NCBI GenBank assembly: GCA_963776165.1 | Contig: CAVZLI010000001.1 | Location: 130,658 to 194,657 of the forward strand | Direction of reading: 5' to 3' | DNA from: an uncultured Verrucomicrobiae bacterium | GTDB lineage: Bacteria > Verrucomicrobiota > Verrucomicrobiia > Chthoniobacterales > JACTMZ01 | Length of the DNA stretch: 64,000 nt | Part shown: positions 1-64,000 of the stretch, piece by piece | How positions within the stretch are numbered: position 1 is the first letter of the stretch | How the letters are laid out: each line of letters opens with the position of its first letter | Position numbers and translations under genes: made by a program | Notes under the pieces: model-generated | What the model was told of the DNA's origin: nothing | Databases searched by the model: none | What the model saw: the letters and a program-made list of their open reading frames with translations, nothing else

Positions 1-1
1 C

Positions 2-1093
2 GGTCGCTACCTGGCCGACGTGGGCATCCGCTTGGCTCGCGGCCTGGGGCATGACAAGCCGGCCCTCACGCCGGTCAATGCCGTGCTGGCCGGTCGCCGC
101 AACAATCCGCCGGACAAGGCGGCCGGCATCCGCTCGCTGGCCGTCTACAATCCGATCCACCACATGGATCTGCCGGAACTCTTCATGGAGTTCATCTGCA
201 GCATGACCGGCAAATCGCCGTCCACCACCGGCGCGGGCTCGGAGGGCGCGTTGACCAAGGGTCCGTTCAACGCGTTGCCGCCCATCTACGATTTGAATTC
301 GGCGTTCGTGTCCTACGCGATCAGCGGCTACGAGGGATTTGTCACCGCGGCCGGCTACGTCGGCCCCGACGCGCGGGTCGACCACGACATCAGCCTGCTT
401 GTCCCCGAAGTCTGGTGCCGTATGGCGGTGGAGGAGCGTTCACCCGAGTTTCTCCATAAGCACGGCTATCTGGAGCGCCTGACGGACTTCGAGCACGAGG
501 GACGCAAGGTGCTGGCCAGCCGCCTCGGCAGCCGGATCACCAAAAAGTTCGTCAATACGTTCTTCGGCCGCGTCTTCAACCATCCGCATGTCGTGCTGAC
601 CGAGGGCATGCTCAAGCCGGAATTGCAGGGCCTCGAAACCTTCGTCGAGGGCATGGACAACATCATCGCCACGCAGAAGCGCGTGGCGGAGCATTACTTC
701 ACCGATGGCAGCATCGAGTGGGCCTGCCCGCCGCTCAAAGCCCTGCTGCACATCATGCGAGACGATCACTACGAGGGCAAAACTCTGGACGACCCGGAGA
801 TCCGCGCCCTCTTCAGCCGCGAAAGCGTGCTGTCCAGCGACTGGTATCGCGCCCGCCTCGCGGCCAAGCAGGGGGTGGATGTCCGCCTCTGGGAGCGCCA
901 TGTCGAATATCTCGACAAATTCCTCCGCAATCCAAGTTACAATGGCGTCGCCGAACGCATGGGCCTCCCCGCCCGCCTCGAACAGGCCCGTGCCAAACTG
1001 GCCGAGGTGCACGCTCCGGGCTACGTCGACAGCCTCATCGGCATGACCGGAGCGGAGCCGGCCGTTCCCGAACCGCCGGCGCGGCGGGGGTAA
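2..1093 (+). CDS. C-terminal ~360 aa of a larger conserved-looking hypothetical protein; its 5' end lies outside the window
   Basis: ORF 20..1093, and the frame stays open back to nt 2. Composition is balanced, unlike the R/P/G-rich shadow ORFs. I do not recognise the family. Confidence 0.5.
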   Translation, partial: GRYLADVGIRLARGLGHDKPALTPVNAVLAGRRNNPPDKAAGIRSLAVYNPIHHMDLPELFMEFICSMTGKSPSTTGAGSEGALTKGPFNALPPIYDLNSAFVSYAISGYEGFVTAAGYVGPDARVDHDISLLVPEVWCRMAVEERSPEFLHKHGYLERLTDFEHEGRKVLASRLGSRITKKFVNTFFGRVFNHPHVVLTEGMLKPELQGLETFVEGMDNIIATQKRVAEHYFTDGSIEWACPPLKALLHIMRDDHYEGKTLDDPEIRALFSRESVLSSDWYRARLAAKQGVDVRLWERHVEYLDKFLRNPSYNGVAERMGLPARLEQARAKLAEVHAPGYVDSLIGMTGAEPAVPEPPARRG

Positions 1094-1106
1094 GGTGGGT
1101 GATAGC

Positions 1107-1904
1107 TCAACTCTTGTTGATAGTAGCCCCGTCCAGCTCCAAGTGTATATGATACTTGGTTAGGACCCCGCTTGCTTTGAGTGGATGGCCAACCGAAATA
1201 ATGGGAAGCCATTCGGTTTTCGCGCCCGAGCGTGAGCGCCAATACCCGTTGGCATAGTACCAATAGCGGTGAGGGTATTTTCGGTCTCTTGACCTTCCTT
1301 CAAGTGTCTCGTCTTGGACCCTTAGTTCTTGTCGATCAGATTTGCCCGAATTCAAGAACTCGGAGGCGTGGACCATCAATCGCACTTTGGGAAGGTCGGG
1401 GCGCGTTCTCAGTGTGATTTCGGCCGTGAGCATGGAACCCGTTGTGCCTACAACCCGCAGATCATCGACGACACCGCTAACTGTCACCGTTTGGCCTTCC
1501 CACTGCTTGAATGCTTCTCGATTGGTTTTGAAAAACTTGGCTAGATCCCGTGCCGACATTTCTTGGTCGGGGTTGAAGACGGGGACGGTTGGTGCGGGTT
1601 TGTTCGGGCTTTCTTGCCGGGGTTCTTTACCTCCGAGGGGAACAACCGATGTCGCAGGAATGAGCCCCCTGATATCGCCCTCGCTGCCTTGAGGAATACG
1701 GGCCAAGATTAAGCCTGTTTCTTTCTGTTCCCCGAGGATGAGCACGGTGACTCCCGCTGGCACATCGATGACCTTTTTCCCATCGAACGTAGCCTCACAG
1801 CTTTCTACTACAAGCGCCTCCCGCGAAGCGCACCAAGCCTCGAGGGGGATGCCCGCCGCTATGAGAGTGGCGGCTAAAAGCCATAGTCGAGACCACGCAA
1901 CCAT
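1107..1904 (-). CDS. secreted hypothetical protein; C-terminal half resembles a small OB-fold (tRNA_anti-like) domain
   Basis: 265-aa ORF with a signal-like N-terminus MVAWSRLWLLAATLIAAGIPLEA. The segment FKQWEGQTVTVSGVVDDLRVVG is typical of that OB-fold family. It lies in a locally lower-GC stretch. Confidence 0.5.
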   Translation of the reverse strand: MVAWSRLWLLAATLIAAGIPLEAWCASREALVVESCEATFDGKKVIDVPAGVTVLILGEQKETGLILARIPQGSEGDIRGLIPATSVVPLGGKEPRQESPNKPAPTVPVFNPDQEMSARDLAKFFKTNREAFKQWEGQTVTVSGVVDDLRVVGTTGSMLTAEITLRTRPDLPKVRLMVHASEFLNSGKSDRQELRVQDETLEGRSRDRKYPHRYWYYANGYWRSRSGAKTEWLPIISVGHPLKASGVLTKYHIHLELDGATINKS

Positions 1905-1960
1905 AACAGGGATTTACTTATCAAGGCCTGCGCAGCAGCGTCAACGCCTTAAGGTTGTTC

Positions 1961-2380
1961 TCAACTGAACGTCAAATTTTTCACTCCCGCGGCGGCGGCG
2001 GAGTTGAGGACGTCGATGATGCGTTCCTGTTTGGCGTTGTCGTCGGGGCGGATGATGACGGGGTCTTTGTCGCCAAAGCGGTCGATGTTGTCTTTGAGCT
2101 GGGCGCGCAGTTCGGGCATCTCCTTGCTCGCCGGGGTGTCGAAGATTCGGTTGTTCATGCTGACCACGCCGTCCGGGCTGATATCGATGATGACCGGGGT
2201 GGGCGGGGGACCGGTGGCGGCGCCGCCGCGGCCGCTGGGCAGGCTGATGTTGAGTTCGCGCTCGACGATCTGGGAACCGGCCGAGGCCATGAAAAAGAGG
2301 AGGAGGACGAAGACGACGTCCACCATCGGCGCGATCTGGAAACCGACGTCGCCGTCCTCGGAGCCTACGGAACCACCCAT
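1961..2380 (-). CDS. exbD: biopolymer transport protein ExbD/TolR
   Basis: 139-aa ORF with the N-terminal anchor motif FQIAPMVDVVFVLLLFFM typical of ExbD/TolR. It lies downstream of exbB. Confidence 0.85.
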   Translation of the reverse strand: MGGSVGSEDGDVGFQIAPMVDVVFVLLLFFMASAGSQIVERELNISLPSGRGGAATGPPPTPVIIDISPDGVVSMNNRIFDTPASKEMPELRAQLKDNIDRFGDKDPVIIRPDDNAKQERIIDVLNSAAAAGVKNLTFS

Positions 2381-2421
2381 AACGTGATAAGTTTACCGAT
2401 CGTCGCCGCGGTGCAAGCGGT

Positions 2422-2901
2422 TTACGATGGGGTCGGCGCCGCCTCCTTGTCGACGACGGAGAAAGTGACGTTGGCGATGCCCGCTTTGCCCACGGCCTCG
2501 AGCAGGCTTTTCATGGTGGCGTAGCGCACTTCTTTGTCCGCGCGGATGAGGACGCGGACCATGGGATTCTTCTGGATATGGTTTTGCAGGACGGGGATGA
2601 GGTCGCCGGGCGAGGGGTAGTCGATCTCGTTGACGCTGATGCCGACGGCGTTGTTGATGGGGTTGACGGCGAGGTTGACGATGATTTGGCCGGGGTTTTC
2701 CTTGGCGTCCTTGGCGTCTTTGGCCACGGGAAGGCGGATGTCCTTGTTCGACTGCAGCACTTCGGTCGAGCTGATCGACATGAAGAAGACGAGCAGAACG
2801 AGCAAAATGTCGATCATCGGCGCGATCTGGAATTCCGGGTCGGCTTCCGGTTCCGGCTCGCGGCGTTTCTTTTTGCCTCGCTTGGGGGCGGCGTCGGACA
2901 T
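2422..2901 (-). CDS. exbD: biopolymer transport protein ExbD/TolR (second paralog)
   Basis: 159-aa ORF with the motif FQIAPMIDILLVLLVFFM. It starts 4 nt after the exbB stop. Confidence 0.85.
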   Translation of the reverse strand: MSDAAPKRGKKKRREPEPEADPEFQIAPMIDILLVLLVFFMSISSTEVLQSNKDIRLPVAKDAKDAKENPGQIIVNLAVNPINNAVGISVNEIDYPSPGDLIPVLQNHIQKNPMVRVLIRADKEVRYATMKSLLEAVGKAGIANVTFSVVDKEAAPTPS

Positions 2902-2904
2902 GGA

Positions 2905-3702
2905 TCAAGATTGCCAGTCGAGCGTGGTTCCGCAACCGGGGCAGGGATTTTGTCCGGGCACGATGGCGGCTTGGCAGACGGGACAATTGGTCGTCAGTTG
3001 CATGGAGACTTTGTGGGAGACTTTCGACTCCTCGGCTCCGCCGCCGAGCCCGTCTCCGGCGCTGAAGTTCTCGCCGATGCGCATGCCTTTGACCTCGTCG
3101 AACGGGATGTCCTCAACGAGGTGGTTGAGTTCGCTGTCCGCGTAGACGGTGGCGTCGTTGATGCGGTTGCGGAAGTAGTAGTAGAAAATGAACGCGGGGA
3201 TGGCGATGAAGAGTCCGCTGGCCGTGGCGAGGAGCACTTCGCCGATGCTCATGGCGAGTTTGCGCGGGTCGGAGACGCCGGACTGACCAAGGACGGCGAA
3301 AGCACCCATCATGCCGATGACCGTGCCGAGCAGACCGATCATGGGCGAGATGACGCCGATGACCGAGAGGTAGCTGTTGCGGGTTTTGAAGACCTGTGAT
3401 TCGCGGATGCCCATTTCGATGAGGGCCGATTCGGTGGCGTCTTTACCGCGGCCGATGCGCTCGAGCGCCCCGCCGAGCACGGCGGCGATGTAGGTCTTGG
3501 CATTGGCTTGGCAGGTTTCCCACGCCTCTTGGAAGTTGCCGGCGCGGAGGGATTCGTCGAGGGCGCCGACGAGGGCTTTCGGGGCGAGGCTTTGGCGGCG
3601 GACCTGGAGGAAAAGCTGGATGATGAAAGTCACCATGACGATCGAGGTGGCCAGGATGGCGATCCAGATCATGATGATGAGCGGACCGCCGTGCAGGATC
3701 AT
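2905..3702 (-). CDS. exbB: MotA/TolQ/ExbB proton-channel protein with a C-terminal zinc-ribbon-like tail
   Basis: 265-aa ORF with TM segments and the conserved stretches ISPMIGLLGTVIGMMGAF and ATASGLFIAIPAFIFYYYF. The C-terminus reads CPVC-x10-CPGC. Confidence 0.85.
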   Translation of the reverse strand: MILHGGPLIIMIWIAILATSIVMVTFIIQLFLQVRRQSLAPKALVGALDESLRAGNFQEAWETCQANAKTYIAAVLGGALERIGRGKDATESALIEMGIRESQVFKTRNSYLSVIGVISPMIGLLGTVIGMMGAFAVLGQSGVSDPRKLAMSIGEVLLATASGLFIAIPAFIFYYYFRNRINDATVYADSELNHLVEDIPFDEVKGMRIGENFSAGDGLGGGAEESKVSHKVSMQLTTNCPVCQAAIVPGQNPCPGCGTTLDWQS

Positions 3703-3840
3703 CTCGATGATCGAGGTGGTGCCGCCCTCGGTCTCGGCGGCGCGGGCGGTGGTGGTGAGGGACCGCCGCCATGAGGGCGGTGGGGAGAGGGAAGGAGCGG
3801 TGGCGCATGGTGGGACGTGTTGGTTGGATGTTGGAGATTT

Positions 3841-4600
3841 TCACGGGGCGATCAATCCTGCATGTTCGGCGCGCAGGGCGTCGGCCTGCTTTTGCGCGGA
3901 GGCGGCGGCGTTGCGGTCGAAGGGGAAGACCGTCGAGGCCTTGAGGTAATTGGCGAGGGCCGCTTGGTGGTCGCCAGCGGCTTCCTTGACGCGGCCCAGC
4001 AGGTAATGCCCCTGCGAAAGCGCGGGGCCTTCGGCGGAGTCGGGGAAAGAAGTTTTGTCCGAGGCCTGCAAAACGGGCTGCAGGAGCTTCTCCGCTTCGT
4101 CGTATTGTCCCGCATCGACGGCCAAGCGCGCCATGCCGAGGTTGGCCAGCGTGGTGGCTTGTGGGTAAGTCTCGCGGAATTGCTCGTAGGCGGCCTTGGC
4201 GCCCTCGGTGTCGCCGGCGGACGAGTTTGGCGTCGCCGAGCATGGCCGCGGCGCGCTCGGCCCAGGGCGCGGGCAGTCCGGAAAAGGTTTCGTTGAGCCG
4301 GGTCAGAGCGGAGGCGGCGCCGCCGGCATCGCCGGAAGCAAGCATGGCCGCAGCCGCCTCCAAGGCCTCGGGAGGTGCCATGCGGATCTCGCGGACCTGG
4401 GAGAGCGGCGTGCCGACCGTCCCGGCCGATGTCTCGATGCGCACGTTGCCGCCGCTGACGCCCACGATCTTTCCTTCGCGGGTCTGTCCGCTTTTGAGCA
4501 CGACCGCATCCTGTGCGAGGGCCGGGGCGCAAACCATCGAAAGGAGACTCGCGCAGAGCAGAAGCGCGTGGAGGTTGGACGGGAGGGGGCTTGCTTTCAT
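3841..4600 (-). pseudogene. secreted TPR-like protein gene upstream of exbB, interrupted by one frameshift near 4220-4230
   Basis: ATG at 4600 gives MKASPLPSNLHALLLCASLLSMVCAPALAQ... (signal peptide) through ...WAERAAAMLGDAKL. The sensible sequence then continues in another frame (SSAGDTEGAKAAYEQFRETYPQATTLANLGMARLAVDAGQYDEAEKLL...) to the stop at 3841. The two frames are offset by 1 nt. Confidence 0.7.
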
Positions 4601-4651
4601 GGGCTGGTTGAAATAATCCACGCCAGAGCTTTTTTCAACCTCTACGTCCTT

Positions 4652-6163
4652 ATGTTCACGACCATTCGCAAACACCAGCGCTGGCTCATGGTGCTCATCG
4701 CCTTCCTGACCATCATCGCGTTCGCTTTTCTTTACAACACCACGGAGATGGACCGGGTGGGGACCAACATCGTGGCCCGGATCTACGACCGGGACGTCAT
4801 GACCGTCGACATTGAGAGGGCGATCCGCGTCTACCAGCTGGCGCTGGCGCTCGGGCAATTCGACTTGGTGCGCGGTCTGTCCGGCCAAGCCCAGACGGAG
4901 GACGAGGCGGCTAACAATTTCATCTGGAACCTCATGGTCCTGCAGCACGAGGCGCGTGCCATGGGAGTCGAGCCGGGCAACCAGGCGGTGGTCGATCGCA
5001 TCAAGACCCTCCCGGTCTTCCAGACCGACGGCCAGTTCGATCCGATGAAATACGCCAATTTCACGCAGGAACAACTGGCGCCGCGCGGTTTCACCGAGCG
5101 GCAGTTGGAGGACGTGATCAAGGACGCGCTCCGTTTGGAGGAAGTGAAGACTCTCGTGCAGTCGCCGGCCATGCTGTTGCCGGGTGAGGTGGAGCCGGCA
5201 TTGCAGCGGGTGGCGCCGGTCGATGCCGAGGTGCTGCGTTTCGATGCCGCGCAGGCGGGCCGGGATGTCAAGGTGACCGATGAGGAGTTGCAAAAGGCTT
5301 ACGAGGAAAAGAAGGCCACCCTGCAAGCGCCCGAAAAGCGCTCGGTGCGTTACGTGGCCTTGGTCTTGACGCCCGCCGAAAGGGAATTGGCGGACAAGGA
5401 GCGGGTGGCTGCGCTGCAGAAGTTGGCCACGGCTACCGGGGATTTTTCGCAAGCGCTGGGCGAAGGCGGGTCCTTGCAGGACGTCGCCGCAGCCCGTGAT
5501 CTTGAGGTTCGCACCAGCCCGCTTTTCGGTCCGGGCGGCGAATCGGACGGGGCCTTGGCCGACCTTGACGGCGAAGTGGTGCCGGCCGCGGCCGCGGTCG
5601 CCTTCCGTCTTCCGTCCGCTCCGGGCAACTTTGAAATCATCGAACTGGGGCGCGACGGCTATGCCGTGATCGAGGTGGCCGAAGTGCAGGAGGCCCGCCC
5701 GCTGACCTTGGAGGAAGCAAGTGCCGACCTGCGGGCCGGTCTCATCGAGCAGAAGCGTACCCTCGCGGTGCAGGAAGAGGCCGAGGCCACGCTGGCCAAA
5801 GTGCGCGAGGCCATGGCCGGTGGGGCCTCGTTTGCCGAAGCGATCAAGGCGGCCAAGACCGAGAGCGAGACAATGAAGGGCCTTTCCCCTTTCTCCGAGG
5901 ATCTCACGCCCGCCCAGCGCCAGGTGGCCATGGCTGTGATGGACCAGACGGTCGGAACGCTCGGCGAGTTCGTGCCGGCTCCGGACGGAGGCTTCGCCGT
6001 CTACGTGGCTGCGCGCAACGAGCCCAACGCCGCGATGCTGGCCGCGCGTCGTCCGCAAATCGAGCAGGGCATGTTGCAGGGCAAGGAAATGCTGCTTTTC
6101 GCGCAGTGGTTGGTCACGGCGCGGGAGGCCTCGGGATTGCAGGTGCTGCGGCCGATGATGTGA
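4652..6163 (+). CDS. PpiD-like periplasmic chaperone (SurA N-terminal domain protein)
   Basis: Internal ATG at 4652 of ORF 4196..6163 gives MFTTIRKHQRWLMVLIAFLTIIAFAFL, a TM anchor, followed by a long soluble domain of PpiD-like architecture. The upstream part of the ORF overlaps the minus-strand gene. Confidence 0.55.
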   Translation: MFTTIRKHQRWLMVLIAFLTIIAFAFLYNTTEMDRVGTNIVARIYDRDVMTVDIERAIRVYQLALALGQFDLVRGLSGQAQTEDEAANNFIWNLMVLQHEARAMGVEPGNQAVVDRIKTLPVFQTDGQFDPMKYANFTQEQLAPRGFTERQLEDVIKDALRLEEVKTLVQSPAMLLPGEVEPALQRVAPVDAEVLRFDAAQAGRDVKVTDEELQKAYEEKKATLQAPEKRSVRYVALVLTPAERELADKERVAALQKLATATGDFSQALGEGGSLQDVAAARDLEVRTSPLFGPGGESDGALADLDGEVVPAAAAVAFRLPSAPGNFEIIELGRDGYAVIEVAEVQEARPLTLEEASADLRAGLIEQKRTLAVQEEAEATLAKVREAMAGGASFAEAIKAAKTESETMKGLSPFSEDLTPAQRQVAMAVMDQTVGTLGEFVPAPDGGFAVYVAARNEPNAAMLAARRPQIEQGMLQGKEMLLFAQWLVTAREASGLQVLRPMM

Positions 6164-6229
6164 CCGCGGCCGCCGTCGCGTCACTTTGACGTTGGGTCGC
6201 GGGCGTCGGACGGCTTTGATGGGAGACTG

Positions 6230-7783
6230 ATGTCCGCCAAACCATTTTTCATCACCACGGCGATCGATTACACGAACGCCCCGCCGCATATCGGTCACGC
6301 CTACGAGAAGGTGCTGGCCGATGTCATCGCCCGTTGGCACCGCGAGCGCGGACGCCCCGTTTTCTTTCTCACCGGCGTCGACCAGCACGGGCAGAAGGTC
6401 CAGCAATCGGCGGAAAAAGCCGGGGTGGGGCCGGCGGAATTCGCCCGCGACATCACCGCGAAATTCAAGGCGCTCTGGGCCAAGCTCGGCGTCGCTTACG
6501 ACGGCTGGGCCGAGACGACCGATCCGCGTCACATCGCGGCGGTGCAGGACGTCCTGCAGCAACTGCACGATCAGGGCGATCTCTACAAAGCGCGCCACAG
6601 CGGGCACTACAGCGTGCGGCAGGAGCAATTCCTGACCGACAAGGAACGCAATGCGCAGGGCGAGTTCGGCCCTGAGTGGGGCGAGGTGGTCTTCATCGAG
6701 GAGGAAAATTGGTATTTCCGGTTGTCCAAATACCGCCCGTGGCTCGCCGAACACCTCGCGGCGCACCCGGATTTCGTTTTCCCGGCCTTCCGCGGGAACG
6801 AGTTGGCCAATGCGGTAGCCAAGGAGGCGGGCGACCTGTGCATTTCGCGGCCCAAGTCGCGCCTCGGGTGGGGAATCGAGCTGCCCTTCGACCTCGATTA
6901 CGTGACCTATGTGTGGTTTGACGCGCTGATGAACTACGCGACCTTCGCCGGTTACCGGGCGAAGGCCGGCACGGGGTTGCCCGCGTTCACGGACCTGTGG
7001 CCGTGCGATGCGCACGTCATCGGCAAAGACATCCTCGTCCCGGCCCATGGCATTTACTGGCCGATCATGCTCAAAGCCGCCGGCTTCGAAATCATGCCCA
7101 AACTTCTCGTCCACGGCTGGTGGAATCTCGGTGGCGCCAAAGTGAGTAAAAGCGCGGGCAATGTGGTCGACCCCGATGTGCTGGCCGACCGTTACGGTCC
7201 CGAAGCGCTGCGCTATTATCTCATGCGCGACATCGCCACGGGCCAGGATGCCGATTTCAACGAAGAACGTTTGCGCGCCCGCTACAACGCCGACCTGGCC
7301 AACGACCTCGGCAATCTGGTCAACCGCACGGTCAGCATGGGACGTCGCTACCGCGGCGGAACGCTGGCGGCCGCGCCGGCGGACAAGTCGGAAGACGCGG
7401 TGGCGCTCGAGGCGCTCGGCACGGAGGTGGCCAAGCGTTTCGACGCGGCCATGGAGACCTACCAAGTGCACGCCGCGCTGGAGGCTGTCTGGGAGCTGAT
7501 TGCCGCGACCAACGGCTTTGTGGAGAGTTCCGCGCCGTGGAAGCTGGCCAAGGATCCGGCGCAAGCCGGGCGGCTCGACGAAGTGCTGGCTGTTTTGGTC
7601 GAGGCCTCGCGCCTGGCAACCGCGTTGGCCCACCCGGTCCTCCCGGTCTCGTCGGATAGACTTCTCAACCAACTTGGTTTCCCGGGGAATTTGACGACCT
7701 CCTGGGGGGCACTGGGCGCCGGGCACCAACTCGGGGAGCCCTCGCCGGTTTTTCCGCGTCTCGACGCCGAAAACAATGCCTGA
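6230..7783 (+). CDS. metG: methionine--tRNA ligase
   Basis: 517-aa ORF with a HIGH-type motif (PPHIGHAY) and a KMSKS-type motif (KVSKSAGN). Class I synthetase layout. Confidence 0.92.
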   Translation: MSAKPFFITTAIDYTNAPPHIGHAYEKVLADVIARWHRERGRPVFFLTGVDQHGQKVQQSAEKAGVGPAEFARDITAKFKALWAKLGVAYDGWAETTDPRHIAAVQDVLQQLHDQGDLYKARHSGHYSVRQEQFLTDKERNAQGEFGPEWGEVVFIEEENWYFRLSKYRPWLAEHLAAHPDFVFPAFRGNELANAVAKEAGDLCISRPKSRLGWGIELPFDLDYVTYVWFDALMNYATFAGYRAKAGTGLPAFTDLWPCDAHVIGKDILVPAHGIYWPIMLKAAGFEIMPKLLVHGWWNLGGAKVSKSAGNVVDPDVLADRYGPEALRYYLMRDIATGQDADFNEERLRARYNADLANDLGNLVNRTVSMGRRYRGGTLAAAPADKSEDAVALEALGTEVAKRFDAAMETYQVHAALEAVWELIAATNGFVESSAPWKLAKDPAQAGRLDEVLAVLVEASRLATALAHPVLPVSSDRLLNQLGFPGNLTTSWGALGAGHQLGEPSPVFPRLDAENNA

Positions 7784-8813
7784 AGCCGTTGGCAAGACCC
7801 TCACCCCGTGGCCGGAGCTGCCTTGGTGGCGGCGGGTCAGATATCGGTTGGAATTTGCCGGGCTCTGGACCTTCTCCCGGATGATTCCCCTCCTGCCTTG
7901 GCGGGTGGTGCGATGGCTGGCGGCGGGTCTCGGCAGCGCGGCTTACTACTTGGACCGCCGCAGCCGCGAGGTCGCTTTGGCCAACCTCGAAATGGTTTTC
8001 GGCGCCGAGAAAAGCCCCGCCGAAATCCGGCGTATCGCCCGCCGCTCGGTGGTGCACTTCGCGCGCACCGTGCTCGAATTGTTCTGGGCGCGGAACTTTA
8101 CCGCGGAGAACTACCCTCGCTATATGGTGATGGAAGGCTGGGAGCAGGCGCGTGCGCTGAACCTCAAGCATCAAGGCGGCATCTTCGTCTGCCTGCATTA
8201 CGGCAATTTCGAGTGGCTGAGCATTGCCGGGGCTTTCGAACGCCTGCCCGGATGCATCGTCACCCAGCAATTCCACAATCCTTTGCTGGGGCCCATTTTC
8301 GACCGTCTGCGGGCCTTGAGCGGACACCGCATCATCTCGCAGGAGCGCTCGATGCTCGTGACGCTCAAGCATCTGCGCAAGGGAGGGAACATCGGGATTC
8401 TTTTCGACCTCCAACTGGATCCGAACGCTCCGTCCGTGCTCCTGCGGTCCTTTGGGCGCTGGCGTCCGTCGACGCGGATCCATGCCATGCTGCAGAAGCA
8501 CACGGGGCTGCCCATTATTCCGATCGAGAGCGTGCCCTTGCCGGATGGGCGCTACCGCACCATCGCGCACGACCCCATTTACTTTTCTCCCGAGGCGACC
8601 GAACAGGAGATCGTGCAGAAGTGCTGGGACTTTTTCGAGCCGCAGATCCGCCGGCAACCGGAGGCCTGGCTCTGGGCCTACCGGCACTGGCGCTTCCGTC
8701 CGCCGGAATCCGTCGAGAGCTACCCTTCCTACGCCCGGGTGAAGGGACGGTTCACGCGCATGTTGCAACAAGCCGTTGCCACCGCGCCGCGCGGGACCGA
8801 GCATGAGGCATGA
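7776..8813 (+). CDS. lipid A biosynthesis acyltransferase (LpxL/HtrB family)
   Basis: 345-aa ORF with general similarity to lauroyl/myristoyl acyltransferases (HYGNFEW motif region). It overlaps metG by 8 nt. Confidence 0.6.
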   Translation: MPEAVGKTLTPWPELPWWRRVRYRLEFAGLWTFSRMIPLLPWRVVRWLAAGLGSAAYYLDRRSREVALANLEMVFGAEKSPAEIRRIARRSVVHFARTVLELFWARNFTAENYPRYMVMEGWEQARALNLKHQGGIFVCLHYGNFEWLSIAGAFERLPGCIVTQQFHNPLLGPIFDRLRALSGHRIISQERSMLVTLKHLRKGGNIGILFDLQLDPNAPSVLLRSFGRWRPSTRIHAMLQKHTGLPIIPIESVPLPDGRYRTIAHDPIYFSPEATEQEIVQKCWDFFEPQIRRQPEAWLWAYRHWRFRPPESVESYPSYARVKGRFTRMLQQAVATAPRGTEHEA

Positions 8814-9379
8814 TCAAGCATCTCGTCCCTGCCTTCATGGTCGCGCTTTTCCTGGCTGGTTGTTCCAGCGGTCCGACCGACTTCACCGCGGAATACCGCG
8901 AGGCTTTGGCCTCGCGCCCCGGAATCGCGATGTCCGGGCCATCCGCGCGTGCTGCCGTGGGAGGGTTCGCCAAACTCTACGGCGACCTGTCGGTCCCGAA
9001 CGTCACCGCCAAGGTGCGCGAGGTCTACGCGCCGGGGGCGTGGTTCAACGACACGATTGCGACGGAGGTGGGCATCGACGCCATCGAGAAGTATCTCCTC
9101 AAGACGGCTGAAGGAGCCGAGAAGGTCAGCGCCGAAATCCAAGACGTGGCCGTTTCCGGTTCCGATTGCTACGTGCGCTGGACAATGGAAATCCGCACGA
9201 AAAACCTCGCCGGCGGGCAACCGATCGTGACCGAGGGCATTTCCCAACTGCGTTTCGACAGCGAAGGCCGCATCGTCCTGCATCAAGACTTCTGGAATCC
9301 CGCTTCGGGAATTTACCAGCACCTTCCGGCCTTGGGTCCGGCCATCCGGTTTGTCAACGGGCTGATTGTCGGGCAGTAG
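8810..9379 (+). CDS. lipoprotein, SnoaL/NTF2-like fold
   Basis: 189-aa ORF with the lipobox LFLAGCSS. ATGA overlap with the upstream gene. Confidence 0.5.
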   Translation: MIKHLVPAFMVALFLAGCSSGPTDFTAEYREALASRPGIAMSGPSARAAVGGFAKLYGDLSVPNVTAKVREVYAPGAWFNDTIATEVGIDAIEKYLLKTAEGAEKVSAEIQDVAVSGSDCYVRWTMEIRTKNLAGGQPIVTEGISQLRFDSEGRIVLHQDFWNPASGIYQHLPALGPAIRFVNGLIVGQ

Positions 9380-9385
9380 CGCGGT

Positions 9386-10399
9386 TCAGCCGCCGGCTGA
9401 TTTCTCGAGGTGTCCGCCGAACTGGTAACGCATGGCCGAGCAGACTTTGTCCGAGAAGGCGGGTTCCTGCGAGCGGAAGCGGGCGTAGAGCGCCGCGCTG
9501 AGCACGTCGGCGGGGACGCCTTCCTCGATGGCGGCCATGATGGTCCAGCGGCCTTCGCCGGAGTCGGACACGCGGCCGGAAAATTTCTTCAATTCCGGAT
9601 CGTCGACCATGGACATGGCGATGAGGTCGAGGAGCCAGCATTGCACCACGCTGCCGCGGCGCCACAGCTCGGCGATCTCGTCGACCGGGAGGTGGTAGTC
9701 GAGGTCGTTTCCCATGCGCGGGGCGGTCTCGGCATCGTGCGAGACCGGACGCGAGTCGACGTCGGCATTTTTGAGAATGTCGAAGCCTTCGGCCAGGGCG
9801 GCCATCATGCCGTATTCCACGCCATTGTGGACCATCTTGACGAAGTGCCCGGCGCCGGCCGCGCCGCAGTGCAGGTAGCCGTCCTCGCTGGTGCCGCCCG
9901 CTTTATCGCGTCCGGGCGTGCGGGGCAGGTCGCCGCGTCCGGGGGCGATGGTTTTGAAGATCGGGTCGAGGTGCTGCACGGGCCCTTTCTCGCCGCCGAT
10001 CATGAGGCAGTAGCCGCGTTCGAGTCCCCACACGCCGCCGCTGGTGCCGCAGTCGATGTAGTGGATGCCCTGAGGCTCCAGTTCGCGGGCGCGGCGGCGG
10101 TCGTCGCGGAAGTAGGAGTTGCCGCCGTCGATGATGATGTCGTCCTTCTCGAAATGGGGGACGAGCGACTGGATGACTTTGTCGGTCACCGCGGCGGGGA
10201 CCATGATCCACGCGGCGCGGGGCTTCTCGAGCTTGGCGGCGAATTCCTCGAGCGAGGAGGCGCCGACCGCGCCTTCCTTGACCAGTTCCGCCACGGCGTC
10301 GGGGTGGGTGTCATAGACAACGCAGGTGTGTCCGTTTTTCATGAGGCGCCGCACGATGTTGGCGCCCATCCGGCCGAGTCCGATCATTCCGAGTTGCAT
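9386..10399 (-). CDS. gnd: 6-phosphogluconate dehydrogenase, decarboxylating (short type)
   Basis: Internal ATG at 10399 gives [19 protein letters not shown] (Rossmann GxGxxG). The conserved [13 protein letters not shown] motif is present. Confidence 0.8.
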
Positions 10400-10404
10400 A
10401 AGCT

Positions 10405-11349
10405 TTATTTTTTCTGGTCCGCGTAGATCTCCATGATTTGGCGGAGGAGTTTGAGTCCGTCTTTTTTGGACCGCTGGAAGGAATTGCGTCCGATGATCGA
10501 CCCGAAGCCGCCGCCTTCGCGGATGGCGCGGATGGAATCGAGGAGTTTTTCGTCCGACTCGCTGGGTCCGCCGGAGAAGATGAGGATGCGTCGTCCGTCG
10601 AATGCGCATTGCACGCAGTGCCGCACGCGCTCAGCCGTCGTGGCGATGGGCACTTTCTCCGCCTCGTAGACTTTCTTGGCTGCCGCCTGCTCAAGGTGCG
10701 CGGTGGGCAGCTTGATCTTCACGATGTGTGCGCCGATCTGGCAGGCGATGTGCGCGGCGTAGCCGTCGACATCCATGGCTGTCTCGCCTTCCTTGCTCAG
10801 GCTGGTGCCGCGTGGGTAGGACCAGACGATGACGACGAGCCCGGCCTGTTTGGCTTCGTGGGCGAATTCGGCGAGCTGCTCATACATTTCGAGGCGCAGC
10901 GCCGAACCGGGGTAGATGGTGAAACCAACCGCGGAGCAACCGAGGCGCAGGGCGTCGTCAATCGTTCCGGTGCGGGCCGAGATGGGATCCTTTTCGTCGG
11001 AGGTGAGGTCTTTGCTGTTCAGCTTGAGAATGAGCGGCACATCCCCGGCGAATTCTCGGGCGCCGGCTTCGAGGAAGCCGAGCGGGGCGGCGTAGGCATT
11101 GCAGCCGGCTTCGATGGCCAGCTCGAAATGGTAGAGCGGGCTGTAGGCCGCCGGGTTCATGGCAAAGCTGCGGGCCGGGCCGTGCTCGAAGCCCTGGTCC
11201 ACGGGCAGGATGACCATTTTGCCGGTGCCCCCGAGGGTGCCGTGGTTGAGGAGGCGGGCCAGATTGGTCAGGGTGCCGGGATTGTCGGCTCCATACCACG
11301 AGAGGATTTCTTTGACGCGAGGGGTCATAATGCCGCTATTCCACGCCAT
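10405..11349 (-). CDS. class I fructose-bisphosphate aldolase (DhnA/FbaB type)
   Basis: 314-aa ORF with DhnA-family similarity ([18 protein letters not shown] lysine region). Confidence 0.7.
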
Positions 11350-11379
11350 GCCGGCGGAGGGGGAAAGCAGAAACGCTGT

Positions 11380-11607
11380 TCAGAGCGTGTCATCGCTTTC
11401 CATGCGCGCCTCGTCGATCTGCGCGCCCGCGGCGGCGATATTGGAAACGGCCTGCTCGATTTCCTCGAGCGCGGCGGTTACCGGCGAAAGGTTCGAGCGG
11501 GGCAAATCGGCAAGGGCCAACCGGGCGCCTTCGAGGGCGTGACGGGCTTGCTGAAGGGATTTGTCGGCCGCGCGGAAGCGCTTGGCCCGCGGGTCGAGTG
11601 AGTTCAC
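11380..11607 (-). CDS. small helical hypothetical protein (75 aa), possibly coupled to the upstream Cys-rich peptide
   Basis: Part of ORF 11380..11631. The in-frame GTG at 11607 overlaps the TGA of the 44-aa peptide gene (GTGA). No recognisable family, so it could be a shadow ORF. Confidence 0.3.
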   Translation of the reverse strand: MNSLDPRAKRFRAADKSLQQARHALEGARLALADLPRSNLSPVTAALEEIEQAVSNIAAAGAQIDEARMESDDTL

Positions 11608-11738
11608 GGCGCGGTCTTTTCGCGCGGGCATTCACAGGTCGGCGAGCATTTCGCCCGGCAACCACACTCTTTGCACTGCGCCCACGCCGGAGTGGCGGCG
11701 AGGACGAGAAGGGCCAGCAGGAAGAATGGCAATTTCAT
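11604..11738 (-). CDS. small secreted cysteine-rich peptide (44 aa), metallothionein-like Cys pattern
   Basis: My own translation, below the ORF-track size cutoff: MKLPFFLLALLVLAATPAWAQCKECGCRAKCSPTCECPREKTAP. It has a Sec-type signal ending AWA. The 24-aa mature part carries 6 Cys in the pattern CxxCxC-x3-C-x3-CxC. Confidence 0.55.
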   Translation of the reverse strand: MKLPFFLLALLVLAATPAWAQCKECGCRAKCSPTCECPREKTAP

Positions 11739-11804
11739 GGAAAAATATTAATGCGGGGCCTTCCGGGTGGCAAACCAGCGTTCCGGGGAATTGCAGCGGG
11801 AACG

Positions 11805-12254
11805 TCAAAGTCGGCGTAGCGCATCCCCGACCGCGCCGGGAAGGGGGCGCGGGCCGTCGCCGCCGAGCTTCTCGTCGATTTCCTCAAGCCTGCGGATCAG
11901 GTCGATCACATCGCGGCGGGCATAAGGTCCGCCGGCCGCTGCGCAGAAGTGGGTGCGGCAGCCGAAGGGGCGGTCTTCGTAAATGAAGCAGCGCGAGGTG
12001 TGCGGATCTAGCAAGGGACAAGCGCCGTCGCTGCGCGAAGGGAGGGATTTTCTCCCTGTTGCTTTGAGGGCGCGGGCGGCGAGGAGGGCTTCGCCGCGGG
12101 TCAGGTAGGGGGTTTTGCCGGTGAGTTTGAAGTGACAGCACCGGGTGCGGAGTTCGCACTGGCGCTCGATGGGGCGGTCGGCGAGGTCGCGGTAGATTCG
12201 GCGGACTTCGTCGAGCGCGGCGGCCGGCGATGGTCGCCCTCCATGAGGACGCAT
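11805..12254 (-). CDS. YkgJ-family cysteine-cluster protein (putative Zn/Fe-chelating domain)
   Basis: ORF 11805..12299. The ATG at 12254 follows the slyD stop directly. Motifs CELRTRCC and GACPLLDPHTSRCFIYEDRPFGCRTHFC are typical of the family. Confidence 0.65.
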   Translation of the reverse strand: MRPHGGRPSPAAALDEVRRIYRDLADRPIERQCELRTRCCHFKLTGKTPYLTRGEALLAARALKATGRKSLPSRSDGACPLLDPHTSRCFIYEDRPFGCRTHFCAAAGGPYARRDVIDLIRRLEEIDEKLGGDGPRPLPGAVGDALRRL

Positions 12255-12256
12255 GC

Positions 12257-12787
12257 TCAGTGGCAGCCGCAGCCACCACCGCCGCTTCCGCCGCAGCAAC
12301 CGTCGTCGGAGTGGGAGTCGGCATGGTGGACGTGGCCGTGGGCGATTTCCTCCGGCGTGGCCGGACGGACGTCGCGGACGGTGACGTTGAAAGTGAGGGT
12401 TTCGCCGGCCAGGGGATGGTTGGCGTCTACGGTTACGGTGTCGCCCTCCACGGCAACCACCACGACATTGTCGGTGCCGTGCTGGCTGGTGGCGCGGAAG
12501 CGCATGCCGGGTTTGATTTCCGCGCCCGCCGGGAAGATGGAGCGGTCGACCTGTCCCATGCGTCGCTCGTCGCGGATTCCGTAGGCTTCGACCGGAGGAA
12601 CGACCACATCAAGCGTCTCGCCGGCGGTTTTGCCTTCGAGTGCTTTTTCCAGTCCGGGAATGATGCTGGCGTAGCCGTGCACGTAGGCCATGGGTGCGCC
12701 GCCTTGAGCGGAGCTGTCGAGGACTTCGGCGCGGCTGTTGCGGACTTCGTAGTCGAAGAGGACGGCGTGGTCTTTGGATATTTTCAT
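12257..12787 (-). CDS. slyD: FKBP-type peptidyl-prolyl isomerase SlyD with a His/Cys-rich metal-binding tail
   Basis: 176-aa ORF with an FKBP plus insert-in-flap layout. The C-terminus reads HGHVHHADSHSDDGCCGGSGGGGCGCH. Confidence 0.85.
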   Translation of the reverse strand: MKISKDHAVLFDYEVRNSRAEVLDSSAQGGAPMAYVHGYASIIPGLEKALEGKTAGETLDVVVPPVEAYGIRDERRMGQVDRSIFPAGAEIKPGMRFRATSQHGTDNVVVVAVEGDTVTVDANHPLAGETLTFNVTVRDVRPATPEEIAHGHVHHADSHSDDGCCGGSGGGGCGCH

Positions 12788-12796
12788 CTCTGCTTA

Positions 12797-13048
12797 TTAT
12801 GGAGTCCGATGCGGCGAACGCACGGAAGTTTTCCGCAGCACGTCGAAAGCATGGTCGGCCCCTTCGCGTTTGGCTTCGAGGACGATTTGCAAGAGGCGGC
12901 CGAGGTCACCGGCGGGCCAGCCTTTCTGCTCGAACCAGCAGAGGTATTCCGCCGGGATGTCGTAGAGTTTGCGTCCGGAAAATTTTCCGAAAGGCATCGT
13001 CCAAGTGCGCAATTTTTCCCAATCGGCAGCGGCTCGGGCGGCGTCCAT
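12797..13048 (-). CDS. DUF3820-like small protein
   Basis: Internal ATG at 13048 of ORF 12797..13147. The segment MPFGKFSGRKLYDIPAEYLCWF resembles the DUF3820 family. Confidence 0.5.
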   Translation of the reverse strand: MDAARAAADWEKLRTWTMPFGKFSGRKLYDIPAEYLCWFEQKGWPAGDLGRLLQIVLEAKREGADHAFDVLRKTSVRSPHRTP

Positions 13049-13118
13049 CGTTTGAGGGTAGCACGGTGGGGGGCTTTGGCGGTTGGCTTTTCGCTTGCGA
13101 TCGCGCTTAATTGCCGAC

Positions 13119-13991
13119 ATGCCCGAATTCGCCGAAGACCCTTCCAATAGTCCGCACGACGACCTGCATTACCGCGAATACAAGATCCTCCTCCGTCCGG
13201 AGCGCTTCGGCTCGCCGCGGGCCTTCAAGGATTTCTGGCAGGTGGTCAAACGGGTGGCCAAGCAGTTCGACGTGAAGTTGGAGGAGGCGGATGATGCGTT
13301 CGAGAACCAGGTGCGTGAGGTCCTGTTTTTCGACACGCCGGATTTCGATCTCTACAACAACCACTTCATCGTGCGGTTGCGCACGCTCTACCAAAGTGGT
13401 TGGCCGTCTGGAACGCCGGAGCTGACCGTCAAATTCCGCCATCCGGAATTCGAGCGCGCGGCGAGCGTCGACGTGCGGCCGGCTCTCGCCGGCGAGACCC
13501 GGATCAAATTCAAAGAGGAGCTGCTGCCGCGCCAGGACCGGTTGGGGGACATCCGTTCGATTTACTCGCACAATTCGGTGCTGGCCCTGCCGCGCGAGGC
13601 CATGAACTTCGCGTTGAAGAATGTGACGCACGCCTTCCCTGCATTCCGCGAGATCGAGGGGAAAGGTGACGCGCCGATCGAGTTGGTCAATGACATGGCG
13701 GTCGAGGAGTTGCAGGTCAACGTGGGGTTGGCTCATTTCGGGCACCATTACAACGGCAAGACGACGATTGCCGTCTGGCGCAGCAGGAAACTGGAGCAAC
13801 CGGTCTGCGGGGAATTCGCTTTCCAATGCAGATTCCGCAAGTCCGACGACATCCCTTCCGGCACCCTGGAAAAAGCGGCGGCTTTCCATAAAGAACTGCA
13901 AAAGACCGCGGAGGAGTGGATTATGCTCGGCACGACGAAAACGGCCTTGGTCTACGGTCTGGGCAACAAACCGGTGGTAAACCATGAGTGA
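13119..13991 (+). CDS. hypothetical protein, possibly a CYTH-like (triphosphate tunnel) fold
   Basis: ORF 13083..13991, with ATG at 13119. Alternating charged beta-strand motifs are present (REYKILL, IVRLR, LTVKFR, RIKFKEE, FAFQCRFR). The assignment is tentative. Confidence 0.4.
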   Translation: MPEFAEDPSNSPHDDLHYREYKILLRPERFGSPRAFKDFWQVVKRVAKQFDVKLEEADDAFENQVREVLFFDTPDFDLYNNHFIVRLRTLYQSGWPSGTPELTVKFRHPEFERAASVDVRPALAGETRIKFKEELLPRQDRLGDIRSIYSHNSVLALPREAMNFALKNVTHAFPAFREIEGKGDAPIELVNDMAVEELQVNVGLAHFGHHYNGKTTIAVWRSRKLEQPVCGEFAFQCRFRKSDDIPSGTLEKAAAFHKELQKTAEEWIMLGTTKTALVYGLGNKPVVNHE

Positions 13992-14553
13992 CGGCACCGA
14001 GGCGCCCGCCAAGGTTTCGCTGGGCAAGATCTTCGCGGCCTTCGCGCTCATCGGGGTGACGAGCTTCGGCGGCGGCATTGTTGCTTATCTGCGTCATGCG
14101 CTGGTGGAAAAGGAAAAGTGGCTCGATGCGGACGAGTTCATGGGCGCCTTGGAGATCGCGCAGACTTTGCCGGGACTGAACTCGACCAACATGAGCGTCA
14201 TTGTCGGTCGCAAACTGCGGGGGGCGATTGGTTCGGTCGTCGCGGTGGTCGGCATGATCCTGCCGGGCGCGGTCATCCTCACCGGTCTAGGGTTCGCTTA
14301 TGTCGCATTGCGGCATGATCCGAAAGTGGCTGTCATTCTCACCGGCGTGGCCGCGGCAGCTGTCGGGCTGCTTCTGCAGGTGACGCTGAAGATCGGCTGG
14401 AAGCAATTGATCCGTCCGAAGGACCTCCTTTTTGTCGTCATTGTTTTCGTCCTCGTCGGCATTTTCCACATGTCCCTGCTCGTCACGCTGGTGACGCTCG
14501 CGCCCTTGGCCATCTGGATGAACCGTCCGGCTAAAGAGAAGGAGGCCGCGTGA
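13984..14553 (+). CDS. chromate transporter family protein (half-size, first)
   Basis: 189-aa ORF with the CHR-family motif FALIGVTSFGGGIVAYL. It overlaps the upstream gene by 8 nt. Confidence 0.8.
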   Translation: MSDGTEAPAKVSLGKIFAAFALIGVTSFGGGIVAYLRHALVEKEKWLDADEFMGALEIAQTLPGLNSTNMSVIVGRKLRGAIGSVVAVVGMILPGAVILTGLGFAYVALRHDPKVAVILTGVAAAAVGLLLQVTLKIGWKQLIRPKDLLFVVIVFVLVGIFHMSLLVTLVTLAPLAIWMNRPAKEKEAA

Positions 14554-15095
14554 GCAAGATCGTCGAACTGATCAACGTCTTCGCGCTCCTTTCGCTCCTG
14601 GCGGTGGGGGGCGGCACGGCGGTGCTGCCGCAGATGAAGCACGACACGGTCGACACGCACCACTGGGTGACCGACACACAGTTCACCGAAATCTACAGCC
14701 TCGGCCAGTTGGCGCCGGGTCCGAACATGACGTGCGTCATGCTCATCGGCTACGAGGTTTCAGGGTTTGCCGGACTGGTTGCCGTGCTCGTGGCCTTCTT
14801 CTTTCCGGCCTGCCTGCTGTGTTATTTCGTCAGCAAAATCTGGGATGCGGCCGCGGGTTCGCCGTGGCGCGATGCGGTGCAGCGGGGGATGGCGCCCATT
14901 GTCATCGGGCTCATGCTGGCCGGCTGCTATGCGCTGGGCAAAACGGCCAGCTACAATCCGTCGCGGGATTGGGAATTCAACCTGCTCACCTTGGCCATCG
15001 GTGCCGCGGTCGTCCTTCTCCTGACTGTCACGCGGATCAACCCCGCCTTGACCATTCTCGGCGGCGGTGTGGCGGGGTATTTTTTGCTGGGCTGA
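14550..15095 (+). CDS. chromate transporter family protein (half-size, second)
   Basis: 181-aa ORF with the motifs LLAVGGGTAVLPQM and LAPGPN. ATGA-type overlap with the first half. Confidence 0.8.
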   Translation: MSKIVELINVFALLSLLAVGGGTAVLPQMKHDTVDTHHWVTDTQFTEIYSLGQLAPGPNMTCVMLIGYEVSGFAGLVAVLVAFFFPACLLCYFVSKIWDAAAGSPWRDAVQRGMAPIVIGLMLAGCYALGKTASYNPSRDWEFNLLTLAIGAAVVLLLTVTRINPALTILGGGVAGYFLLG

Positions 15096-15192
15096 GCGGA
15101 ATTCGTCCGGAAGATAACGTCTGCCGCGACAAAAGCAGGACCGGGATTATACCAACGTCCCGCTGCATTTAGACTTAACAGCAGCGATTCGT

Positions 15193-15270
15193 GGTAGGGT
15201 CCGCTGGCCCAGCGGACCGACTGCTTTATTCTTCGAAGGTACACGGACGGCTGGGCCAGCCGTCCCTACC
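15193..15270. repeat. pair of REP-like palindromic units in inverted orientation between convergent genes
   Basis: Unit 15193-15218 is GGTAGGG-TCCGCTGG-C-CCAGCGGA-CC, with the 10-bp arms GGTCCGCTGG/CCAGCGGACC. Unit 15245-15270 is GGACGGCTGG-G-CCAGCCGTCC-CTACC. Related units occur at 48791-48828 and 60470-60495. Confidence 0.75.
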
Positions 15271-15309
15271 GAAAATAGCCAGAAATCTGAAAGCTTCGGG
15301 TCGTCGCGA

Positions 15310-16596
15310 TCACTCGTAGCGCAGGGCTTTGACCGGGTCCATGCGGGCGGCGAACCATGCGGGGATGACGGCGGCCACGGTGCAGATGAGAAAAGCACTG
15401 GCGCAGATGATGGCGATGTCGGAGGGGACGATTTCGGCCGGGATTTCGGAGAATTGGTAGATCGAGGCGGGGAAAATTTCGATACCCATGACGCCGGAGA
15501 GCCATTGGCTGACTTGGTTGCGGTATTGCACGAGCCAGATGCCGGTGCCGAGGCCGATAAGGGTGCCGAAGATGCCGACGACGATGCCCTGGCCGACAAA
15601 GACGCCGATGATCTGCCCGGTGCGGGCCCCGAGGGCCTTGAGGATGCCGATCTCGCGCGTCTTTTGCACGGTCACGGTGATGAGGGTGTTCATGATCCCG
15701 AAGGCGGCGACGATGACGATGAAAAGGAGGATGAAAAACATGACATTGCGCTCCATGTGGATGGCCTCGAAAAGTTCACGGTTCATGTCCATCCACGTGG
15801 ACATGGGCAGGGTCGAACCGAGGGCCATGCGGATGTTCTCGCGCACGGCGGCAGCTTGGTAGGGGTGCACCGTCTTGATGGTCAGGCCGTGCACGCCGTC
15901 GGCCAGCCCGTAGAGTTCCTGACCGATGTGCAAGGGAACGAGGAGGAATTCCGAGTCGTAGAGGTAGCGGCCGGAAGAAAAGATACCGGTCACGGTGAGT
16001 TCGAGCGGGAGGATCATCTCCCGCAGTTCGCCGGCGCTCTTGGATTTTTCCGGGCCCTGCTCGAGTTCGTTGATGCTGTCGACGATTTCCTCGAGGTTGC
16101 CGGGCGAGTAGACGGTGATGGTGTCTCCGACGCCGACGCCGAGGATGCCGGCCAGGGCGGAGCCGATAACGACCTCGTTGCCGTCGAGCTTGAGTTCCCC
16201 GGCGACCATGAAATCGCGGAGGGTGGTGACCGAGGTCTCGGCCTCGGGATCGATAGCGCGGATTTTCGGGGCGAGCCGCCGTCCCATGAATTCGGCCAGC
16301 ACGGGCCCCTGAACGAAAGGGGCCACTCCGGTGACGCCCTCGACGCCGCGGATTTTTTCCGACTGGCCCTGCCAGTCGTAGAGGACGGTCTCCCCGCCGG
16401 CCACCAGATGGGCGTCGAAGCCGAGGACCTTGCGACGCAACTCCTGCTCGAACCCGGTCATGACCGAGATGACGAGAATGAGCACCATGATGCCGAGGGT
16501 GACGCCGAGGATGGAAATGACCGTGATGAGACTGAGAAAAGTGCGCTTGGGCTTCAGGTAGCGCAGGGCGAGGAAAAGGCTGAAAGGTTTGGTCAT
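15310..16596 (-). CDS. LolC/LolE-like lipoprotein-releasing ABC permease (FtsX family)
   Basis: ORF 15310..16614. The N-terminus PFSLFLALRYLKPKR and four-TM FtsX/MacB-type layout fit. The start is either 16596 or 16614. Confidence 0.75.
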   Translation of the reverse strand: MTKPFSLFLALRYLKPKRTFLSLITVISILGVTLGIMVLILVISVMTGFEQELRRKVLGFDAHLVAGGETVLYDWQGQSEKIRGVEGVTGVAPFVQGPVLAEFMGRRLAPKIRAIDPEAETSVTTLRDFMVAGELKLDGNEVVIGSALAGILGVGVGDTITVYSPGNLEEIVDSINELEQGPEKSKSAGELREMILPLELTVTGIFSSGRYLYDSEFLLVPLHIGQELYGLADGVHGLTIKTVHPYQAAAVRENIRMALGSTLPMSTWMDMNRELFEAIHMERNVMFFILLFIVIVAAFGIMNTLITVTVQKTREIGILKALGARTGQIIGVFVGQGIVVGIFGTLIGLGTGIWLVQYRNQVSQWLSGVMGIEIFPASIYQFSEIPAEIVPSDIAIICASAFLICTVAAVIPAWFAARMDPVKALRYE

Positions 16597-16648
16597 CGGT
16601 GCGGGAGGTTTCACCGGCCGGAGCCGGCGGGCAAGGACAAGTGGAAGC

Positions 16649-17422
16649 TCAGCGCGTCCGCTCCTCCGGCGCGAGGCGGTCGGCGGTCGGGATGTCGAGT
16701 TCGGCTTCCAGTTCGTTGATCAGCGTGATGACGCGGGGCAAGTGCTCTTCCGGACCGAGGAGGTAAATGCCGCGGAGCCTCTCGTAGGCCTCGCGTTCAC
16801 GCCCCGGGCATTCGGCCAGTTCGTAGGCTGCGAGGCGTTTCACGTAGGGCGGGGCGCCGGGTTTGTCCGCCGCCTCGGTGAAAGCCGCCGCGGCGCCGCA
16901 GTGATCCTGGAATTTGTCGCGCAGCATGATGCCGAGTCGCTCGTGCAGCAGGTAGCCCTCGGGATTATTGGCGATGCCGCGCTCGAGGAAGTCGCGTCCG
17001 ACTTCGTGGTATTCCCGCTCGGCCCGGCGCCGGAGGAATTCGCTCGGCTCTTTCGGGTTCTCGCGTGCGGCGATCGAGGCGTTCCAAGCCATGTGCCAGC
17101 TGGCGAGGTCCCAGTAGATGAGCGAGCGCGGTTGGAGGGCGGTCACGCTTTGGAAGAGTCCGGCCATGCGGCCCCATGCCGTTTGCTCCCACGCGGTGTG
17201 CGCTTCGATCCAAAGGAAGGCGGCGACCAGCGAACGGAATCCACTGAGGGCCGCGGCATAGGCGAGTTGTCCGATTTCTTCGCGGAGCCCGATATCCAGA
17301 GCGGCCGTGCGGAGGTTGGCTGCGCGGTGGGCTTGGTCGAGCGACTTTTCCACCGGCAAGCGGGCCAGCCCGAAAAGCAGGAGGGCCCCGATGACGGCCG
17401 CCCAGAGCGCGTAGCGCGGCAT
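16649..17422 (-). CDS. membrane-anchored hypothetical protein (helical, TPR-like)
   Basis: Internal ATG at 17422 of ORF 16649..18394 gives MPRYALWAAVIGALLLFGLARL. It begins 3 nt after the upstream permease stop. Confidence 0.5.
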   Translation of the reverse strand: MPRYALWAAVIGALLLFGLARLPVEKSLDQAHRAANLRTAALDIGLREEIGQLAYAAALSGFRSLVAAFLWIEAHTAWEQTAWGRMAGLFQSVTALQPRSLIYWDLASWHMAWNASIAARENPKEPSEFLRRRAEREYHEVGRDFLERGIANNPEGYLLHERLGIMLRDKFQDHCGAAAAFTEAADKPGAPPYVKRLAAYELAECPGREREAYERLRGIYLLGPEEHLPRVITLINELEAELDIPTADRLAPEERTR

Positions 17423-17424
17423 GG

Positions 17425-18285
17425 TCAGAGTTCCTTGTTGTGGAAGACGGCTGCGGCCAAGGCGGTATAGACGGCGATGTAGCCGGCGCCGAGGGCGAGG
17501 GTCTTCCAGAAGATCGGCGCGGGAATTTGTGCGCCGGTGACAATGTCGTCCACCAAATTGAAGGCCTGCAGGTCGGGGAAAATGAGCGCGACAACTGCGA
17601 GCACGGACTTGGTGAAGAACCCGGAGTCGCTCGCGGCCAACCAATACTCGCGGGCCGTGGCTTGCAGGTGGCCGATAAAATAGGCGGCGAAGGCCGTGAT
17701 GGTGGTGAAGATCGTCGAGGTGGCGAAGGTGGAAATGAACATGGTCAGCGCGGCGAGCAGCCAGGCTTTGACCATGATGACGATTCCGCCGGCGAGGAGG
17801 TTCGGGTCGTGACCGGCGGCGCGGATCTTGTCGAGGGCCGCCTGTGACTCGGCCGGGGGCAGCGCGGCCATTTCCACCGCGGCGGTGTGCAGCAGGGCTT
17901 GCGTGCGCAGGAGCAGGACCACGGCGAAGACGGCCCCCATGAGCAGCACAGCCAGAGCGAGGAGCAGGAAGACGCCGGAGAGTTTGCCGAGGAGGTATTC
18001 GGTGCGGGAGACCGGTTTGGCCAAGATGGTGTAAATGGTGCGGTCCTCGCGATCCTTCGGCAGCAAGGTCGCCGTGGCAAGGATGGCCAACAGCGAGCTG
18101 AAGATGCTCATGGCGCCGAGGGCGATGTCCTTGAGCATCTGGAATTCCTCCTCGAAGCTGAAGCGCGCGAGGAAGAAGGAATTGCCGATGACCAAGAGCG
18201 CGAAAATGATGAGGAAATAGAAAACCTTGAGTCGGACGAGTTCCGTCCAAGTCACGGCGGCGATGGCGGCGGTGCGGCGGATCAT
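17425..18285 (-). CDS. ABC-2-type transporter permease-like membrane protein
   Basis: ORF 17425..18369, with ATG at 18285 (MIRRTAAIAAVTWTELVRLKVFYFLIIF). It has multiple TM segments and an ATGA overlap with the proB stop. No ATPase partner lies nearby. Confidence 0.5.
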   Translation of the reverse strand: MIRRTAAIAAVTWTELVRLKVFYFLIIFALLVIGNSFFLARFSFEEEFQMLKDIALGAMSIFSSLLAILATATLLPKDREDRTIYTILAKPVSRTEYLLGKLSGVFLLLALAVLLMGAVFAVVLLLRTQALLHTAAVEMAALPPAESQAALDKIRAAGHDPNLLAGGIVIMVKAWLLAALTMFISTFATSTIFTTITAFAAYFIGHLQATAREYWLAASDSGFFTKSVLAVVALIFPDLQAFNLVDDIVTGAQIPAPIFWKTLALGAGYIAVYTALAAAVFHNKEL

Positions 18286-19040
18286 GGTGCGGGGGGGAAG
18301 CGTGTCCCGGCGTCCCCGCCGGCGAGGGCGGCGGCCAGTTGTCCCGGTCGGCGGCCGTCGAGAATCCACGTTTCGATGCCGGCCGCGGTGGCAAAGGCCA
18401 CGGCGTCGAGCTTGCTGCCCATCCCGCCGGTGCTGTGCGTCCCTTTGTCGGCGGTGACGTGGCGCCGGGCCTCGTCGAGGTCGGTCACCACGGGGAGGCG
18501 CTGCCCGTCGCCCTGCAGTCCATCGCTGCCGGTGAGGATGAGAAACAGGTCGGCACCGCAGAGCTCGGCCACTTCGGCGCCGAGGCGGTCGTTGTCCCCG
18601 AAGCGGAGTTCCTCCACGGCCACCGAGTCGTTTTCGTTGATCACGGGAACGACTTTCGGAAAGGCGAGAAGCTCGCGCAGGGTGTTTTCAGCGTTGCGGC
18701 GCCGCTGCCGGCTGTCGATGTCGCCGTGGGTAAGGAGGAGTTGGGCGGCGGACAGACCGTGCTCCGCGAACGCCTCCTGCCACGCGCGCATCAGTTGCGA
18801 TTGGCCGACGGCCGCGCAGGCCTGCTTGGCGGGCAAGGATGACGGGCGTTCCGTCAGACCCAGCGCGGCCACGCCGGCGGCCACGGCGGCGCTGGAAATG
18901 ACAACCACGGGGTGTCCGGCGTCGACGAGGCCGGCGATCTCCGTGGCGAGGCGACGGAATTGGTCGCGATCAAGTTGCAAGCCGCTGGCGTCGGCGGTCA
19001 GGACGCCGGTGCCGAGTTTGATAACGAGACGTTTGTTCAT
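18282..19040 (-). CDS. proB: glutamate 5-kinase (no PUA domain)
   Basis: ORF 18282..19061, with ATG at 19040 (MNKRLVIKLGTGVLT). Conserved NENDSV and FGDNDRL motifs are present. Confidence 0.85.
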   Translation of the reverse strand: MNKRLVIKLGTGVLTADASGLQLDRDQFRRLATEIAGLVDAGHPVVVISSAAVAAGVAALGLTERPSSLPAKQACAAVGQSQLMRAWQEAFAEHGLSAAQLLLTHGDIDSRQRRRNAENTLRELLAFPKVVPVINENDSVAVEELRFGDNDRLGAEVAELCGADLFLILTGSDGLQGDGQRLPVVTDLDEARRHVTADKGTHSTGGMGSKLDAVAFATAAGIETWILDGRRPGQLAAALAGGDAGTRFPPAP

Positions 19041-20008
19041 GCGCGCAAGAGCGAGAGGCAACCGGCCTCGAGGGCGATATCTTCCTTCACGTTGCGGTCC
19101 AGAAAAAGCCGCAGGCGCGCCGCGCCGTCAAGGACGCGCAGCAGGTCCGCATCCTCGAATTGCCCGGCGAGGCGACGGGATTCCTCGGCGAGGCCGGAAA
19201 ATTGCAGGGCGGCGACACCGTGCCGGGCACGGAGGACATCGGCGGTGCGCTCGGCCACGATCCCGATGAGGTGCTGGCGGATGCCGAGCACGCGCGCTTC
19301 CACGAGGGCCTTGAGGCGGGCTTCCTCGTCTTTGAGCCATTCCTCCTCCGCCGTGTCGCCGAGGCGCTTTTTTTCCGCCTTGAAGGCAGCGGTCAGTTCC
19401 TTTTCCACGCCCTCCCGCGCCTCGCGGAGCAAGGTTTGCAGACGGCGCGCGAGGCGCAGCGCCGCGCCGGCGCGACGGTCCGGCCCGGCGGAGAGCACTT
19501 CGCCTGTGGCCGCGGCCACCTCGGCGGCGGGACCGTCGAGATCGGGCAGCGCGGCGGACCGTACAGGGAAATGGGCGCAGCGCGACACGATGGTGACGGG
19601 CAGGAGTCCGGGGTTGGAAGTGACCAGAATGAAAAGTGTGTTGTCCGGCGGTTCCTCGAGGGTTTTGAGAAAAGCATTGGCCGCGTTGGTATGCAGCCGG
19701 TCCGCATCGAGAATGATGCCGGTCTTGGTCGCCCCCGCACGAAAGCTAGTGGAGAAGAAGGGTTCGCAGAATTGGTGGAAGGGCTCGACGAGGATGCGGC
19801 GGGATTTGGAGCCGGGTTCCAGCTTGTGAATGTCGGGGTGGCGCACGGTCTCTTCCGGCGCGATGTCATTGGCCAGGGCGGCGATTTCCATGGCCAGTCG
19901 CGAACGGCCGCTGCCGGGGGTGCCGGTCAAAAGCATGGCGTGCGGCAGTCGCCCGTGTTGCCGGGCCCGGCGCAATCGTTCAAGGATGTCAGCGGGAGAA
20001 AAAGCCAT
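19037..20008 (-). CDS. holB: DNA polymerase III subunit delta'
   Basis: Internal ATG at 20008 gives MAFSPADILERL...HAMLLTGTPGSGRS (AAA+ P-loop-like). LKTLEEPP and SRC motifs are present. Confidence 0.7.
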   Translation of the reverse strand: MAFSPADILERLRRARQHGRLPHAMLLTGTPGSGRSRLAMEIAALANDIAPEETVRHPDIHKLEPGSKSRRILVEPFHQFCEPFFSTSFRAGATKTGIILDADRLHTNAANAFLKTLEEPPDNTLFILVTSNPGLLPVTIVSRCAHFPVRSAALPDLDGPAAEVAAATGEVLSAGPDRRAGAALRLARRLQTLLREAREGVEKELTAAFKAEKKRLGDTAEEEWLKDEEARLKALVEARVLGIRQHLIGIVAERTADVLRARHGVAALQFSGLAEESRRLAGQFEDADLLRVLDGAARLRLFLDRNVKEDIALEAGCLSLLRA

Positions 20009-20633
20009 GGAAACGTTCGAGGAGGATGCCGTGGATTTCGCCGGCCAACTCGCTTTCGGTGCGGGTCGCGTCGAGGACGGCAAAGCGCGCGGGCTCGGCT
20101 TGCGCGGCGCGGAGGTAACCCTCGCGCACCGCCTCGTAGAAAGCCAGCGGTTCGCTCTCCATGCGATCGCGTTCGCGATCCCGTTTGTGCAGGCGCTGGA
20201 ATGCCTCGCGGGCGTCCATGTCCAGCAGGAAGGTGACATCCGGCAGGGTGTCGCCGATGGCGAAGCCGTTGACCGTGCGGGTCATGGCCGGATCGAGTTG
20301 CCGCGCCACGCCTTGGTAAACGGCGGTGGAGTCATGGAAGCGGTCGCTGATGACCACGCGGCCGGCGTCGAGGGCCGGACGGATGATCTCGCGCACGAGC
20401 TGGGAGCGACTGGCGGCAAAGAGGAACAGTTCGGCCTCGGGCACCATGCCGTGGCCCTCGGGCGCGTGCTGCAGCAAATGCCGGATGGCATCGCCCGCGG
20501 GGGTGCCCCCGGGTTCGCGGGTGAGGACGGGGTCGTGCCCGTGCTCCCGCAGCCATGCGGCGAGCTGTTTTATCTGGGTCGACTTGCCGCAACCCTCCGA
20601 CCCCTCGAATGTGACAAATAGGCCTCGTCTCAT
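19989..20633 (-). CDS. tmk: thymidylate kinase
   Basis: 214-aa ORF with FVTFEGSEGCGKST (P-loop) and the TREPGGTP motif. Confidence 0.9.
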   Translation of the reverse strand: MRRGLFVTFEGSEGCGKSTQIKQLAAWLREHGHDPVLTREPGGTPAGDAIRHLLQHAPEGHGMVPEAELFLFAASRSQLVREIIRPALDAGRVVISDRFHDSTAVYQGVARQLDPAMTRTVNGFAIGDTLPDVTFLLDMDAREAFQRLHKRDRERDRMESEPLAFYEAVREGYLRAAQAEPARFAVLDATRTESELAGEIHGILLERFHGFFSR

Positions 20634-20697
20634 GAAACCGGCGGATTAGACTCCGACCAAGCCGCGGGGGCAAAAGCATTTCGCGGTGGCCGCCGGC

Positions 20698-21750
20698 ATG
20701 AAAATTGTTTTTGTCGAGACCGAGGATGACGAACGCGCGTTCTTCGCGGAAAGTCTTCCCGGGCATGAGGTCGCTTTCGTCGAGTCGGTCGAGGAGGTGC
20801 CTGCAGATGCTGAGATCGTTTCGGTTTTCGTCAACTCGCGGGTCGGCGCGTCATTTTTGCGGCGGCATCCGCACTTGAAGCTGGTCGCCTCTCGTTCCTC
20901 GGCCATCGACCATCTCGACACCAAAGCCGCGGCCAAAGCAGGCGTGGTGCTGGCCCACGTGCCGGAATACGGGGCCGCCACGGTCGCGGAGCATACCTTT
21001 GCCTTGATGCTCGGTGTGGCGCGGCGTTTGCGTCACTGTCTGGATAGCCGGAACCGCGGCCGGGGGGCGACCGAGCGTCTGCGCGGGCTCGAATTGCGCG
21101 GCAAGACCCTCGGCGTGGTCGGCACGGGGCGGGTGGGGCGCATGGTTATCCAAATCGCCAAGGCCTTCGGCATGGATTGCCTGGCCTTCGACATGAAACC
21201 GGACAAGGCGCTGGCCGCGGAGTTGGGTTTTCGCTACGTCACTTTGGATGCCCTGCTTCGCAAGTCCGACATCATCACCCTGCATGTGCCCCTCACGCCG
21301 CGTACGCGGCACATGCTCAACGCCAAACGTTTGGCGCGCTGCAAACCGGGCGTCATCCTCGTCAACACGGCCCGCGGGGCGCTCGTCGACCTCGACGCCC
21401 TCCTGCAGGGGCTCAACAGCGGCCAGATCGGCGGCATGGGGCTCGATGTGCTTGAGGACGAAGCGGCCTTCCGCGCCGATGCCTCGCGCATCATCGGCGC
21501 GCAGATCGTGCAAAAGATCCATGCCATGTCCACGCCGGGGGGAGACACGGGCCGCCGCGCCGAGCGTCTCCGCGAATTGCAGGGCATCATGCGCAACCGG
21601 CAGTTGCTGGCCCACGAGAATGTTTTCTTCACCCCGCACGTCGGCTTCAACAGCGTCGAAGCCATCGAGCGCATCAACCGCGGCACCGTGCAGAACATCC
21701 GCGAGTTTATCGCGGGTCGGTTGAGCGAGGAGGCTGTTGTCCGCCTATGA
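20698..21750 (+). CDS. D-isomer-specific 2-hydroxyacid dehydrogenase
   Basis: ORF 20686..21750. It contains the NAD-binding GKTLGVVGTGRVGR motif and a catalytic-domain layout. The start at MKIVFVE is chosen. Confidence 0.7.
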   Translation: MKIVFVETEDDERAFFAESLPGHEVAFVESVEEVPADAEIVSVFVNSRVGASFLRRHPHLKLVASRSSAIDHLDTKAAAKAGVVLAHVPEYGAATVAEHTFALMLGVARRLRHCLDSRNRGRGATERLRGLELRGKTLGVVGTGRVGRMVIQIAKAFGMDCLAFDMKPDKALAAELGFRYVTLDALLRKSDIITLHVPLTPRTRHMLNAKRLARCKPGVILVNTARGALVDLDALLQGLNSGQIGGMGLDVLEDEAAFRADASRIIGAQIVQKIHAMSTPGGDTGRRAERLRELQGIMRNRQLLAHENVFFTPHVGFNSVEAIERINRGTVQNIREFIAGRLSEEAVVRL

Positions 21751-22157
21751 AGCACTGGATGGTCAAACAGGAACCCGACTCCTACCCGTGGGAGCAATTC
21801 GTGCGCGACAAGGGCACGGCGTGGACGGGTGTGCGGAACTTCCAAGCCCGCAACAACCTCCGCGCCATGCGCGAGGGCGACGAGGTTTTCTACTACCACA
21901 GCGTCAAAGGAAAGTGCGTGGTAGGCGTGGCCAAGGTCGCGCGTGAAGCCTACCCCGACACCACGGCTGCCGAAGGCGACTGGTCCTGCGTCGACCTCGT
22001 GCCGGTGCGGGCCTGCCGCACGCCGGTCGATCTCGACCAAATCAAAGCCGAACCCGGCTTGCGCGATATCGCGCTGCTGCGCCAATCGCGTTTGAGCGTG
22101 ATGCCGCTCACCGCCGCCGAGGCCAAAATCCTCCGCAAGCTCGGAGGCCTTTCGTGA
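21747..22157 (+). CDS. EVE (PUA-like, DUF55) domain protein
   Basis: 136-aa ORF with MKHWMVKQEPDSYPW...GVRNFQARNNLRAMREGDEVFYYHS, typical of EVE domains. ATGA overlap upstream and GTGA overlap downstream. Confidence 0.8.
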   Translation: MKHWMVKQEPDSYPWEQFVRDKGTAWTGVRNFQARNNLRAMREGDEVFYYHSVKGKCVVGVAKVAREAYPDTTAAEGDWSCVDLVPVRACRTPVDLDQIKAEPGLRDIALLRQSRLSVMPLTAAEAKILRKLGGLS

Positions 22158-24007
22158 GGCGTTGGCCGGCCGTTGTTCTCCTGGCCGGAGCCTCGGCGGT
22201 TGTCCCGGCCTCGGCCTTCGAATCCCGGCCCGACCCCAAAGCGTGGCAGACGGCCGCGGTCTGGTATCAGATTTTCCCCGAACGCTTCCGCAACGGCGAC
22301 CCGTCGAATGATCCTGGGCGCGACAGTCTCGGCGGCAAGGAGTGGACGCCGGAATCCTGGCAGGTGCGCGCGTGGACCTCGGACTGGTATGCGCGCGATG
22401 CGTGGGAGCAAGCGCGGGCCGACAATTTTTATTGGACTGTGGCCGAGCGCCGCTACGGCGGCGACATTCAAGGCATCATCGACAAGCTCGATTACCTGCA
22501 GGATCTCGGGATCAACGCCATCTACCTCAACCCGGTTTTCTGGTCCGGTTCGCACCACAAATACGATGCTTACAGTTTTCACCACATCGATCCTTGGTTC
22601 GGACCCGACCCGCAAGGAGACCTCAAGATTATCGCATCCGAGACGGAGGATCCCGCGACATGGAAATGGACGGCGGCCGACAAGCTGTTCCTCGACATGG
22701 TGAAGCAGGCGCATCAGCGCGGCATTCGCGTCATTCTTGATGGAGTGTTCAACCACGCCGGCCTCGGCTTTTTCGCTTTCGAGGATGTCCGGAAAAACCA
22801 GCAGGCTTCGCGATTCAAGGACTGGTTCATTGTCGAGTCTTGGGACAATCCGGAAACGCCGGAAGACGAGTTCCGTTGGAAGGGGTGGCACGGGATCACG
22901 GAGTTGCCGGAGTTCGCCGAGGTGGAGACTCCGGAGGGCGGCGATTTGTTGCCCGCCGTGAAGAGCTATCTGATGGCCGTGACCCGGCGCTGGATGCAGC
23001 CCGACGGCGATGTCAGCCAGGGGATCGACGGCTGGCGGCTCGACGTTGCCTGGATGGTGCCGAATGCGTTCTGGCGGGAGTGGAACGCCCTGGTCCACGA
23101 GATCAATCCCTCCGCTTACACCGTGACGGAAATCTGGAAGGACGCCCACGAGGTCACGCTGGGGGGGGATTTCGACGCGACGATGAACTACGAAGGCTTC
23201 GCCATGCCGGTCAAAGGTTGGCTCTTCGACACCGCGCTCAAGCCGTCGGAATTCACCGCGTGGCTCGATCGCACGCGGGCCACGTGGCCCGAGCCCGTGG
23301 CCCTGCGGCTGCAAAATCTCGTCGATTCGCACGACACGCCGCGGGCGGGGTCGGCGGCGATGGATGGACGGCCCGGCAAAAAGTATATCAAACGCCGCGA
23401 GTTCGACCTCGCGGTCAACGGAAGTGTCTCGCCCAAGAGCAACGCGGATTACCGTTGGCAAAAACCCGACGAGCGCGCCTGGAAGCTGGTGCGCATGGCG
23501 GCCGTGCTGCAGATGACCTACGTCGGGACTCCCTTCATTTTTTACGGCGGCGAGGCGGGGATGTGGGGCGCCAACGACCCGGATTGCCGCAAGCCGATGG
23601 TCTGGGACGATTTGCAATACGACCCGGAATTCATGGGACCGGACGGGCAACGGGTCGGACCGCAGGAGGTGAAGTTCGACCGCGATCTGCACGCGTTTTT
23701 CAAAGCGGCCATCGCCTTGCGTCGCGAAACGCCGGCTCTCAATCAAGGCGGCTTCCGCTGGTTGGCTGTCGATGACGCGGCCAACACGCTGGTCATGGAG
23801 CGCCGTGACGGCAAGTCGATGGCGGTGGTGGCCTTCAATCGCAACGAGGGTCCGCAAACGGTGCGCTTCGAGGCGCCTGCCGGTTGGCCGGACCATGCGG
23901 TGCGCGCCGCGTTCGTCTCCGACGGGGGATCGGTGGTCCTGCGGCGCATCGGCAACGAGTTGTTGGCCGATCTCCCGCCGCTGACCGCCGCGGTCTTTTT
24001 GCCGTGA
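22154..24007 (+). CDS. secreted glycoside hydrolase family 13 (alpha-amylase/neopullulanase-like)
   Basis: 617-aa ORF with a signal-like N-terminus. GH13 regions are present: YQIFPERF, YGGDIQGIIDKLDYLQDLGINAIYLNPVF, VILDGVFNHAG, DGWRLDVA, EIW, DSHDTPR. Confidence 0.88.
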   Translation: MRRWPAVVLLAGASAVVPASAFESRPDPKAWQTAAVWYQIFPERFRNGDPSNDPGRDSLGGKEWTPESWQVRAWTSDWYARDAWEQARADNFYWTVAERRYGGDIQGIIDKLDYLQDLGINAIYLNPVFWSGSHHKYDAYSFHHIDPWFGPDPQGDLKIIASETEDPATWKWTAADKLFLDMVKQAHQRGIRVILDGVFNHAGLGFFAFEDVRKNQQASRFKDWFIVESWDNPETPEDEFRWKGWHGITELPEFAEVETPEGGDLLPAVKSYLMAVTRRWMQPDGDVSQGIDGWRLDVAWMVPNAFWREWNALVHEINPSAYTVTEIWKDAHEVTLGGDFDATMNYEGFAMPVKGWLFDTALKPSEFTAWLDRTRATWPEPVALRLQNLVDSHDTPRAGSAAMDGRPGKKYIKRREFDLAVNGSVSPKSNADYRWQKPDERAWKLVRMAAVLQMTYVGTPFIFYGGEAGMWGANDPDCRKPMVWDDLQYDPEFMGPDGQRVGPQEVKFDRDLHAFFKAAIALRRETPALNQGGFRWLAVDDAANTLVMERRDGKSMAVVAFNRNEGPQTVRFEAPAGWPDHAVRAAFVSDGGSVVLRRIGNELLADLPPLTAAVFLP

Positions 24008-24029
24008 GTTCGGGGTTCGGTCTGGCAGG

Positions 24030-24695
24030 ATGCGCGCGATGAATTCCCGCGCCGCTTTGCTCTGGACCGTCTTCCTCGCCGTCGGGGCGCTGGGTTTGAT
24101 GGTTGCCGGTTTCGGCGTGTGGGACCAACCGCTGCTGGAAGCCGTGCGCGACGGGTCCGGGCGCGCGTGGAAAAAGCTCGCGCGTGGACTGTCGTTCTAC
24201 GGCGACTTTCCGTGGCTTTTCGGGGGCGGAATTCTCGTGCTGTGGCTGAGCTTGCGCCTGCCCAAGCGGGAATGGGCACGGATCCTCACCGCCATGCTTC
24301 TGGCCGGAATCGTGGCCGGCATGGTCTCCAACATCGTGAAACTCGGCACCGGCCGCGTGCGTCCGCGCGTGGAGGACGTGCAACACGGATGGTATGGTCC
24401 GCGGCACGAAGGGCGCTGGGTTTCGCTGCAGCACAAGTTCCAAGGCTTTCCGTCTTCGCACGCGGCTTGCGCATTCGGTTTTTTCTATCCGCTGTTCCTT
24501 TCGCGGCGCGGGTGGGGGACACTCGGGTTGCTTGCCGCGGCTGCCATTGCGTGGTCGCGCGTGCAATTGAACGCGCACCATCTTTCCGACGTGGCCGCGG
24601 GAGCCTTTCTCGGCTTCGTTGCCGGATGGATCATCTGGCGGTGGATTGTCGAACGCGGCGGGTTGTCGCGCTGGTTGGGCGACGTGAAATCTTAG
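24030..24695 (+). CDS. PAP2-family membrane phosphatase
   Basis: 221-aa ORF with the PAP2 motifs KLGTGRVRP, PSSHA and SRVQLNAHHLSD. Confidence 0.75.
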   Translation: MRAMNSRAALLWTVFLAVGALGLMVAGFGVWDQPLLEAVRDGSGRAWKKLARGLSFYGDFPWLFGGGILVLWLSLRLPKREWARILTAMLLAGIVAGMVSNIVKLGTGRVRPRVEDVQHGWYGPRHEGRWVSLQHKFQGFPSSHAACAFGFFYPLFLSRRGWGTLGLLAAAAIAWSRVQLNAHHLSDVAAGAFLGFVAGWIIWRWIVERGGLSRWLGDVKS

Positions 24696-25030
24696 CCCGG
24701 GGGCCAGTCGAGAGGGCGGCCGCCGAGGAGGTGGATGTGGAGGTGGGGGACGCTTTCGCCGGCGTGGGGGCCGTGGTTGATGACCAAACGGTAGCCGGTT
24801 TCGTCGAGGCCCTCTTGCTTGGCGATATCGCGCGCGGCGAGGAGCAGTTTGCCGAGAATAGTGGCGTCGTTGTCGCGGGCCTGGCCGATGCGCGGGATGA
24901 CGCGCTGCGGGATGACGAGAATGTGGACCGGCGCCTGCGGGTTGATGTCGCGAATGGCGAGGACATCCCGGTCGTTGCGGACAATGTCGGCGGGGATCTC
25001 GCCGGCGGCGATGCGTTCGAAAAGGGTCAT
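24692..25030 (-). CDS. HIT-family (histidine triad) protein
   Basis: ATG at 25030 gives MTLFERIAAGEIPADIV. The histidine triad HLHIHLLGG is present. Confidence 0.85.
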   Translation of the reverse strand: MTLFERIAAGEIPADIVRNDRDVLAIRDINPQAPVHILVIPQRVIPRIGQARDNDATILGKLLLAARDIAKQEGLDETGYRLVINHGPHAGESVPHLHIHLLGGRPLDWPPG

Positions 25031-25587
25031 GTCAGTTCGAGTTCCAATCCGCGCTTGCGGCGCAGGCGCACGGCCTGTCCGCGCACATGGGCCACGATTT
25101 CGTTGCGCAGGGCTGCGCAGTCCTTGCGCCAGGAGCGGGCGCGGCGGAGACGTTTGACGCAGGCGGCGAGGTCGCAGAGTTCGATGCGCGGGGTGCGGGA
25201 GGCGAGGACGCGGCGCAGGGTGCGGTCGAGTTCGTGAAAGAAGGCGAGTTCGTAGCCGGTGCCGGCAGACTCGGCCAGGGCGGCGAGGGAAATGCGGACG
25301 GGAGGTTCGGGAAGTTTGAAGCCGCGGGCCACCTCGGGGTAGCCGATGACTTGGAGGACGCTGGAAACAAGGGTGCGCAGACACTGGCTGGCGATGATGT
25401 TTTCCTCGAATTCGCGTTCGAGGTAGCTGGTCACGCTCTCGGCAACGTGTGGAGCGAGCCACCAACGGTCGTAGCCGGCTTCCTCGGCGGCCTCGGCCAC
25501 GGCACGCTCGAGCCAGGCGCGCTCGTATTTGATGGCGCGCTTGTCGGCGAGGCGGACCAGCGGGAGGTTGTCGGCGAAGGCGATCAT
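25027..25587 (-). CDS. hypothetical protein coupled between nrdR and the HIT gene
   Basis: 186-aa ORF with ATGA overlaps at both ends (25584-25587 and 25027-25030). I do not recognise the family. Confidence 0.5.
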   Translation of the reverse strand: MIAFADNLPLVRLADKRAIKYERAWLERAVAEAAEEAGYDRWWLAPHVAESVTSYLEREFEENIIASQCLRTLVSSVLQVIGYPEVARGFKLPEPPVRISLAALAESAGTGYELAFFHELDRTLRRVLASRTPRIELCDLAACVKRLRRARSWRKDCAALRNEIVAHVRGQAVRLRRKRGLELELT

Positions 25588-26111
25588 GCGGGGACGGCGG
25601 GTTCTTTCGGAGCTTTGGCGGGGACGTTGAAAAGCTCGGGTTGGTCGGCACGGCGGGGGGTGCGCTTTTTCATCTGCTCGACTTCATCGACGAACTCGCC
25701 CGCTTCCTGGAATTGACGGTAGATGGAGGCGTAGCGCACGTAGGCGACGGGATCGACGGCTTGGAGTTTTTCCATGGCGCGCAGGCCGATGAGGCGGCTG
25801 GGGACTTCGCGTCCGGTCTCCGCGCCGAGTTCGGTGACGATTTCATCGACGAGACGTTCGAGGGTCTCGAGTTTGATCGGGCGCTTCTCGCAGGCTTTGG
25901 AAAGACTGCTCAGCAGCTTGTAGCGGTGGAAAGGTTCGGTGCGGCCGTTGCGTTTGAGCACACGGAGTTCGATCTGCTCGATAGCCTCATATGTGGTGTA
26001 GCGTGTGCCGCAAGCGACACACTGCCTGCGACGACGGATTCGATCGCCTTCTTGGATGGTGCGCGAGTCGATGACGCGGTCGCGCATGTCTCCGCAACGG
26101 GGGCAACGCAT
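25584..26111 (-). CDS. nrdR: transcriptional repressor NrdR
   Basis: ATG at 26111 gives MRCPRCGDMRDRVIDSR...RRRRQCVACGTRYTTYE (zinc ribbon) followed by an ATP-cone. Confidence 0.9.
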   Translation of the reverse strand: MRCPRCGDMRDRVIDSRTIQEGDRIRRRRQCVACGTRYTTYEAIEQIELRVLKRNGRTEPFHRYKLLSSLSKACEKRPIKLETLERLVDEIVTELGAETGREVPSRLIGLRAMEKLQAVDPVAYVRYASIYRQFQEAGEFVDEVEQMKKRTPRRADQPELFNVPAKAPKEPAVPA

Positions 26112-26139
26112 GGTGGTTTGGACTAGCCACCGGCAGCAA

Positions 26140-26161
26140 ACACCACAACCTGTTGTGGTGT
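26140..26161. promoter_or_regulatory. perfect 10-bp inverted repeat upstream of nrdR (candidate operator, NrdR-box-like core)
   Basis: ACACCACAAC-CT-GTTGTGGTGT sits 29 nt upstream of the nrdR ATG, in the nrdR/mog divergent spacer. It shares the CCACAA/TTGTGG core with the sites upstream of nrdJ. Confidence 0.5.
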
Positions 26162-26204
26162 CAATAGCCTTGGTCGTTTTTTCGTGAGCAGGTATGGTGC
26201 GGTT

Positions 26205-26723
26205 ATGAATCATCAGGTTTTTCCTATCGGGCGCATCACCTTGAGCGACCGTGCGGCGGCCGGCGTTTACGAGGACGCCAGCGGACCGGAGATCGAGCGC
26301 GTGTTGCGCGGATTTTTCGACGAGGAGATGGAATTCCATGCGCGCGTGCTGCCGGACGACCGCACCGCGATCGAGGAGACGTTGCGCCTGATGGTCGACG
26401 ACGGGCTGCCGCTCATCGTCACCACGGGTGGCACCGGGCCGGCAGAGCGCGACGTCACGCCCGAGGCCACGCGTGAGGTGATCGAAAAAGAGTTGCCCGG
26501 GTTCGGCGAGGTCATGCGGATGAAATCATTCGTCAGCGTGCCGACGGCAATTCTTTCGCGCGCGGTGGCGGGGGTTGCTGGGCGTTCTCTCATCGTGAAT
26601 TTGCCCGGCCGTCCGGCCGCGATCGCCGAGTGCTTGACCTTGCTCGCGCCGGCTATCGCCGAATGCCTCGACCATGTCGCGGGCTGGCGTCCGCGTTTGG
26701 CTTCCACTACAAAGACCCCGTGA
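26205..26723 (+). CDS. mog: molybdopterin adenylyltransferase (MogA-like)
   Basis: ORF 26184..26723. The ATG at 26205 gives MNHQVFPIGRITLSDRAAAGVYED. The TTGGTGP motif is present. Confidence 0.75.
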   Translation: MNHQVFPIGRITLSDRAAAGVYEDASGPEIERVLRGFFDEEMEFHARVLPDDRTAIEETLRLMVDDGLPLIVTTGGTGPAERDVTPEATREVIEKELPGFGEVMRMKSFVSVPTAILSRAVAGVAGRSLIVNLPGRPAAIAECLTLLAPAIAECLDHVAGWRPRLASTTKTP

Positions 26724-27403
26724 AAACGCGCGTCTTGCTCGTCCGCCACGGGGCCACGGTTCTTTCAGCCGAGGACCGTTTCGCCGGGGCGACCAATGTG
26801 GAATTGAGCGATGGCGGGCGAGAGCAGGTCGAAGCGCTGTCGCGGCGTCTGTCCGGGCAGCCCGTTGCCGCGTTTTACGCCTCGCCTTTGGACCGCACGA
26901 TGGAGACGGCCCGTATCCTGGCCGCGCCCCATGGCAAAAGCGTGGAACCGGAGGCCGGTTTCCTCGAAATCAACCACGGCGTTTGGGAGGGGCTCACGCG
27001 GCAGGAGGCGGAAAACAATTTCGGTGACATGTATGCCAAGTGGGAGAAGGACCCCTACAATTTCGCGCCGCAGGACGGTGAAACCGGTCTGGCCGTGACC
27101 GCACGGGCCATGCCGGCCTTGTTGCGCGTGGTGGCCGCGCACGCGGGTCAAATCATCTGCGTGGTCTCGCATAAAGCGACGATCCGCCTGCTTCTCGGCG
27201 CCATCCTCGGCTTCGATCCGCGCCGTTACCGCGACCACCTCGATCTCAATCCGGCGTCGCTCAGCATCCTCGACTTTCGCGACAGCATGGAAGCGCGTCT
27301 AACCTTGTTCAACGACGTGGCGCATTACGCGCCGGATGGGTTGGCCATTCCTCCGATGCCCGGTGGAAGATTGTCTAAGGCTTGGGGCGACGGGAAGAAA
27401 TGA
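26720..27403 (+). CDS. histidine phosphatase family protein (phosphoglycerate mutase-like)
   Basis: The GTG at 26720 (GTGA overlap with the mog stop) gives VKTRVLLVRHGAT (RHG motif). A downstream SHKATIR region is present. Confidence 0.7.
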   Translation: MKTRVLLVRHGATVLSAEDRFAGATNVELSDGGREQVEALSRRLSGQPVAAFYASPLDRTMETARILAAPHGKSVEPEAGFLEINHGVWEGLTRQEAENNFGDMYAKWEKDPYNFAPQDGETGLAVTARAMPALLRVVAAHAGQIICVVSHKATIRLLLGAILGFDPRRYRDHLDLNPASLSILDFRDSMEARLTLFNDVAHYAPDGLAIPPMPGGRLSKAWGDGKK

Positions 27404-27433
27404 TGCCGGCCCCCATTGCCGGGGACGGTAACT

Positions 27434-28174
27434 CTAGGCGATTTGCACTTCGTTGACCGTACCCGTGTTACGATCGTAGTGGAGGTGGCGCAGACCGTCC
27501 GGGCTGCCGATGATCAGGTCATCCGTCATGCCGAGGAAAAGTCCGTGCTCGACGATGCCCGTGCGGGCGCGGAGTTCGGCGGCCAATTCCTCGGGATCCT
27601 CGATGGGGCCGAACGCGCAGTCGTAGATGATGTTGCCCTCGTCGGTGACGAATGGCGTGCCGTCGGCCTTGGTGCGCAGAATGGGATTTCCGCCGAGTTG
27701 CTCGAGGAAAAGCCGTTGCGATTCGCCGCCGAAGGGCACGACCTCGACGGGCAAGGCATGCAGGGTGCCGAGGCGCGGGGACAGCTTGGCTTCGTCGATG
27801 ACGATGATCTGACGTTTGGTGGCCTGGGCCACGATCTTTTCGTGAAAGAGGGCGCCGCCGCCGCCTTTGATCAGGTTGAGTTGCGGGTCGACTTCATCGG
27901 CGCCGTCGATGGTCACATCGATGGCTTGCGGCCCGGCGTCGTCGATCAGCGGGATGCCAGCCTTGCGGGCCACGCGGGCGATGTCCGACGAGGTGGCAAA
28001 GGCCTTGATGCCCGGCAGTTCCCCGGCGGCATGGCGCCGGGCGATCTCGCGCACGGCGTGGATGGCGGTCGAGCCGGTGCCGAGTCCGACGGTCATGCCC
28101 GGTTCGATGAAACGAACGGCATGGATGGCGGCTTCCTTTTTCAGGGCGTCTCGGTCGGCGGCGGCAGCGGGCAT
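27434..28174 (-). CDS. rpiA: ribose-5-phosphate isomerase A
   Basis: ATG at 28174. Motifs GLGTGSTA, DGADEVD and KGGGGAL are present. Confidence 0.88.
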   Translation of the reverse strand: MPAAAADRDALKKEAAIHAVRFIEPGMTVGLGTGSTAIHAVREIARRHAAGELPGIKAFATSSDIARVARKAGIPLIDDAGPQAIDVTIDGADEVDPQLNLIKGGGGALFHEKIVAQATKRQIIVIDEAKLSPRLGTLHALPVEVVPFGGESQRLFLEQLGGNPILRTKADGTPFVTDEGNIIYDCAFGPIEDPEELAAELRARTGIVEHGLFLGMTDDLIIGSPDGLRHLHYDRNTGTVNEVQIA

Positions 28175-28298
28175 GGCGGGACTATGCCCGAGGCGGGCAT
28201 GGCGCGGGAGGATTTTTCGCCACTGGCCGCGCGGGCCTTGACCTGTCCGGAGGCGGGACGGAGTATTCGCCGATGGCGCGCCGGGCGCGCTCCCACCC

Positions 28299-28778
28299 AT
28301 GGAAGAGGTCGTGCGCAACCAGATCCGCGAATTCCTTGCCAGCAAAGGGCTGCGCAAGACCACGCAGCGCGATGCCATCATCGAAGCGGCGTTCAGCACG
28401 GACCGGCATTACACGGCCGATGAACTCCTCGATATGGCACGGGGTATCGACCGGACGGTCAGCCGCGCGACGGTCTATCGCACTTTGCCGATTCTCGTGG
28501 AAAGCGGGCTCTTGCGCGAACTCGACCTCGGTCAGGGTCGCAAGGTTTACGACCCGAATTTCGTCGATCATCCGCACCACAACCACCTCATTTGCCTCGA
28601 TTGCCAAACCATCCTCGAGTTCGAGGATCTGAACATGGAACTGCTCGAGAACTGCATGGCCAAGCGGATGGGTTTCACCCCGGCAAACAAGCAGGTGCGC
28701 ATCGAGGCTCGGTGCGACGAGCTGAAATTGAAGGGCGTCTGCCGCAAGAGCGGACGCGAGGTGCTCGCCGCGGTCTGA
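28299..28778 (+). CDS. fur: Fur-family transcriptional regulator
   Basis: 159-aa ORF with a winged-helix region (TQRDAIIEA...SRATVYRTL) and HHNHLICLDC metal-site motifs. Confidence 0.75.
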   Translation: MEEVVRNQIREFLASKGLRKTTQRDAIIEAAFSTDRHYTADELLDMARGIDRTVSRATVYRTLPILVESGLLRELDLGQGRKVYDPNFVDHPHHNHLICLDCQTILEFEDLNMELLENCMAKRMGFTPANKQVRIEARCDELKLKGVCRKSGREVLAAV

Positions 28779-28779
28779 T

Positions 28780-30156
28780 ATGTGGCAAGGACGGTTCACC
28801 AAGGATCCGTCGGCGCGGTTGCGCGCCTACGGCGAGTCGGTCTCCTTCGACCGGCGTCTCGCCCTGCATGACATCGCGGGATCGAAGGCCCACGCTGCGG
28901 CGCTGCGCAAAGCCGGTCTTCTCACGGCGCGCGAGCTGGCGGCCATCAAGCGCGGTTTGGACGCCATTGCCCGTGAGATCCGGTCCGGGAAATTCGTCTG
29001 GCGCGAGGATCTCGAGGATGTGCACATGAACATCGAGGCGGCGCTGACCAAAAAAATCGGCGCGGCCGGTGCCAAACTGCACACGGCGAGGTCGCGCAAC
29101 GACCAAGTGGCCACCGATCTTCGTCTGTGGATGCGGGACGAAACGGCCTCATTGCTGGCGTCCGTCAGGCATCTGCAAAATTCGCTCCTTGGCCTGGCTG
29201 GGCGCGCGGGGGAGGCGATCATGCCCGGCTACACGCACCTGCAACGCGCCCAACCGGTCCTCGCCGCGCATCATTTGCTGGCTTACGTCGAAATGCTCGA
29301 GCGCGATGCCGGTCGTTTGGCCGATGCGGCCAAGCGCGCCAACATTCTTCCGCTCGGTTCCGGAGCGCTGGCCGGGTCGACCATCGCGTTGGATCGAGCT
29401 TTCGTGGCGCGCCAACTCGGTTTCGACGGCGTCTCGCAAAACAGTATGGATGCGGTGTCCGACCGCGATTTTGCCTGCGAGTTCCTTTCGGCGTGCGCCA
29501 TCACCGGCATGCATCTCTCACGGCTGTGCGAGGACACGATCCTCTGGGCGTCGAGTGAGTTCGGGTTCCTGCGCCTGAGCGACGCCCACACCACGGGTTC
29601 AAGCCTGATGCCGCAAAAGAAAAATCCCGACATCGCGGAACTTGCGCGGGGCAAAACCGGGCGGCTTTACGGGAACCTTGTGTCCCTGCTTACCACGCTG
29701 AAAGGTCTGCCGCTCTCCTACAATCGCGATTTGCAGGAAGACAAAGAGCCGGTCTTCGACTCCGCCGACGCTCTCGGGAGTTCGCTCGACATTCTCGGGG
29801 AGATGTTCGGTGCGGCAGAGTGGGACGAAAAGCGCATGGCCTCTGCGGCCCATGACGCCCTCCTCGTTGCTACCGATTGGGCAGATTACCTGGTGCGCAA
29901 AGGACTGCCCTTCCGCGAGGCCCACGAAGTGGTGGGTAAACTGGTCGGCGTGAGCGTCCAGCGGGGTATCACGCTGCGCGATCTCACGCTCAAGGACCTC
30001 CAATCGGCCAGCAAGCTGTTCCGTCCCGATGCGCTGCGCGTCTTGGATGCCCGGCGCTCCCTGCAATCACGCACGGCGGAGGGTGCCCCGTCACCGCGCC
30101 GGGTGGCCGCGCGTCTTGCGTGGTGGCGCAAGCGGCTGGCTTCGGCGGTGTCATGA
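28780..30156 (+). CDS. argH: argininosuccinate lyase
   Basis: 458-aa ORF with MWQGRF, TARSRNDQV and the signature GSSLMPQKKNPD. Confidence 0.92.
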   Translation: MWQGRFTKDPSARLRAYGESVSFDRRLALHDIAGSKAHAAALRKAGLLTARELAAIKRGLDAIAREIRSGKFVWREDLEDVHMNIEAALTKKIGAAGAKLHTARSRNDQVATDLRLWMRDETASLLASVRHLQNSLLGLAGRAGEAIMPGYTHLQRAQPVLAAHHLLAYVEMLERDAGRLADAAKRANILPLGSGALAGSTIALDRAFVARQLGFDGVSQNSMDAVSDRDFACEFLSACAITGMHLSRLCEDTILWASSEFGFLRLSDAHTTGSSLMPQKKNPDIAELARGKTGRLYGNLVSLLTTLKGLPLSYNRDLQEDKEPVFDSADALGSSLDILGEMFGAAEWDEKRMASAAHDALLVATDWADYLVRKGLPFREAHEVVGKLVGVSVQRGITLRDLTLKDLQSASKLFRPDALRVLDARRSLQSRTAEGAPSPRRVAARLAWWRKRLASAVS

Positions 30157-30713
30157 GTAACGGCTGGGAGTTGGTGCGGGCCGATGTCCTTCTCGACTCC
30201 CCGCACGTTCGGGTGACCCGCGAAACGGTGCGCACGCCCTCGCGGCCGGAGGGACGGGAATGGACCAAAGTGACGCGCAAAGTGGGGGTGACCGTGGCCC
30301 CGCGCTTGCCCGACGGCTCGTTTGTGCTGATCCGCGAGGAGCGGGTGCCCGCGCGGTGCGACTTCTGGCAATTCCCGGCCGGGCAGATTGATGGTGTCGT
30401 CACCGAGCACGCCATCGCCGAGGCAGCCCGGCGCGAATTGTCCGAGGAGGCCGGGTGCGAGGTCACCGGAAAGCTCGAATACTTGGGAAGGTTTTTCACC
30501 TCCCCGGGGTTCACCGATGAGCACACGCATCAATTCCTCGCCACCGAGGTCCGCTGGGACCGGGCGGCCGCAGTGCATGATGGCGAGGAGCAGATCCTCG
30601 AAATGAAATCCTTCCAGCCCGAGGAATTGCGCGAGATGGTCACGCACGGGGTGATCGAAGACGCGAACACGCTCGGGCTTTACGCGCGGCTGGTCGCGGG
30701 GAGGTGGCTGTGA
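30153..30713 (+). CDS. NUDIX hydrolase
   Basis: The ATG at 30153 (ATGA overlap with argH) starts the gene. The Nudix box reads GQIDGVVTEHAIAEAARRELSEEAG. Confidence 0.75.
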   Translation: MSNGWELVRADVLLDSPHVRVTRETVRTPSRPEGREWTKVTRKVGVTVAPRLPDGSFVLIREERVPARCDFWQFPAGQIDGVVTEHAIAEAARRELSEEAGCEVTGKLEYLGRFFTSPGFTDEHTHQFLATEVRWDRAAAVHDGEEQILEMKSFQPEELREMVTHGVIEDANTLGLYARLVAGRWL

Positions 30714-31522
30714 GCTTGGAAAAATTCCTCAAATTCCGCGACGAGCGGGACACGCCGAAGCCGTTTCTCGATCATATGGAAGATTTGCGGCGCATGGTGG
30801 TCCGCATGGCCATCGCGCTGGGGATCTGCATGGTCTTTGCCTTCATTTTCCGTGGCCAGCTCGCGGCCTTCATTCAGGCGCCGCTGTTGGCCGTCGATCC
30901 CACGAGGATCGACAACCTGCAGTCCCTCGGGGTGGCCGACTCGATGACCATCTCGCTCAAGTTGGCCTTCTATGCCGGCTTGGTCATTTCGTTTCCGGTC
31001 CTGCTCTACTTCCTTGCGGAATTTGTTCTTCCGGCCCTGACCGCGCGGGAGCGCAAGACCGTGTTGCTCGCTTCGGTCGTCGGATTCGGACTCTTTCTTG
31101 CTGGAGCCGCTTTTGCCTTTTACGCCGTGCTGCCTGCCGCTCTGGAGTTCTTCTTCCAGGATGCGCAAATGATGCAGTGGCGCCCGACGTGGACCGTCGG
31201 CGAATACTACAGCTTCACCACGCAATTCGTGTTGGCCTTCGGTCTGGCCTTCGAATTGCCGGTAGTGGTGCTGGCCCTGGTCAAAGTCGGTTTGCTCGAA
31301 CACGCGCAGATGAAGGCCACGCGGCCCTACGCCATTGTGGTGATTTTCCTGTTGGCCGCGGTGATCACGCCGACCCCGGACGTTTTCACCCTCATCCTCA
31401 TGGGCGCACCAATGGTCCTGCTTTACGAAGCCTGCATCTGGATCGCGCGGTGGATGGAGAACCGCGAGGCGCTCACCACACCCGACGTAGACCGTAGCGA
31501 TCGAACACGGGATCGCGACTGA
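30704..31522 (+). CDS. tatC: twin-arginine translocase subunit TatC
   Basis: 272-aa ORF with a GTG start and a six-TM TatC layout (FLDHMEDLRRMVVR, LPALTARERK, VITPTPDVFT). Its last 50 nt overlap the convergent vapC. Confidence 0.85.
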   Translation: MAVSLEKFLKFRDERDTPKPFLDHMEDLRRMVVRMAIALGICMVFAFIFRGQLAAFIQAPLLAVDPTRIDNLQSLGVADSMTISLKLAFYAGLVISFPVLLYFLAEFVLPALTARERKTVLLASVVGFGLFLAGAAFAFYAVLPAALEFFFQDAQMMQWRPTWTVGEYYSFTTQFVLAFGLAFELPVVVLALVKVGLLEHAQMKATRPYAIVVIFLLAAVITPTPDVFTLILMGAPMVLLYEACIWIARWMENREALTTPDVDRSDRTRDRD

Positions 31523-31859
31523 TGATGTCCATCCCGCGCTGGCGGGCTTGAACGACTTGGATGCGGTCGAACGGATCGCCATGAATCGGTTCGAGATGCT
31601 GCACCGCGGTGACTGCACGCCAGTCCGGCGCGATCACTTCGAAACCATTTTCCTCGAAAAGGCGGGGAAGATCGGTATCGAGTGAGTAGCCGAGTTTGAG
31701 TTTGCCCAAGCAGACTTTGATGGAGGCTTCCCACACGGAGGCAAGACTGACTCGGCATTCCCATGGTTCGTGCTGCAGCACTTCCTTGGCGCGACGCCCG
31801 AATCCACGCTCGCCCTCGAGGAACCCGATCCACGCGCTGGTGTCGACCAGATACTTCAC
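31473..31859 (-). CDS. vapC: type II toxin, PIN-domain VapC
   Basis: 128-aa ORF reading (V)KYLVDTSAWIGFL... with PIN acidic residues. GTGA overlap with the antitoxin stop. Confidence 0.8.
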   Translation of the reverse strand: MKYLVDTSAWIGFLEGERGFGRRAKEVLQHEPWECRVSLASVWEASIKVCLGKLKLGYSLDTDLPRLFEENGFEVIAPDWRAVTAVQHLEPIHGDPFDRIQVVQARQRGMDIISRDPVFDRYGLRRVW

Positions 31860-32086
31860 ATGTATTCCTTGAATTCCTCGAGCGGTTCGTCGAAGTCGGG
31901 AGCCATGTAGAAGTTCGGGCTTTTGGCGCAGCCAAACTTCGCCTTGGTATCCCTTTTTGGCGCGGGCGGCCGGAGTTCGGCGACCCGCTTGCCGTGTTTG
32001 GTGATGTAAATAGTCTCCCCGCCGGCCACTTCGTCGAGCAACCGGGAAAGATGTGTTTTGGCCTCAAAGGCGCCGATTTCTTTCAT
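31856..32086 (-). CDS. type II antitoxin, Phd/YefM family
   Basis: 76/77-aa ORF MKEIGAFEAKTHLSRLLDEVAGGETIYITKHGKRVAEL, lying directly upstream of vapC. Confidence 0.8.
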   Translation of the reverse strand: MKEIGAFEAKTHLSRLLDEVAGGETIYITKHGKRVAELRPPAPKRDTKAKFGCAKSPNFYMAPDFDEPLEEFKEYM

Positions 32087-32151
32087 CACACAACGAAACT
32101 AGTTGAACTGGTTGGAAAACCCAACTATTTCTCTGAGCGTGGCCTTCGATT

Positions 32152-32994
32152 ATGCTTTCCGGCGTGCGGATCGTTTCCCTCTTACCGAGTGCCACCGAGA
32201 TCGTGGCGAACTTGGGCTTGCTCGATTCGCTGGTCGGCCGCTCCCATGAGTGCCAATGGCCCGCGGAGGTGGGGGTCGTGCCGGTGGTTTCGGCCAGCCG
32301 CATAGACTCGGCCGCGCTTGGTGGGCGCCAGATTGATGAGGCGGTGCGCGACGCAGTGGCCAAGGGTGAGGCGCTTTATGCCGTGGATGGCGGATTGCTG
32401 GCATCGTTGCGACCCGACGTGATCATCACTCAGGATCTTTGCCGTGTCTGTGCGGTTTCAGGCGACGATTTGGCGGAGGTGGGTGCCCGGGTGATTTCGC
32501 TCGGCCCACGCACGCTCGCGGAGGTGGCCGAGTCAGTGCGTTACCTTGGACGGGAGCTCGGTGTGGCGGATCGCGGCGAGGAGCTGGCAGGGGAAATGAT
32601 CCGGAATATCGAGCGGGTGCGTCATGCGGTGAACGGTAGAAAACGCCTCCGAGTTTTTGTCGCCGAGTGGATCGACCCGCCCTTCGCTTGCGGTCATTGG
32701 ATCCCTGAAATGGTCGAAGCAGCCGGTGGGGAGGAAGTGCTCGGTCGTGCCGGGCAGCGATCGGTCCGGACGACCTGGGAAGAAGTGCGGGGGGCGTGTC
32801 CCGAGTTGGTCGTGGCCGCGCCGTGCGGATTCGATGAGGAACGCGCGGCGCGCGAGGCGGAATCGATCGATGTCGGTTGTCCGGTCGTGGCCGTCGATGC
32901 GGACCGGTATTTTGTCCGCCCGGCACCCTCGTTGGCCCGCGGGGTGGAAATCCTGGCGCGGATTTTCCACGGGGAAGGAAACCGGCGGAAATAG
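32152..32994 (+). CDS. BtuF-like periplasmic-binding-protein-fold protein (cobalamin/iron-siderophore type) without an obvious signal peptide
   Basis: 280-aa ORF with RIVSLLPSATEIVANLG and PDVIITQDLC, typical of Peripla_BP_2. The N-terminus starts directly in the fold. Confidence 0.55.
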   Translation: MLSGVRIVSLLPSATEIVANLGLLDSLVGRSHECQWPAEVGVVPVVSASRIDSAALGGRQIDEAVRDAVAKGEALYAVDGGLLASLRPDVIITQDLCRVCAVSGDDLAEVGARVISLGPRTLAEVAESVRYLGRELGVADRGEELAGEMIRNIERVRHAVNGRKRLRVFVAEWIDPPFACGHWIPEMVEAAGGEEVLGRAGQRSVRTTWEEVRGACPELVVAAPCGFDEERAAREAESIDVGCPVVAVDADRYFVRPAPSLARGVEILARIFHGEGNRRK

Positions 32995-33051
32995 TCCGCC
33001 GCTACAAGTAGTGAGGGAAACGGCCGCCTCCGGTGCCGGCGGCGATGGAGG

Positions 33052-33795
33052 TTACTTCAATTCCAAGACATCCTGCATGTCATATAGACCGGCAGGCTGT
33101 TTGCTCGCCCACTTGGCGGCGCGGAGGGCGCCGCGGGCGAAGGTGTCGCGGCTGGAGGCTTTGTGGGTCAATTCGAGGCGTTCGCCGGGGGCGGCGTAGA
33201 TGACGGTATGGTCGCCGACGACGTCGCCGCCGCGGATGGCGTGGACGCCAATTTCCGTGTCGGTGCGCTCTCCGATGATGCCGGCCCGGCCGTGGCGGGC
33301 GGACTCGGCGTAGTCGAGTTTGCGCGCTTCGGCGAGGATTTCGGCAAGGTGACGCGCGGTGCCGGAAGGGGAATCCTTCTTCAAGCGGTGGTGCATTTCC
33401 ACGACTTCGAGGTCGAACCCGGGGCCGAGGATTTCGGCGGTTTTACGGGTCAGCCAGAAGAGCGTGTTGACCCCGACGCTGAAGTTCGGGGAGAAAACGA
33501 GCGGGATCTTGGTCGAGGCCTGGTTGATTTGTTCGCGTTCGGCGAGTTCGTGTCCGGTGGTGCCGATGACCAGCACCTTGCCGGCTTCGGCGCAGGCTTT
33601 GGCCACCTGCGGGGTGATGTGGGTGGCGGAGAAGTCGATGACAGCATCACACTTGGCCAGAGCGGCGGTGAAGTCGTCGCCGGTGTCGACTTCGGCGGTG
33701 ACCTGCAACTCCGGATCGTCGGCGGCGCAACGGATGAGGGCTTGGCCCATGCGGCCTTTGGCGCCGTGGATGCAGAGGCGGAGCGGCGCGCTCAT
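33052..33795 (-). CDS. dapB: 4-hydroxy-tetrahydrodipicolinate reductase
   Basis: The ATG at 33795 (ATGA overlap with the dapA stop) starts the gene. Motifs GAKGRMG and EMHHRLKKDSPSGTA are present. Confidence 0.9.
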   Translation of the reverse strand: MSAPLRLCIHGAKGRMGQALIRCAADDPELQVTAEVDTGDDFTAALAKCDAVIDFSATHITPQVAKACAEAGKVLVIGTTGHELAEREQINQASTKIPLVFSPNFSVGVNTLFWLTRKTAEILGPGFDLEVVEMHHRLKKDSPSGTARHLAEILAEARKLDYAESARHGRAGIIGERTDTEIGVHAIRGGDVVGDHTVIYAAPGERLELTHKASSRDTFARGALRAAKWASKQPAGLYDMQDVLELK

Positions 33796-34670
33796 GGCAG
33801 GAGACAGAGGTCGGCCAAAGTGGCGCGAACGAGCTGGCGACTTTCGTCGGACATTTCGACGAGCGGCAGCCGCAGTTCCGGCGAAAGGCCCATGATGAGG
33901 TTGAGGGCGTATTTGGCGGGAGCGGGATTGCTTTCGATGAAAAGGTTTTTGAACAGTGGGTAAAGGCGACGGTGAAGCACTTCGGCGCGGGCCATTTGTC
34001 CTTCGCGGGCGGCGCGGACGAGTTCGCTGACGGGGCCGGGCGCGACATTGGAGGCCACGCTGATCACGCCGACGGCGCCGACGGAAATGAAGGGCACGGT
34101 GAGCGAGTCGTCGCCGGAGATGATTTCGAAGGTGTCCGGGACGGCTTGGCGGAGTTGGCTGACGCGTTCCACGGTGCCACCGGCTTCCTTGATGGCGACG
34201 ATGTTGGGACAATCCTTGGCCAGGCGCGCCACGACCGGCACTCCGATGTCGATACCGCAGCGTCCGGGGATGCTGTAGAGGATGATCGGGAGCTTGGTGT
34301 TTTCCGCGATGGCGCGGAAGTGACGGTAGAGGCCCTCGGGCGAGGGCTTGTTGTAGTAGGGGGCGACAATGAGCGCGCCGTCGGCGCCGGCTTTTTCTGC
34401 ATCCTGTGTGAGACCGATGGCCTCGTCGGTGGAATTGGAACCGGTGCCGCCGACGACCTTGACGCGTCCGGCGGCGATATCGACCGCGGCTTTGATCACA
34501 TCGCGATGTTCGTCGTGCGAAAGGGTGGGCGATTCGCCGGTGGTGCCGACGGGCACGATGCCATCCACGCCGCCGGCGATCTGGGCCTCGATGAGTTTGC
34601 GGAAGCCGTCGTAGTCGACCTGGCCGTCGCGGAACGGGGTGATGAGAGCGGTGTAAGTGCCGGCGAACAT
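33792..34670 (-). CDS. dapA: 4-hydroxy-tetrahydrodipicolinate synthase
   Basis: 292-aa ORF with ALITPF, GTTGESPTLS and the active-site lysine region (VAIKEA). Confidence 0.92.
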   Translation of the reverse strand: MFAGTYTALITPFRDGQVDYDGFRKLIEAQIAGGVDGIVPVGTTGESPTLSHDEHRDVIKAAVDIAAGRVKVVGGTGSNSTDEAIGLTQDAEKAGADGALIVAPYYNKPSPEGLYRHFRAIAENTKLPIILYSIPGRCGIDIGVPVVARLAKDCPNIVAIKEAGGTVERVSQLRQAVPDTFEIISGDDSLTVPFISVGAVGVISVASNVAPGPVSELVRAAREGQMARAEVLHRRLYPLFKNLFIESNPAPAKYALNLIMGLSPELRLPLVEMSDESRQLVRATLADLCLLP

Positions 34671-34682
34671 GGCGCGAGTGAA

Positions 34683-35495
34683 CTAGACGGCGATGTCGCC
34701 TTCAAAGACAAAATCGGCGGGCCCGGTCAAAACCACATGGTCGAAGCCGTCGCCGGAGCGCAGAAAGTCGACGCTCAGGGTGTCGCCGCCCTTGACCAGA
34801 ACGCGGATGGGCGACTCGGCGCCGGTCAGCGCGGCTACGGTCAGCGCGCTGGCCACCACGCCGGTGCCGCAGGCGAGGGTCTCGGCTTCGACGCCGCGTT
34901 CGTAGGTGCGAATGGCGAGATCCTGGGGTCCGAGTTGGCGGACGAAGTTCACGTTGGTGCCGCGGGGTTGGAAGTGATGGTGATGGCGGAGGGCGGCGCC
35001 GAGATTGTGCACGTCGGTGCCGTCGAGGTCTTCGATGAGGACGACGGCGTGGGGCACCCCGGTGTTGATCGAGTAGACAGTGAGCTTTTCCCCGGAGGCG
35101 TCGAGTTCCACGCCGTCGGCGAATGGTCCCGGCCGGCTCATGGCCAGTGACACTTGGTCGCCGCGCAAGGTGGCGCTGATGGCGCCGGCAGGGGTTTCGA
35201 AGGTGAGCTTGCCGTTTTCGGCGGGCGCCAGTTTGTCGACGAAGCGGGAGAAGCAGCGGGCGCCATTGCCGCACATCTCGGCCTCGCGGCCGTCGGCATT
35301 GTAGTAGCGCATGCGGAAATCGGCTTGGCCTTCGGCCTTCTCGACAAGCAGGAGCCCGTCGGCTCCCACGCCGCGGTGGCGGTTGCAGAGGCGGGCGATC
35401 TGGGTGTCGGTGAGGGCAAGCGACCCATCGCGGTTGTCCAGCATGACGAAGTCATTGCCGGCACCATTCATCTTGGTGAAGTGCAAAACTGGCAT
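34683..35495 (-). CDS. dapF: diaminopimelate epimerase
   Basis: ATG at 35495 gives MPVLHFTKMNGAGNDFVMLD. Both catalytic Cys regions are present (MCGNGARC, ACGTG). Confidence 0.92.
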   Translation of the reverse strand: MPVLHFTKMNGAGNDFVMLDNRDGSLALTDTQIARLCNRHRGVGADGLLLVEKAEGQADFRMRYYNADGREAEMCGNGARCFSRFVDKLAPAENGKLTFETPAGAISATLRGDQVSLAMSRPGPFADGVELDASGEKLTVYSINTGVPHAVVLIEDLDGTDVHNLGAALRHHHHFQPRGTNVNFVRQLGPQDLAIRTYERGVEAETLACGTGVVASALTVAALTGAESPIRVLVKGGDTLSVDFLRSGDGFDHVVLTGPADFVFEGDIAV

Positions 35496-35571
35496 CGCGG
35501 CAGTTTCTTTGAGGAAGGCGAAAGGTGTCAATGAGGCGGTGGAGGGGCTGACTGCGTCCGCCGCTGCAGGC

Positions 35572-38043
35572 TCATGACTCGAAAAGATCGAGTTGGTCGG
35601 TGAAGGCGCGGAGTTTGTGGGGGCGTTTGCGTGTTTCGGCGAGGGCGGGTTTGCCTTCGGCGGTGAGCTCGGAGTTCTCGAGGTTCTGCAGAATTTCACG
35701 CGCGCGTTTGAGGATGGGCTCGGGGAGACCGGCCAGTCTCGCCACTTGGATGCCGTAGCTTTGGTCGGCAGGACCTTCGACGATTTTGCGGAGGAAGATG
35801 ACGTCGTCGTTCCACTCGCGGACGGCGACATTGCAATTGGTCGCGCCGGGACGGGTGCGGGCCAGGTCGGTCAGTTCGTGGTAGTGCGTGGCGAAAAGGG
35901 TCCGGCAGCCGATGGTGTCGTGGAGGTGCTCGGCCACGCTCCACGCGATGGAGAGTCCGTCGAAGGTCGAGGTGCCGCGGCCGATTTCGTCGAGGATGAC
36001 GAGGCTGCGGTCCGTGGCGTTGTTGAGGATGGCGGCGGTTTCGTTCATCTCGACCATGAAGGTGGACTGTCCGCGCGCGAGATCGTCGCTCGCCCCGACA
36101 CGGGTGAAGATGCGGTCGACGAGACCGATTTCGGCGGACGTGGCGGGGATGAAACTGCCGGTCTGGGCGAGAAGGACGAGCAGGGCGACTTGGCGGATAT
36201 AGGTGCTTTTGCCGGCCATGTTGGGACCGGTGAGAATGACCAGGCGGCGGCTTTCGGTGTCGAGTTCGGTGTCATTGGGCACAAAGCGTCCGGCCGGCAT
36301 CGTCTGGTCGAGGACAGGGTGGCGTCCGTCGGTGATCTTGATCGGTCCGGAGGCGCTGAGTTTCGGCCGGACGTAGCGGAAGGTGCGGGCGGTTTCGGCG
36401 AGCCCGGCGAGGGCGTCGATTTGCGCGACGGCGCGGGCGGTGTGTTGGAGGGATGCGAGTTCGGTGAGGACGGCGGTGCGGAGTTGCGAAAAGATTTCGG
36501 ACTCGAGGGCGCGGGCGCGTTCCTCGCCGCCGAGGATGCGGCCTTCCATGTCCTTCAACTCGGGGGTGATGAAGCGTTCGGCGTTGGCGGTGGTCTGCTT
36601 GCGGGTGTAGTCGTCGGGGACGGAGGCGAGGTTGGATTTGGTGACCTCGATGTAGTAGCCGAAGACGGAGTTGTAGCGGATCTTGAGCGACTTGATGCCG
36701 GTGCGGGCGATTTCGCGTTCCTGCAAGTCGGCGATCCACTGACGTCCTTCGGTCCCGGCCTGACGCAGGGAGTCGAGGTCGGGGCTATACCCTTCGCGGA
36801 TCATGCCGCCATCGCGGGTGTTCGGCGGGGGTTCATCGACCAAAGCCGATTCGAGGAGGGTGACCAGCGGGTCGAAGGTGCGGAGGTCGGCCGCGAGGGA
36901 GAGAAGCGGGGATGCCTCGTTGTCGGCCAAAGCGGCGCGCAGTGCGGGCAGGAGGGCGAGCGAGGTCTTGAGCGCGGCGAGATCACGGGCGTTGCCGGAG
37001 GCGAGGCTGAGGCGGGAAACGGCACGTTCCATGTCGCGGATGTCGCGAAGAATGTCGCGCACGGCGGACAAACGTGCGGCGTCATCGTGGAAGGCCGCCA
37101 CGAGATCCTGTCGCCGCGTGATGGCATCGAGGTCGCGGAGCGGGTGGAGGATCCAATCACGAAGGAGCCGCGCACCCATCGGCGTGAGGGTGCGGTCGAT
37201 GGCGCCGCGCAGGCTGGTGCCTTCGGGGCTGCGGGATTCGACAAGTTCGAGGTTGGCCTGGGTGACCACGTCGAGGAGGACGTAGGAATCGGGGTGCCAT
37301 GGTTTGGGCGGGGAGAGATGCTGCGCGTCGCGGCGAAGGCTGCGCGTGACATAGTGGAGGAGGGCGCCGGCCGCGGCAGTGCCGGCGGGCAGACCGCTGC
37401 AGCCGAAGCCGTCGAGCGATTGGACGCGGTAGTGGTCGCGGAGGAGGTCGGTGGCTTGGGTCAGGTCGAATGCGAAGGCATCGTGCGGCGTGGGAGAAAC
37501 GGGAAGCTCGGGAAGGGCTTTGTCGCCATCGGGCACGAGGATTTCACTGGGTTGCAAGCGGGCCAGTTGGTCGGCCAGAGCGGCGGGGGCGGCGATTTCC
37601 GCGAGTTGGAATTCGCCGGTGCTCAGGTCCAGCCAGGCGAGACCGGAGGATTTTTTGCCGGGCAAGACGGCGGCCAAGTAGTTGTGGCGGTTTTCCTCGA
37701 GTCCGAAATCGTCGAGGGTTCCGGCGCTGAGGATGCTGGAGACTTCGCGACGGACGAGTTTGCCGGGGGTGACTTCGCCGACTTGGTCGCAGATGGCGAC
37801 GCGTTTGCCGGCCTCGACCAGCTTGGCCACGTAAGCGCGGGCACTGTGGTAAGGGACGCCGCACATGGGGACGTCGTTGCGCTTGGTCAGGGCGACGTTG
37901 AGCACGGCGGAGGCCTCCCGGGCGTCGTCGAAAAACATTTCGTAGAAGTCGCCGAGGCGGAAGAGGAGAAGCGTGTTGGGGGGAAGCTCGCGCCGGATCT
38001 CCTGGTATTGGCGCATCATGGGGGTGAGCTTCGGGGCGGGCAT
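35572..38043 (-). CDS. mutS: DNA mismatch repair protein MutS
   Basis: 823-aa ORF with TPMMRQY, Walker A GPNMAGKST and the STFMVEM motif. Confidence 0.95.
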   Translation of the reverse strand: MPAPKLTPMMRQYQEIRRELPPNTLLLFRLGDFYEMFFDDAREASAVLNVALTKRNDVPMCGVPYHSARAYVAKLVEAGKRVAICDQVGEVTPGKLVRREVSSILSAGTLDDFGLEENRHNYLAAVLPGKKSSGLAWLDLSTGEFQLAEIAAPAALADQLARLQPSEILVPDGDKALPELPVSPTPHDAFAFDLTQATDLLRDHYRVQSLDGFGCSGLPAGTAAAGALLHYVTRSLRRDAQHLSPPKPWHPDSYVLLDVVTQANLELVESRSPEGTSLRGAIDRTLTPMGARLLRDWILHPLRDLDAITRRQDLVAAFHDDAARLSAVRDILRDIRDMERAVSRLSLASGNARDLAALKTSLALLPALRAALADNEASPLLSLAADLRTFDPLVTLLESALVDEPPPNTRDGGMIREGYSPDLDSLRQAGTEGRQWIADLQEREIARTGIKSLKIRYNSVFGYYIEVTKSNLASVPDDYTRKQTTANAERFITPELKDMEGRILGGEERARALESEIFSQLRTAVLTELASLQHTARAVAQIDALAGLAETARTFRYVRPKLSASGPIKITDGRHPVLDQTMPAGRFVPNDTELDTESRRLVILTGPNMAGKSTYIRQVALLVLLAQTGSFIPATSAEIGLVDRIFTRVGASDDLARGQSTFMVEMNETAAILNNATDRSLVILDEIGRGTSTFDGLSIAWSVAEHLHDTIGCRTLFATHYHELTDLARTRPGATNCNVAVREWNDDVIFLRKIVEGPADQSYGIQVARLAGLPEPILKRAREILQNLENSELTAEGKPALAETRKRPHKLRAFTDQLDLFES

Positions 38044-38155
38044 GGAGGGTTTTTATAAGACCGGAGGGCGGAAAGCGGAAACTTCAAAGCGGTCGGAGCG
38101 GGCGAGCCGACGCCCAGGGTTTGGCTTGTGGTGCCGGATTTGGCAGGGTGCGGGG

Positions 38156-39610
38156 GTGGGTGAACAAGGCATCAGCACGGCGGGGCGGATCGGGTTGGTG
38201 TTGGCGCCGGCGATCCTTGCTCTCGTCCTGCTGACCGCGCCGCCCGAGGGACTGAGCGTGGCGGCATGGCGGACGGCGGGGGTGGTGGGGGTGATGGCGG
38301 TCCTCTGGATGACGGAAGCGATTCCGATTCCGGTGACGGCCTTGTTGCCGCTGGTCTTCTTTCCGTTACTCGGGGTGGCGGGGGTGAAGGATGCCGCGGC
38401 TCCTTATGCCAACCCGGTGATTTATCTCTTTCTCGGCGGTTTCATCCTGGCGCTTGGGTTGCAACGCTGGCGGCTGCATGAGCGGGTGGCTTATTGGATC
38501 GTCGGCCACACCGGGGCGCGGGCCAGCCGCGTGCTGGCGGGGTTCATGGTGGCCACGGCTTTCGTCAGCATGTGGATCAACAACAGTGCGACGACGGTCA
38601 TGATGTTGCCCATGGCGGTGTCGGTCGCGGGGTTGTTCGCGGCGCGTCTGGGGGCGGACGAGAAGACGAAGGACGGTCTCGGGCTGGCCTTGCTGCTCGG
38701 AGTAGCCTACGCGGCGAGCATCGGCGGGGTGGGCACGCTGATCGGCACGGCGCCGAACGCGTTCATGGCGGGATTCCTCCGCGAGAACTACGGTTTGCGC
38801 GTCGGTTTCGCAGAGTGGATGCTGGTCGGCGTGCCGTTCGTCATCGCGGGCATCGCGGTGGCGCATGGAGTGCTGGCGAGAATGTGCCTGACCGACCGCC
38901 GGCTCGAGGTGCCGGGGCTGAGGGAGGAGGTGCGGGGCGAATTGACCAAGCTCGGACCATGGACGCGCGGGGAGAAGGCGGTGGCCGTGGTTTTCTGCGT
39001 GGCGGCGGTTCTTTGGATGGCGCAACCGTTGCTCAAACCGATCCTGCCGGGCTTATCCGATGCGGTGATCGGCATGGCGGCGGGAATCGCCCTGTTCCTC
39101 ATCCCGGTCGATTGGCGCCAAGGACAATTCGTCTTGGCGGCGCGCGACCTGCGTGATTTGCCTTTCGGCGTGCTCGTTTTGCTCGGCGGCGGATTGAGCA
39201 TGGCGGAGATGGTCGATGGCACGGGCTTGGCCGCGTGGCTGGGGACGTGGACGACCGGATGGCAGGTGCTACCCATCGCGTTGGTCGTGGTGCTGATCAC
39301 GTTGGGGATTGTTTTTCTGACGGAATTGACGAGCAACACGGCGACGACGGCGACGTTCCTGCCGGTGGTGGCTTCGGTGGCAGTGGGGATGGGGCAGGCT
39401 CCGATGGTGCTCGTGCTACCGGCGGCCATCGCGGCGAGTTGCGCGTTCATGTTGCCGGTGGGGACGCCGCCCAACGCGATTGTCTTTGCCAGCGGATTGG
39501 TTCCCTTGCCGCGCATGGCGCGGGTGGGTCTGGTGATGAATGTGCTTTTCGCCGCACTCATCCCGCTGGTTGTGCTGAGCTTGGGGATGTGGGTGTTCGG
39601 GTGGGACTGA
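38156..39610 (+). CDS. DASS/SLC13-family anion:sodium symporter
   Basis: ORF 37973..39610. The start must lie after the mutS start, so GTG 38156 or TTG 38126 are candidates. Duplicated hairpin motifs NNSATT and SNTATT are present, with many TM segments. Confidence 0.75.
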   Translation: MGEQGISTAGRIGLVLAPAILALVLLTAPPEGLSVAAWRTAGVVGVMAVLWMTEAIPIPVTALLPLVFFPLLGVAGVKDAAAPYANPVIYLFLGGFILALGLQRWRLHERVAYWIVGHTGARASRVLAGFMVATAFVSMWINNSATTVMMLPMAVSVAGLFAARLGADEKTKDGLGLALLLGVAYAASIGGVGTLIGTAPNAFMAGFLRENYGLRVGFAEWMLVGVPFVIAGIAVAHGVLARMCLTDRRLEVPGLREEVRGELTKLGPWTRGEKAVAVVFCVAAVLWMAQPLLKPILPGLSDAVIGMAAGIALFLIPVDWRQGQFVLAARDLRDLPFGVLVLLGGGLSMAEMVDGTGLAAWLGTWTTGWQVLPIALVVVLITLGIVFLTELTSNTATTATFLPVVASVAVGMGQAPMVLVLPAAIAASCAFMLPVGTPPNAIVFASGLVPLPRMARVGLVMNVLFAALIPLVVLSLGMWVFGWD

Positions 39611-39693
39611 AGGCGAAAAGCTGTAACTTGAGGCCTGAAAGAACAGGGGCGGCGTTGAAGCACCGCCGCTACGAGGGTTCGGTGTCGCGCGCG

Positions 39694-40437
39694 TTACTGC
39701 GGGCGGAACTCGACCTGCATGCCAATCTCGCGGTTGATGACGGTCTCGCCGCCTTGGATGTCGAGTTCGGGGAGCGGAGCGGCATCAGCGGCCATCATCA
39801 TGGCTGACCTTTGCATGGGGCGGGGTTCGAAATGACTCCCGGTGGCGTCGACGCTGTGGATGGAGACCCATTCGAGCTTAAGGGCCGTGAGCAGGGCGCG
39901 GGCTTGGGCCTCCCCGTCTTTGGCCGCGAGGGTGAGGGCTTCGTTCTCGGCCGCGCGGCGGGCTTCGGTGGTCGGACGAGTGAACATGTTCGAAACCGAG
40001 TTGGCTCCGGCTTCCATCATGGCGGAGATGAGGCGTCCGGCTTCCTCGACGGGTGATTCGTAACTGACCGTGACTTGGGCGACGTAACCGGTGATGCGCG
40101 GAGGCTGCGGGCGTTTGCCGGCTTCGGATTGCACCGGGGCGAATTGCGGGCGGATGGTCACGGCAGTGGTCTCGAGGCGCTGGACTTTGGGTTCCGCTTT
40201 GAGGGCGGTGACGACAGCCTGCGAACGCTTGGTGACATCTTCGCGGATGGGTGCTTCCTCGGGGCCGGCTGCTTCGAAGCCGAGTTGAACGGACGCGACG
40301 GTGTTGGCCACACGGACTTCGCCGCGGCCCTGCACGGTGAGCAGCGGCGGTTCGGGCGCCACGGGGCGGGGGAGCATTTGTGCGTGCAGCGGTGCAGCGA
40401 GGGCGAGGAGGAGGGGGAGGAGGGTGGTGGTCTTCAT
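39694..40437 (-). CDS. SIMPL (DUF541) domain periplasmic protein
   Basis: 247-aa ORF with the signal peptide MKTTTLLPLLLALAAPLHA and a SIMPL-like layout. Confidence 0.6.
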   Translation of the reverse strand: MKTTTLLPLLLALAAPLHAQMLPRPVAPEPPLLTVQGRGEVRVANTVASVQLGFEAAGPEEAPIREDVTKRSQAVVTALKAEPKVQRLETTAVTIRPQFAPVQSEAGKRPQPPRITGYVAQVTVSYESPVEEAGRLISAMMEAGANSVSNMFTRPTTEARRAAENEALTLAAKDGEAQARALLTALKLEWVSIHSVDATGSHFEPRPMQRSAMMMAADAAPLPELDIQGGETVINREIGMQVEFRPQ

Positions 40438-41486
40438 GATTTGGCGGCGGGAAGGTCGGGGTTGCGATGGCGTTGGCGTCCGCGGCGCCGGGCCAGCGCG
40501 CGCATGTCAACGGCCACATCGTCTTTCTCGTAGATTTCGCGTCCGATCAAGTGTTCGATGATGTCTTCGATCGAAACCACACCGACGAAACCGCCGTATT
40601 CGTCGACCACGGCCGCGGTTTGCTGGTTGGCGGAGAGAAGGGTTTGCAGGGCGCTGGCGGCGGTGGCCATTTCCGGGACGAACGACACGGGTTGTTGCAG
40701 GTCCTTGATTTTGCGTCCGCTCTGGCCCGTGGCGATGCTGTGCAGGATGTCACGGCGGCGCGCCATGCCGGTGATTTCGTCCAGGGTCCCGGAGTGCACG
40801 GGCATGCGACTGAAGCGGATGGTGGGGTGCTCGGCGAGGACGTCGCCGGCGGTCTGGTCGTCCTCGAGAGTGACGACCACATTGCGCGGGGTGAGGATGT
40901 CGGCCACCCGGGTGGTGGAAAGGCTGAGCGCGTTGTGGATGAGGTCGCGCTCGCCGCCGGTGAGGGTGCCTTCGCGCGCGCCTTTTTCGGCCAGCAGAAC
41001 AATCTCGCGATCGCTTCCACCGCCGTCGGGTTTGCGCCGGATGATGAAGCGCACCACGAGGTTGCAGATGCGGGTGAGCGGACGCAGGGTGCGCCGCATC
41101 CAGTAGAGGAGGTAGGCCGCGTGCTTTTGCAGGACTGTGCGGTAGGCTACACCGAGATTTTTCGGGACGACCTCGGAAAAAATGAGGATGCCGAGGGTCA
41201 TCAAGGCGGAGATGATGCCGAGGGAGGCCTCGCCGAAGAGTTTGGTCGCGATGCCGCCGACCATGACGGCGCCCAGCGTATTGGCGATGGTGTTGAGGGT
41301 AAGAATGGAGGAGATCGTTTCCTCCATGTGATCGCGGGAATCTTCGAAAATTTTCCCGCGGCGCGGATTCCGCTCCTTCAAAGCCTCCACTTCGGCGGTG
41401 GTCGAACTGAGGAACATGGCCTCCAAAAGGGAGCACAAAAATGAGACGCCGAGCGTGAAGGCCACGGCGAGAACAAAAGCAGTCAT
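40434..41486 (-). CDS. CNNM/hemolysin-family membrane protein (DUF21 + CBS pair)
   Basis: ORF 40434..41501 with an N-terminal DUF21 TM region and CBS-pair region. The start is 41486 or 41501. Confidence 0.75.
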   Translation of the reverse strand: MTAFVLAVAFTLGVSFLCSLLEAMFLSSTTAEVEALKERNPRRGKIFEDSRDHMEETISSILTLNTIANTLGAVMVGGIATKLFGEASLGIISALMTLGILIFSEVVPKNLGVAYRTVLQKHAAYLLYWMRRTLRPLTRICNLVVRFIIRRKPDGGGSDREIVLLAEKGAREGTLTGGERDLIHNALSLSTTRVADILTPRNVVVTLEDDQTAGDVLAEHPTIRFSRMPVHSGTLDEITGMARRRDILHSIATGQSGRKIKDLQQPVSFVPEMATAASALQTLLSANQQTAAVVDEYGGFVGVVSIEDIIEHLIGREIYEKDDVAVDMRALARRRGRQRHRNPDLPAAKS

Positions 41487-41597
41487 GGAAAGTTGGGGCA
41501 ATCTTAAGGGCCGGCAGCGGAGTCGGCAATCGTTTGCGCCTTGACTTGCCCGTCTCCCCGCGGACTCTGTGGGGCCCTTTTCAACAAATATGCCCTT

Positions 41598-43430
41598 ATG
41601 AAGCGCTTCTGTTTTTTCCTGTCCCTCCTCGTTGCCCCGGTCTGGGCCGGTGACGATGCCCCGGCCAAGCTCAACAATGTGCCCGAATGGGGCAAATCAG
41701 CCGTCTGGTACCAGATTTTCCCCGAGCGCTTCCGCAACGGCGACCCGTCGAACGACCCGACCCGGGACACCCTGGAAATGCACTTCCCCAATGTCGGCGG
41801 TTGGCAGGTTACGCCTTGGACGGCGGATTATTTCGTCCGTGATGAATGGGAGCAGGCGATCGGGGACAGCTTCTACGAAAACGGTGTCTTCCATCGCCGC
41901 TACGGCGGGGATTTGCAGGGGGTGATCGACAAACTCGACTACCTCAAGGAACTCGGCGTCACGGCGATCAAGTTCAACCCCGTCTTCTACGGACGCTCGC
42001 AGCACAAATACGACGGCAATTCTTTCCACCACATCGACCCGAATTTCGGGCCCGATCCCGAGGGCGACTTTGAAATTATCCGCAACGGCGGCGAGACGGC
42101 CGACCCGGCGACTTGGAAGTGGACCGCGGCGGACAAACTTTTCCTCGAGCTGGTCAAGCAGGCCCACGAGCGCGGTATCAAGGTGGTGATCGACGGCGTC
42201 TTCAACCACAGCGGCCGAGACTTTTTCGCCTATCGGGATCTCCGCATCAACGGCGAGAAGTCGCCCTACGCCGAGTGGTTCACCGTGCAGACCTTCGACA
42301 ATCCCGCCACGCGCCGCAACGAGCTACGCGTGACCGGTTGGGCCGGCTTCTTCACCCTGCCCGAATTCCGCAACAATGAGGAGGGCACCGATCTGCATCC
42401 CGGACCCAAGCAATACATTTTCGACGCGACCAAGCGCTGGATGGATCCGAACGGCGACGGCGACCCGAGCGATGGCATCGACGGCTGGCGCCTCGATGTG
42501 TCCGAGGAGGTGCCCGACAAATTCTGGCGCGATTGGAATGCCATGGTCTTCTCGATCAACCCCGAGGCCATCACCATCCCCGAGGTGTGGACCAATGCCG
42601 CGGAATACCTCAAGCGCACCGGCTTCTCCGCGGCGATGAACTACTACGCCTTCGCCATGCCGGTGAAAGCGTTTCTTATCGACAACAGCATCAAGCCGTC
42701 AGCCTTTGGTGATCTGCTCAACCAGCGTCGCGAGCAATTCCCGGCCGAAACGCAACTGGCTTTGTGGAATCTCACCGATTCGCACGACACCGACCGTCTC
42801 GCGCAGATGATCGTCAACCGCAACACCTCCGGCCAATACAAGAACGCGGAGAAATTCGATTACGACGAGCCCGGCAATTCGGCGCGCCAGAACGACCAAT
42901 ACCAGATCCGCAAACCGAACGAGGAAGAGCGCGCCATCCAGCGGCTCGTCACCCTCTTCCAGCTCACCTATGTCGGCGCCCCCATGTTCTACTACGGCGT
43001 CGAGGCGGGGATCTGGGGCGGGGACGATCCGGATTGCCGCAAGCCGATGCCTTGGCCCGACCTCAAGATGGAAGTGGAAAAGACCGACCCGATCGGGCGC
43101 GAGCGTCCGGAGGACGATCCGAATTTTGACAAGGAGGTGCACCAATTCTTCACCCGTGCCATCGCGCTGCACTCTGACAATACCGCCTTCAAAACGGCGG
43201 ACTTCGCCGTGCTGGTGGCCGACGACGAGAAGAATGTCTTCGTCTACAGTCGCGGAACGGGTGACGACCTGCGCGTGGTTGCGTTGAACCGGTCGGGCAC
43301 GGAGCAATCGGTCCAACTCGGGGTCCCGGCAGGCGAAGTCATCTTCACCAGCGGTGATGATGCCGCAGCGGTCAAACTGGGGGGCGAGCAATTGACGCTT
43401 CCGCCGCTGACCGGCGCAGTCCTCAAGTAA
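41598..43430 (+). CDS. secreted glycoside hydrolase family 13 (paralog of 22154..24007)
   Basis: ATG at 41598 gives MKRFCFFLSLLVAPVWA (signal). It carries the same GH13 regions: YQIFPERFRNGDPSNDP, YGGDLQGVIDKLDYLKELG, VVIDGVFNHSG, DGWRLDVS, DSHDTDR. Confidence 0.88.
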   Translation: MKRFCFFLSLLVAPVWAGDDAPAKLNNVPEWGKSAVWYQIFPERFRNGDPSNDPTRDTLEMHFPNVGGWQVTPWTADYFVRDEWEQAIGDSFYENGVFHRRYGGDLQGVIDKLDYLKELGVTAIKFNPVFYGRSQHKYDGNSFHHIDPNFGPDPEGDFEIIRNGGETADPATWKWTAADKLFLELVKQAHERGIKVVIDGVFNHSGRDFFAYRDLRINGEKSPYAEWFTVQTFDNPATRRNELRVTGWAGFFTLPEFRNNEEGTDLHPGPKQYIFDATKRWMDPNGDGDPSDGIDGWRLDVSEEVPDKFWRDWNAMVFSINPEAITIPEVWTNAAEYLKRTGFSAAMNYYAFAMPVKAFLIDNSIKPSAFGDLLNQRREQFPAETQLALWNLTDSHDTDRLAQMIVNRNTSGQYKNAEKFDYDEPGNSARQNDQYQIRKPNEEERAIQRLVTLFQLTYVGAPMFYYGVEAGIWGGDDPDCRKPMPWPDLKMEVEKTDPIGRERPEDDPNFDKEVHQFFTRAIALHSDNTAFKTADFAVLVADDEKNVFVYSRGTGDDLRVVALNRSGTEQSVQLGVPAGEVIFTSGDDAAAVKLGGEQLTLPPLTGAVLK

Positions 43431-43513
43431 GGGTGGCCTCGGGTGCCCAGAGGCCCCGCTAGGGCCGCGGACGGTGCTTTCTCCTTGCCGGAGAGGTCAC
43501 GATCATGCTAACT

Positions 43514-43528
43514 ATTAGCTGAGCTAAT
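43514..43528. promoter_or_regulatory. perfect 15-bp AT-rich palindrome overlapping the start codon of the carboxyltransferase gene
   Basis: ATTAGCT-G-AGCTAAT at 43514-43528. The ATG is at 43527-43529. Confidence 0.4.
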
Positions 43529-45002
43529 GAAACGCGTCGAGTTCACCAACACGGTGCTCCGCGACGGACACCAGTCCCTCGCTGCCACGCGGATGCGGAC
43601 CGAGCAGATGCTCCCGGCGTTGGCCGACCTTGACGCTCTGGGGTTTTACCAACTCGAAACGTGGGGCGGGGCGACGATTGATTCCTGCCTCCGCTATCTT
43701 GGGGAAAATCCCTTCGAGCGGATCAGCGCTCTGAAAAAAGGCGCGCCGAAGACCCCTCACGGGATGCTCTTGCGCGGTCAGAATATCGTCCAATACACCA
43801 GCTTCCCGGACGACGTGGTCGAGGCCTTCGTGCGCTGCACGGCGGATCGCGGCATGGACGTGCTGCGGATCTTCGATGCCCTCAACGACCCGCGCAACCT
43901 GGAGACATCCATCCGCACCACGCTCGCGGCCGGCAAGCAGGCCCGCGGGGAGATTTGCTACACCATCAGCCCCGTCCACACCGTCGAAGCCTTCGTCGAA
44001 TTCGGCGAGGACCTCGTCGATCTCGGCTGCCAATCGATCAGCATCAAGGACATGGCTGGGCTCATCACGCCCAAGATCGCCTACGATCTGGTCTCCGCGC
44101 TGAAAAAGCGCGTCAAAGTGCCGATCATCCTGCACAGCCACGACACCGCCGGTTTGGCCGCTTCGTCCTACCTCGCGGCGATCGAAGCGGGTGTCGATGT
44201 GGTCGAGACCTCCGTCGTTCCCTTCGCCAATGGCACCTCGCAACCGGATACGCTGCGCATGATGGCCCTGCTCGAGGGGAATCCGCGTTGTCCGGACTAC
44301 GACCGCGAGCGCCTTGCGCGCCTGCGCGGACACTTCGAAAAAGTTTACGCCGAGTTGAAGTCCTTCACCAACCCGGCCAACGAGCGGGTCGACGTCGACA
44401 TTCTGACCTACCAAGTCCCCGGCGGCATGCTGAGCAACTTCCGCAACCAGCTCAAGGAGCAGGGCATGGCCGAACGCTATGACGAAGTGCTCAAAGAAAT
44501 GCCCGTGGTGCGCCAAGCCCTCGGTTACATCCCGCTGGTCACGCCGACCTCACAGATCGTCGGCACGCAGGCCATGCTCAACGTCAAATTCGGACGCTGG
44601 AAAATGATCTCCCAGCCCGCCCAGGATGTCGTCCTCGGCAAATACGGAAAAACCCCCGGTCCGGTCGACAAGGAGTTGCTCGCGCAAGTCGAAAAACAAA
44701 GCGGCAAGAAAGCTGTCCAAGTCCGCCCCGCCGATTTGCTCGAACCCGGCCTTCCGGCCCTGCGCGACAAACTCAAAGAAAAGGACCTGCCGGACGACGA
44801 CGAGACGGCGGTTCTCTTTGCCATGTTTCCCGTTGAGACGGAGAAACTCCTGCGTGGCGAGAAGCCGTCCGCGCCCGCACCGGCACCGCCGGCCGCCGCC
44901 CCCGCCGCCTCACCGCCGCGTCCGGGCGCGCGTCCGAAAAAATATCTCATGCATATCGAAGGAAAAAAACACACCGTCGAGGTCGAGGAGGTAGCCGGAT
45001 GA
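43527..45002 (+). CDS. pyruvate/oxaloacetate carboxyltransferase (transcarboxylase 5S / OadA-like) without a biotinyl domain
   Basis: 491-aa ORF with TLRDGHQSL, a TIM-barrel HMGL-like region and the motif KDMAGL. The Pro/Ala linker ends in [19 protein letters not shown], with no AMKM biotin motif. Confidence 0.85.
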
Positions 45003-47962
45003 GCGACCTCTTCGCCGACAAGCTCGACCTCTCCGAATTTCCACCGGCGTCCCTCGCCGACTGGCGTGCCGCTGCCGAAGCTTCCCTCAAGGGAAAACCG
45101 CTGGCCGATCTCGTTTCGCAAACGCCCGACGGACTCCGGATCGAACCGATCTACACTTCCGAAAACTCCTCGCTCTTGCCCAGTGGGGATGCTGCCCCGG
45201 GAGTTTTTCCTTATGTGCGCGGCGGCAAAGCGTCGGCCGATTGGACGACGGTCGAGCAAGGCGAACCGCGCTTGCCCGAGGGCGGGGTGCGCATCGATGC
45301 CGCCTCGCAAGCGGCATCCGGTGCGGCCGCGGAAGTTGCTTGGGCGTGGACACATGGCGTCGAGGCCCTGCGTTCCTTGCAGGCTTCCGGTCAATCGGTC
45401 GACGAGGCTGCCGGGAAAATCCGTTTCACCTTTGCCGCGTCCGGAGAATTTTTCGTCATCTTGGCCAAACTCCGCGCTGCCCGCCACGGTTGGGCCCGCC
45501 TTGTCGCCGCCCTCGGCGGATCCCCCGCAGCAGCGCGCATGGTCATCCATGCGGTGACGGTCCCAGCACCCCGCGAGGGTGAGGAACCTCACACCAACAT
45601 CTTGCGCTACACCGTGGACGCCTGTGCCGCGGTTCTCGGCGGGTGCGACAGTCTTACCGTGTTGCCGTTCGATGGCGGCCAAGCCGGATTCTCGCAGCGC
45701 CTGGCTTTCAACACCCAACGTATTCTCCGCGAGGAATGTCTCTTGGCTGGCGTGGCCGACGCGGGCGGCGGTTCGTGGTTTGTCGAGTCGTTGACCAAGG
45801 AAATTGCCGATGCCGCGTGGGATCTGGTCCGCCCGGATCTCGGGGAACTCGCGGATGCGCCCGCCCCCGTCGCCGGGCCGGACGCGACCCCGGCTCCGTC
45901 GTCCTCCGGGGAGACCATGGAACACATCACGGTCAAATCGGTCTACGGTCCGGACGACCGTGCCGATTGTCCGCAACTCGGCTTCACCGCGGGCCTCGCG
46001 CCGTATTTGCGCGGACCTTATCCGACGATGTATGTCGTGCGTCCGTGGACCATCCGCCAATACGCGGGATTTTCCACCGCGCGCGAGAGCAACGCCTTTT
46101 ACCGTCGTAATCTGGCCGCCGGACAAATGGGCCTGAGCGTGGCCTTCGATCTGGCCACCCACCGCGGCTACGACTCGGACCATCCGCGGGTCGTCGGTGA
46201 TGTCGGCAAGGCCGGCGTGGCGGTCGATTCCATCCTCGACATGAAGATGCTCTTTGACGGCATCCCGCTCGACAAGATGTCTGTCTCCATGACGATGAAC
46301 GGCGCCGTCATTCCGATCATGGCGTTCTACATCGTGGCCGCCGAGGAGCAGGGGGTGCCGCCGGAAAAGCTCACCGGCACGATCCAGAACGACATCCTCA
46401 AGGAATATATGGTGCGGAACACCTACATTTATCCGCCCGAAGCCTCGATGCGCATCGTGGCCGACATTTTCGCCTACACCTCGGAGAAAATGCCGAAGTT
46501 CAACAGCATCAGCGTGTCCGGCTACCACATGCACGAAGCCGGCGCCCCGGCCGACCTCGAGATCGCCTACACCTTGGCCGACGGCGTGGAATATGTGCGC
46601 ACCGGAGTTCAAGCGGGCATCCCGATCGACGCCTTCGCCCCGCGCATTTCCTTTTTCTGGGCCCAGGGGAAGAACCTCTTCATGGAGATCGCCAAGATGC
46701 GTGCGGCGCGGGTTCTCTGGGCCAAGCTGATGCGCGGCCTCGGCGCCAAGAGCCCGAAGTCGCTGGCCCTGCGCACCCACTCGCAGACCTCCGGCTGGAG
46801 CCTGACCGAGCAGGATCCCTACAACAATGTGGTCCGCACCTGCATCGAAGCCATGGCCGCCGCCTTTGGCGGCACGCAGTCGCTGCACACCAACTCGCTC
46901 GACGAGGCCATTGCCCTGCCCACGGACTTCTCGGCGGCCATCGCGCGCAACACCCAGATTTTCCTGCAGAAGGAGAGCGGGATCTGCCGCACGGTCGACC
47001 CGTGGGGCGGTTCCTATTACGTCGAGAGCCTGACCCGCGACCTCATCGACCGCGCTTGGACGCACCTCGTCGAGGTGGAGAAGCTCGGCGGCATGGCCAA
47101 GGCGATCAACACGGGTCTGCCGAAAATGCGCATCGAGGAAGCCGCGGCGCGGCGTCAGGCCCGCATCGATTCGGCCAGCGAGACCATCGTCGGCGTGAAC
47201 AAATACCAACTCTCCGAGGAAGCCCCGCTGGATATCCTCGAGGTCGACAACACCGCCGTGCGCGAGGAGCAAGTCGCTCAATTGGAGAAGCTGCGCGCCG
47301 AGCGCGACAACACCAAGGTCACAGCGGCGCTCGAGGCTCTGACGTCCGCGGCCGAAAGCGGCCAAGGCAACTTGCTGGCCCTCGCGGTCGACGCCGCCCG
47401 TGCCCGCGCCACGCTCGGGGAGATTTCCGACGCCATGGAGAAGGTGTATGGTCGCCACATGGCCGTGGTGCGATCGATTTCCGGCGTCTACGGACGCGAG
47501 TTCGGCGAGAACCAGCAGATCGCCGAAGTGCGCCGCATGAGCGATGACTTCGCCAAGCGCCACGGGCGCCGCCCGCGCATGCTGGTGGCCAAGATCGGCC
47601 AGGACGGACACGATCGCGGGGCCAAGGTGGTCTCCACCGCCTTCGCCGATCTCGGATTCGACGTGGATATCGGTCCACTTTTCCAGACACCTGAAGAAAC
47701 AGCCAAGCAGGCCGTGGAAAACGACGTGCATATCGTGGGCTTCAGTTCCCTCGCCGCGGGCCACAAGACCCTGCTGCCCCAGTTGGTCGCCGAGCTGAAA
47801 AAACTCGGCCGCCCCGACATTCTCGTGGTGGTCGGCGGGGTCATCCCGCACCAGGACTACGAATTTCTCCAGCAAAACGGCGCCGCGGAAATCTTCGGCC
47901 CGGGCACGGTCATTCCCGACGCCGCGAAACGCCTCATCGCCGATCTCGAGGCGAAGGTTTGA
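44999..47962 (+). CDS. methylmalonyl-CoA mutase: N-terminal MutA-like extension fused to the catalytic and B12-binding domains
   Basis: 987-aa ORF with an ATGA overlap with the upstream gene. The core reads [26 protein letters not shown]. The C-terminal B12 domain reads [12 protein letters not shown], containing the DxHxxG motif. Confidence 0.9.
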
Positions 47963-47965
47963 CGA

Positions 47966-48766
47966 TCAGGAGTTTCCCACTTTGAGGGGGCGCCCGGTTT
48001 TGCCGCGCAGGACCATGAGGATTTCCGCGAGGACGCTGACGGCGATTTCGGCCGGGGAGTCCGAACCGATGTCGAGGCCAAGGGGGGCGTAGACGGTGGC
48101 GAGTTGCTCGGGGGTGATGCCTTCGGCTTTGAGCTGATCGTAAACCTGGATGACCTTGCGGCGGCTGCCGATCATGCCGATGTAGCCCATGCCGCCATGC
48201 CGCAGTGCGGCGGCGAGGGCTTCGCGGTCGATGTCGTAGTGGCGGCTGACGATGACGAGAGCGTCGTTGCGGTCCCAGTCATGGGCGGAGATGTAACCCG
48301 GCGCGGGATCGGTAAGGCGGACGTGCGCGGCTTCACATTTGGCGAGAATATCGTCCCGGTCTTCGAGGGCGGTGACGTGGAAGCCGCATTCGCTGGCCAG
48401 TTTTGCGATGGCCTGCGCGCAGTGTCCGCCGCCGATGATGAGGAGGCGGTGGGCCGGGAGTTCCGGTTCAATGAAGACCGTGACTTCGCCCCCACAGATG
48501 GCGCCGAAGGAATCGGGCTGATCCTCGCGGAGGGGCCAGGTTTCGAGGAGCGGCTCCCGGCGGGCGAGGCAGTCGAGGGCTTGGGCGATGACGAGCGATT
48601 CGAATTTGCCGCCGCCGACCGTGCCGGAAATCGAGCCGTCCGCATAGACGATCATTTTGGCGCCGGCGTGGCGCGGCACGGAACCTTTGGTCGCTGCCAC
48701 GGTGGCGAGGGCGCAGGGACGCCCGGCGCGCCGGGCGGCAAGCAACTCTTCGAGGATGACGCTCAT
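47966..48766 (-). CDS. XdhC/CoxI-family accessory protein
   Basis: ATG at 48766 gives MSVILEELLAARRAGRPCALATVAATKGSVPR. A Rossmann-like region (LLIIGGGHCAQA) is present. Confidence 0.7.
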   Translation of the reverse strand: MSVILEELLAARRAGRPCALATVAATKGSVPRHAGAKMIVYADGSISGTVGGGKFESLVIAQALDCLARREPLLETWPLREDQPDSFGAICGGEVTVFIEPELPAHRLLIIGGGHCAQAIAKLASECGFHVTALEDRDDILAKCEAAHVRLTDPAPGYISAHDWDRNDALVIVSRHYDIDREALAAALRHGGMGYIGMIGSRRKVIQVYDQLKAEGITPEQLATVYAPLGLDIGSDSPAEIAVSVLAEILMVLRGKTGRPLKVGNS

Positions 48767-48790
48767 CGTGGGCGGACGAGCCGGCGGCTC

Positions 48791-48828
48791 GTCCCTACCC
48801 GGGTAGGGACACGCGGCTCGCGTGTCCG
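48791..48828. repeat. REP-like unit: 20-bp perfect palindrome plus an adjacent hairpin
   Basis: GTCCCTACCC|GGGTAGGGAC is followed by GGACACGCG-GCT-CGCGTGTCC. It shares the GGTAGGGAC/CCCTACC module with the units at 15193-15270 and 60470-60495. Confidence 0.7.
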
Positions 48829-48836
48829 TATATGGT

Positions 48837-50177
48837 TCACAGCCGGCTGAAGGATTCGTCGAGGACCTCGAGGAGGAAGTCGGCGTCGGCTTGGTTGATG
48901 CACATGGGCGGGGCGAAGCGGATGGTCTGTCCGCGCAATCCGCCTTTGCCGAGGAGGAGTCCGAGATCGCGAGCGGTTTCCAGCACCTGCGCGCATTCCG
49001 CGGTGGCGGGTTCCTTGGTTTCGCGGTCCTTGACCATTTCGATGCCGAGCATGAGGCCCTTGCCGCGGACATCACCGATGATTTTGTGCTTTTTCTTCAG
49101 CTTGTTCAGTCCGGCGAGGATGTATTCGCCCATTTTGTGCGAATTCTCCTGCAACTTGTCCCGTTCGATAACCTCGAGGACGGCGTGGCCCATGGCGCTG
49201 ACCACGGGGTTGCCGCCGAAGGTGTTGAAGTGGACTTTGCCGACGAGGGACTGCGCGATTTCGTGGGTGGTGACGACGGCGGCGAGGGGGCACCCGTTGC
49301 CGATACCCTTGGCCATGGTGACAATGTCGGGGATAACACCCTGCGTTTCGAAGCCCCAGAAATGAGTGCCCGTCCGGCCGAAACCGGTCTGGACTTCGTC
49401 GGCGATGCACACGCCACCGGCGGCGCGGACGTGCTGGTAGACATTCTTCAAATAGTCGGGCGGGAATTCGACGAAGCCGCCGACGCCCTGGATCGATTCG
49501 GCGATGAAGCCGGCGATGCGTCCGGAGCTGGCGAAGTCGATGATTTCCTTCACGTCATTGGCGTATTTGGGTCCGGCTTGCGGGTCATCATAACCCCAGA
49601 TGCCGCGGTAAGGATACGGTGCCAGCGCGTGGTGCACGCCGAAGGCCTGGGGGATGTTGTATTTCCACGTGCCGTGCGCGGTAACCCCCATGGTGGCGTG
49701 GTTGCCGCCGTGGTAGGCGTTGCGCAGGGCGATGATGTCGAAATTGCCCGTGTAGGCCCGGGCCATGAGGATGGCGAGGTCGTTGGCTTCCGAACCGGAG
49801 TTGACGAAGTAGCAAGCCTTGAGGTCGCCGGGCATTTTCGAGGCGAGTTTCTCGGCGTATCGCGAGACGTTCGGGTGCAAGTAGATTGTGGTCGAGTGCT
49901 GGTACAGTTCGCTCTGTTTGTTGCCGGCCTCGATGACGTGGGGGTGGCAGTGGCCGACGCTGATGGTGACGATGCCGCCGAGGCCGTCGAGGTAGCGTTT
50001 GCCCGTCTCGTCCCACACGTATTGCATGCGGCCCTCGACGATCATGAGGGGCTTCTTGTAGTAGAGAAAAATACCGGGGTTCATGAACTGCTTGCGCAGG
50101 GCGAGAACCTCGTCGGGCGAAGGGCCGGTGTAGGGCCGGGGTTGGTGATCGGTCGGGGGGAGTGCGGGTGTTTTCAT
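48837..50177 (-). CDS. class III aminotransferase (AGXT2 / beta-alanine- or beta-aminoisobutyrate-pyruvate type)
   Basis: The ATG at 50177 (ATGA overlap with the permease stop) starts the gene. Motifs [21 protein letters not shown] and TMAKGIGNG (PLP lysine) are present. Confidence 0.78.
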
Positions 50178-51640
50178 CGGTTCGGGAACAGCTTGCGAAG
50201 AAGAGTATACAGCAAAAATGCCAACGCGAAGCCCACAAACCATGCATAATGATAGCTCGCGACCAGCCAGGACGGGAACGCCTCGGCCGGCGCCCAGTGC
50301 ACGGCGACGAGGAAGCCTGGCAGGTTGGGGACGACTGCGAGAAAGAGCGCCGCGAAACCAACAAGGCTGAATCCGCCGCTGTAACGGTAAACGCCATGCG
50401 AGCGATAGAGGTCGTCAACATTCAGATATCGGCGGCGGATGACAAAGTAGTCCGCGATCATGATGCCGGCGATGGGTCCGAGCAGTGCGCTGTAGCCGAT
50501 GAGCCAGGTGAAAATATAGCCGCTGGGGTCCTCGTAAAGTTTCCACGGAAACATCAGGACACCGATGAAGGCGGTGATGAGTCCGCCGGTGCGGAAGCTG
50601 ATGCGGCGGGGGTTGAGGTTGGAGAAGTCGTTGGCGGGCGAGACGACGTTGGCGGCGATGTTGGTCGAGAGGGTGGCGACGGCGAGGACCACCAAGGCGA
50701 GGGCGGAGACGGCCGGACTACCGATGCGGGCGATCAATTTCACCGGATCCCACAGGGCCTCGCCGAAAATGACAACGGTGGCACTGGTCACGATGATGCC
50801 GACGAACGAATAGAGTGTCATGGTCGTTGGCAGACCGATGGCTTGTCCGGTGATCTGCGCGCGCTGGTCTCGGGCGTAGCGGGAAAAGTCCGGGATATTG
50901 AGCGAGAGCGTGGCCCAGTAGCCGACCATGGCGGTCAGTCCAGCCCCGAAAATCGGCCAGAACGCTTCCTCGGTGCCGAGGCGACTGGGTTGCGAGAAGA
51001 TCGGACCAAATCCGTCAGCCGCACCCCAAGCCCACCAGACGAGCAGCAGACCGACGAGGAGCAGGAATGGCGCGCTGAGGGCCTCGAGCCATTTGATGGA
51101 ATCCATCCCACGCAGGATGAAGTAGACGTTGACCGCCCAGAAAATCATGAAGCATGTGAACTCGCCGGCCGAGATGCCGAGGACGGGCAGTGGCACGCGT
51201 TCGGTAGCATCGAAGCCGAATATGACGCCGGCCGTGGCGTAGATGGCGGCGCCGCCGACCCATGTTTGGATGCCAAACCATCCGCAGGCCACGATGCCAC
51301 GCATGAGTGCGGGAATATTCGAACCCCACGGACCGAACGAGGCCCGCAGCAGAACGGGGAAGGGGATGCCGTATTTAGTGCCCGGATGCGCGTTGAGCGT
51401 CATGGGCACGAGGACGATGAGGTTGCCGAGGAAAATAACGAGGAGCGCCTGGCTCCAATTCATTCCCTGTTGGATGAGGCCCGCGGCCAGCATGTAAGTC
51501 GGGATGCACACGGCCATGCCGACCCAGAGGGCGGCGACGTTCCACGTGGTCCAAGTGCGCCGCTCCGGTTGGACCGGAGCGAGGTCCTTGTTCCAGAGGT
51601 GCGGGTCGTGATTGTCGGGTGCGGGGCGCATGGAATGCAC
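50174..51640 (-). CDS. NCS1-family nucleobase/hydantoin:cation symporter
   Basis: 488-aa ORF with NKDLAPV...RTWTTWN and 12-TM NCS1-type sequence. Confidence 0.8.
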
Positions 51641-51684
51641 CGGCGGTCATAGACCGCCGCGACCAGCGGGGCAAGACTCGGAGA

Positions 51685-53070
51685 TCAGAAATGCGAGGGC
51701 TTCCGCTGGAGGAAGCGGCCACGGCCAACGGTGCCGACGAACTTTCCGTCGCGGACGGCGACCTCGCCGCGGACGGTGACGATCGATGGGCGTCCCTCGA
51801 TTTCCCAGCCCTCGAAGGCATTGTAGTCGACGTTTTGGGTCTGGGTCTTGACCGAGAGTTTGCCGCGGTAGGACGGATCGTAGATGACAAGGTCGGCATC
51901 GGCCCCGGGTTGGATCACGCCCTTGCGCGGGTAGAGGTCGAAGATTTTCGCGGCATTGGTGCTGGCCACGGCGACCAACTGCTGGAGGGTCAGGCGCCCT
52001 TTTTTCACGCCGTGCGTGTAGAGCAGATTGATGCGGTCCTCGATGGACGGGATGCCATTGGGGATCTTGGTGAAGTCGTCTTGGCCCATCCGCTTCTTCT
52101 GTTCCTCGAAGTCGAACGGTGCGTGGTCCGTGCCGACGGTGTTGACCAAGCCGCTGGCCAGTCCGTCCCAGAGAATTTGCTGGTTCGAAACATCGCGCAG
52201 GGGCGGGGACATGACGAACTTGGCACCCTCGAAGTCGGGCTTCTCGGCGTAGGTTTTGTCGAGGACAAGGTATTGGATGAGGGTCTCGACGAACACATTC
52301 ACCCCGCGCTCACGCGCGTTGATCGCCTCGCGCAGGGCCTCGAGGCAGCTGAGGTGGACGATGTAAGTGTGCGCGCCGGTCAGGGCGGCGAAGGACATCA
52401 AATGGTGCACGCCCTCGGCTTCGACGTAAGGCGGCCGGCTGTCATGGTGGGCGTCGGGTCCGGTGCGGCCGGCGGCGAGGAGTTCTTTTTGCAACTGCGC
52501 GACGAGCGTTTCGTTCTCGCAGTGGGCCGTGACGATGACGCCGAGTTCTTTGGCCAGTTTGAGGGTTTCCCAAAGTTCGGTGTCATCGACCCCGAACGCG
52601 CCCTTGTAAGCGAGGAAGACTTTGAAGCTGCCCACGCCCTGTTTGACGATTTCGCGCAGTTGTTTGGCCGAGTCCGCGTCGAAGCGGGTCACCCCCATGT
52701 GGAAAGTGTAATCGCAGCAGGCCTTGCCCTCGGCCTGGGCCTGCCAAGTGGCAAAGCCCTCGGCCGGCGCCATGTCGCGCGAAGGACAGACCATTTCGAA
52801 AATCGTCGTGGTGCCCCCGACAAGTGCGGCTTTGGTGCCGGTCTCGTAATTGTCCTTCGAAACCGTGCCCATGAAGGGCAGGAAAATATGCGTGTGCGGG
52901 TCGATGAAGCCGGGGAAGACATGTTTGCCGGCAGCGTCGATCACTTCGGCGCCCGCGGGCGGGGTGATGTTCTGGTCGATCCGGTTGATGGTATCGCCTT
53001 CGCACAGGATGTCGGCGGTGTAGCGCGTGTCGGCGTTGATGATGTCGGCATTTTTAATGAGAAGTGACAT
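51685..53070 (-). CDS. dihydropyrimidinase / D-hydantoinase
   Basis: ATG at 53070 gives MSLLIKNADIIN...PGFIDPHTHI. The carbamylated-Lys region reads GSFKVFLAYKG. GTDHAPF is present. Confidence 0.85.
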   Translation of the reverse strand: MSLLIKNADIINADTRYTADILCEGDTINRIDQNITPPAGAEVIDAAGKHVFPGFIDPHTHIFLPFMGTVSKDNYETGTKAALVGGTTTIFEMVCPSRDMAPAEGFATWQAQAEGKACCDYTFHMGVTRFDADSAKQLREIVKQGVGSFKVFLAYKGAFGVDDTELWETLKLAKELGVIVTAHCENETLVAQLQKELLAAGRTGPDAHHDSRPPYVEAEGVHHLMSFAALTGAHTYIVHLSCLEALREAINARERGVNVFVETLIQYLVLDKTYAEKPDFEGAKFVMSPPLRDVSNQQILWDGLASGLVNTVGTDHAPFDFEEQKKRMGQDDFTKIPNGIPSIEDRINLLYTHGVKKGRLTLQQLVAVASTNAAKIFDLYPRKGVIQPGADADLVIYDPSYRGKLSVKTQTQNVDYNAFEGWEIEGRPSIVTVRGEVAVRDGKFVGTVGRGRFLQRKPSHF

Positions 53071-53506
53071 GGGACTTGTGACGTGTGACGAGTTGGGTGT
53101 TGTTACTTGAGCGTGGTAAGCTTGCGGCGGAGACCGTTGAGCATGCGGCGGAGTTCGTCGACGAGACCTGTGGCATTGGCGGTTTCTTGCGAATTTAGAA
53201 GTTTCAAGTCCTGACACAGGGTCAGTTGGGTGTCGAGTTCGGCCACCGATCCCTCGGCGTGGGAGATGAACTGGATGAACTCACCGGTGGTGTGGCGCGC
53301 CTGGCCTTCGGCGATGTTCGAAGGGACTGATACAGCGGCGCGGCGCATCTGCGACACAAGGCCGAACTTTTCATCGGCCGGCAACTTCCTTGTGAGAAGG
53401 TAAATCTCACGCGCGAGGGAGATGCCTTTTTGCCAAACAACGAGATCACGATATCCCTGCGCTTTCGGATTGTCGTGCTTGTCACTCGTCACAAGTCACA
53501 TGTCAC
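53064..53506 (-). other. IVS-like cassette: four-helix-bundle gene bracketed by 26-bp inverted arrays of tandem heptamers
   Basis: The left array at 53064-53089 reads GTGACAT GGGACTT GTGACGT GTGAC. The right array at 53481-53506 reads GTCACTC GTCACAA GTCACAT GTCAC. They are complementary at 24 of 26 positions by my alignment. The arrays contain the dihydropyrimidinase ATG and the four-helix-bundle GTG. Confidence 0.6.
53103..53492 (-). CDS. four-helix-bundle protein (23S rRNA intervening-sequence protein / Avd family)
   Basis: 129-aa ORF with YRDLVVWQKGISLAREIYLLT...GLVSQMRRAAVSVPSNIAEGQAR...HAEGSVAELDTQL, the family signature. Confidence 0.85.
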   Translation of the reverse strand: MTSDKHDNPKAQGYRDLVVWQKGISLAREIYLLTRKLPADEKFGLVSQMRRAAVSVPSNIAEGQARHTTGEFIQFISHAEGSVAELDTQLTLCQDLKLLNSQETANATGLVDELRRMLNGLRRKLTTLK

Positions 53507-53512
53507 AAGGTT

Positions 53513-55006
53513 CTATTTGTCCGACCAAATAGAACCCTCCCCGTAGCTGAACCAGCGGGTGGTGGTGACTTTTTGCTGGGTGTAGAAGGCGACGCTTTCG
53601 CGGCCTTGGATGTGGAGGTCGCCGAAGAACGATTGGTGCCATCCGCTGAAGGGGAAGAAGGCCATGGGGGCGGGGACGCCGATGTTCACGCCGACCATGC
53701 CGGCTTGGATGCGGTGACGGAATTCGCGGGCCGCTTTGCCGCTTCGCGTGAAAATGGCGGCGCCGTTGCCGTAGATGGAGCGGTTGGCCAGTTCGATGGC
53801 GGAGTCGAGGTCTTCCATGCGGACGACGTTGAGCACGGGGCCGAAAACTTCTTCTTTCATGGTGATCATGTCGGGCAGGACGTGATCGAGGACGGTGGGG
53901 CCGACGTAGAAACCTTTCGGGGCGGACTCCACTTTGGTGTGGCGTCCGTCGGTGAGGGGTTTGGCGCCTTGGTCGGCGGCTTGGGTGATGAGGTTGCAGA
54001 CGCGGTCGGCGTGTTCGCGGGTGATGACGGCGCCCATCTGGGCCTGCGGGTCGCGGTCGGTCGGGCCGACGCGGATTTTGGCAACGACATCGACCAGCGC
54101 GGGCAGGACGGTGTGGGCCGCATCGCCGATGGCCACGGCGGTGGAGCTGGCCATGCAGCGCTCGCCGGCGCAGCCGAAGGCGGATTCGACGAGGCCGGTG
54201 GCGGAATTGGTCACGTCCGCATCGGGCATGATAAGAACGAAATTTTTCGCGCCCCCGGCGGCTTGCACGCGTTTGCCGTGAGCCGTGCCCGTTTCGTAGA
54301 TGTATTTGGCGATCGGGGTCGAGCCGACGAAGGAGACGGCTTTGATCGTCGGGTGCTTGAGGATGGCATCGACGGCTTCGCGTCCGCCGTGAACGAGGTT
54401 GAGCACCCCGGGAGGAAGCCCGGCCTTTTCCGCGAGCTGCGCGATGCGGATCGAGGTGAGCGGGACTTTCTCGCTGGGTTTGAGGACAAAGGTGTTTCCG
54501 CAGGCGATAGCCATGGGCCACATCCAGAGGGGGACCATGGCGGGGAAATTGAATGGCGTGATGCCGGCGACCACGCCGAGAGGTTGGCGGATGGAATCGC
54601 AATCGATGCCGCGCGCCACATTTTCCAGCGACTCGCCCATGAGGAGCGAGGGCGCGCCGCAGGCGAATTCGATGTTTTCCAGCCCGCGTCGCACATCGCC
54701 GCGTGCCTCGGCCAGCGTCTTGCCGTGCTCGCGGGTCACGCTTTGGGCCAGTTCCTCGAAGTGGTCTTCGAGCATGACCTTGAGCTTCATCAAAATGCGG
54801 GCGCGTTCGACGGGCGGGGTTTCCATCCACTTGGGGAATGCCTCGGCGGCGGCGCGCACGGCTTGATCGACGGTGTCGGCGCCACAGAGCGGGGTCTCGG
54901 CGATGACTTCGCCGACGGACGGATTATGGACTGGGGTGGTGGGGACGCCGGACACATTGGTCCATTCGCCGCCGATGAAAAGCGGGACAGGGAGGATTTT
55001 GCTCAT
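53513..55006 (-). CDS. mmsA: CoA-acylating methylmalonate-semialdehyde dehydrogenase
   Basis: 497-aa ORF with aldehyde dehydrogenase motifs (FPAMVPLWMWP, the catalytic Cys in GERCMA) and an MmsA-type N-terminus LFIGGEW. Confidence 0.88.
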   Translation of the reverse strand: MSKILPVPLFIGGEWTNVSGVPTTPVHNPSVGEVIAETPLCGADTVDQAVRAAAEAFPKWMETPPVERARILMKLKVMLEDHFEELAQSVTREHGKTLAEARGDVRRGLENIEFACGAPSLLMGESLENVARGIDCDSIRQPLGVVAGITPFNFPAMVPLWMWPMAIACGNTFVLKPSEKVPLTSIRIAQLAEKAGLPPGVLNLVHGGREAVDAILKHPTIKAVSFVGSTPIAKYIYETGTAHGKRVQAAGGAKNFVLIMPDADVTNSATGLVESAFGCAGERCMASSTAVAIGDAAHTVLPALVDVVAKIRVGPTDRDPQAQMGAVITREHADRVCNLITQAADQGAKPLTDGRHTKVESAPKGFYVGPTVLDHVLPDMITMKEEVFGPVLNVVRMEDLDSAIELANRSIYGNGAAIFTRSGKAAREFRHRIQAGMVGVNIGVPAPMAFFPFSGWHQSFFGDLHIQGRESVAFYTQQKVTTTRWFSYGEGSIWSDK

Positions 55007-55079
55007 GAAACGAACTGCGTTGGAGATGAAGGACTACGACTTCCGGGCGTGGGGGGCAAAGGGAAAAGTCTCACGGAAG

Positions 55080-55153
55080 TGGCTGGCCCGCATGGACTCG
55101 AACCATGAATAACGGCTCCAAAGGCCGCTGTGTTACCATTACACCACAGGCCA
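55080..55153 (-). tRNA. tRNA-Gln (anticodon UUG), CCA encoded
   Basis: Hand-folded cloverleaf. The acceptor is TGGCCTG/CGGGCCA, the D arm GTGT-AATGGTA-ACAC. The anticodon arm is GCGGC-CTTTGGA-GCCGT with anticodon TTG. The T arm is CATGG-TTCGAGT-CCATG, followed by G-CCA. Confidence 0.85.
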
Positions 55154-55204
55154 TGTGATGAACGGAGTAACGTGGCTGAAGTGGGGCTTGGGTGCAAGTC
55201 TGCG

Positions 55205-55272
55205 GATTTCAGATTTGAAATTTAAGATTTCAGGAGGCGGGAGGATTGGAGGTTTGAAATTTCAGATTCCAG
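55205..55272. repeat. two adjacent arrays of RATTTSA tandem heptamers (no associated gene)
   Basis: The first array reads GATTTCA GATTTGA AATTTAA GATTTCA. After a 9-nt spacer the second reads GATTGGA GGTTTGA AATTTCA GATTCCA. It is strongly AT-rich in a high-GC context. Confidence 0.8.
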
Positions 55273-55281
55273 AAGAAAGAC

Positions 55282-55309
55282 AAAAAGCCCGGGGAATTGC
55301 TTCCCCGGG
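55282..55309 (-). terminator. rho-independent terminator downstream of nrdJ
   Basis: On the minus strand the hairpin CCCGGGG-aagcaatt-CCCCGGG is followed by CTTTTTGTCTTTCTT. It starts about 35 nt after the nrdJ stop. Confidence 0.65.
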
Positions 55310-55343
55310 CCCGGTTTGGTGCGCGAAGTGGCGCAACAATCTT

Positions 55344-58513
<3,170 letters not shown>

Positions 58514-58585
58514 GGAATCTTGTCTCGTAGGGGAGGGGTTAGCGCCAACCAGTCAACCCTTGGGGGAGATCACCGGCAGACCCGA

Positions 58586-58625
58586 CACCACAATATGTGG
58601 GTGAGTTGTGCTATAAAGCCACAAC
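58586..58625. promoter_or_regulatory. two adjacent inverted repeats with a CCACAA/TTGTGG core upstream of nrdJ (NrdR-box-like)
   Basis: CACCACAATATGTGGGTG lies at 58586-58603 and GTTGTGCTATAAAGCCACAAC at 58605-58625. Their centres are about 21 bp apart, 73-112 nt upstream of the nrdJ ATG. They do not match the canonical 16-bp NrdR box exactly. Confidence 0.45.
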
Positions 58626-58768
58626 CTGTAGGGGTGGAAAAGAGATTTTTTGTGACAGCGCGAAAAAATTTTTAGCTGTTGAGGTTCAACTTGTTGCGCT
58701 GCAGAACGTGAGGTGCTGTTGGTGCTCGTAGGGGCACTTATTCACAATGGGTCTTCTCCGCGAGACCT

Positions 58769-59434
58769 TTATTTATGGGAGTTGGCAAAGGCTTCCGCCC
58801 GCGAGGCCAGAAATTGAGCCACCTCGCGCTTGGTGGCGAAATGGATCGGCGATTGGTCGCCGGCGAGGACTCCGAATCCGGGGCCGTAGGCGGCGCCATT
58901 GATGATGGTGGCGTCGGTGCGTTTCTGCGCGAGCTGGGTGCGCGCGATCTCCACGGCATCCTCGCGGGTGCCTTCGAGTTCGTATTTCCACCCGGCGATC
59001 CATGCACGCGGGAACCAACCGCGCAGGCGCGGGAGGATTTTTGCGGCGGGCTCGAGGACGAGGTGGATTTGCGGCAGGTCGCCGGGAATCTTGTGTGTGC
59101 TGTTGAGCGATCCGTCAGGCCCGCGCACGGCGGCCACGGAGTAGTCCGAGAGCGCGGCGGCGTGGAAGACGGCACGGATATCGGGGCCGCGGGTTTCGGA
59201 TAATTCCTCGAGGGCGCGGGCCAGATCGCGGTTGGTGGTGAATTCGTGCAGGAGGGCGCCAGGTGGCACGCTGGTGTGCGTGGCGCCGCGGGCGCGGTAG
59301 AGGAGTGGCTCGAAGCCGCGGGCGGCGAGGTCTGCGGCGAGCAGGGCGCCGATCTCCCCGGTGGCGAAGTTGGTGATGTGACGCACATCGTCGATCGGCG
59401 CGGCGGCAGGTCCGGTGGTGATGACGGCGAGCAT
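58769..59434 (-). CDS. CoaB-like protein (phosphopantothenate--cysteine ligase domain only)
   Basis: 221-aa ORF with VITTGPAAAPIDDVRHITNFATGEIG, which resembles the DFP C-terminal (CoaB) domain. No CoaC half is present. Confidence 0.45.
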   Translation of the reverse strand: MLAVITTGPAAAPIDDVRHITNFATGEIGALLAADLAARGFEPLLYRARGATHTSVPPGALLHEFTTNRDLARALEELSETRGPDIRAVFHAAALSDYSVAAVRGPDGSLNSTHKIPGDLPQIHLVLEPAAKILPRLRGWFPRAWIAGWKYELEGTREDAVEIARTQLAQKRTDATIINGAAYGPGFGVLAGDQSPIHFATKREVAQFLASRAEAFANSHK

Positions 59435-59488
59435 TGGGAACTTGAGGATTTCGGTGTGTGCGTCGAAAGGATATGGCGCGGGGCGGGA

Positions 59489-60448
59489 TCAGGCGATGAT
59501 TTCGCTCACGACGGCGAACATGTCACGGGCGGCGACGTAGCCGAAGTGGCCCTGCGGGCTGGTCAGGAGGCGGGCGCCGTCCCAAGCGTGGGCCAGGGCC
59601 TCGACGCGGTCGGGTGGAGCGATGCGGTCGTAGGCGCCGATGGCGAGGATGATGCGGTCGGGGGAGGTTTGTGGTTTGACGTGGAGGGGGGAACTGAGGT
59701 GGGCGTGGCGCGCGGTCAGGGTGCGGTCGATGCCATTACGATGAAGGAGGCGGCGGATGGTCGCGCCGGCGGGGCTTTGCCAGATGGCGTGCTCGACATC
59801 GGCGATGGGTTGGAGGAGCGCGATGAACGAGATGTCGTGCTCCAGCGAAGCGAGCAGAGCACCGGTCCACGCACCGTAGCTGGTGCCATAAATGCCGAAT
59901 TCGCGGCAACCTTTGGCGCGGAGCCACGCCATAAGCTGGCGCATCTCGCTCACGCCTTGACGGAGTCCTTCGCTGTTGCGGATCAGGTCGGCGGTGACGG
60001 CCAGCTCGCCGTTGAGGTAGCCGGGCGGACGGCGGGCGTAGTGGAAGGGAAGATGGAGGAAGGCGGCGTTCCAGCCGAGGGCGTTGAATTTGGCGGCGAG
60101 GCGGCGGTAGCCGAGGTCGTTGACCGACATGAGGGCGTGGAGGATGAGGACGGTCGGGGCGGACCAACCGCGGTCGCAGGGTTGCAGCCAAGCGGAGGCG
60201 CGGTCGTTGTGGTCGAGTCCGCTGGCGTGCGGAGTGGGCCAGACAAGGTGGCCGGGGGATTCCTCGACGGGCTCGAGGGGCGGGGCGGCGTAGAAGTTGT
60301 GGCGGTCGAGGGATTCGCAGACGGCGAGGTAGGTTTCGAGGTCGTTGCGTGTGGTGGCGTGGTGGCGGTGGCGCCACTGCGCCAAATTGAGCAGGGCGCA
60401 GGTCGAGGCGTCGGTCACGCGGGCCCAGGGACGGCGGAGGAATGTCAT
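59489..60448 (-). CDS. alpha/beta hydrolase
   Basis: 319-aa ORF with the nucleophile elbow GTSYG and a C-terminal His region (PQGHFG). Confidence 0.6.
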
Positions 60449-60469
60449 AGCGGGGAGGCGGAAGGCAGC

Positions 60470-60495
60470 GGCCCGCTGGGCCAGCGGGCCCTACC
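60470..60495. repeat. REP-like palindromic unit
   Basis: GGCCCGCTGG-G-CCAGCGGGCC followed by CTACC. It belongs to the same family as the units at 15193-15270. Confidence 0.7.
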
Positions 60496-60545
60496 GGGTC
60501 GTGACGGGCGGGACGCCTGTGCCCCTTGGGAGTGCAGATGGAGAT

Positions 60546-61244
60546 TCATTCGCGGCCTTTGCGCTTTTGCGGGGTTTGCGGGAGGCAGTCGGCGGGGATT
60601 TTTTCTTCGCGCACGGTGTGCTGGTAGAGTTCGCGGATGCGGTTGCCTAGGAGTTGCTCGAAGGCGTCGCGGGCGGCGGCTTTGTCGCCGGTGGAGGCGG
60701 GCGGGGCCAGCGGGGCGCCGAAGACGATCCAGACCTTGGAGTGGCGCCATGGCAGCCAGCGTCCGGGATTGTAGAGAGCGTCGGTGCCGATAACGGCGCA
60801 GGGGATGACGGGGGCCTGGGTCATCTGCGCGAGAGCGGCCACGCCGGGTTTGAGCGGAGCGCCTTCGAGGACGGAGGTGGGGCCGGCGCGGAGTCCGCCT
60901 TCGGGGAAGACGCCGACCATGCGTCCGCGCTTGAGGCGTTCGATGGCGGTGCGCACGGCGGCGTAGTCCATTTTGCCGCGGCCCACGGGGAATGAGCCGA
61001 TCCAGCGGAGCACGGCGGCAAGGACGGGATTTTCGAAAAGTTCCTCCATGGCCATCCAATCGACCTGGCGGTCGGCGCTGATGCCGAGGAGGGGTGGGTC
61101 GAAATGGCTGATGTGGTTGGGCGCGAGGATGGCGGGTCCGGTGTGCGGGACATTGGGTAGTCCGATGACGCGGCGTCGCGTGAAGGGGGCAAGGACGATG
61201 CGGAAGAAGTGCGCGCCGAGGCTGTAGCCGAAAGCGGAGAGCAT
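60546..61244 (-). CDS. plsC: 1-acyl-sn-glycerol-3-phosphate acyltransferase
   Basis: 232-aa ORF with the HX4D motif NHISHFD and FPEGGLR. Confidence 0.8.
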
Positions 61245-61256
61245 GCGGCCGGCTTT

Positions 61257-62016
61257 TTACGATGCAGAGCGGAAAAAGCCGCGCTGTTTTTCCGAAATGG
61301 GCAGACCGAGCTTTTCCATGACCAGCAACATGTCCTCCCAGACTTTGCGCTTCTCGGTGTTGGAGCCGTTGCGGAGGAGGTAGGACGGATGATACGTGGG
61401 GAGCAGGGGAATGTTTGCGAATTCGTGCCAGCGGCCGCGCATGGCGGACATGGATTGGTCGGCGCCGGTGAGCCCGAGCCATGGCGGTTTTGCCGAGGGC
61501 GACGAGGACGCGCGGTTGGATGATGGCGATCTGTTCGCGCAGGTAGGGGAGGCAGCGTTGCATTTCGAGCGGCGTGGGGGGGCGGTTGCCGGGCGTGTTC
61601 GGCGGCATGTCGGGGCGGCATTTGAGGACGTTGGCGATGTAGACGTCGTCGCGGGTCAGGCCCATGGCGTTGATGATTTTGGTGAGGAGTTCGCCGGCGC
61701 GTCCGACGAAGGGCTCGCCTTGCTTGTCCTCATCCGCTCCGGGGGCCTCGCCGACGAACATGAGGTCGGCGTTGGGGTTGCCGGTGCCGAAGACGGTTTG
61801 CGTGCGAGACGCGGCGAGGTGCTCGCATTTGCGGCAAGCGCGGACTGTCTCGTTCAGCGCGGCGAGCTGCGCTGAACGAGAGATTTCAGATTTCAGATTT
61901 GAGATTTCAGATAATTGAGGTGAGGGCGTTTTGGCCAGGCGCGAGAGGGATTCGCGCGTGACGTCGGTGCGGGTGCGGCCGAGGAGGGACGCGGCGGGTG
62001 CGGAGGGATTGCTCAA
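61257..62016 (-). pseudogene. family-4 uracil-DNA glycosylase with one frameshift near 61476 and a heptamer-repeat-encoded N-terminal segment
   Basis: The frame of ORF 60445..62016 gives ...CRKCEHL...[22 protein letters not shown]...[11 protein letters not shown]. The sequence continues in ORF 61257..61451 and just upstream of it ([19 protein letters not shown]...[10 protein letters not shown]). Confidence 0.75.
61882..61916. repeat. RATTTSA heptamer array (5 units)
   Basis: GATTTCA GATTTCA GATTTGA GATTTCA GATAATT. It lies inside the UDG N-terminal reading frame, where it encodes [11 protein letters not shown]. Confidence 0.85.
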
Positions 62017-62621
62017 GGAGAGCGGTGGCTTCGTGGAGAGAGGGCATGATACGATATTTCAGATTGGAAATTTGAGATTTCAGAAGGCGGGGGTGTCTCG
62101 CTTTCGCTCGGCTCAGAGGAGCGTTTTGGAGGTTTTTTCGCCGGGTGTCCATCGGGGAGGGCGGCGTTGAGTTTTTCGATAAAGGCGTTGGCTTTTTTGC
62201 GTTGTTCGTGGCGGTTGCGTTCGGCGTTGCTGAGGTGGCGTTGGCCTTTGATGTCGGAATTTTGCAGGGACTCGGCCCATTTGCGGAGCTGTCTCGAGCA
62301 GGATTCCGCCTGCAATTTCAGATTTGAAATCTGTGATTTGAGATCTTTGAGCGCGGGGCGGCGCTCGAAGTAACTGAGCATGGAACGGACTTCGCCGGCG
62401 GAGCCTCGGGCGATGTAGAGGAAGTTTAGCAGCTCGTTGGTCGTCCCACGTTCGAAACCTTCGGCGATGTTGTTGGAGACGGAGAGGGAGGCGCGGTCGA
62501 GTTGGTCGCGTTTCGACCACGTGATGCGGTCTTTGGCGGCCAAAATGAAATCCTCGCAGCCTTCGGCCAACGCAATAGCCGCGTTCCAGACCGGTAAATC
62601 TTCGAAGCGTTGGTAGGTCAT
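62013..62621 (-). CDS. four-helix-bundle protein (23S rRNA IVS protein / Avd family) with a repeat-derived C-terminal extension
   Basis: 202-aa ORF with [16 protein letters not shown]...[17 protein letters not shown]...[13 protein letters not shown]. Family members are usually about 120-130 aa. The tail reads through two heptamer arrays to a TGA that overlaps the UDG ORF start. Confidence 0.8.
62053..62085. repeat. RATTTSA heptamer array
   Basis: GATATTTCA GATTGGA AATTTGA GATTTCA GAA. It lies in the C-terminal tail of the four-helix-bundle ORF, where it encodes [11 protein letters not shown]. Confidence 0.8.
62314..62350. repeat. degenerate RATTTSA heptamer array inside the four-helix-bundle ORF
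   Basis: AATTTCA GATTTGA AATCTGT GATTTGA GATCTTT, encoding [13 protein letters not shown]. Confidence 0.7.
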
Positions 62622-62630
62622 GGTTTCGGG

Positions 62631-62660
62631 GATTTAAGATTTGAAATTTGAAATTTCAAA
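62631..62660. repeat. RATTTSA heptamer array between the cca stop and the four-helix-bundle start
   Basis: GATTTAA GATTTGA AATTTGA AATTTCA AA. It contains the 14-bp palindrome TTTGAAATTTCAAA and overlaps the cca stop codon. Confidence 0.85.
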
Positions 62661-63972
62661 CGGGGTAGTGCGCTTTAATCCAAGCGAGGGCTTCTTGGGT
62701 GGTGGTTAGTGTTCCTTCGAGTTGGGCGGTTTGGATGGATTCGAGGACTTGGCCGAAGTGGGGGCCGGGTTTCCAGCCGAGGGCCATGAGGTCGTGGCCG
62801 GTGAGGAGTGGCGGCGGGATGAGGGGTTCGTTGGCGAATTCTTCGGCTTTGGTTTTGAGAAAATCGTAATTGTCGAGAGCTCCGTGGCTGCTTTGGCAGT
62901 CGACGCGGTGGAGTTCGAGTTCCTCGTCGAAACCCTCGCGGGCCATGAAGCGTTTCAATTTGGCGGTGCGCATGTTCTGCACGTCTTTGAAGACCATGTG
63001 CTGCCGGACGGCTTCGGCGACGCGGTCGATGTCGTGGCGCGAGAAGCGGAGGCGCTCCATGAGTTTTTCTGTCATGGCCGCGCCGACGCGATCGTGTCCG
63101 CTGAAACGGATACGGTCTTCGTCCGCATGGTAACGGAAGGTGGGTGGCTTGCCGATGTCGTGGAAAAGCACGGAGAGCGCGAGGTTGGCGGGAGCGTCGG
63201 GCGGAAGGAGTTCCAGCATGGCGCGGGTGTGGACGAAGACGTCCCCCTCGGGATGGAATTGGGCCGGCTGTTCGCAGCCTTTGAGAGCTTCGATCTCGGG
63301 AAGGATTTGCTTGAGGAGTCCGCTTTGGTCGAGCAGGTCGAAGCCGAGGACGCGGCTCGGGTGGGCGAGGATTTTGACCAGCTCCTCGCGTATGCGCTCG
63401 GCGCTCACCGCGTGAATGTCCGTGGCGTGGGCGCGGAGAGCTGCCCATGTGGCGGGATCGATGTCATAGCCGAACCGCGCGGCGAAGCGGACAGCGCGGA
63501 GGAGGCGGAGTTTGTCTTCGCGAAATCGGGCCACAGGATCGCCGATGGCGCGGAGGGTCTGTGATTTCAGGTCCTCCCGGCCGCCGACGAAATCGATGAA
63601 TTGGTCCGCCACCGGATCGTGGAACATGCCATTGATGGTGAAATCGCGTCGCGCTGCGTCTTCTTCGGGCGTGGAAAAAGTGACCATCTCGGGACGGCGT
63701 CCGTCGATGTATTCGTGGTCCGAGCGGAAGGTCGCGACCTCGAAGGCGCGGCCGTGCTCCATGACGAGGATGACGCCAAAGTGGGCGCCGACGGCTTGGG
63801 TGTGCGGGAAAAGTTTCCGCACCTCCTCGGGTTTGGCCGAGGTGGCGATGTCGTAGTCGTGCGGATCAAGGCCGAGCAGTTCGTCGCGCACGCAACCGCC
63901 GGCGAAATAGGCCGTGTGTCCGGCCTCTTGCAGGCGGCGGGCAATGTCGGTGGCGGCGGATTTCGGGTCCAT
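62656..63972 (-). CDS. cca: CCA-adding tRNA nucleotidyltransferase with HD domain
   Basis: 438-aa ORF with AYFAGGCVRDELLG, DYDIAT, RRDFTINGM and the HD region LFHDIGKP. Confidence 0.85.
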   Translation of the reverse strand: MDPKSAATDIARRLQEAGHTAYFAGGCVRDELLGLDPHDYDIATSAKPEEVRKLFPHTQAVGAHFGVILVMEHGRAFEVATFRSDHEYIDGRRPEMVTFSTPEEDAARRDFTINGMFHDPVADQFIDFVGGREDLKSQTLRAIGDPVARFREDKLRLLRAVRFAARFGYDIDPATWAALRAHATDIHAVSAERIREELVKILAHPSRVLGFDLLDQSGLLKQILPEIEALKGCEQPAQFHPEGDVFVHTRAMLELLPPDAPANLALSVLFHDIGKPPTFRYHADEDRIRFSGHDRVGAAMTEKLMERLRFSRHDIDRVAEAVRQHMVFKDVQNMRTAKLKRFMAREGFDEELELHRVDCQSSHGALDNYDFLKTKAEEFANEPLIPPPLLTGHDLMALGWKPGPHFGQVLESIQTAQLEGTLTTTQEALAWIKAHYPV

Positions 63973-64000
63973 GGACGATGCAGAAGACTATCGAGAGCGG

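Follow-up and report, generated by a model that had tools for sequence, protein, structure and literature searches.

A lineage-restricted six-cysteine peptide of the Chthoniobacterales, with a predicted Sec signal and a coupled helical-hairpin gene, is a candidate periplasmic metal binder

Metallothioneins fold only on metal binding; the known bacterial metallothioneins are described as cytosolic, and MymT was formerly a non-annotated small ORF (PMC7558416). Csp1 is exported by the Tat pathway and binds Cu(I) via many Cys thiolates (PMC7558416). The bufferins are Sec-exported copper-binding RiPPs whose precursor gene adjoins genes for an MNIO (DUF692, BufB) and a DUF2063 protein (BufC); DUF2282 bufferin precursors have 80–120 aa, and one bufferin family has six conserved Cys (PMC11626156).

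Here we describe a cysteine-rich peptide gene that was first noticed in the window, i.e. the whole 64 000-nt stretch of DNA that was analysed (Table 1). Like metallothioneins (the ~25-aa Neurospora Cu-MT, MymT and SmtA), the peptide is very small, has ~25% Cys in CxC and CxxC motifs with Lys beside Cys, contains no aromatic residues and has no predicted autonomous fold. Unlike metallothioneins, it carries a predicted cleavable Sec-type signal, has no HMM-level homology to them and lies in no metal-regulated context. Csp1 provides a second likeness, as an exported Cys-thiolate Cu(I) binder (Csp1's own property, which for the peptide is only proposed), but Csp1 is a non-homologous, pre-folded four-helix-bundle tetramer using Tat, whereas the peptide has 24 residues and a Sec-type signal. 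With the bufferins (DUF2282, BUF_6/12Cys) the peptide shares a Sec signal on a Cys peptide and, in the case of one bufferin family, six conserved Cys. It differs from them in having no nearby MNIO or DUF2063 gene, in its partner, which is a helical hairpin, and in being far shorter. No DUF2282 match was found in Pfam and no bufferin match in NCBIfam, the latter being a weaker test for BUF_6/12Cys.

Table 1. Positions of the peptide gene, its promoter and its partner gene within the window
Feature	Position	Strand	Description
Sigma-70-type promoter	11745..11773	(-)	TTGCCA-17 nt-TAATAT; the -10 hexamer ends 6 nt before the ATG
Peptide ORF	11604..11738	(-)	44 aa, ATG start; product MKLPFFLLALLVLAATPAWAQCKECGCRAKCSPTCECPREKTAP
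Signal peptide	11679..11738	(-)	MKLPFFLLALLVLAATPAWA; codons 1-20; predicted signal peptidase I cut after AWA
Mature peptide	11607..11678	(-)	QCKECGCRAKCSPTCECPREKTAP; codons 21-44; Cys6 core C-x2-C-G-C-x3-C-x3-C-x-C
GTGA overlap	11604..11607	(-)	peptide TGA shares bases with the orf75 GTG; proposed coupling site
orf75	11380..11607	(-)	MNSLDPRAKRFRAADKSLQQAR...; conserved 75-aa predicted cytoplasmic two-helix hairpin; second cistron

The original prediction had described an unannotated ORF of 44 aa, and retranslation reproduced the ORF, its coordinates and the spacing of its six Cys, which lie within the 24 residues after AWA as C-x2-C-x-C-x3-C-x3-C-x-C. 'Unannotated' was correct for the ORF track used in that reading but not for all public MAG records, some of which call the gene as a 'hypothetical protein'. 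Conservation had been proposed as a check, by homologue or HMM search, Cys spacing and synteny. The same peptide ORF was found in the same position, with the Cys pattern kept, at ~36 related Chthoniobacterales loci. In three Chthoniobacterales MAGs that were reached via the adjacent aldolase gene (L001, L003 and L004), there are six Cys with identical spacing and a 4-nt stop/start overlap; other relatives with a 90–99% identical aldolase have a different gene upstream and no peptide. Amongst the retrieved loci, 30 have the peptide ORF directly 5′ of orf75, 13 distinct loci are without the peptide, and 2 further loci were too short to score its presence. An orf75 alignment used for a metagenome scan gave 37 more loci.

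Selection on the ORF was examined with 24 orthologues. In the core, dN/dS was 0.09 (17 codons; pS 0.69, pN 0.145), and in the signal region it was 0.41. Frame +1 is interrupted by stops in 24/24 orthologues, frame +2 in 4/24, and each of the three opposite-strand frames in 11–12/24. The peptide ORF is a genuine gene, since it has syntenic orthologues, a low core dN/dS and a conserved promoter (below). A chance ORF in GC-rich DNA is ruled out by the conservation and the dN/dS.

The N-terminus has the layout expected of an export signal: an n-region with Lys (the pre-peptides begin MK..), then 12–15 hydrophobic residues, then an AxA-type site. All 41 family members have Ala at position −1 and either Ala or Val at −3; at +1, just ahead of the first Cys, 35/41 have Gln and the others S, A, K or N. 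Judged by sequence rules, the product is a predicted Sec pre-peptide cleaved by SPase I, and the Sec signal with an AxA-type cleavage site that had been proposed for the window peptide extends to every one of these members. Pre-peptides are 44–50 aa long across the family. A cut after A/V-x-A would release a peptide, with a predicted mature length of 24–26 residues, outside the cytoplasm. Three other assignments were rejected: a lipoprotein processed by SPase II (there is no lipobox, Gln mostly precedes the first Cys, and the residue at −3 from that Cys is not L, V or I); a Tat substrate (the twin-arginine motif is absent); and a c-type haem attachment site (CxxCH is absent).

The family is small and was difficult to reach by similarity. 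A word-indexed search of 5.8 billion proteins with the single peptide gave no match; the homologue search succeeded only with a 24-sequence alignment built from syntenic loci, which retrieved 38 called proteins from the 5.8-billion-protein database, all with E <= 2e-12, and nothing further up to E = 10. Each of the 38 is either unnamed or called 'hypothetical protein', and Pfam domains are absent from all of them. When 1.84 billion representative proteins were scanned in full with the HMM, only 7 clusters were returned, all of this peptide family. Because that scan returned only the family's own members, we consider the family to be closed, without a wider superfamily. About 60 distinct peptide sequences were seen and, as far as these sources show, the family is confined to the Chthoniobacterales, one order of Verrucomicrobia. 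For neither the peptide nor orf75 nor the region did comparison with Pfam, NCBIfam, PADLOC, PDB sequences or Rfam yield a meaningful match, in agreement with the first reading, which had not recognised the family; the peptide's sole NCBIfam match (TIGR04200) comes from its signal peptide and is weak, with E = 0.022 and 14.5 bits where the cut-off is 40. Nothing about this family was found in the literature on periplasmic or secreted bacterial metallothioneins, on Cys-rich peptides of Chthoniobacter or on leaderless mRNAs in Verrucomicrobia. The peptide belongs to no described family; it is new and lineage-restricted.

The family consensus is MKxxLxLLGLLxLAxxPAQA followed by QCKDCGCKxKCSPxCxCxHDEKPKAQ. 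Invariant in the family alignment are Ala −1, Cys 22, 25, 27, 31 and 37, and Gly26; Cys35, Lys23 and Lys30 are nearly so. The Cys and their spacing are thus conserved in related loci along with the synteny. The mature peptide has no hydrophobic core, and its six Cys span 17 residues (C-K-D/E-C-G-C-K/R-x-K-C-x3-C-x-C). A His lies two residues past the last Cys in most members and is absent from the window's own peptide. Two natural variants have lost single Cys independently, leaving two lineages with an odd Cys number: C5->Y (P0129, and also L104 and L105; 14 contigs from four sources) and C2->R (P0141). Modelling with AF2 from the family alignment gave a signal helix and a coil for the core (mean pLDDT 74, coil ~55–78); the core has no compact fold in this model, which gives no clue to the disulfide topology.

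Upstream of the gene, a consensus promoter scan found 2 overlapping sites, compared to 0.1 expected from shuffles. In 26 distinct orthologous loci, a TTGCCA / TAnnnT pair keeps a constant distance to the start codon, and the spacer sequence between the elements is not conserved. In these 26 loci the −10 hexamer ends 6–8 nt before the start codon, giving a predicted 5′ UTR of 0–2 nt. Since the −10 box ends so close to the start codon, there is no room for a Shine-Dalgarno (SD) sequence, and the peptide mRNA is probably leaderless or nearly so. GTG is the start codon of five peptide orthologues, and ATA may be that of one more; such codons are unusual where initiation is leaderless. A MerR-type promoter was rejected, the spacer being 17 nt and not conserved.

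The second cistron, orf75, begins at an ATG at 11631 in the mechanical ORF list, which would give 83 aa; the start that is conserved in a 33-homologue alignment is the GTG/ATG at 11607, giving MNSLDPRAK... Many database entries for orf75 are 92–101 aa long instead of 75. Its homologues form 113 clusters with 55–99% identity, none of which has a significant Pfam family. The original prediction had called the 75-aa ORF helical, and AF2 returned a two-helix hairpin (pLDDT 88; helices 6–33 and 42–74); Foldseek of this model against the PDB gave nothing significant (best E-value 0.6). The protein carries neither a signal peptide nor any conserved Cys or His. The first 22 residues are almost invariant, with a dN/dS of 0.06 for codons 2–22 and 0.25 for the remainder. 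All of the loci reached from the peptide side (5/5) carry an overlapping downstream orf75, one of which was missed by the gene caller. No peptide gene was seen without orf75, and about a third of the orf75 genes are without a peptide. orf75 appears to be both older and more widespread than the peptide; the hairpin protein may be the product of an older housekeeping gene, with the peptide gene sitting in front of it.

The TGA overlapping the GTG of the 75-aa ORF, as noted in the first reading, is not particular to the window: a stop/start overlap (GTGA/ATGA) is present in every peptide-bearing locus. Of 27 distinct loci with the peptide, 25 start orf75 with GTG, whereas all 14 loci without it use ATG (Fisher p = 3e-9, not corrected for phylogeny). 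No SD-like motif was found before orf75. Because the choice of GTG or ATG tracks the presence of the peptide, the overlap is universal and orf75 has no SD, the data argue for functional translational coupling from the peptide to orf75. The coupling that had been suggested from the window is supported by the conserved overlap and the start-codon dichotomy, from which we infer the dependence itself. Ribosomes ending at the peptide TGA would re-initiate on the overlapping orf75 GTG, a weak start codon, and translation of the peptide ORF would drive synthesis of the hairpin protein. Taken together, a real gene, an exported product and a coupled bicistron are highly probable.

In one locus (L095) the Cys core is gone, but the promoter (TAATTT-6-ATG), the first residues of the signal (MKIIFLS...) and the overlapping stop are still there; the decayed upstream ORF reads MKIIFLSPLDRH... 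The peptide-less loci are scattered through a neighbour-joining tree of orf75, which is poorly resolved at 75 residues. Taken at face value, this would mean that the peptide was lost repeatedly and that the switch between GTG and ATG occurred several times. Neither the promoter, nor the start-codon dichotomy of orf75, nor the wider spread of orf75 with loss of the peptide had featured in the first reading.

The pair is found in two types of gene order. In type A, the order is XdhC, peptide, orf75, S26 signal peptidase and, on the opposite strand, Hydrolase_3. In type B, it is XdhC, peptide, orf75, aldolase and a 6-phosphogluconate-dehydrogenase-like gene, followed on the opposite strand by SnoaL-like and lipid A acyltransferase-like genes, with the peptide and the aldolase present in some loci only. 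The conserved neighbours of the pair are XdhC, S26 signal peptidase, aldolase and gnd. The window is of type B, but genes for a YkgJ-type CxxCxxCC protein and a SlyD-like FKBP replace XdhC upstream, and its XdhC is elsewhere, at about 47978..48655. A strict functional link to the upstream YkgJ and SlyD-like genes was rejected, as this arrangement is seen only in the window's closest relatives. At least 19 peptide-bearing loci, and no evaluable peptide-less locus, have the S26 peptidase gene 3′ of orf75. A strict link to this gene was also rejected, since S26 is not downstream in the window or in at least nine other peptide-bearing loci. In the neighbourhoods examined, of both synteny types, we found no gene for an MNIO (DUF692), DUF2063, radical SAM or other maturase. 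The examined neighbourhoods likewise have no dedicated exporter, receptor or immunity gene, and neither a metal-homeostasis or resistance gene, nor a metal sensor, nor a conserved operator accompanies the pair.

For the function of the peptide, the reading that we favour, and hold tentatively, is that of a metallothionein-like periplasmic thiolate metal binder. The original prediction had already named a metal-binding peptide of the periplasm and a disulfide-knotted signal or toxin among its three options. The mature window peptide has the composition of a metallothionein: 24 aa, 6 Cys (25%), a CxxC and two CxC motifs and no F, W or Y. Lys beside Cys is typical of classical metallothioneins, and the near-invariance of Lys23 and Lys30 beside Cys supports metal binding as the composition does. 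Three further features point the same way: AF2 gives no autonomous fold, as would suit a protein that folds upon metal binding; two variants have lost a single Cys, a loss that a thiolate cluster would tolerate better than would three obligatory disulfides; and most members have the His two residues after the last Cys. There is also precedent for exported Cys-based Cu binders, in Csp1 and the bufferins. In such a peptide, the six thiolates, with the conserved Lys beside them, would enclose a few soft metal ions as a small cluster, most plausibly of Cu(I) or Zn(II)/Cd(II), and the peptide would buffer the metal or hand it over outside the cytoplasm.

Several observations count against metal binding. 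No metal-related gene, sensor or operator is linked to the pair, and the conserved neighbours (XdhC, S26, aldolase, gnd) do not point to metals. There is no homology to any metallothionein family: the Pfam and NCBIfam metallothionein models did not match the peptide at E<=1, and a profile search against PDB sequences brought up no relevant entry. Conditions in the periplasm are usually oxidising and would favour disulfides, and the invariant Gly in CGC looks more like a steric demand of a fixed fold than like part of a plastic metal site. The window peptide itself is without the His that is common to most members. Finally, the repeated loss of the peptide suggests that its role is dispensable, which also counts against the metal reading.

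The strongest alternative, possible but on balance unlikely, is a three-disulfide mini-protein: the Cys would be paired after export by periplasmic oxidoreductases to give a rigid, protease-resistant, cationic 17-residue knot that serves as a signal, as an antimicrobial or toxin, or as an inhibitor or ligand of an envelope protein. Heat-stable enterotoxin STa is a Sec pre-peptide with six Cys within <20 residues, and the peptide resembles it in both respects as a secreted mini-peptide. It differs from STa in its Cys spacing, the lack of a pro-region and of any Pfam match, and its hosts, which are free-living freshwater and soil Verrucomicrobia. A knot would be consistent with predicted Sec export into an oxidising compartment, with Cys that are strictly conserved, even in number and fixed in spacing, with the invariant Gly in CGC, which fits a tight turn, and with the lack of metal genes nearby; the N-terminal Gln (35/41) could also cyclise to pyroglutamate, as in stable secreted peptides. 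On the other hand, two lineages keep an odd number of Cys, AF2 did not return a compact fold, and the nearly invariant Lys beside Cys have no obvious role in a cystine knot. Nor is there a dedicated exporter, receptor or immunity gene; the sole constant partner, orf75, is predicted to be cytoplasmic and also occurs free of the peptide.

A third explanation, which we consider improbable, is that the upstream ORF is mainly an expression device that loads ribosomes on a leaderless mRNA, perhaps targets that mRNA to the membrane by way of its signal peptide, and feeds orf75; as a variant, it could monitor secretion for S26. In the SecM-SecA, VemP-SecDF2 and MifM-YidC2 systems, an exported or membrane-targeted upstream ORF controls a downstream gene. 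The present locus is like these in its short upstream ORF with a predicted export signal and in having, at many loci, a secretion enzyme (S26) encoded in the same run of genes. It is unlike them in that the peptide has no known arrest motif, its Cys core is under strong selection, the directly coupled gene is orf75 and not the peptidase, and S26 is absent at the window locus. That orf75 has no SD and a GTG start only where the peptide ORF is present fits an expression device, as does L095, where promoter, start codon and an overlapping decayed ORF outlast the Cys core. But a purely regulatory ORF would not hold six Cys, a Gly and two Lys at a dN/dS of 0.09. The secretion-monitor variant draws on the position of S26 after orf75 in peptide-bearing loci and its absence from evaluable peptide-less ones; against it stand the window and the other peptide-bearing loci without a downstream S26, and the association tracks the two synteny types and may reflect shared ancestry only. 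The lack of a known arrest motif also counts against a monitor, although such motifs are not recognisable from sequence.

Less probable again is an uncleaved small membrane protein with an N-terminal anchor and a periplasmic Cys tail, which would tune an envelope sensor or enzyme in response to redox state in the manner of MgrB, a small regulatory membrane protein with periplasmic Cys. The size and topology would suit this class, and AF2 models residues 3–25 as a single helix, but the A/V-x-A site before the core in every family member argues for cleavage, and the hydrophobic core is short (about 12–15 residues). A RiPP precursor, an option raised in the original prediction in which the Sec signal would also serve as the leader and enzymes would modify the Cys, as in bufferins (by an MNIO) or SCIFF ranthipeptides (by a radical SAM enzyme), is highly unlikely: the bufferin parallels drawn above and the similar size and Cys count of SCIFF precursors are outweighed by the lack of a maturase gene in any examined neighbourhood of the two synteny types (including any radical SAM gene nearby), by the failure of Pfam's DUF2282 and of every NCBIfam RiPP model, SCIFF included, to match the peptide, and by a length far below that of DUF2282 bufferin precursors.

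Our metal-binding reading can be joined with the coupling into one picture, in which an unmodified, Sec-exported, periplasmic Cys6 metallothionein of 24–26 residues is encoded on a leaderless bicistronic mRNA and translation of the peptide is the obligatory point of ribosome entry for orf75. As a whole, this picture is possible but doubtful.

Small secreted proteins are badly under-annotated, and here gene callers often miss the peptide or extend orf75 across its ORF. The new family is nonetheless cleanly defined: a promoter, a signal peptide, purifying selection and a coupled downstream gene are all present, the signal and the coupling as predictions. The correlation of GTG or ATG with the presence of the peptide would provide a natural experiment on coupling and leaderless initiation and, if the peptide was indeed lost several times, one that has been repeated independently. 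If the peptide is a three-disulfide knot, it would be a rare ribosomal mini-peptide of this kind from a free-living diderm bacterium. If it is a metal binder, metallothionein-type chemistry would reach into the bacterial periplasm with no modifying enzyme involved.

The start codon of orf75, which encodes a 75-aa two-helix hairpin protein, was compared between the window (11380..11607, minus strand) and the related Chthoniobacterales loci L081-L128. It is GTG in 25 of the 27 loci with an overlapping peptide ORF, and ATG in all 14 loci without the peptide. A TAnnnT box lies a few nucleotides 5' of the orf75 ATG in several of the peptide-less loci (e.g. L106 and L119), suggesting from sequence that orf75 is there itself the leaderless first cistron. 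Many orf75 database entries (among proteins P0001-P0113) are 86-101 aa long rather than 75 aa. Gene callers have placed their starts too far 5', so that these entries read through the peptide gene in a different frame, which conceals the peptide in public annotations.

Natural variants of the peptide gene were also found. Locus L095 carries a decayed remnant (L095:1243-1390) that has lost the Cys core but retains a promoter-like TAATTT-6-ATG and the initial residues MKIIFLS...; the remaining ORF has 30 codons and its end still overlaps the orf75 start (TGATG). A five-Cys variant, with the fifth Cys replaced by Tyr (L104:2864-3004, L105 and protein P0129), is otherwise intact and coupled, and occurs on 14 contigs from four sources. 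Protein P0141 shows a second, independent Cys loss (C2->R).

The genes around the pair in the window are listed in the table. XdhC is directly 5' of the peptide/orf75 pair in most relatives; in the window it is ~36 kb distant, which indicates a rearrangement in this lineage. The aldolase probably starts at an internal Met8 (MTPRVKE..., near 11328), because this is precisely where homology sets in with relatives whose gene 5' of the aldolase differs. The true start of the YkgJ-type ORF is probably further downstream, since homology to locus L001 starts at residue 16. The SlyD-like gene stops within the longest reading of this ORF. The 302-aa ORF had no Pfam match. The chromate-transporter genes are adjacent, with a 4-nt overlap, as a split ChrA pair.

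Genes flanking the peptide/orf75 pair in the window, and the XdhC-like gene
Feature	Position	Strand	Remark
Class I aldolase, DeoC/LacD family	10405..11349	-	
YkgJ-type CxxCxxCC protein ORF	11805..12299	-	longest reading
SlyD-like FKBP peptidyl-prolyl isomerase	12257..12787	-	His/Cys-rich C-terminal tail HGHVHHADSHSDDGCCGGSGGGGCGCH
QSregVF_b-domain protein	12797..13147	-	
302-aa ORF	13083..13991	+	adjoins QSregVF_b-domain protein
Half-size chromate transporter (PF02417), first	13984..14553	+	
Half-size chromate transporter (PF02417), second	14550..15095	+	
XdhC-like gene	~47978..48655	-	

In all type-A loci, a gene for an S26 signal peptidase (373 aa) lies 3' of orf75 (L081, L090-L105, L115, L118, L120, L123-L125 and L127). 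The peptide is present in every one of these loci that can be evaluated, and none of the peptide-less loci examined has S26 downstream of orf75. Common descent may account for this association; alternatively, the upstream ORF, which bears a signal peptide, and the signal peptidase may be functionally connected.

Follow-up and report, generated by a model that had tools for sequence, protein, structure and literature searches.

Inverted heptamer arrays around a PF05635 four-helix-bundle gene at operon junctions: a candidate intervening-sequence-type cassette in mRNA

Introduction

Why does a gene for a small four-helix-bundle protein stand between two genes of a catabolic operon, with an array of heptamers at its start and the inverted complement of that array at its end? 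The protein belongs to PF05635/TIGR02436, a very large family known mainly as the open reading frame of some 23S rRNA intervening sequences (IVSs) and as a relative of Avd, from diversity-generating retroelements (DGRs); to our knowledge, the family has no known function. Protein-coding IVSs are found in Leptospira, Coxiella burnetii and Brucella and include the Xanthomonas-type S23p ORFs; they lie inside the 23S rRNA gene, in helix 25 or 45. A sequence-only reading of the 64-kb stretch of DNA analysed here (the window) had proposed that the two arrays pair in a polycistronic RNA, loop out the gene and bury two start codons, much as IVSs are built in rRNA. The element proves to be one copy of a cassette that is widespread at operon junctions in many phyla, not a local oddity.

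Architecture of the locus

The cassette and its host genes lie on the minus strand. Upstream is mmsA (53513..55006, minus strand), encoding a CoA-acylating methylmalonate-semialdehyde dehydrogenase (TIGR01722, 650 bits; cutoff 448), and downstream is the dihydropyrimidinase gene (51685..53070, minus strand; TIGR02033, 554 bits; cutoff 393), followed further downstream by an NCS1 transporter, which exceeds the TIGR00800 cutoff, and by a class-III aminotransferase matching Pfam Aminotran_3. Between the TAG stop codon of mmsA (53515-53513) and the 5' array (53481..53506, minus strand) there are 6 nt. This array comprises the units GTGACAT, GTGACTT, GTGACGA and a final GTGAC, with four GTGAC cores. 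The cassette gene (53103..53492, minus strand; 129 aa) has its GTG start codon (53492) inside unit three of the 5' array and ends with a TAA at 53105-53103. The 3' array (53064..53089, minus strand) is the inverted complement of the first, with the units GTCACAC, GTCACAA, GTCCCAT and GTCAC. Within its third unit lies the dihydropyrimidinase ATG (53070-53068; the last heptamer is also given as the site), and the gene opens ATG TCA C, as opposed to ATG GCT in relatives with an empty site.

The two inverted arrays of four heptamers are real, as the sequence-only reading had it: 24 of the 26 positions of one arm are complementary to the other, and the match can be lengthened to 29 nt at 90%, the arms then being 385 nt apart. 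At up to two mismatches, the pattern GTGACNNGTGACNNGTGAC occurs in the 64 kb only at the two array sites, with 4 overlapping matches where 0.1 are expected; none of 100 shuffles reached 4. An Rfam scan of the 64-kb window returned one tRNA only: the arrays are covered by no family, and the element, with a protein gene on either side, is not located in a 23S rRNA. The window holds a second copy of the cassette, built of AAATTTC units, and no second GTGAC array pair was found in it. The 5' array supplies TGA and GTG in each of the three frames; the provision of stop codons in all frames was nevertheless rejected as a general array function, being true for GTGAC-type units only.

The protein matches the entire PF05635 profile (positions 1-106 of 106; 130.3 bits, cutoff 33.8) as well as TIGR02436 (122.6 bits, cutoff 24). 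It resembles XCC0516 (PDB 2GSC; E 1e-21, residues 14-124) and is, judged by this similarity, a homologue of that pentameric protein. Avd is likewise a homologous four-helix-bundle pentamer, with weak matches to the Avd profile NF033474 (33 bits, cutoff 80) and to PF22296. Identity with the DGR accessory protein Avd itself was rejected on the subcutoff score and on finding neither a reverse transcriptase nor template/variable repeats nearby. A tblastn search against phage genomes yielded no relative of the protein, and an exact-sequence look-up gave no record of it.

In the minimum free energy fold, the arrays are predicted to pair with each other, looping out the whole gene as had been proposed. 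The arm duplex (RNA) has a predicted energy of -41.2 kcal/mol, compared with a mean of -12.5 and a best value of -21.9 for shuffled arms, and pair probabilities in the arms are ~1.0 in both 491-nt and 801-nt contexts. Because a DNA cruciform would not be extruded with a loop as long as 385 nt, the pairing more plausibly occurs in RNA. A scan based on the sigma-70 consensus, which may not apply to this phylum, detected no promoter-like or terminator-like site inside the cassette, in agreement with the view that the gene has no independent promoter or terminator. On the minus strand, no terminator-like site was found in 53064-53506, the sole hit touching this interval being a plus-strand one (53027-53051). 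On the cassette's strand, the closest sites are one within mmsA (54577-54555) and one, the strongest, past the RNR gene (55312-55285). An intrinsic terminator, consisting of a short GC-rich hairpin and a U-tract, was rejected, as no such site is present on the cassette strand.

Occurrence in other genomes

The expectation that other family members would also be flanked by inverted arrays was borne out. Among relatives at metagenome-derived loci, the best inverted repeat joining the start region to the stop region reaches a score of 14 or more in 69 of 81 cases, compared with 11 of 890 (1.2%) other ORFs from the same loci, at least 3 of which are further PF05635 genes; ~15% of the relatives show no clear arrays. 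The 69 array-flanked copies represent 34 independent contexts. Arm self-identity is 0.77 at a lag of 7 and 0.13-0.33 at other lags, and with a median of 3.9 units per arm, both the period of 7 and the number of about four units are constant. In total, 132 heptamer arrays were observed versus 0 in shuffled controls. In a search from the repeats, 55 of the 56 inverted array pairs with loops of 330-620 nt had a four-helix-bundle gene in the loop. Gene-less hairpins occur too, and their unit is that of the nearby cassette.

Complementarity is specific to the arms of each element. The best match of each 5' arm is its own 3' arm (23.1 versus 7.9 for other partners), which ranks first in 27 of 35 contexts, a set made up of 29 of the 34 contexts and six added loci. 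The same holds within the GTGA class (24.2 versus 15.6), and unit order is mirrored between the arms in a unit-permutation test, a result partly inflated by non-array flanks. These two tests replaced covariation tools because MAFFT would lose the register of periodic, non-homologous arms. Orientation is sense only: the upstream gene is co-directional at 67 of 68 loci against a background of 75% (P = 6e-8). The stop-stem-start geometry is equally tight, with medians of 3 nt from the upstream stop codon to the stem and 6.5 nt from the stem to the next start codon.

Conservation reaches across phyla, with protein identities of 60-70%, and the unit class follows the protein clade (RGNGAYN in clade A, GGGAATC in the Xanthomonas group, AARYTCS in clade B and AAATTTC in the second window copy). 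The XCC0516 orthologues of Xanthomonas and Dyella lie between accB and accC within GGGAATC arrays. Array-flanked copies are also present in Calothrix, Anabaena (cas6|cas4) and Riemerella (Bacteroidota), and further cassettes occupy leuC|leuD-type, adaptor|ABC ATPase and cmr2|cmr3 junctions.

Seventeen divergent loci were checked with Rfam, and none lies in rRNA. A 23S rRNA IVS of Azospirillum, however, contains a family member within inverted heptamer arrays of CAGAGGA/CGGAGGA units. The Coxiella IVS has tandem heptamers (two to three copies of GACAGAT and a degenerate one) in a 28-bp stem that is cleaved by RNase III (PMC4990558). The likeness to 23S rRNA IVSs noticed in the sequence-only reading is thus homology, beyond analogy. 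In both settings, a protein of the same family is encoded in the loop, in sense, a terminal stem of ~26-28 bp is built of heptamers, and there is no promoter of its own. They differ in that the host RNA of the window cassette is a polycistronic mRNA and its stem abuts stop and start codons, whereas the rRNA IVS stem abuts helix 45. The window protein, moreover, is under strong purifying selection, whereas Coxiella S23p is judged by its authors to be decaying (PMC4990558).

In Xanthomonas, convergent GGGAATC arrays, mostly of four units, have been described (Rehm et al., 2015, PMC4692102). There are ~186 of them genome-wide; the G-rich strand is found within 50 bp past stop codons and the C-rich strand within 50 bp ahead of start codons, and the repeats are transcribed, often as inverted pairs (PMC4692102). 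They share with the window cassette the tandem heptamers, the number of about four units, the stop/start placement and the inverted pairing. However, that work took a G-quadruplex (G4) view and connected no gene to the repeats (PMC4692102), and the GTGAC units of the window cannot form G4. The Xanthomonas XCC0516 orthologue sits inside one GGGAATC pair; most pairs must be gene-less, because they far outnumber the gene. Tandem heptanucleotide repeats of cyanobacteria are cited in PMC4692102 for Calothrix PCC 7601. The supposed novelty of the arrangement therefore stands in part: the Coxiella IVS heptamers and the convergent Xanthomonas arrays are already published, but no paper tying PF05635/TIGR02436 generally to flanking heptamer arrays was found in the full-text literature open without subscription.

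The mmsA|dihydropyrimidinase junction in relatives

The empty sites looked for at this junction exist. In close relatives, the place of the cassette is empty, carries a scar or is taken by a toxin-antitoxin pair, and presence and absence are polymorphic among relatives whose mmsA genes are 95-97% identical. Comparison of occupied and empty junctions revealed no target-site duplication. Orthologues at the same junction keep flanks of the array type, not unrelated ones, and cassettes show long-term synteny within lineages. The cassette protein is under purifying selection (dN/dS 0.10-0.12 at dS 0.9-1.3 against orthologues), and so are the arrays, which differ from those of orthologues at ~2 of 26 nt and are ~8-fold more conserved than synonymous sites. 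No convincing clean compensatory pair was found among close orthologues, most of which have a mismatch at the innermost spacer. Over 1,938 pairs, arm mismatches are G.U in 54 and A.C in 57 cases, with no wobble excess.

The proposed burial of both start codons describes the window stem correctly, but it does not extend to the family as a whole. Burial of the cassette start is clade-specific: in Opitutales orthologues, the ATG is ~25 nt inside the loop, outside the stem. All orthologues have the dihydropyrimidinase ATG in the last unit or at most 10 nt from it; what holds across the family is only that the downstream start is near the stem, at a median of 6.5 nt.

Interpretation of the arrays

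The best explanation, which we adopt with slightly better than even confidence, is that of an IVS-type cassette with an mRNA as its host, in which pairing of the arrays yields a stem and loops out the gene. Such a cassette, without a promoter of its own, would be inserted in sense exactly between the mmsA stop and the dihydropyrimidinase start, and transcription would be driven by the promoter of the host operon. In the transcript, the arrays would form a 26-bp stem, rejoining the mmsA stop with the dihydropyrimidinase start. By homology with the Coxiella rRNA IVS, this stem is a putative substrate of RNase III. Cleavage, or mere looping-out, could make the insertion tolerable in tightly coupled operons while the cassette gene is still expressed. 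RNase III cleavage is on record only for rRNA copies, in other species. Several observations count against the stem: there is no G.U signature and no clean compensatory pair among close orthologues, the arrays of the second window copy pair weakly (-8.3 kcal/mol), some relatives have no clear arrays, as noted above, and at one locus (L022) the gene is flanked by a hairpin on each side instead of being enclosed by one.

A sequence-specific factor may also read the arrays, the obvious candidate being the cassette protein, a presumed pentamer. The unit cores are conserved beyond the needs of pairing and the unit class tracks the clade, which argues for sequence-specific recognition rather than a generic stem. 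Taken further, the arrays could above all be binding sites of such a factor, most likely the four-helix-bundle pentamer, with the stem secondary; the protein would then act like a maturase or a RAYT master, binding its own flanks and the gene-less hairpins of the same unit class. We regard this as a possibility of clearly lower probability, and only tentatively propose PF05635 pentamers as putative readers of their own arrays of about four units, serving same-class gene-less hairpins in trans. Consistent with it, binding of nucleic acid and of a reverse transcriptase is established for the homologue Avd, the core pentamers of the two arms persist from phylum to phylum, the spacer position being variable but free of wobble bias, and the excess conservation of the arrays over synonymous sites, the clade-specific unit and the unit shared by hairpins and nearby cassettes all fit. 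So do the unit number held near four (in our data and in Rehm et al., 2015) and the many Xanthomonas GGGAATC arrays, with the XCC0516 orthologue inside one pair. However, the arms differ in sequence as single strands, so that a single RNA-binding site would be unable to recognise both; four cores have no obvious fit to a pentamer; element-specific complementarity would not be required; and co-inheritance alone could pair unit with clade.

RAYT/REPIN systems offer a parallel, in which a gene present once and inherited vertically is under purifying selection and flanked by inverted short repeats, with dispersed gene-less hairpins in intergenic regions and a repeat class that goes with the gene clade. 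In contrast to the cassette gene, however, the flanked RAYT gene encodes an HUH/Y1 transposase, and REP sequences are palindromes rather than tandem heptamer arrays. Membership was rejected, as the flanked gene here belongs to PF05635 and the gene-plus-dispersed-repeat layout alone is alike. If true, array reading would place PF05635 in the role of a maturase- or RAYT-like master gene that serves an entire class of repeats in bacteria. A single mechanism would then account for the long-noted excess of heptamers (Xanthomonas GGGAATC and the tandem heptanucleotide repeats of cyanobacteria, known as STRR) and for protein-coding rRNA IVSs, and the same reading would explain harmless placement between tightly coupled genes (accB|accC, leuC|leuD).

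A reading at the DNA level is unlikely: the arrays would be the terminal inverted repeats of a non-autonomous element, transposon-like or integron-cassette-like, whose mobility depends on an enzyme from another locus, and any RNA stem would be incidental. The polymorphism, scars and toxin-antitoxin replacement at the junction, the 34 different contexts, the cross-phylum protein identities, suggestive of horizontal spread, and the missing G.U bias would suit such an element. Against it stand the absence of a target-site duplication at occupied versus empty sites and of a transposase or integrase beside the cassettes of the window and the Xanthomonadales loci, the sense orientation (67/68) within a few nucleotides of stop and start boundaries, the long-term synteny, and the occurrence of this type of element in rRNA, with processing at the RNA level. 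A TIR transposon or MITE was rejected for want of a target-site duplication and of a second GTGAC array pair in the window, and an integron cassette because the cassettes are single, at many operon junctions, with tandem heptamers on both sides. Adjoining a plasmid copy in Calothrix is a phage-integrase-family gene, yet with no tandem cassette array or attC.

Still harder to sustain is an operon-specific switch, in which the stem would hide both start codons and its opening or cutting would control pyrimidine catabolism. Both starts are indeed within a very stable stem here, and the dihydropyrimidinase ATG keeps its place in or next to the last unit in all orthologues. However, the same design recurs at unrelated junctions (accB|accC, leuC|leuD-type, adaptor|ABC ATPase, cas6|cas4, cmr2|cmr3) and in rRNA, the junction is empty in close relatives that have the same operon, and the Opitutales cassette start lies outside the stem. 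The idea of a regulatory module special to the catabolic operon was accordingly abandoned, the cassette being found at many junctions in many phyla. That the repeats are functionless by-products of replication slippage, or G4 elements of G-rich units, is scarcely credible: heptamer repeats are generally over-represented in bacteria and GGGAATC forms G4 in vitro (PMC4692102), but shuffled controls contain no arrays, the arrays are specific to the family, have mirrored arms and a fixed length and are far more conserved than synonymous sites, and G4 fails as a general explanation because most unit classes (GTGAC, AAATTTC, GGTTYAA, AAGCTCC) have no G-runs and are unable to form it.

The cassette joins three literatures, those on rRNA IVSs, on over-represented heptamer repeats and on PF05635/TIGR02436. 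The family gains a testable context as part of a defined genetic element instead of an isolated curiosity, and the IVS design follows its members through rRNA, catabolic operons, essential operons (accBC) and CRISPR-Cas operons. This raises questions about the tolerance of insertions between translationally coupled genes, mRNA processing by RNase III, repeat binding and cassette movement. In practice, neutral sites for insertions into operons could be designed on the model of the stop-stem-start geometry. By analogy only, the short distances from stop to stem and from stem to next start are like those of the shunt structure of CaMV 35S RNA, where ribosome shunting belongs to a eukaryotic scanning system.

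Architecture of the element in the window

On the window's minus strand, a four-helix-bundle gene (PF05635 and TIGR02436 by profile match) separates mmsA (TIGR01722) from the dihydropyrimidinase gene (TIGR02033), 3′ of which lie NCS1 transporter and class-III aminotransferase genes. Six nucleotides past the mmsA stop codon (TAG, 53515-53513) there is an array of heptamers, GTGACAT GTGACTT GTGACGA GTGAC (53506-53481), whose third unit contains the GTG start (53492) of the 129-codon cassette ORF. The ORF ends with TAA at 53105-53103, and 13 nt further on the 3′ array, GTCACAC GTCACAA GTCCCAT GTCAC (53089-53064), holds the dihydropyrimidinase ATG (53070-53068) within its third unit. The closest relatives are freshwater Chthoniobacterales MAGs. 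With four GTGAC units at 53481-53506, and since 7 mod 3 = 1, every reading frame receives a stop (TGA) and a start (GTG); as a general property of the family this was rejected, as it is true for GTGAC-type units only.

The sequence-only reading had claimed inverted heptamer arrays that form a long stem looping out the gene. The arrays are real: 24 of their 26 positions are complementary (a repeat finder stretches the match to 29 nt at 90%), and their pattern has no further site in the 64 kb (0.1 matches expected by chance). They also pair in the minimum-energy fold of the element, with an arm duplex of -41.2 kcal/mol versus -12.5 when the arms are shuffled; in both 491-nt and 801-nt contexts the pair probabilities are ~1.0. 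An independent promoter and terminator, which that reading had regarded as incompatible with its proposal, were not found inside the cassette, where sigma-70-like promoters and intrinsic terminators were sought, although bacteria of this phylum may not follow the sigma-70 consensus.

Inverted arrays across the gene family

Eighty genomic loci encoding relatives (49-84% identical) were fetched from Verrucomicrobiota, Acidobacteriota and several other phyla, and each was scored by the best ungapped inverted repeat between start and stop regions. With the window counted, 69 of 81 loci score at least 14, so that other four-helix-bundle genes do carry such arrays, versus 1.2% (11) of the 890 remaining ORFs that reach 100 aa in these loci, whose mean score is 7.7. 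Several of these 11 are small ORFs with other flanking heptamers, and three are divergent PF05635 genes by Pfam. Arm self-identity is 77% at lag 7 versus 13-33% at lags 3-12, and the arms have a median of 3.9 units on both sides, nearly all having 3-5. The unit itself varies by lineage (GTGACNN, GAGACNN, GGGACNN, GTGGACA, GGGGTCA, AGAGGCT, AGGTGGA and others).

The 69 array-flanked loci represent 34 independent genomic contexts, 29 of which, together with six added loci, made up a set of 35 contexts for comparing partners. Complementarity of the 5′ arm is 23.1 with its own 3′ arm versus 7.9 with those of other loci, the own arm ranking first in 27 of the 35 contexts; within the GTGA class the values are 24.2 and 15.6. 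If the units of one arm are permuted, 56 of 61 loci score lower, a count partly inflated by flanks without arrays. Each arm is therefore a true mirror image of its partner, and complementarity has been maintained while the unit sequence changed.

Period-7 arrays number 132 in the 1.08 Mb examined versus none in shuffled sequence. Of 56 inverted pairs whose loops measure 330-620 nt, 55 hold a four-helix-bundle gene, and 22 pairs with shorter loops are hairpins without a gene that share the unit class of a nearby cassette, such as the GTGAC hairpin immediately 5′ of mmsA (loci L008 and L016) or the GGGAATC hairpin 3′ of accC (L167). Two acidobacterial loci (L022, 2600-7200; L033, 380-4700) are dense in GTGAC, GAAACTN, AGGTGTC and AGGAGCC units, with nested and adjacent pairs. 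In L022 the four-helix-bundle gene has a complete GTGAC hairpin on either side, and AGGTGTC arrays bracket hemE (URO-D); in L033 ~2.2 kb is enclosed by an outer GTGAC and an inner GAAACT pair.

Cassettes lie in sense. In 67 of 68 loci (33 of 34 contexts) the gene upstream points the same way, versus 75% of the other adjacent gene pairs within the same loci (P = 6e-8), and the gene downstream does so in 54 of 63. The median distance from the upstream stop to the first heptamer is 3 nt (interquartile range -5 to 11), and that from the last heptamer to the next start is 6.5 nt. Host junctions often fall between partner genes: accB and accC, the large and small subunits of an aconitase-family enzyme (leuC-leuD type), an HlyD-type adaptor and an ABC ATPase, cas6 and cas4, or cmr2 and cmr3; one is directly 5′ of a CpaB gene.

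History of the mmsA-dihydropyrimidinase junction

At least 14 genome loci (window counted) have the cassette at this junction. They range from close relatives, whose mmsA is 91-93% identical, to Opitutales, where identity is 62-65% for mmsA, 66-76% for dihydropyrimidinase and 59-72% for the cassette protein. In comparisons with five orthologues, dN/dS of the cassette gene is 0.10-0.12 (dS 0.94-1.31), which shows the protein to be functional; across this divergence just ~2 positions differ in the 26-nt arrays. Burial of both start codons in the stem, as first proposed, stands for the window, and the dihydropyrimidinase ATG lies in the last unit or at most 10 nt from it in all orthologues. However, the in-stem GTG is peculiar to the window's clade, the cassette ATG of the Opitutales orthologues being ~25 nt inside the loop.

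Other states of the junction came from a metagenome search with dihydropyrimidinase. Empty sites in relatives, envisaged by the sequence-only reading, exist, with stop-start gaps of 2-16 nt; among them L085 and L088, with mmsA 95-97% identical to that of the window, have 5 nt from stop to ATG and neither scar nor duplication. Two loci (L082, L158) retain parts of both arrays in an 80-nt scar, and in L086 the cassette gene is frameshifted. In L081, L083, L087 and L094 (mmsA 91-99% identical) the place of the four-helix-bundle gene is taken by a toxin of the ParE family (PF05016) with a small antitoxin-like ORF on the other strand; L153 and L154 have gene-less hairpins of other unit classes. The junction is a hotspot for small cassettes, where loss and decay are ongoing despite the low dN/dS of intact copies. 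These states may fit a single ancient insertion that was lost cleanly several times, or several insertions into this junction. A run of ACTGAAA/ACTGAAC heptamers adjoins the toxin-antitoxin pair, which is degraded in L091 and L109.

Dihydropyrimidinase starts ATG TCA C in occupied, scarred and most toxin-antitoxin loci (L087, with ATG CCC, is the exception among the latter) and ATG GCT in empty loci. ATGTCAC resembles the complementary unit of GTGAC, and mmsA ends resembling GTGAC units (AGT GAC AAG TGA or ..AAG TGA C, stop codon included) occur in many relatives (L081, L094, L133, L007 and L040); in L133 the two arrays, back to back, form a plain hairpin exactly at the mmsA stop. Such likenesses may reflect target mimicry or flanking codons adapted to the stem.

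The same design in other bacteria

The sole solved structure of the family, XCC0516 of Xanthomonas campestris (2GSC, E 1e-21), has been described as a homopentameric ring (Lin 2006, cited in PMC4990558). In Xanthomonas, X. sacchari and Dyella (L161-L170) the orthologous gene separates accB from accC, reads in the direction of both, and is enclosed by inverted GGGAATC arrays that begin 4-6 nt past the accB stop and finish at the accC ATG. The operon into which it is wedged is essential, and the arrangement is found across Xanthomonadales. Rehm et al. 2015 (PMC4692102) described these arrays as 'convergent GGGAATC repeats', which mostly have four units, are transcribed, number ~70 pairs per genome and place the G-strand up to 50 bp past a stop codon and the C-strand up to 50 bp ahead of a start; they were read as G-quadruplex elements, the enclosed gene being unmentioned (PMC4692102).

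Plasmid copies lie 3′ of an integrase gene in Calothrix (unit AGGGTGT), 3′ of an Fe-S assembly gene in Riemerella (GGTTYAA), at the cas6/cas4 junction of a type I-D system in Anabaena sp. 90 (L173; AGGTGAC) and between cas10/cmr2 and cmr3 of a type III-B system in Picosynechococcus (L174), where units have 8 rather than 7 nt. Both CRISPR-Cas copies are co-directional, with gaps of ~35 nt. The Stanieria plasmid copy (CAGAGGG) is in no operon, its upstream gene being on the other strand. Nostoc (adjoining an IS) and Gemmatirosa copies have a one-sided array only.

An Azospirillum lipoferum replicon carries a cassette in sense within a 23S rRNA gene (Rfam LSU, 2,537 bits), ~1,150 nt into the rRNA and with inverted CAGAGGA/CGGAGGA heptamers on both sides. 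The Coxiella burnetii 23S rRNA intervening sequence (IVS) has a 28-bp terminal stem, with 2-3 GACAGAT heptamers and one degenerate unit ahead of the start of its four-helix-bundle protein, S23p; RNase III cuts the stem internally in vitro, and RACE-mapped ends agree (PMC4990558). The likeness to rRNA IVSs drawn in the sequence-only reading is thus borne out: the window element is of one kind with the protein-coding rRNA IVS, but its host RNA is an mRNA.

Cassette proteins are 60-70% identical across phyla, which suggests horizontal spread between them. Those of Acidobacteriota (L009, L012, L013, L017 and others) are 63-70% identical to the window protein, as similar as its same-junction orthologues of other Verrucomicrobial orders (59-72%).

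Already known are rRNA IVSs with S23p ORFs and their excision by RNase III, the Coxiella heptamers, Avd homology, and the over-represented heptamer repeats and convergent GGGAATC pairs of Xanthomonas. A full-text literature search, covering papers outside subscription, found neither the IVS design of PF05635 genes beyond rRNA nor their sense placement at operon stop-start junctions, the link between unit class and protein clade, or the enclosure of XCC0516 by the Xanthomonas repeats.

Function of the arrays

On balance, the element is somewhat likely to be an IVS-type cassette whose arrays would pair as a stem in the host transcript and so make the insertion tolerable; by homology with rRNA IVSs, RNase III would cleave this stem. 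An RNA-level stem is favoured by the sense-only orientation with no room for a promoter, by the 385-nt loop, which exceeds what cruciform extrusion permits, and by homology with RNase III-processed rRNA IVSs. A plain stem does not fit the arm mismatches, which show no G.U excess (54 versus 57 A.C), nor unit cores that are conserved and a unit class that goes with the protein clade: clade A has purine-rich RGNGAYN units, the Xanthomonas group has GGGAATC, a second clade without BLAST similarity to clade A has AARYTCS, and the window's second copy has AAATTTC. These features argue for a sequence-specific factor reading the arrays, with the cassette protein as the natural candidate; as main rival or complement of the transcript stem, this is a tentative but serious possibility. 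That the arrays are DNA-level transposon ends is unlikely; no target-site duplication was seen across the occupied, scarred and empty states of the junction. Slightly more doubtful still is a regulatory switch peculiar to the mmsA-dihydropyrimidinase operon, given cassettes at other junctions, and it is hardly credible that these mirror-image repeats are functionless or a G4 by-product.

Other arrays in the window

A second family member (TIGR02436 at 65 bits) occupies 62013-62656 on the minus strand. Its product (ATG 62621, stop 62013) has 202 aa and a long basic tail; upstream is a CCA-adding/poly(A) polymerase-family gene (62656-63972) and downstream a UDG-family ORF (60445-62016). The flanking arrays, four AAATTTC units (62656-62629) and four of TGAAATC type (62082-62055), pair weakly (-8.3 kcal/mol), and an additional array (62350-62321) is translated within the ORF; this copy looks degraded or remodelled. 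Gene-less arrays of the AAATYTN/GAAATCT class occur at 55205-55290, as two direct runs 5′ of mmsA between the terminator of a ribonucleotide reductase gene and a tRNA (55083-55153), and at 61881-61912, as a run of 4.6 units that would be translated in the 5′ end of the UDG-family ORF.

Follow-up and report, generated by a model that had tools for sequence, protein, structure and literature searches.

The 23S rRNA intervening sequences (IVS) that carry an open reading frame, in Coxiella burnetii, Leptospira, Xanthomonas and Brucella, have their protein family in common with the four-helix-bundle (4HB) gene described here: S23p, which is PF05635. Genes annotated as 23S_rRNA_IVP have also been reported inside cas loci as "CRISPR-associated" (Zhang & Ye 2014; Altae-Tran 2023), and pentamers of Avd bind RNA in the DGR ribonucleoprotein (8UB7). 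The IVS of Coxiella shares its layout with the cassettes treated below. Its S23p ORF is directly preceded, before the ATG, by three GACAGAT units and one degenerate unit, and its 28-bp stem is cut by RNase III (PMC4990558). The copy number of the Coxiella heptamer varies among strains.

The STRR repeats of cyanobacteria are reportedly repeats of a 7-nt unit. Other over-represented heptameric repeats are GGGAATC in Xanthomonas, GGGGAYT in Nostoc and the four-heptanucleotide elements of Geobacter with the unit GGACCGG, which were described without an assigned function (PMC4692102, PMC2700814). Heptamer repeats of the TAACTGA type were described in Beggiatoaceae, Cyanobacteria and Bacteroidetes (MacGregor 2015; PMC4679880).

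The element analyzed here comes from a Verrucomicrobiae bacterium and lies in a 64-kb window, by which we mean the whole stretch of DNA that was studied (64,000 nt). Its 4HB gene (62013..62621, minus strand) was correctly predicted to stand between cca, which codes for the CCA-adding tRNA nucleotidyltransferase (62656..63972, minus strand) and is the upstream gene of the operon, and the family-4 uracil-DNA glycosylase gene udg (61257..62047, minus strand). All three genes share one strand and the operon order is cca, 4HB, udg. Consensus scans, limited for promoters to sigma-70-type sites, detected between cca and udg neither promoter-like sites nor terminator-like sites on the coding (minus) strand, and a promoter or terminator role of the heptamer arrays was rejected on these scans. 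The window holds many apparent frameshifts, two of them in udg, near 61975 and 61480, and others in the RNR and 4HB genes. An Rfam search revealed no rRNA anywhere in the 64 kb and no family covering either of the two 4HB cassettes of the window.

The 4HB protein scores 69.9 bits against PF05635 (cut-off 33.8) and 65.2 bits against TIGR02436 (cut-off 24). Its mechanical ORF has 202 aa, and the original prediction had taken the heptamer arrays to extend the gene to this length. Like most of the prediction's claims on translation, this one was not borne out. The 202-aa reading arises because the window lacks, relative to its orthologues, one base just upstream of the conserved TGA. The conserved coding part occupies approximately 62116-62621 (aa 1-168) and the rest is read-through; homologues have about 169 aa, and the 120 closest (120/120), of 143-176 aa, all end no later than the array. 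In the AF2 model of the monomer four helices (10-29, 35-58, 61-86 and 89-120) have pLDDT >90, and the extra tail is modelled as disordered (pLDDT <50). The top Foldseek matches of this model were 2GSC (TM-score 0.81-0.87, target-normalised) and 2RLD, with DGR Avd also among the best matches in the PDB, and phmmer with the 4HB protein likewise retrieved 2GSC. By the model and Foldseek, the fold thus resembles the XCC0516 / BT_0352 four-helix bundle. A homopentameric toroid counts among the features of the family as well. The motif RxxxSxxxNxxE, reported as conserved in PF05635-type proteins (PMC3936711), is present, and its residues R43, S47, N51 and E54 are invariant in the homologue alignment. 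A pN/pS of 0.12 among the cca-udg orthologues shows strong purifying selection on the protein. A PADLOC match to LmuA was marginal (E = 0.0056) and was discarded.

Four AT-rich arrays of the heptamer AAATYTS (sense strand) lie around and within the 4HB gene, all of them at the predicted positions or only a few bases away. The doubled pattern RATTTSA, with up to 2 mismatches allowed, had 33 matches in the window against 2.63 expected and a maximum of 8 in shuffled sequence. These matches fall at 61882-61909, 62055-62082, 62311-62341 and 62631-62662, and in an orphan double array at 55205-55271. The independent calls of TRF were 61881-61912 (period 7, 4.6 copies), 62321-62350 and 62639-62660. 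The orphan (55205..55271, not assigned to a strand) lies between a strong terminator (55285-55312) and tRNA-Gln and has no 4HB gene; apart from this one site, arrays of the AAATYTS type in the 64 kb are confined to the 4HB cassette.

Read along the transcript, the upstream array comes first (62631..62662, minus strand, approximately 4 units). It includes the cca stop codon (62656-62658), can fold into a local 10-bp hairpin, and ends 9 nt before the 4HB ATG with no SD motif after it. The internal array (62311..62350, minus strand) covers 4HB codons 93-102 at the start of helix 4. A 21-nt spacer motif, GAGCCGAGCGAAAGCGAGACA (62094..62114, minus strand), separates the conserved TGA from the downstream array (62053..62085, minus strand), which has the same sense orientation as the upstream one and stops about 6 nt short of the start codon ATG (62045-62047) of the N-terminal segment of udg. 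The fourth array (61881..61916, minus strand) falls inside the reading frame of udg, where it occupies the linker that joins the N-terminal segment to the catalytic core; the codon right behind it is ATG in the orthologues and ATC in the window. As predicted, three heptamers encode a period of 7 aa (SEISNLK or SQISNLK), and (AAATCTC)3 is translated as KSQISNL, an a/d heptad suited to a helix. The SQISNLK repeat contaminated an iterative profile search for 4HB paralogues, and further paralogues were collected with a truncated profile. Such array-encoded peptides can mislead annotation pipelines.

The upstream and downstream arrays had been predicted to pair at about 17 of 21 positions. The count of 17/21 is exact, and shuffled sequences reached 11.3 on average and 14 at most. 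Numerically the pairing is therefore real, but energetically it is marginal: the duplex has only -9.7 kcal/mol, the minimum-free-energy fold of the cassette (z-score -0.79) contains neither this duplex nor any terminal stem enclosing the 4HB ORF, and a long-range stem was rejected for the cca-udg cassette as too weak. The sister cassette of the window is different in this respect (53055..53520, minus strand). Its 129-aa 4HB gene (53103..53492), located between mmsA and a dihydropyrimidinase gene, is flanked by inverted GTGACNN arrays which form a terminal stem of about 26 bp; its protein gives 33 bits with the Avd equivalog model NF033474, whose cut-off is 80. The inverted arrays of the GTGACNN lineage, which most often count 4 units on each side, occur in at least 16 contexts, and 55 loci of the lineage have a terminal stem with a median length of 25 bp. 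Inverted arrays are the rule in most 4HB lineages.

How closely are such arrays bound to the 4HB gene beyond this window? We compared 83 loci related to the cca-udg 4HB gene using a period-7 array detector calibrated against other periods, and in 1.2 Mb it found 290 arrays of period 7 against 23-38 of other periods. Array density is 4.3 per kb up to 150 nt from the 4HB gene and 0.003-0.02 per kb beyond 1 kb, a more than 200-fold drop. Neither of the two outcomes that would have refuted the original prediction was observed: the arrays are not scattered, and in other copies too the cassette boundaries coincide with them. An array adjoins the 4HB gene at 78 of the 83 loci. Gene and arrays occur together in at least 26 distinct genomic contexts. 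At least 35 of the 83 relatives lie in type I-C operons between cas4 and cas1, and plasmids provide further examples at cas6-cas4 and cmr2-cmr3 junctions. Arrays accompany 17 of 20 4HB genes that are carried on plasmids in other phyla, each with its own heptamer, and other 4HB paralogues likewise have heptamers of their own. On one whole 50-kb plasmid all four period-7 arrays (4/4) are beside a 4HB or avd gene, and in plasmid pANA02 a heptamer array separates a genuine avd gene from its reverse transcriptase. The unit of gene and arrays was detected in Verrucomicrobiota, Desulfobacterales, Cyanobacteria, Bacteroidota, Alphaproteobacteria and soil metagenomes. Among its cultured carriers are Luteolibacter sp. 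Populi (L030) and Nostoc PCC 7120.

Arrays of approximately 4 heptamers consequently belong to the cassette and travel with the gene to many unrelated loci, and each 4HB lineage has its own heptamer. The view that the architecture is selected and not the sequence receives strong support from this combination of a conserved 4HB gene and flanking arrays with heptamers that differ between lineages, and it holds more generally than was proposed. Lineage-specific heptamers could be a matter of simple co-inheritance, from which specific recognition need not follow. The diversity of contexts is also what suggests that the cassette was inserted between cca and udg; a search with the cca protein gave only relatives at least 88% identical and did not yield an empty cca-udg site.

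Neutral slippage at microsatellites, or repeats of the contingency-locus type, might by chance produce arrays in AT-rich spacers, and a few loci do have large expansions (L025 with 228 nt, L169 with 260 nt, and L143), just as copy number differs among the strains of Coxiella. This origin is hardly credible for the arrays as a whole. Their repeats are imperfect, 4 being the modal number of units, their position and sequence are conserved across orders and partly across phyla, period 7 is about 10-fold commoner than other periods, and synonymous sites within the internal array are constrained. Moreover, the arrays are identical in loci L002-L008, which come from near-identical genomes and differ by 0-6 mismatches over 2.8 kb. 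Phase variation was rejected on the same imperfection and identity.

A different possibility is that the arrays are ends of a mobile element at the DNA level, in the manner of terminal repeats or attachment sites. An enzyme of the host, or one acting in trans, would use them to insert or recombine the element, and they would have no role in expression. The arrays do mark the cassette boundaries in every context, and most lineages have them in inverted orientation, as terminal inverted repeats are. The two arms of inverted arrays co-vary (rho 0.52) with no significant excess of G.U (56 G.U against 42 A.C mismatches in the stems, p = 0.19). Among close relatives the 21-nt spacer moves as a module between the upstream and downstream array, standing either after the 4HB stop codon or after that of cca, and there are array pairs that lack an ORF, some of which lie in frame within cas4 and cas1. 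However, there is no recombinase in the cassettes or adjoining them, the arrays of the cca-udg lineage are direct and strand-biased, which terminal inverted repeats are not, and the conserved internal array is not needed for mobility. The stability of the arrays in near-identical genomes, together with their tight spacing to start and stop codons and their replacement of the SD motif, which point to expression, also speaks against this explanation, and we consider it unlikely.

Further evidence comes from the position and strand of arrays in the relatives of the cca-udg gene. Sense orientation prevails over antisense by 37:8 upstream and 33:7 downstream, and the median gap is 12 nt from array to ATG and 0 nt from stop codon to array; the array usually supplies or abuts the 4HB stop codon, and read-through is not usual. 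SD motifs and adjacent arrays almost exclude each other (44:2 vs 18:15, p = 1.4e-5), a relation which is confounded with taxonomy. In the AAATYTS lineage, then, the arrays are direct and sense-oriented, one of them about 6-12 nt before the start codon in place of an SD motif and one at the stop codon. Generic translation enhancers independent of SD would have such a location: unstructured AU-rich leaders binding ribosomal protein S1 or Csp-type proteins have been proposed for the TAACTGA repeats (PMC4679880), and the arrays are AU-rich in a genome with 62% GC, 6-12 nt upstream of start codons and nearly exclusive with SD motifs. But enhancers of a generic kind should not be restricted in this way, with one orphan site in 64 kb and the steep fall of density away from the gene; equivalent positions in other lineages are taken by the GC-rich heptamers GTGACGA and AGTAGGG, and the internal array precedes no start codon at all. 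We judge such a role distinctly improbable.

The internal array provides evidence as well. Across 82 loci the heptamer pattern is fixed at the synonymous sites of this array. In codons 93-102 GC3 is 0.29 against 0.72 elsewhere in the gene, and the top codon accounts for 84-100% of the usage at most of these positions. Fixed synonymous sites imply that selection acts on the nucleotides rather than the peptide, and the internal array is maintained as a nucleotide sequence. This result bears on the explanation that the arrays are kept open because the tails which they encode, at the C-terminus of 4HB and the N-terminus of UDG, are functional parts of the proteins. The internal array does encode part of helix 4, and arrays in frame are known also from cas4 and cas1. 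In udg, the claim that an array supplies the N-terminal part stands insofar as the array is in frame in all seven orthologues (7/7), preceded by an N-terminal segment under weak constraint and followed by the catalytic core, with pN/pS of 0.17/0.42 in the 42 codons ahead of it; in the window itself the gene is broken by its two frameshifts. The 4HB tail, in contrast, is present only in the window, where frameshifts are many, through an indel of 1 nt; it is modelled as disordered, and in relatives the ORF stops at the array. Functional tails are therefore a very improbable reason for the arrays, with a standing even below that of generic enhancers.

Taken together, these data make it probable that the cca-udg element is a compact 4HB cassette of S23p / Avd-like type, similar to an IVS but living in an operon, and that its arrays are cis-acting sites of the transcript. 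Such sites would punctuate the polycistronic transcript and set how the cassette gene and its downstream neighbour are translated or processed. The most plausible ligand would be the pentameric 4HB protein of the cassette itself, perhaps with one heptamer per subunit. In lineages with inverted arrays RNase III may cut the stem, by analogy with Coxiella, and the array-encoded peptides would be a tolerated by-product. More tentatively, PF05635 pentamers in general might be sequence-specific binders of tandem heptamers, approximately one unit per subunit, forming with their cognate arrays widespread and so far unrecognised self-contained cassettes which invade rRNA helices, operon spacers and cas loci; we regard this as possible rather than probable. 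If true, it would explain the excess of heptamer repeats (STRR, TAACTGA, GGGAATC, Geobacter), the origin of ORF-bearing rRNA IVS and the "CRISPR-associated" IVP genes.

The recurrent design of a gene plus arrays may help to account for the abundance of 7-base tandem repeats in bacteria. It ties together three puzzles that were described separately, namely the heptamer excess, the role of the "four helix bundle / S23 ribosomal" family, and the origin and spread of the 23S rRNA IVS. For biochemistry, a gene with approximately 4 heptamers per side is one unit that offers a testable pairing of protein and array. IVP genes inside cas operons, in turn, may be hitch-hikers and not Cas components. New in this work are the nucleotide-level constraint on the internal array, the direct sense-oriented arrays and the replacement of the SD motif by arrays.

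How does the cassette compare with the systems described before? The "CRISPR-associated" 23S_rRNA_IVP genes are of the same family as the cca-udg 4HB gene, whose copy in the window has no cas gene nearby, and flanking arrays are absent from the descriptions in Zhang & Ye 2014 and Altae-Tran 2023. Like the arrays of 4HB genes, the repeats of Xanthomonas, Nostoc and Geobacter and the STRR repeats are intergenic, with 7-nt units, often approximately 4 copies and sometimes inverted pairs, and none of the reports on them links the repeats to PF05635 genes. The TAACTGA repeats (2-6 copies) are also direct tandem heptamers that precede start codons by a few nucleotides where an SD motif is lacking, and some copies are in frame within ORFs, as are some of the 4HB-associated arrays. 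They are, however, described as spread over approximately 170 unrelated genes with no mention of a 4HB link, whereas arrays of the cca-udg type are confined to the vicinity of the 4HB gene.

DGR Avd has a four-helix-bundle fold homologous to that of 4HB and forms an RNA-binding pentamer. Unlike Avd, the cca-udg protein had no reported match to the Avd equivalog model NF033474, and near its gene, where the neighbours are cca, udg and an acyltransferase, there is neither a reverse transcriptase nor a template/variable repeat pair.

The comparison with the 23S rRNA IVS is the closest one. The cca-udg cassette lies in the spacer of an mRNA operon and not in an rRNA helix, its arrays are direct and not inverted, and without a stable terminal stem the RNase III part of the IVS analogy cannot be transferred to it. 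An extra internal array and a fifth helix also distinguish it from these IVS, and its 4HB gene is under strong purifying selection, whereas the Coxiella ORF was reported as decaying. On the other hand, both are compact elements of approximately 430-600 nt whose ORF is read in the same sense as the host transcript. The sister cassette and most other lineages form a stem of approximately 25-28 bp from complementary termini, as the 23S rRNA IVS do, and the cca-udg cassette itself has, like the IVS of Coxiella, tandem heptamers immediately upstream of the ORF start.

On the window's minus strand, four genes follow one another in the order cca (62656..63972), the gene of a four-helix-bundle (4HB) protein of the PF05635/TIGR02436 family (mechanical ORF 62013..62621), a family-4 udg and an acyltransferase gene. 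The AT-rich heptamer arrays that the original prediction placed around the 4HB gene are present. Two consecutive RATTTSA units (AAATYTS in the sense direction) match 33 times in the whole window against 2.6 expected, with clusters at 61882-61909, 62055-62082, 62311-62341 and 62631-62662, and the TRF calls agree with these clusters. An orphan RATTTSA site (55205-55271) adjoins tRNA-Gln. It consists of two AAATYTS-type arrays 20 nt apart, without a 4HB gene; a strong terminator hairpin (55285-55312, minus) lies directly upstream of them and the tRNA gene downstream. The related locus L011 has a comparable ORF-less double array at another junction (13143-13223).

How general is this association of gene and arrays? 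Genomes scanned with the 4HB alignment yielded 80 loci from several Verrucomicrobiota orders and Desulfobacterales. Their 1.2 Mb contained 290 period-7 arrays, compared with 23-38 at periods 4, 5, 8, 10, 11 and 13, and an array lay no more than 150 nt from the 4HB gene in 78 of 83 loci. Up to 150 nt from the gene, the AAATYTS family reaches a density of 4.3 per kb; between 150 and 1000 nt the figure drops to 0.11 per kb, and farther away to 0.003-0.02 per kb. The cca-udg position is common to the seven closest relatives only, and the cassette was found in 26 distinct flanking contexts overall. The proposed architecture is conserved and specific: the arrays are shown to belong integrally to the cassette, each with a specific position and strand, and the cassette, whose protein is under selection, to be mobile on an evolutionary time scale. 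A cca protein search recovered no cca-udg junction without the cassette among relatives of at least 88% identity.

Type I-C cas operons house the 4HB gene in at least 35 of the 83 loci, usually between cas4 and cas1 (L042 9196-11654; also L024, L027, L033, L034, L086 and others). Here, extra arrays precede the start codons of cas4, cas1 and cas2, and arrays also lie in frame within cas4 and cas1; in L042 (9516-9606) an array pair is translated in frame as ...DLRFEISDLRE...FKSQISNFK.

Plasmid-borne 4HB genes of Nostocales, Pseudanabaena, Stanieria, Geminocystis, Picosynechococcus, Leptolyngbya, Azospirillum, Riemerella and Gemmatirosa have arrays in 17 of 20 cases, 13 of these 17 as inverted pairs, and the unit is particular to each. 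The Gemmatirosa plasmid (L171) carries four copies of an octamer, CTCCTGCC, about 20 nt 3′ of the 4HB match (601-936); period 7 is therefore the rule, with exceptions. In a complete 50-kb plasmid stretch of Anabaena sp. 90 pANA02 (L180), all four period-7 arrays lie beside a 4HB or DGR avd gene. One of them, TTGGTAA x3 (10109-10127), separates a genuine DGR avd from the reverse transcriptase, and the others surround a 4HB gene in a type I-D cas operon.

Several features are peculiar to the AAATYTS lineage. The arrays are direct, in sense orientation on both flanks (37:8 and 33:7), and an upstream array and a Shine-Dalgarno motif almost exclude each other, by a statistic that ignores phylogeny. 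Where helix 4 begins, codons 93-102 are fixed as GAT TTC AAA TCT CAA ATT TCA AAT TTG AAA across 82 loci, with GC3 of 0.29 against 0.72 elsewhere in the gene, which demonstrates selection or homogenisation acting on nucleotides. The protein is strongly constrained (pN/pS 0.12), and the arrays are stable between near-identical genomes. A 21-nt module, GAGCCGAGCGAAAGCGAGACA (L001 5929-5949; L002 6509-6529; window 62094-62114), always has TGA before it and an array after it. In L001, L009 and L010 it comes after the stop codon of cca, in L002, L008, L011 and the window after that of the 4HB gene; this switch among close relatives suggests exchange between the two flanking arrays.

The ORF-level claims fared less well. 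The 202-aa 4HB ORF read through the array was not upheld: the best 120 homologues are 143-176 aa long (mostly 166-169 aa) and span only its first ~83%, and the tail beyond them is disordered in the structure model (pLDDT <50). In two orthologous loci aligned across the junction, the TGA within a conserved TGAGCCGAGCGAAAGCGAGACA motif ends the gene; the window ORF continues through the array because one base is missing just 5′ of this motif. In relatives the array starts at the 4HB stop codon (median gap 0 nt), and certain homologues terminate in ...KSEI or ...LKSQI. The reading of the udg array in frame holds for the orthologues, where it is open in 7 of 7: the frame starts at an ATG just after the post-4HB array, crosses 42 codons with pN/pS 0.17/0.42 and then the udg array (peptide S[EQP]ISNLKSEM), and enters the catalytic core. 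In the window, udg carries two frameshifts and has ATC in place of a second ATG that abuts the array in orthologues.

Against the orthologues in L002, frame switches number at least six in the neighbouring class II ribonucleotide reductase gene, two in udg and one, near the 3′ end, in the 4HB gene, whereas cca, the acyltransferase gene, a 319-aa gene and DFP are intact. These switches look like assembly indel errors or local decay, and ORF-based readings of 55300-58520 and 61257-62120 are therefore unreliable. Upstream of the reductase gene, an AT-rich patch (58560-58700, GC ~0.43) contains two near-palindromic motifs, CCACAATATGTGGG and GTGCTATAAAGCCACA, which we take to resemble NrdR boxes.

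The predicted pairing of the upstream with the downstream array at 17 of 21 positions is exact (shuffles: mean 11.3, maximum 14). It is worth no more than -9.7 kcal/mol and is absent from the folded transcript, in which the upstream array instead forms a local 10-bp hairpin; the whole-cassette fold is no better than shuffles (z-score -0.79).

The window's sister cassette (53055-53520) has a 129-aa 4HB gene (53103..53492) between mmsA and a dihydropyrimidinase gene. Its GTGACNN arrays are inverted, and a terminal stem of ~26 bp encloses the whole ORF (z-score -3.06), which is the layout of a classical intervening sequence. A metagenome scan with this gene (348 kb) found 192 arrays of period 7, compared with 7-14 at other periods. 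In 16 contexts (AGTGACR)n lies 5′ of the gene and its reverse complement 3′, most often as four units on each side. The two arms co-vary and pair in a stem with a median length of 25 bp, 89% of it Watson-Crick. More distant 4HB paralogues have other heptamers. In certain cassettes the arrays are greatly expanded, to 100-260 nt and as many as ~37 units against the typical ~4 (L025 6212-6439; L169 248-507; L143 3029-3156 and 3628-3850; L170 493-599 and 969-1066; L035 1-99).

Mismatches in the sister-lineage stems (56 G.U vs 42 A.C, p = 0.19) do not separate RNA-level from DNA-level roles, and a serious rival explanation is that the arrays are the ends of a DNA-level element. The arrays would act in cis on the transcript of the operon, most plausibly as binding sites of the 4HB pentamer, and inverted arms would in addition be a target of RNase III.

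TAACTGA repeats (PMC4679880), GGGAATC and GGGGAYT heptamers (PMC4692102) and Geobacter heptamer elements (PMC2700814) appear in passages of these papers as unexplained genome features, and passages of two others catalogue the genes of this family (IVP) as CRISPR-associated (PMC3936711, PMC10910872); none of these passages links repeats to a 4HB gene. DGR Avd, a pentamer that binds RNA, is a member of the 4HB protein family. The closest described object is the ORF-bearing 23S rRNA intervening sequence. In Coxiella, three tandem GACAGAT heptamers and one degenerate unit precede the S23p ORF, within a 28-bp enclosing stem cleaved by RNase III at the first repeat (PMC4990558). The sister cassette has the same design and differs only in location, whereas in the cca-udg cassette the stem is also absent.
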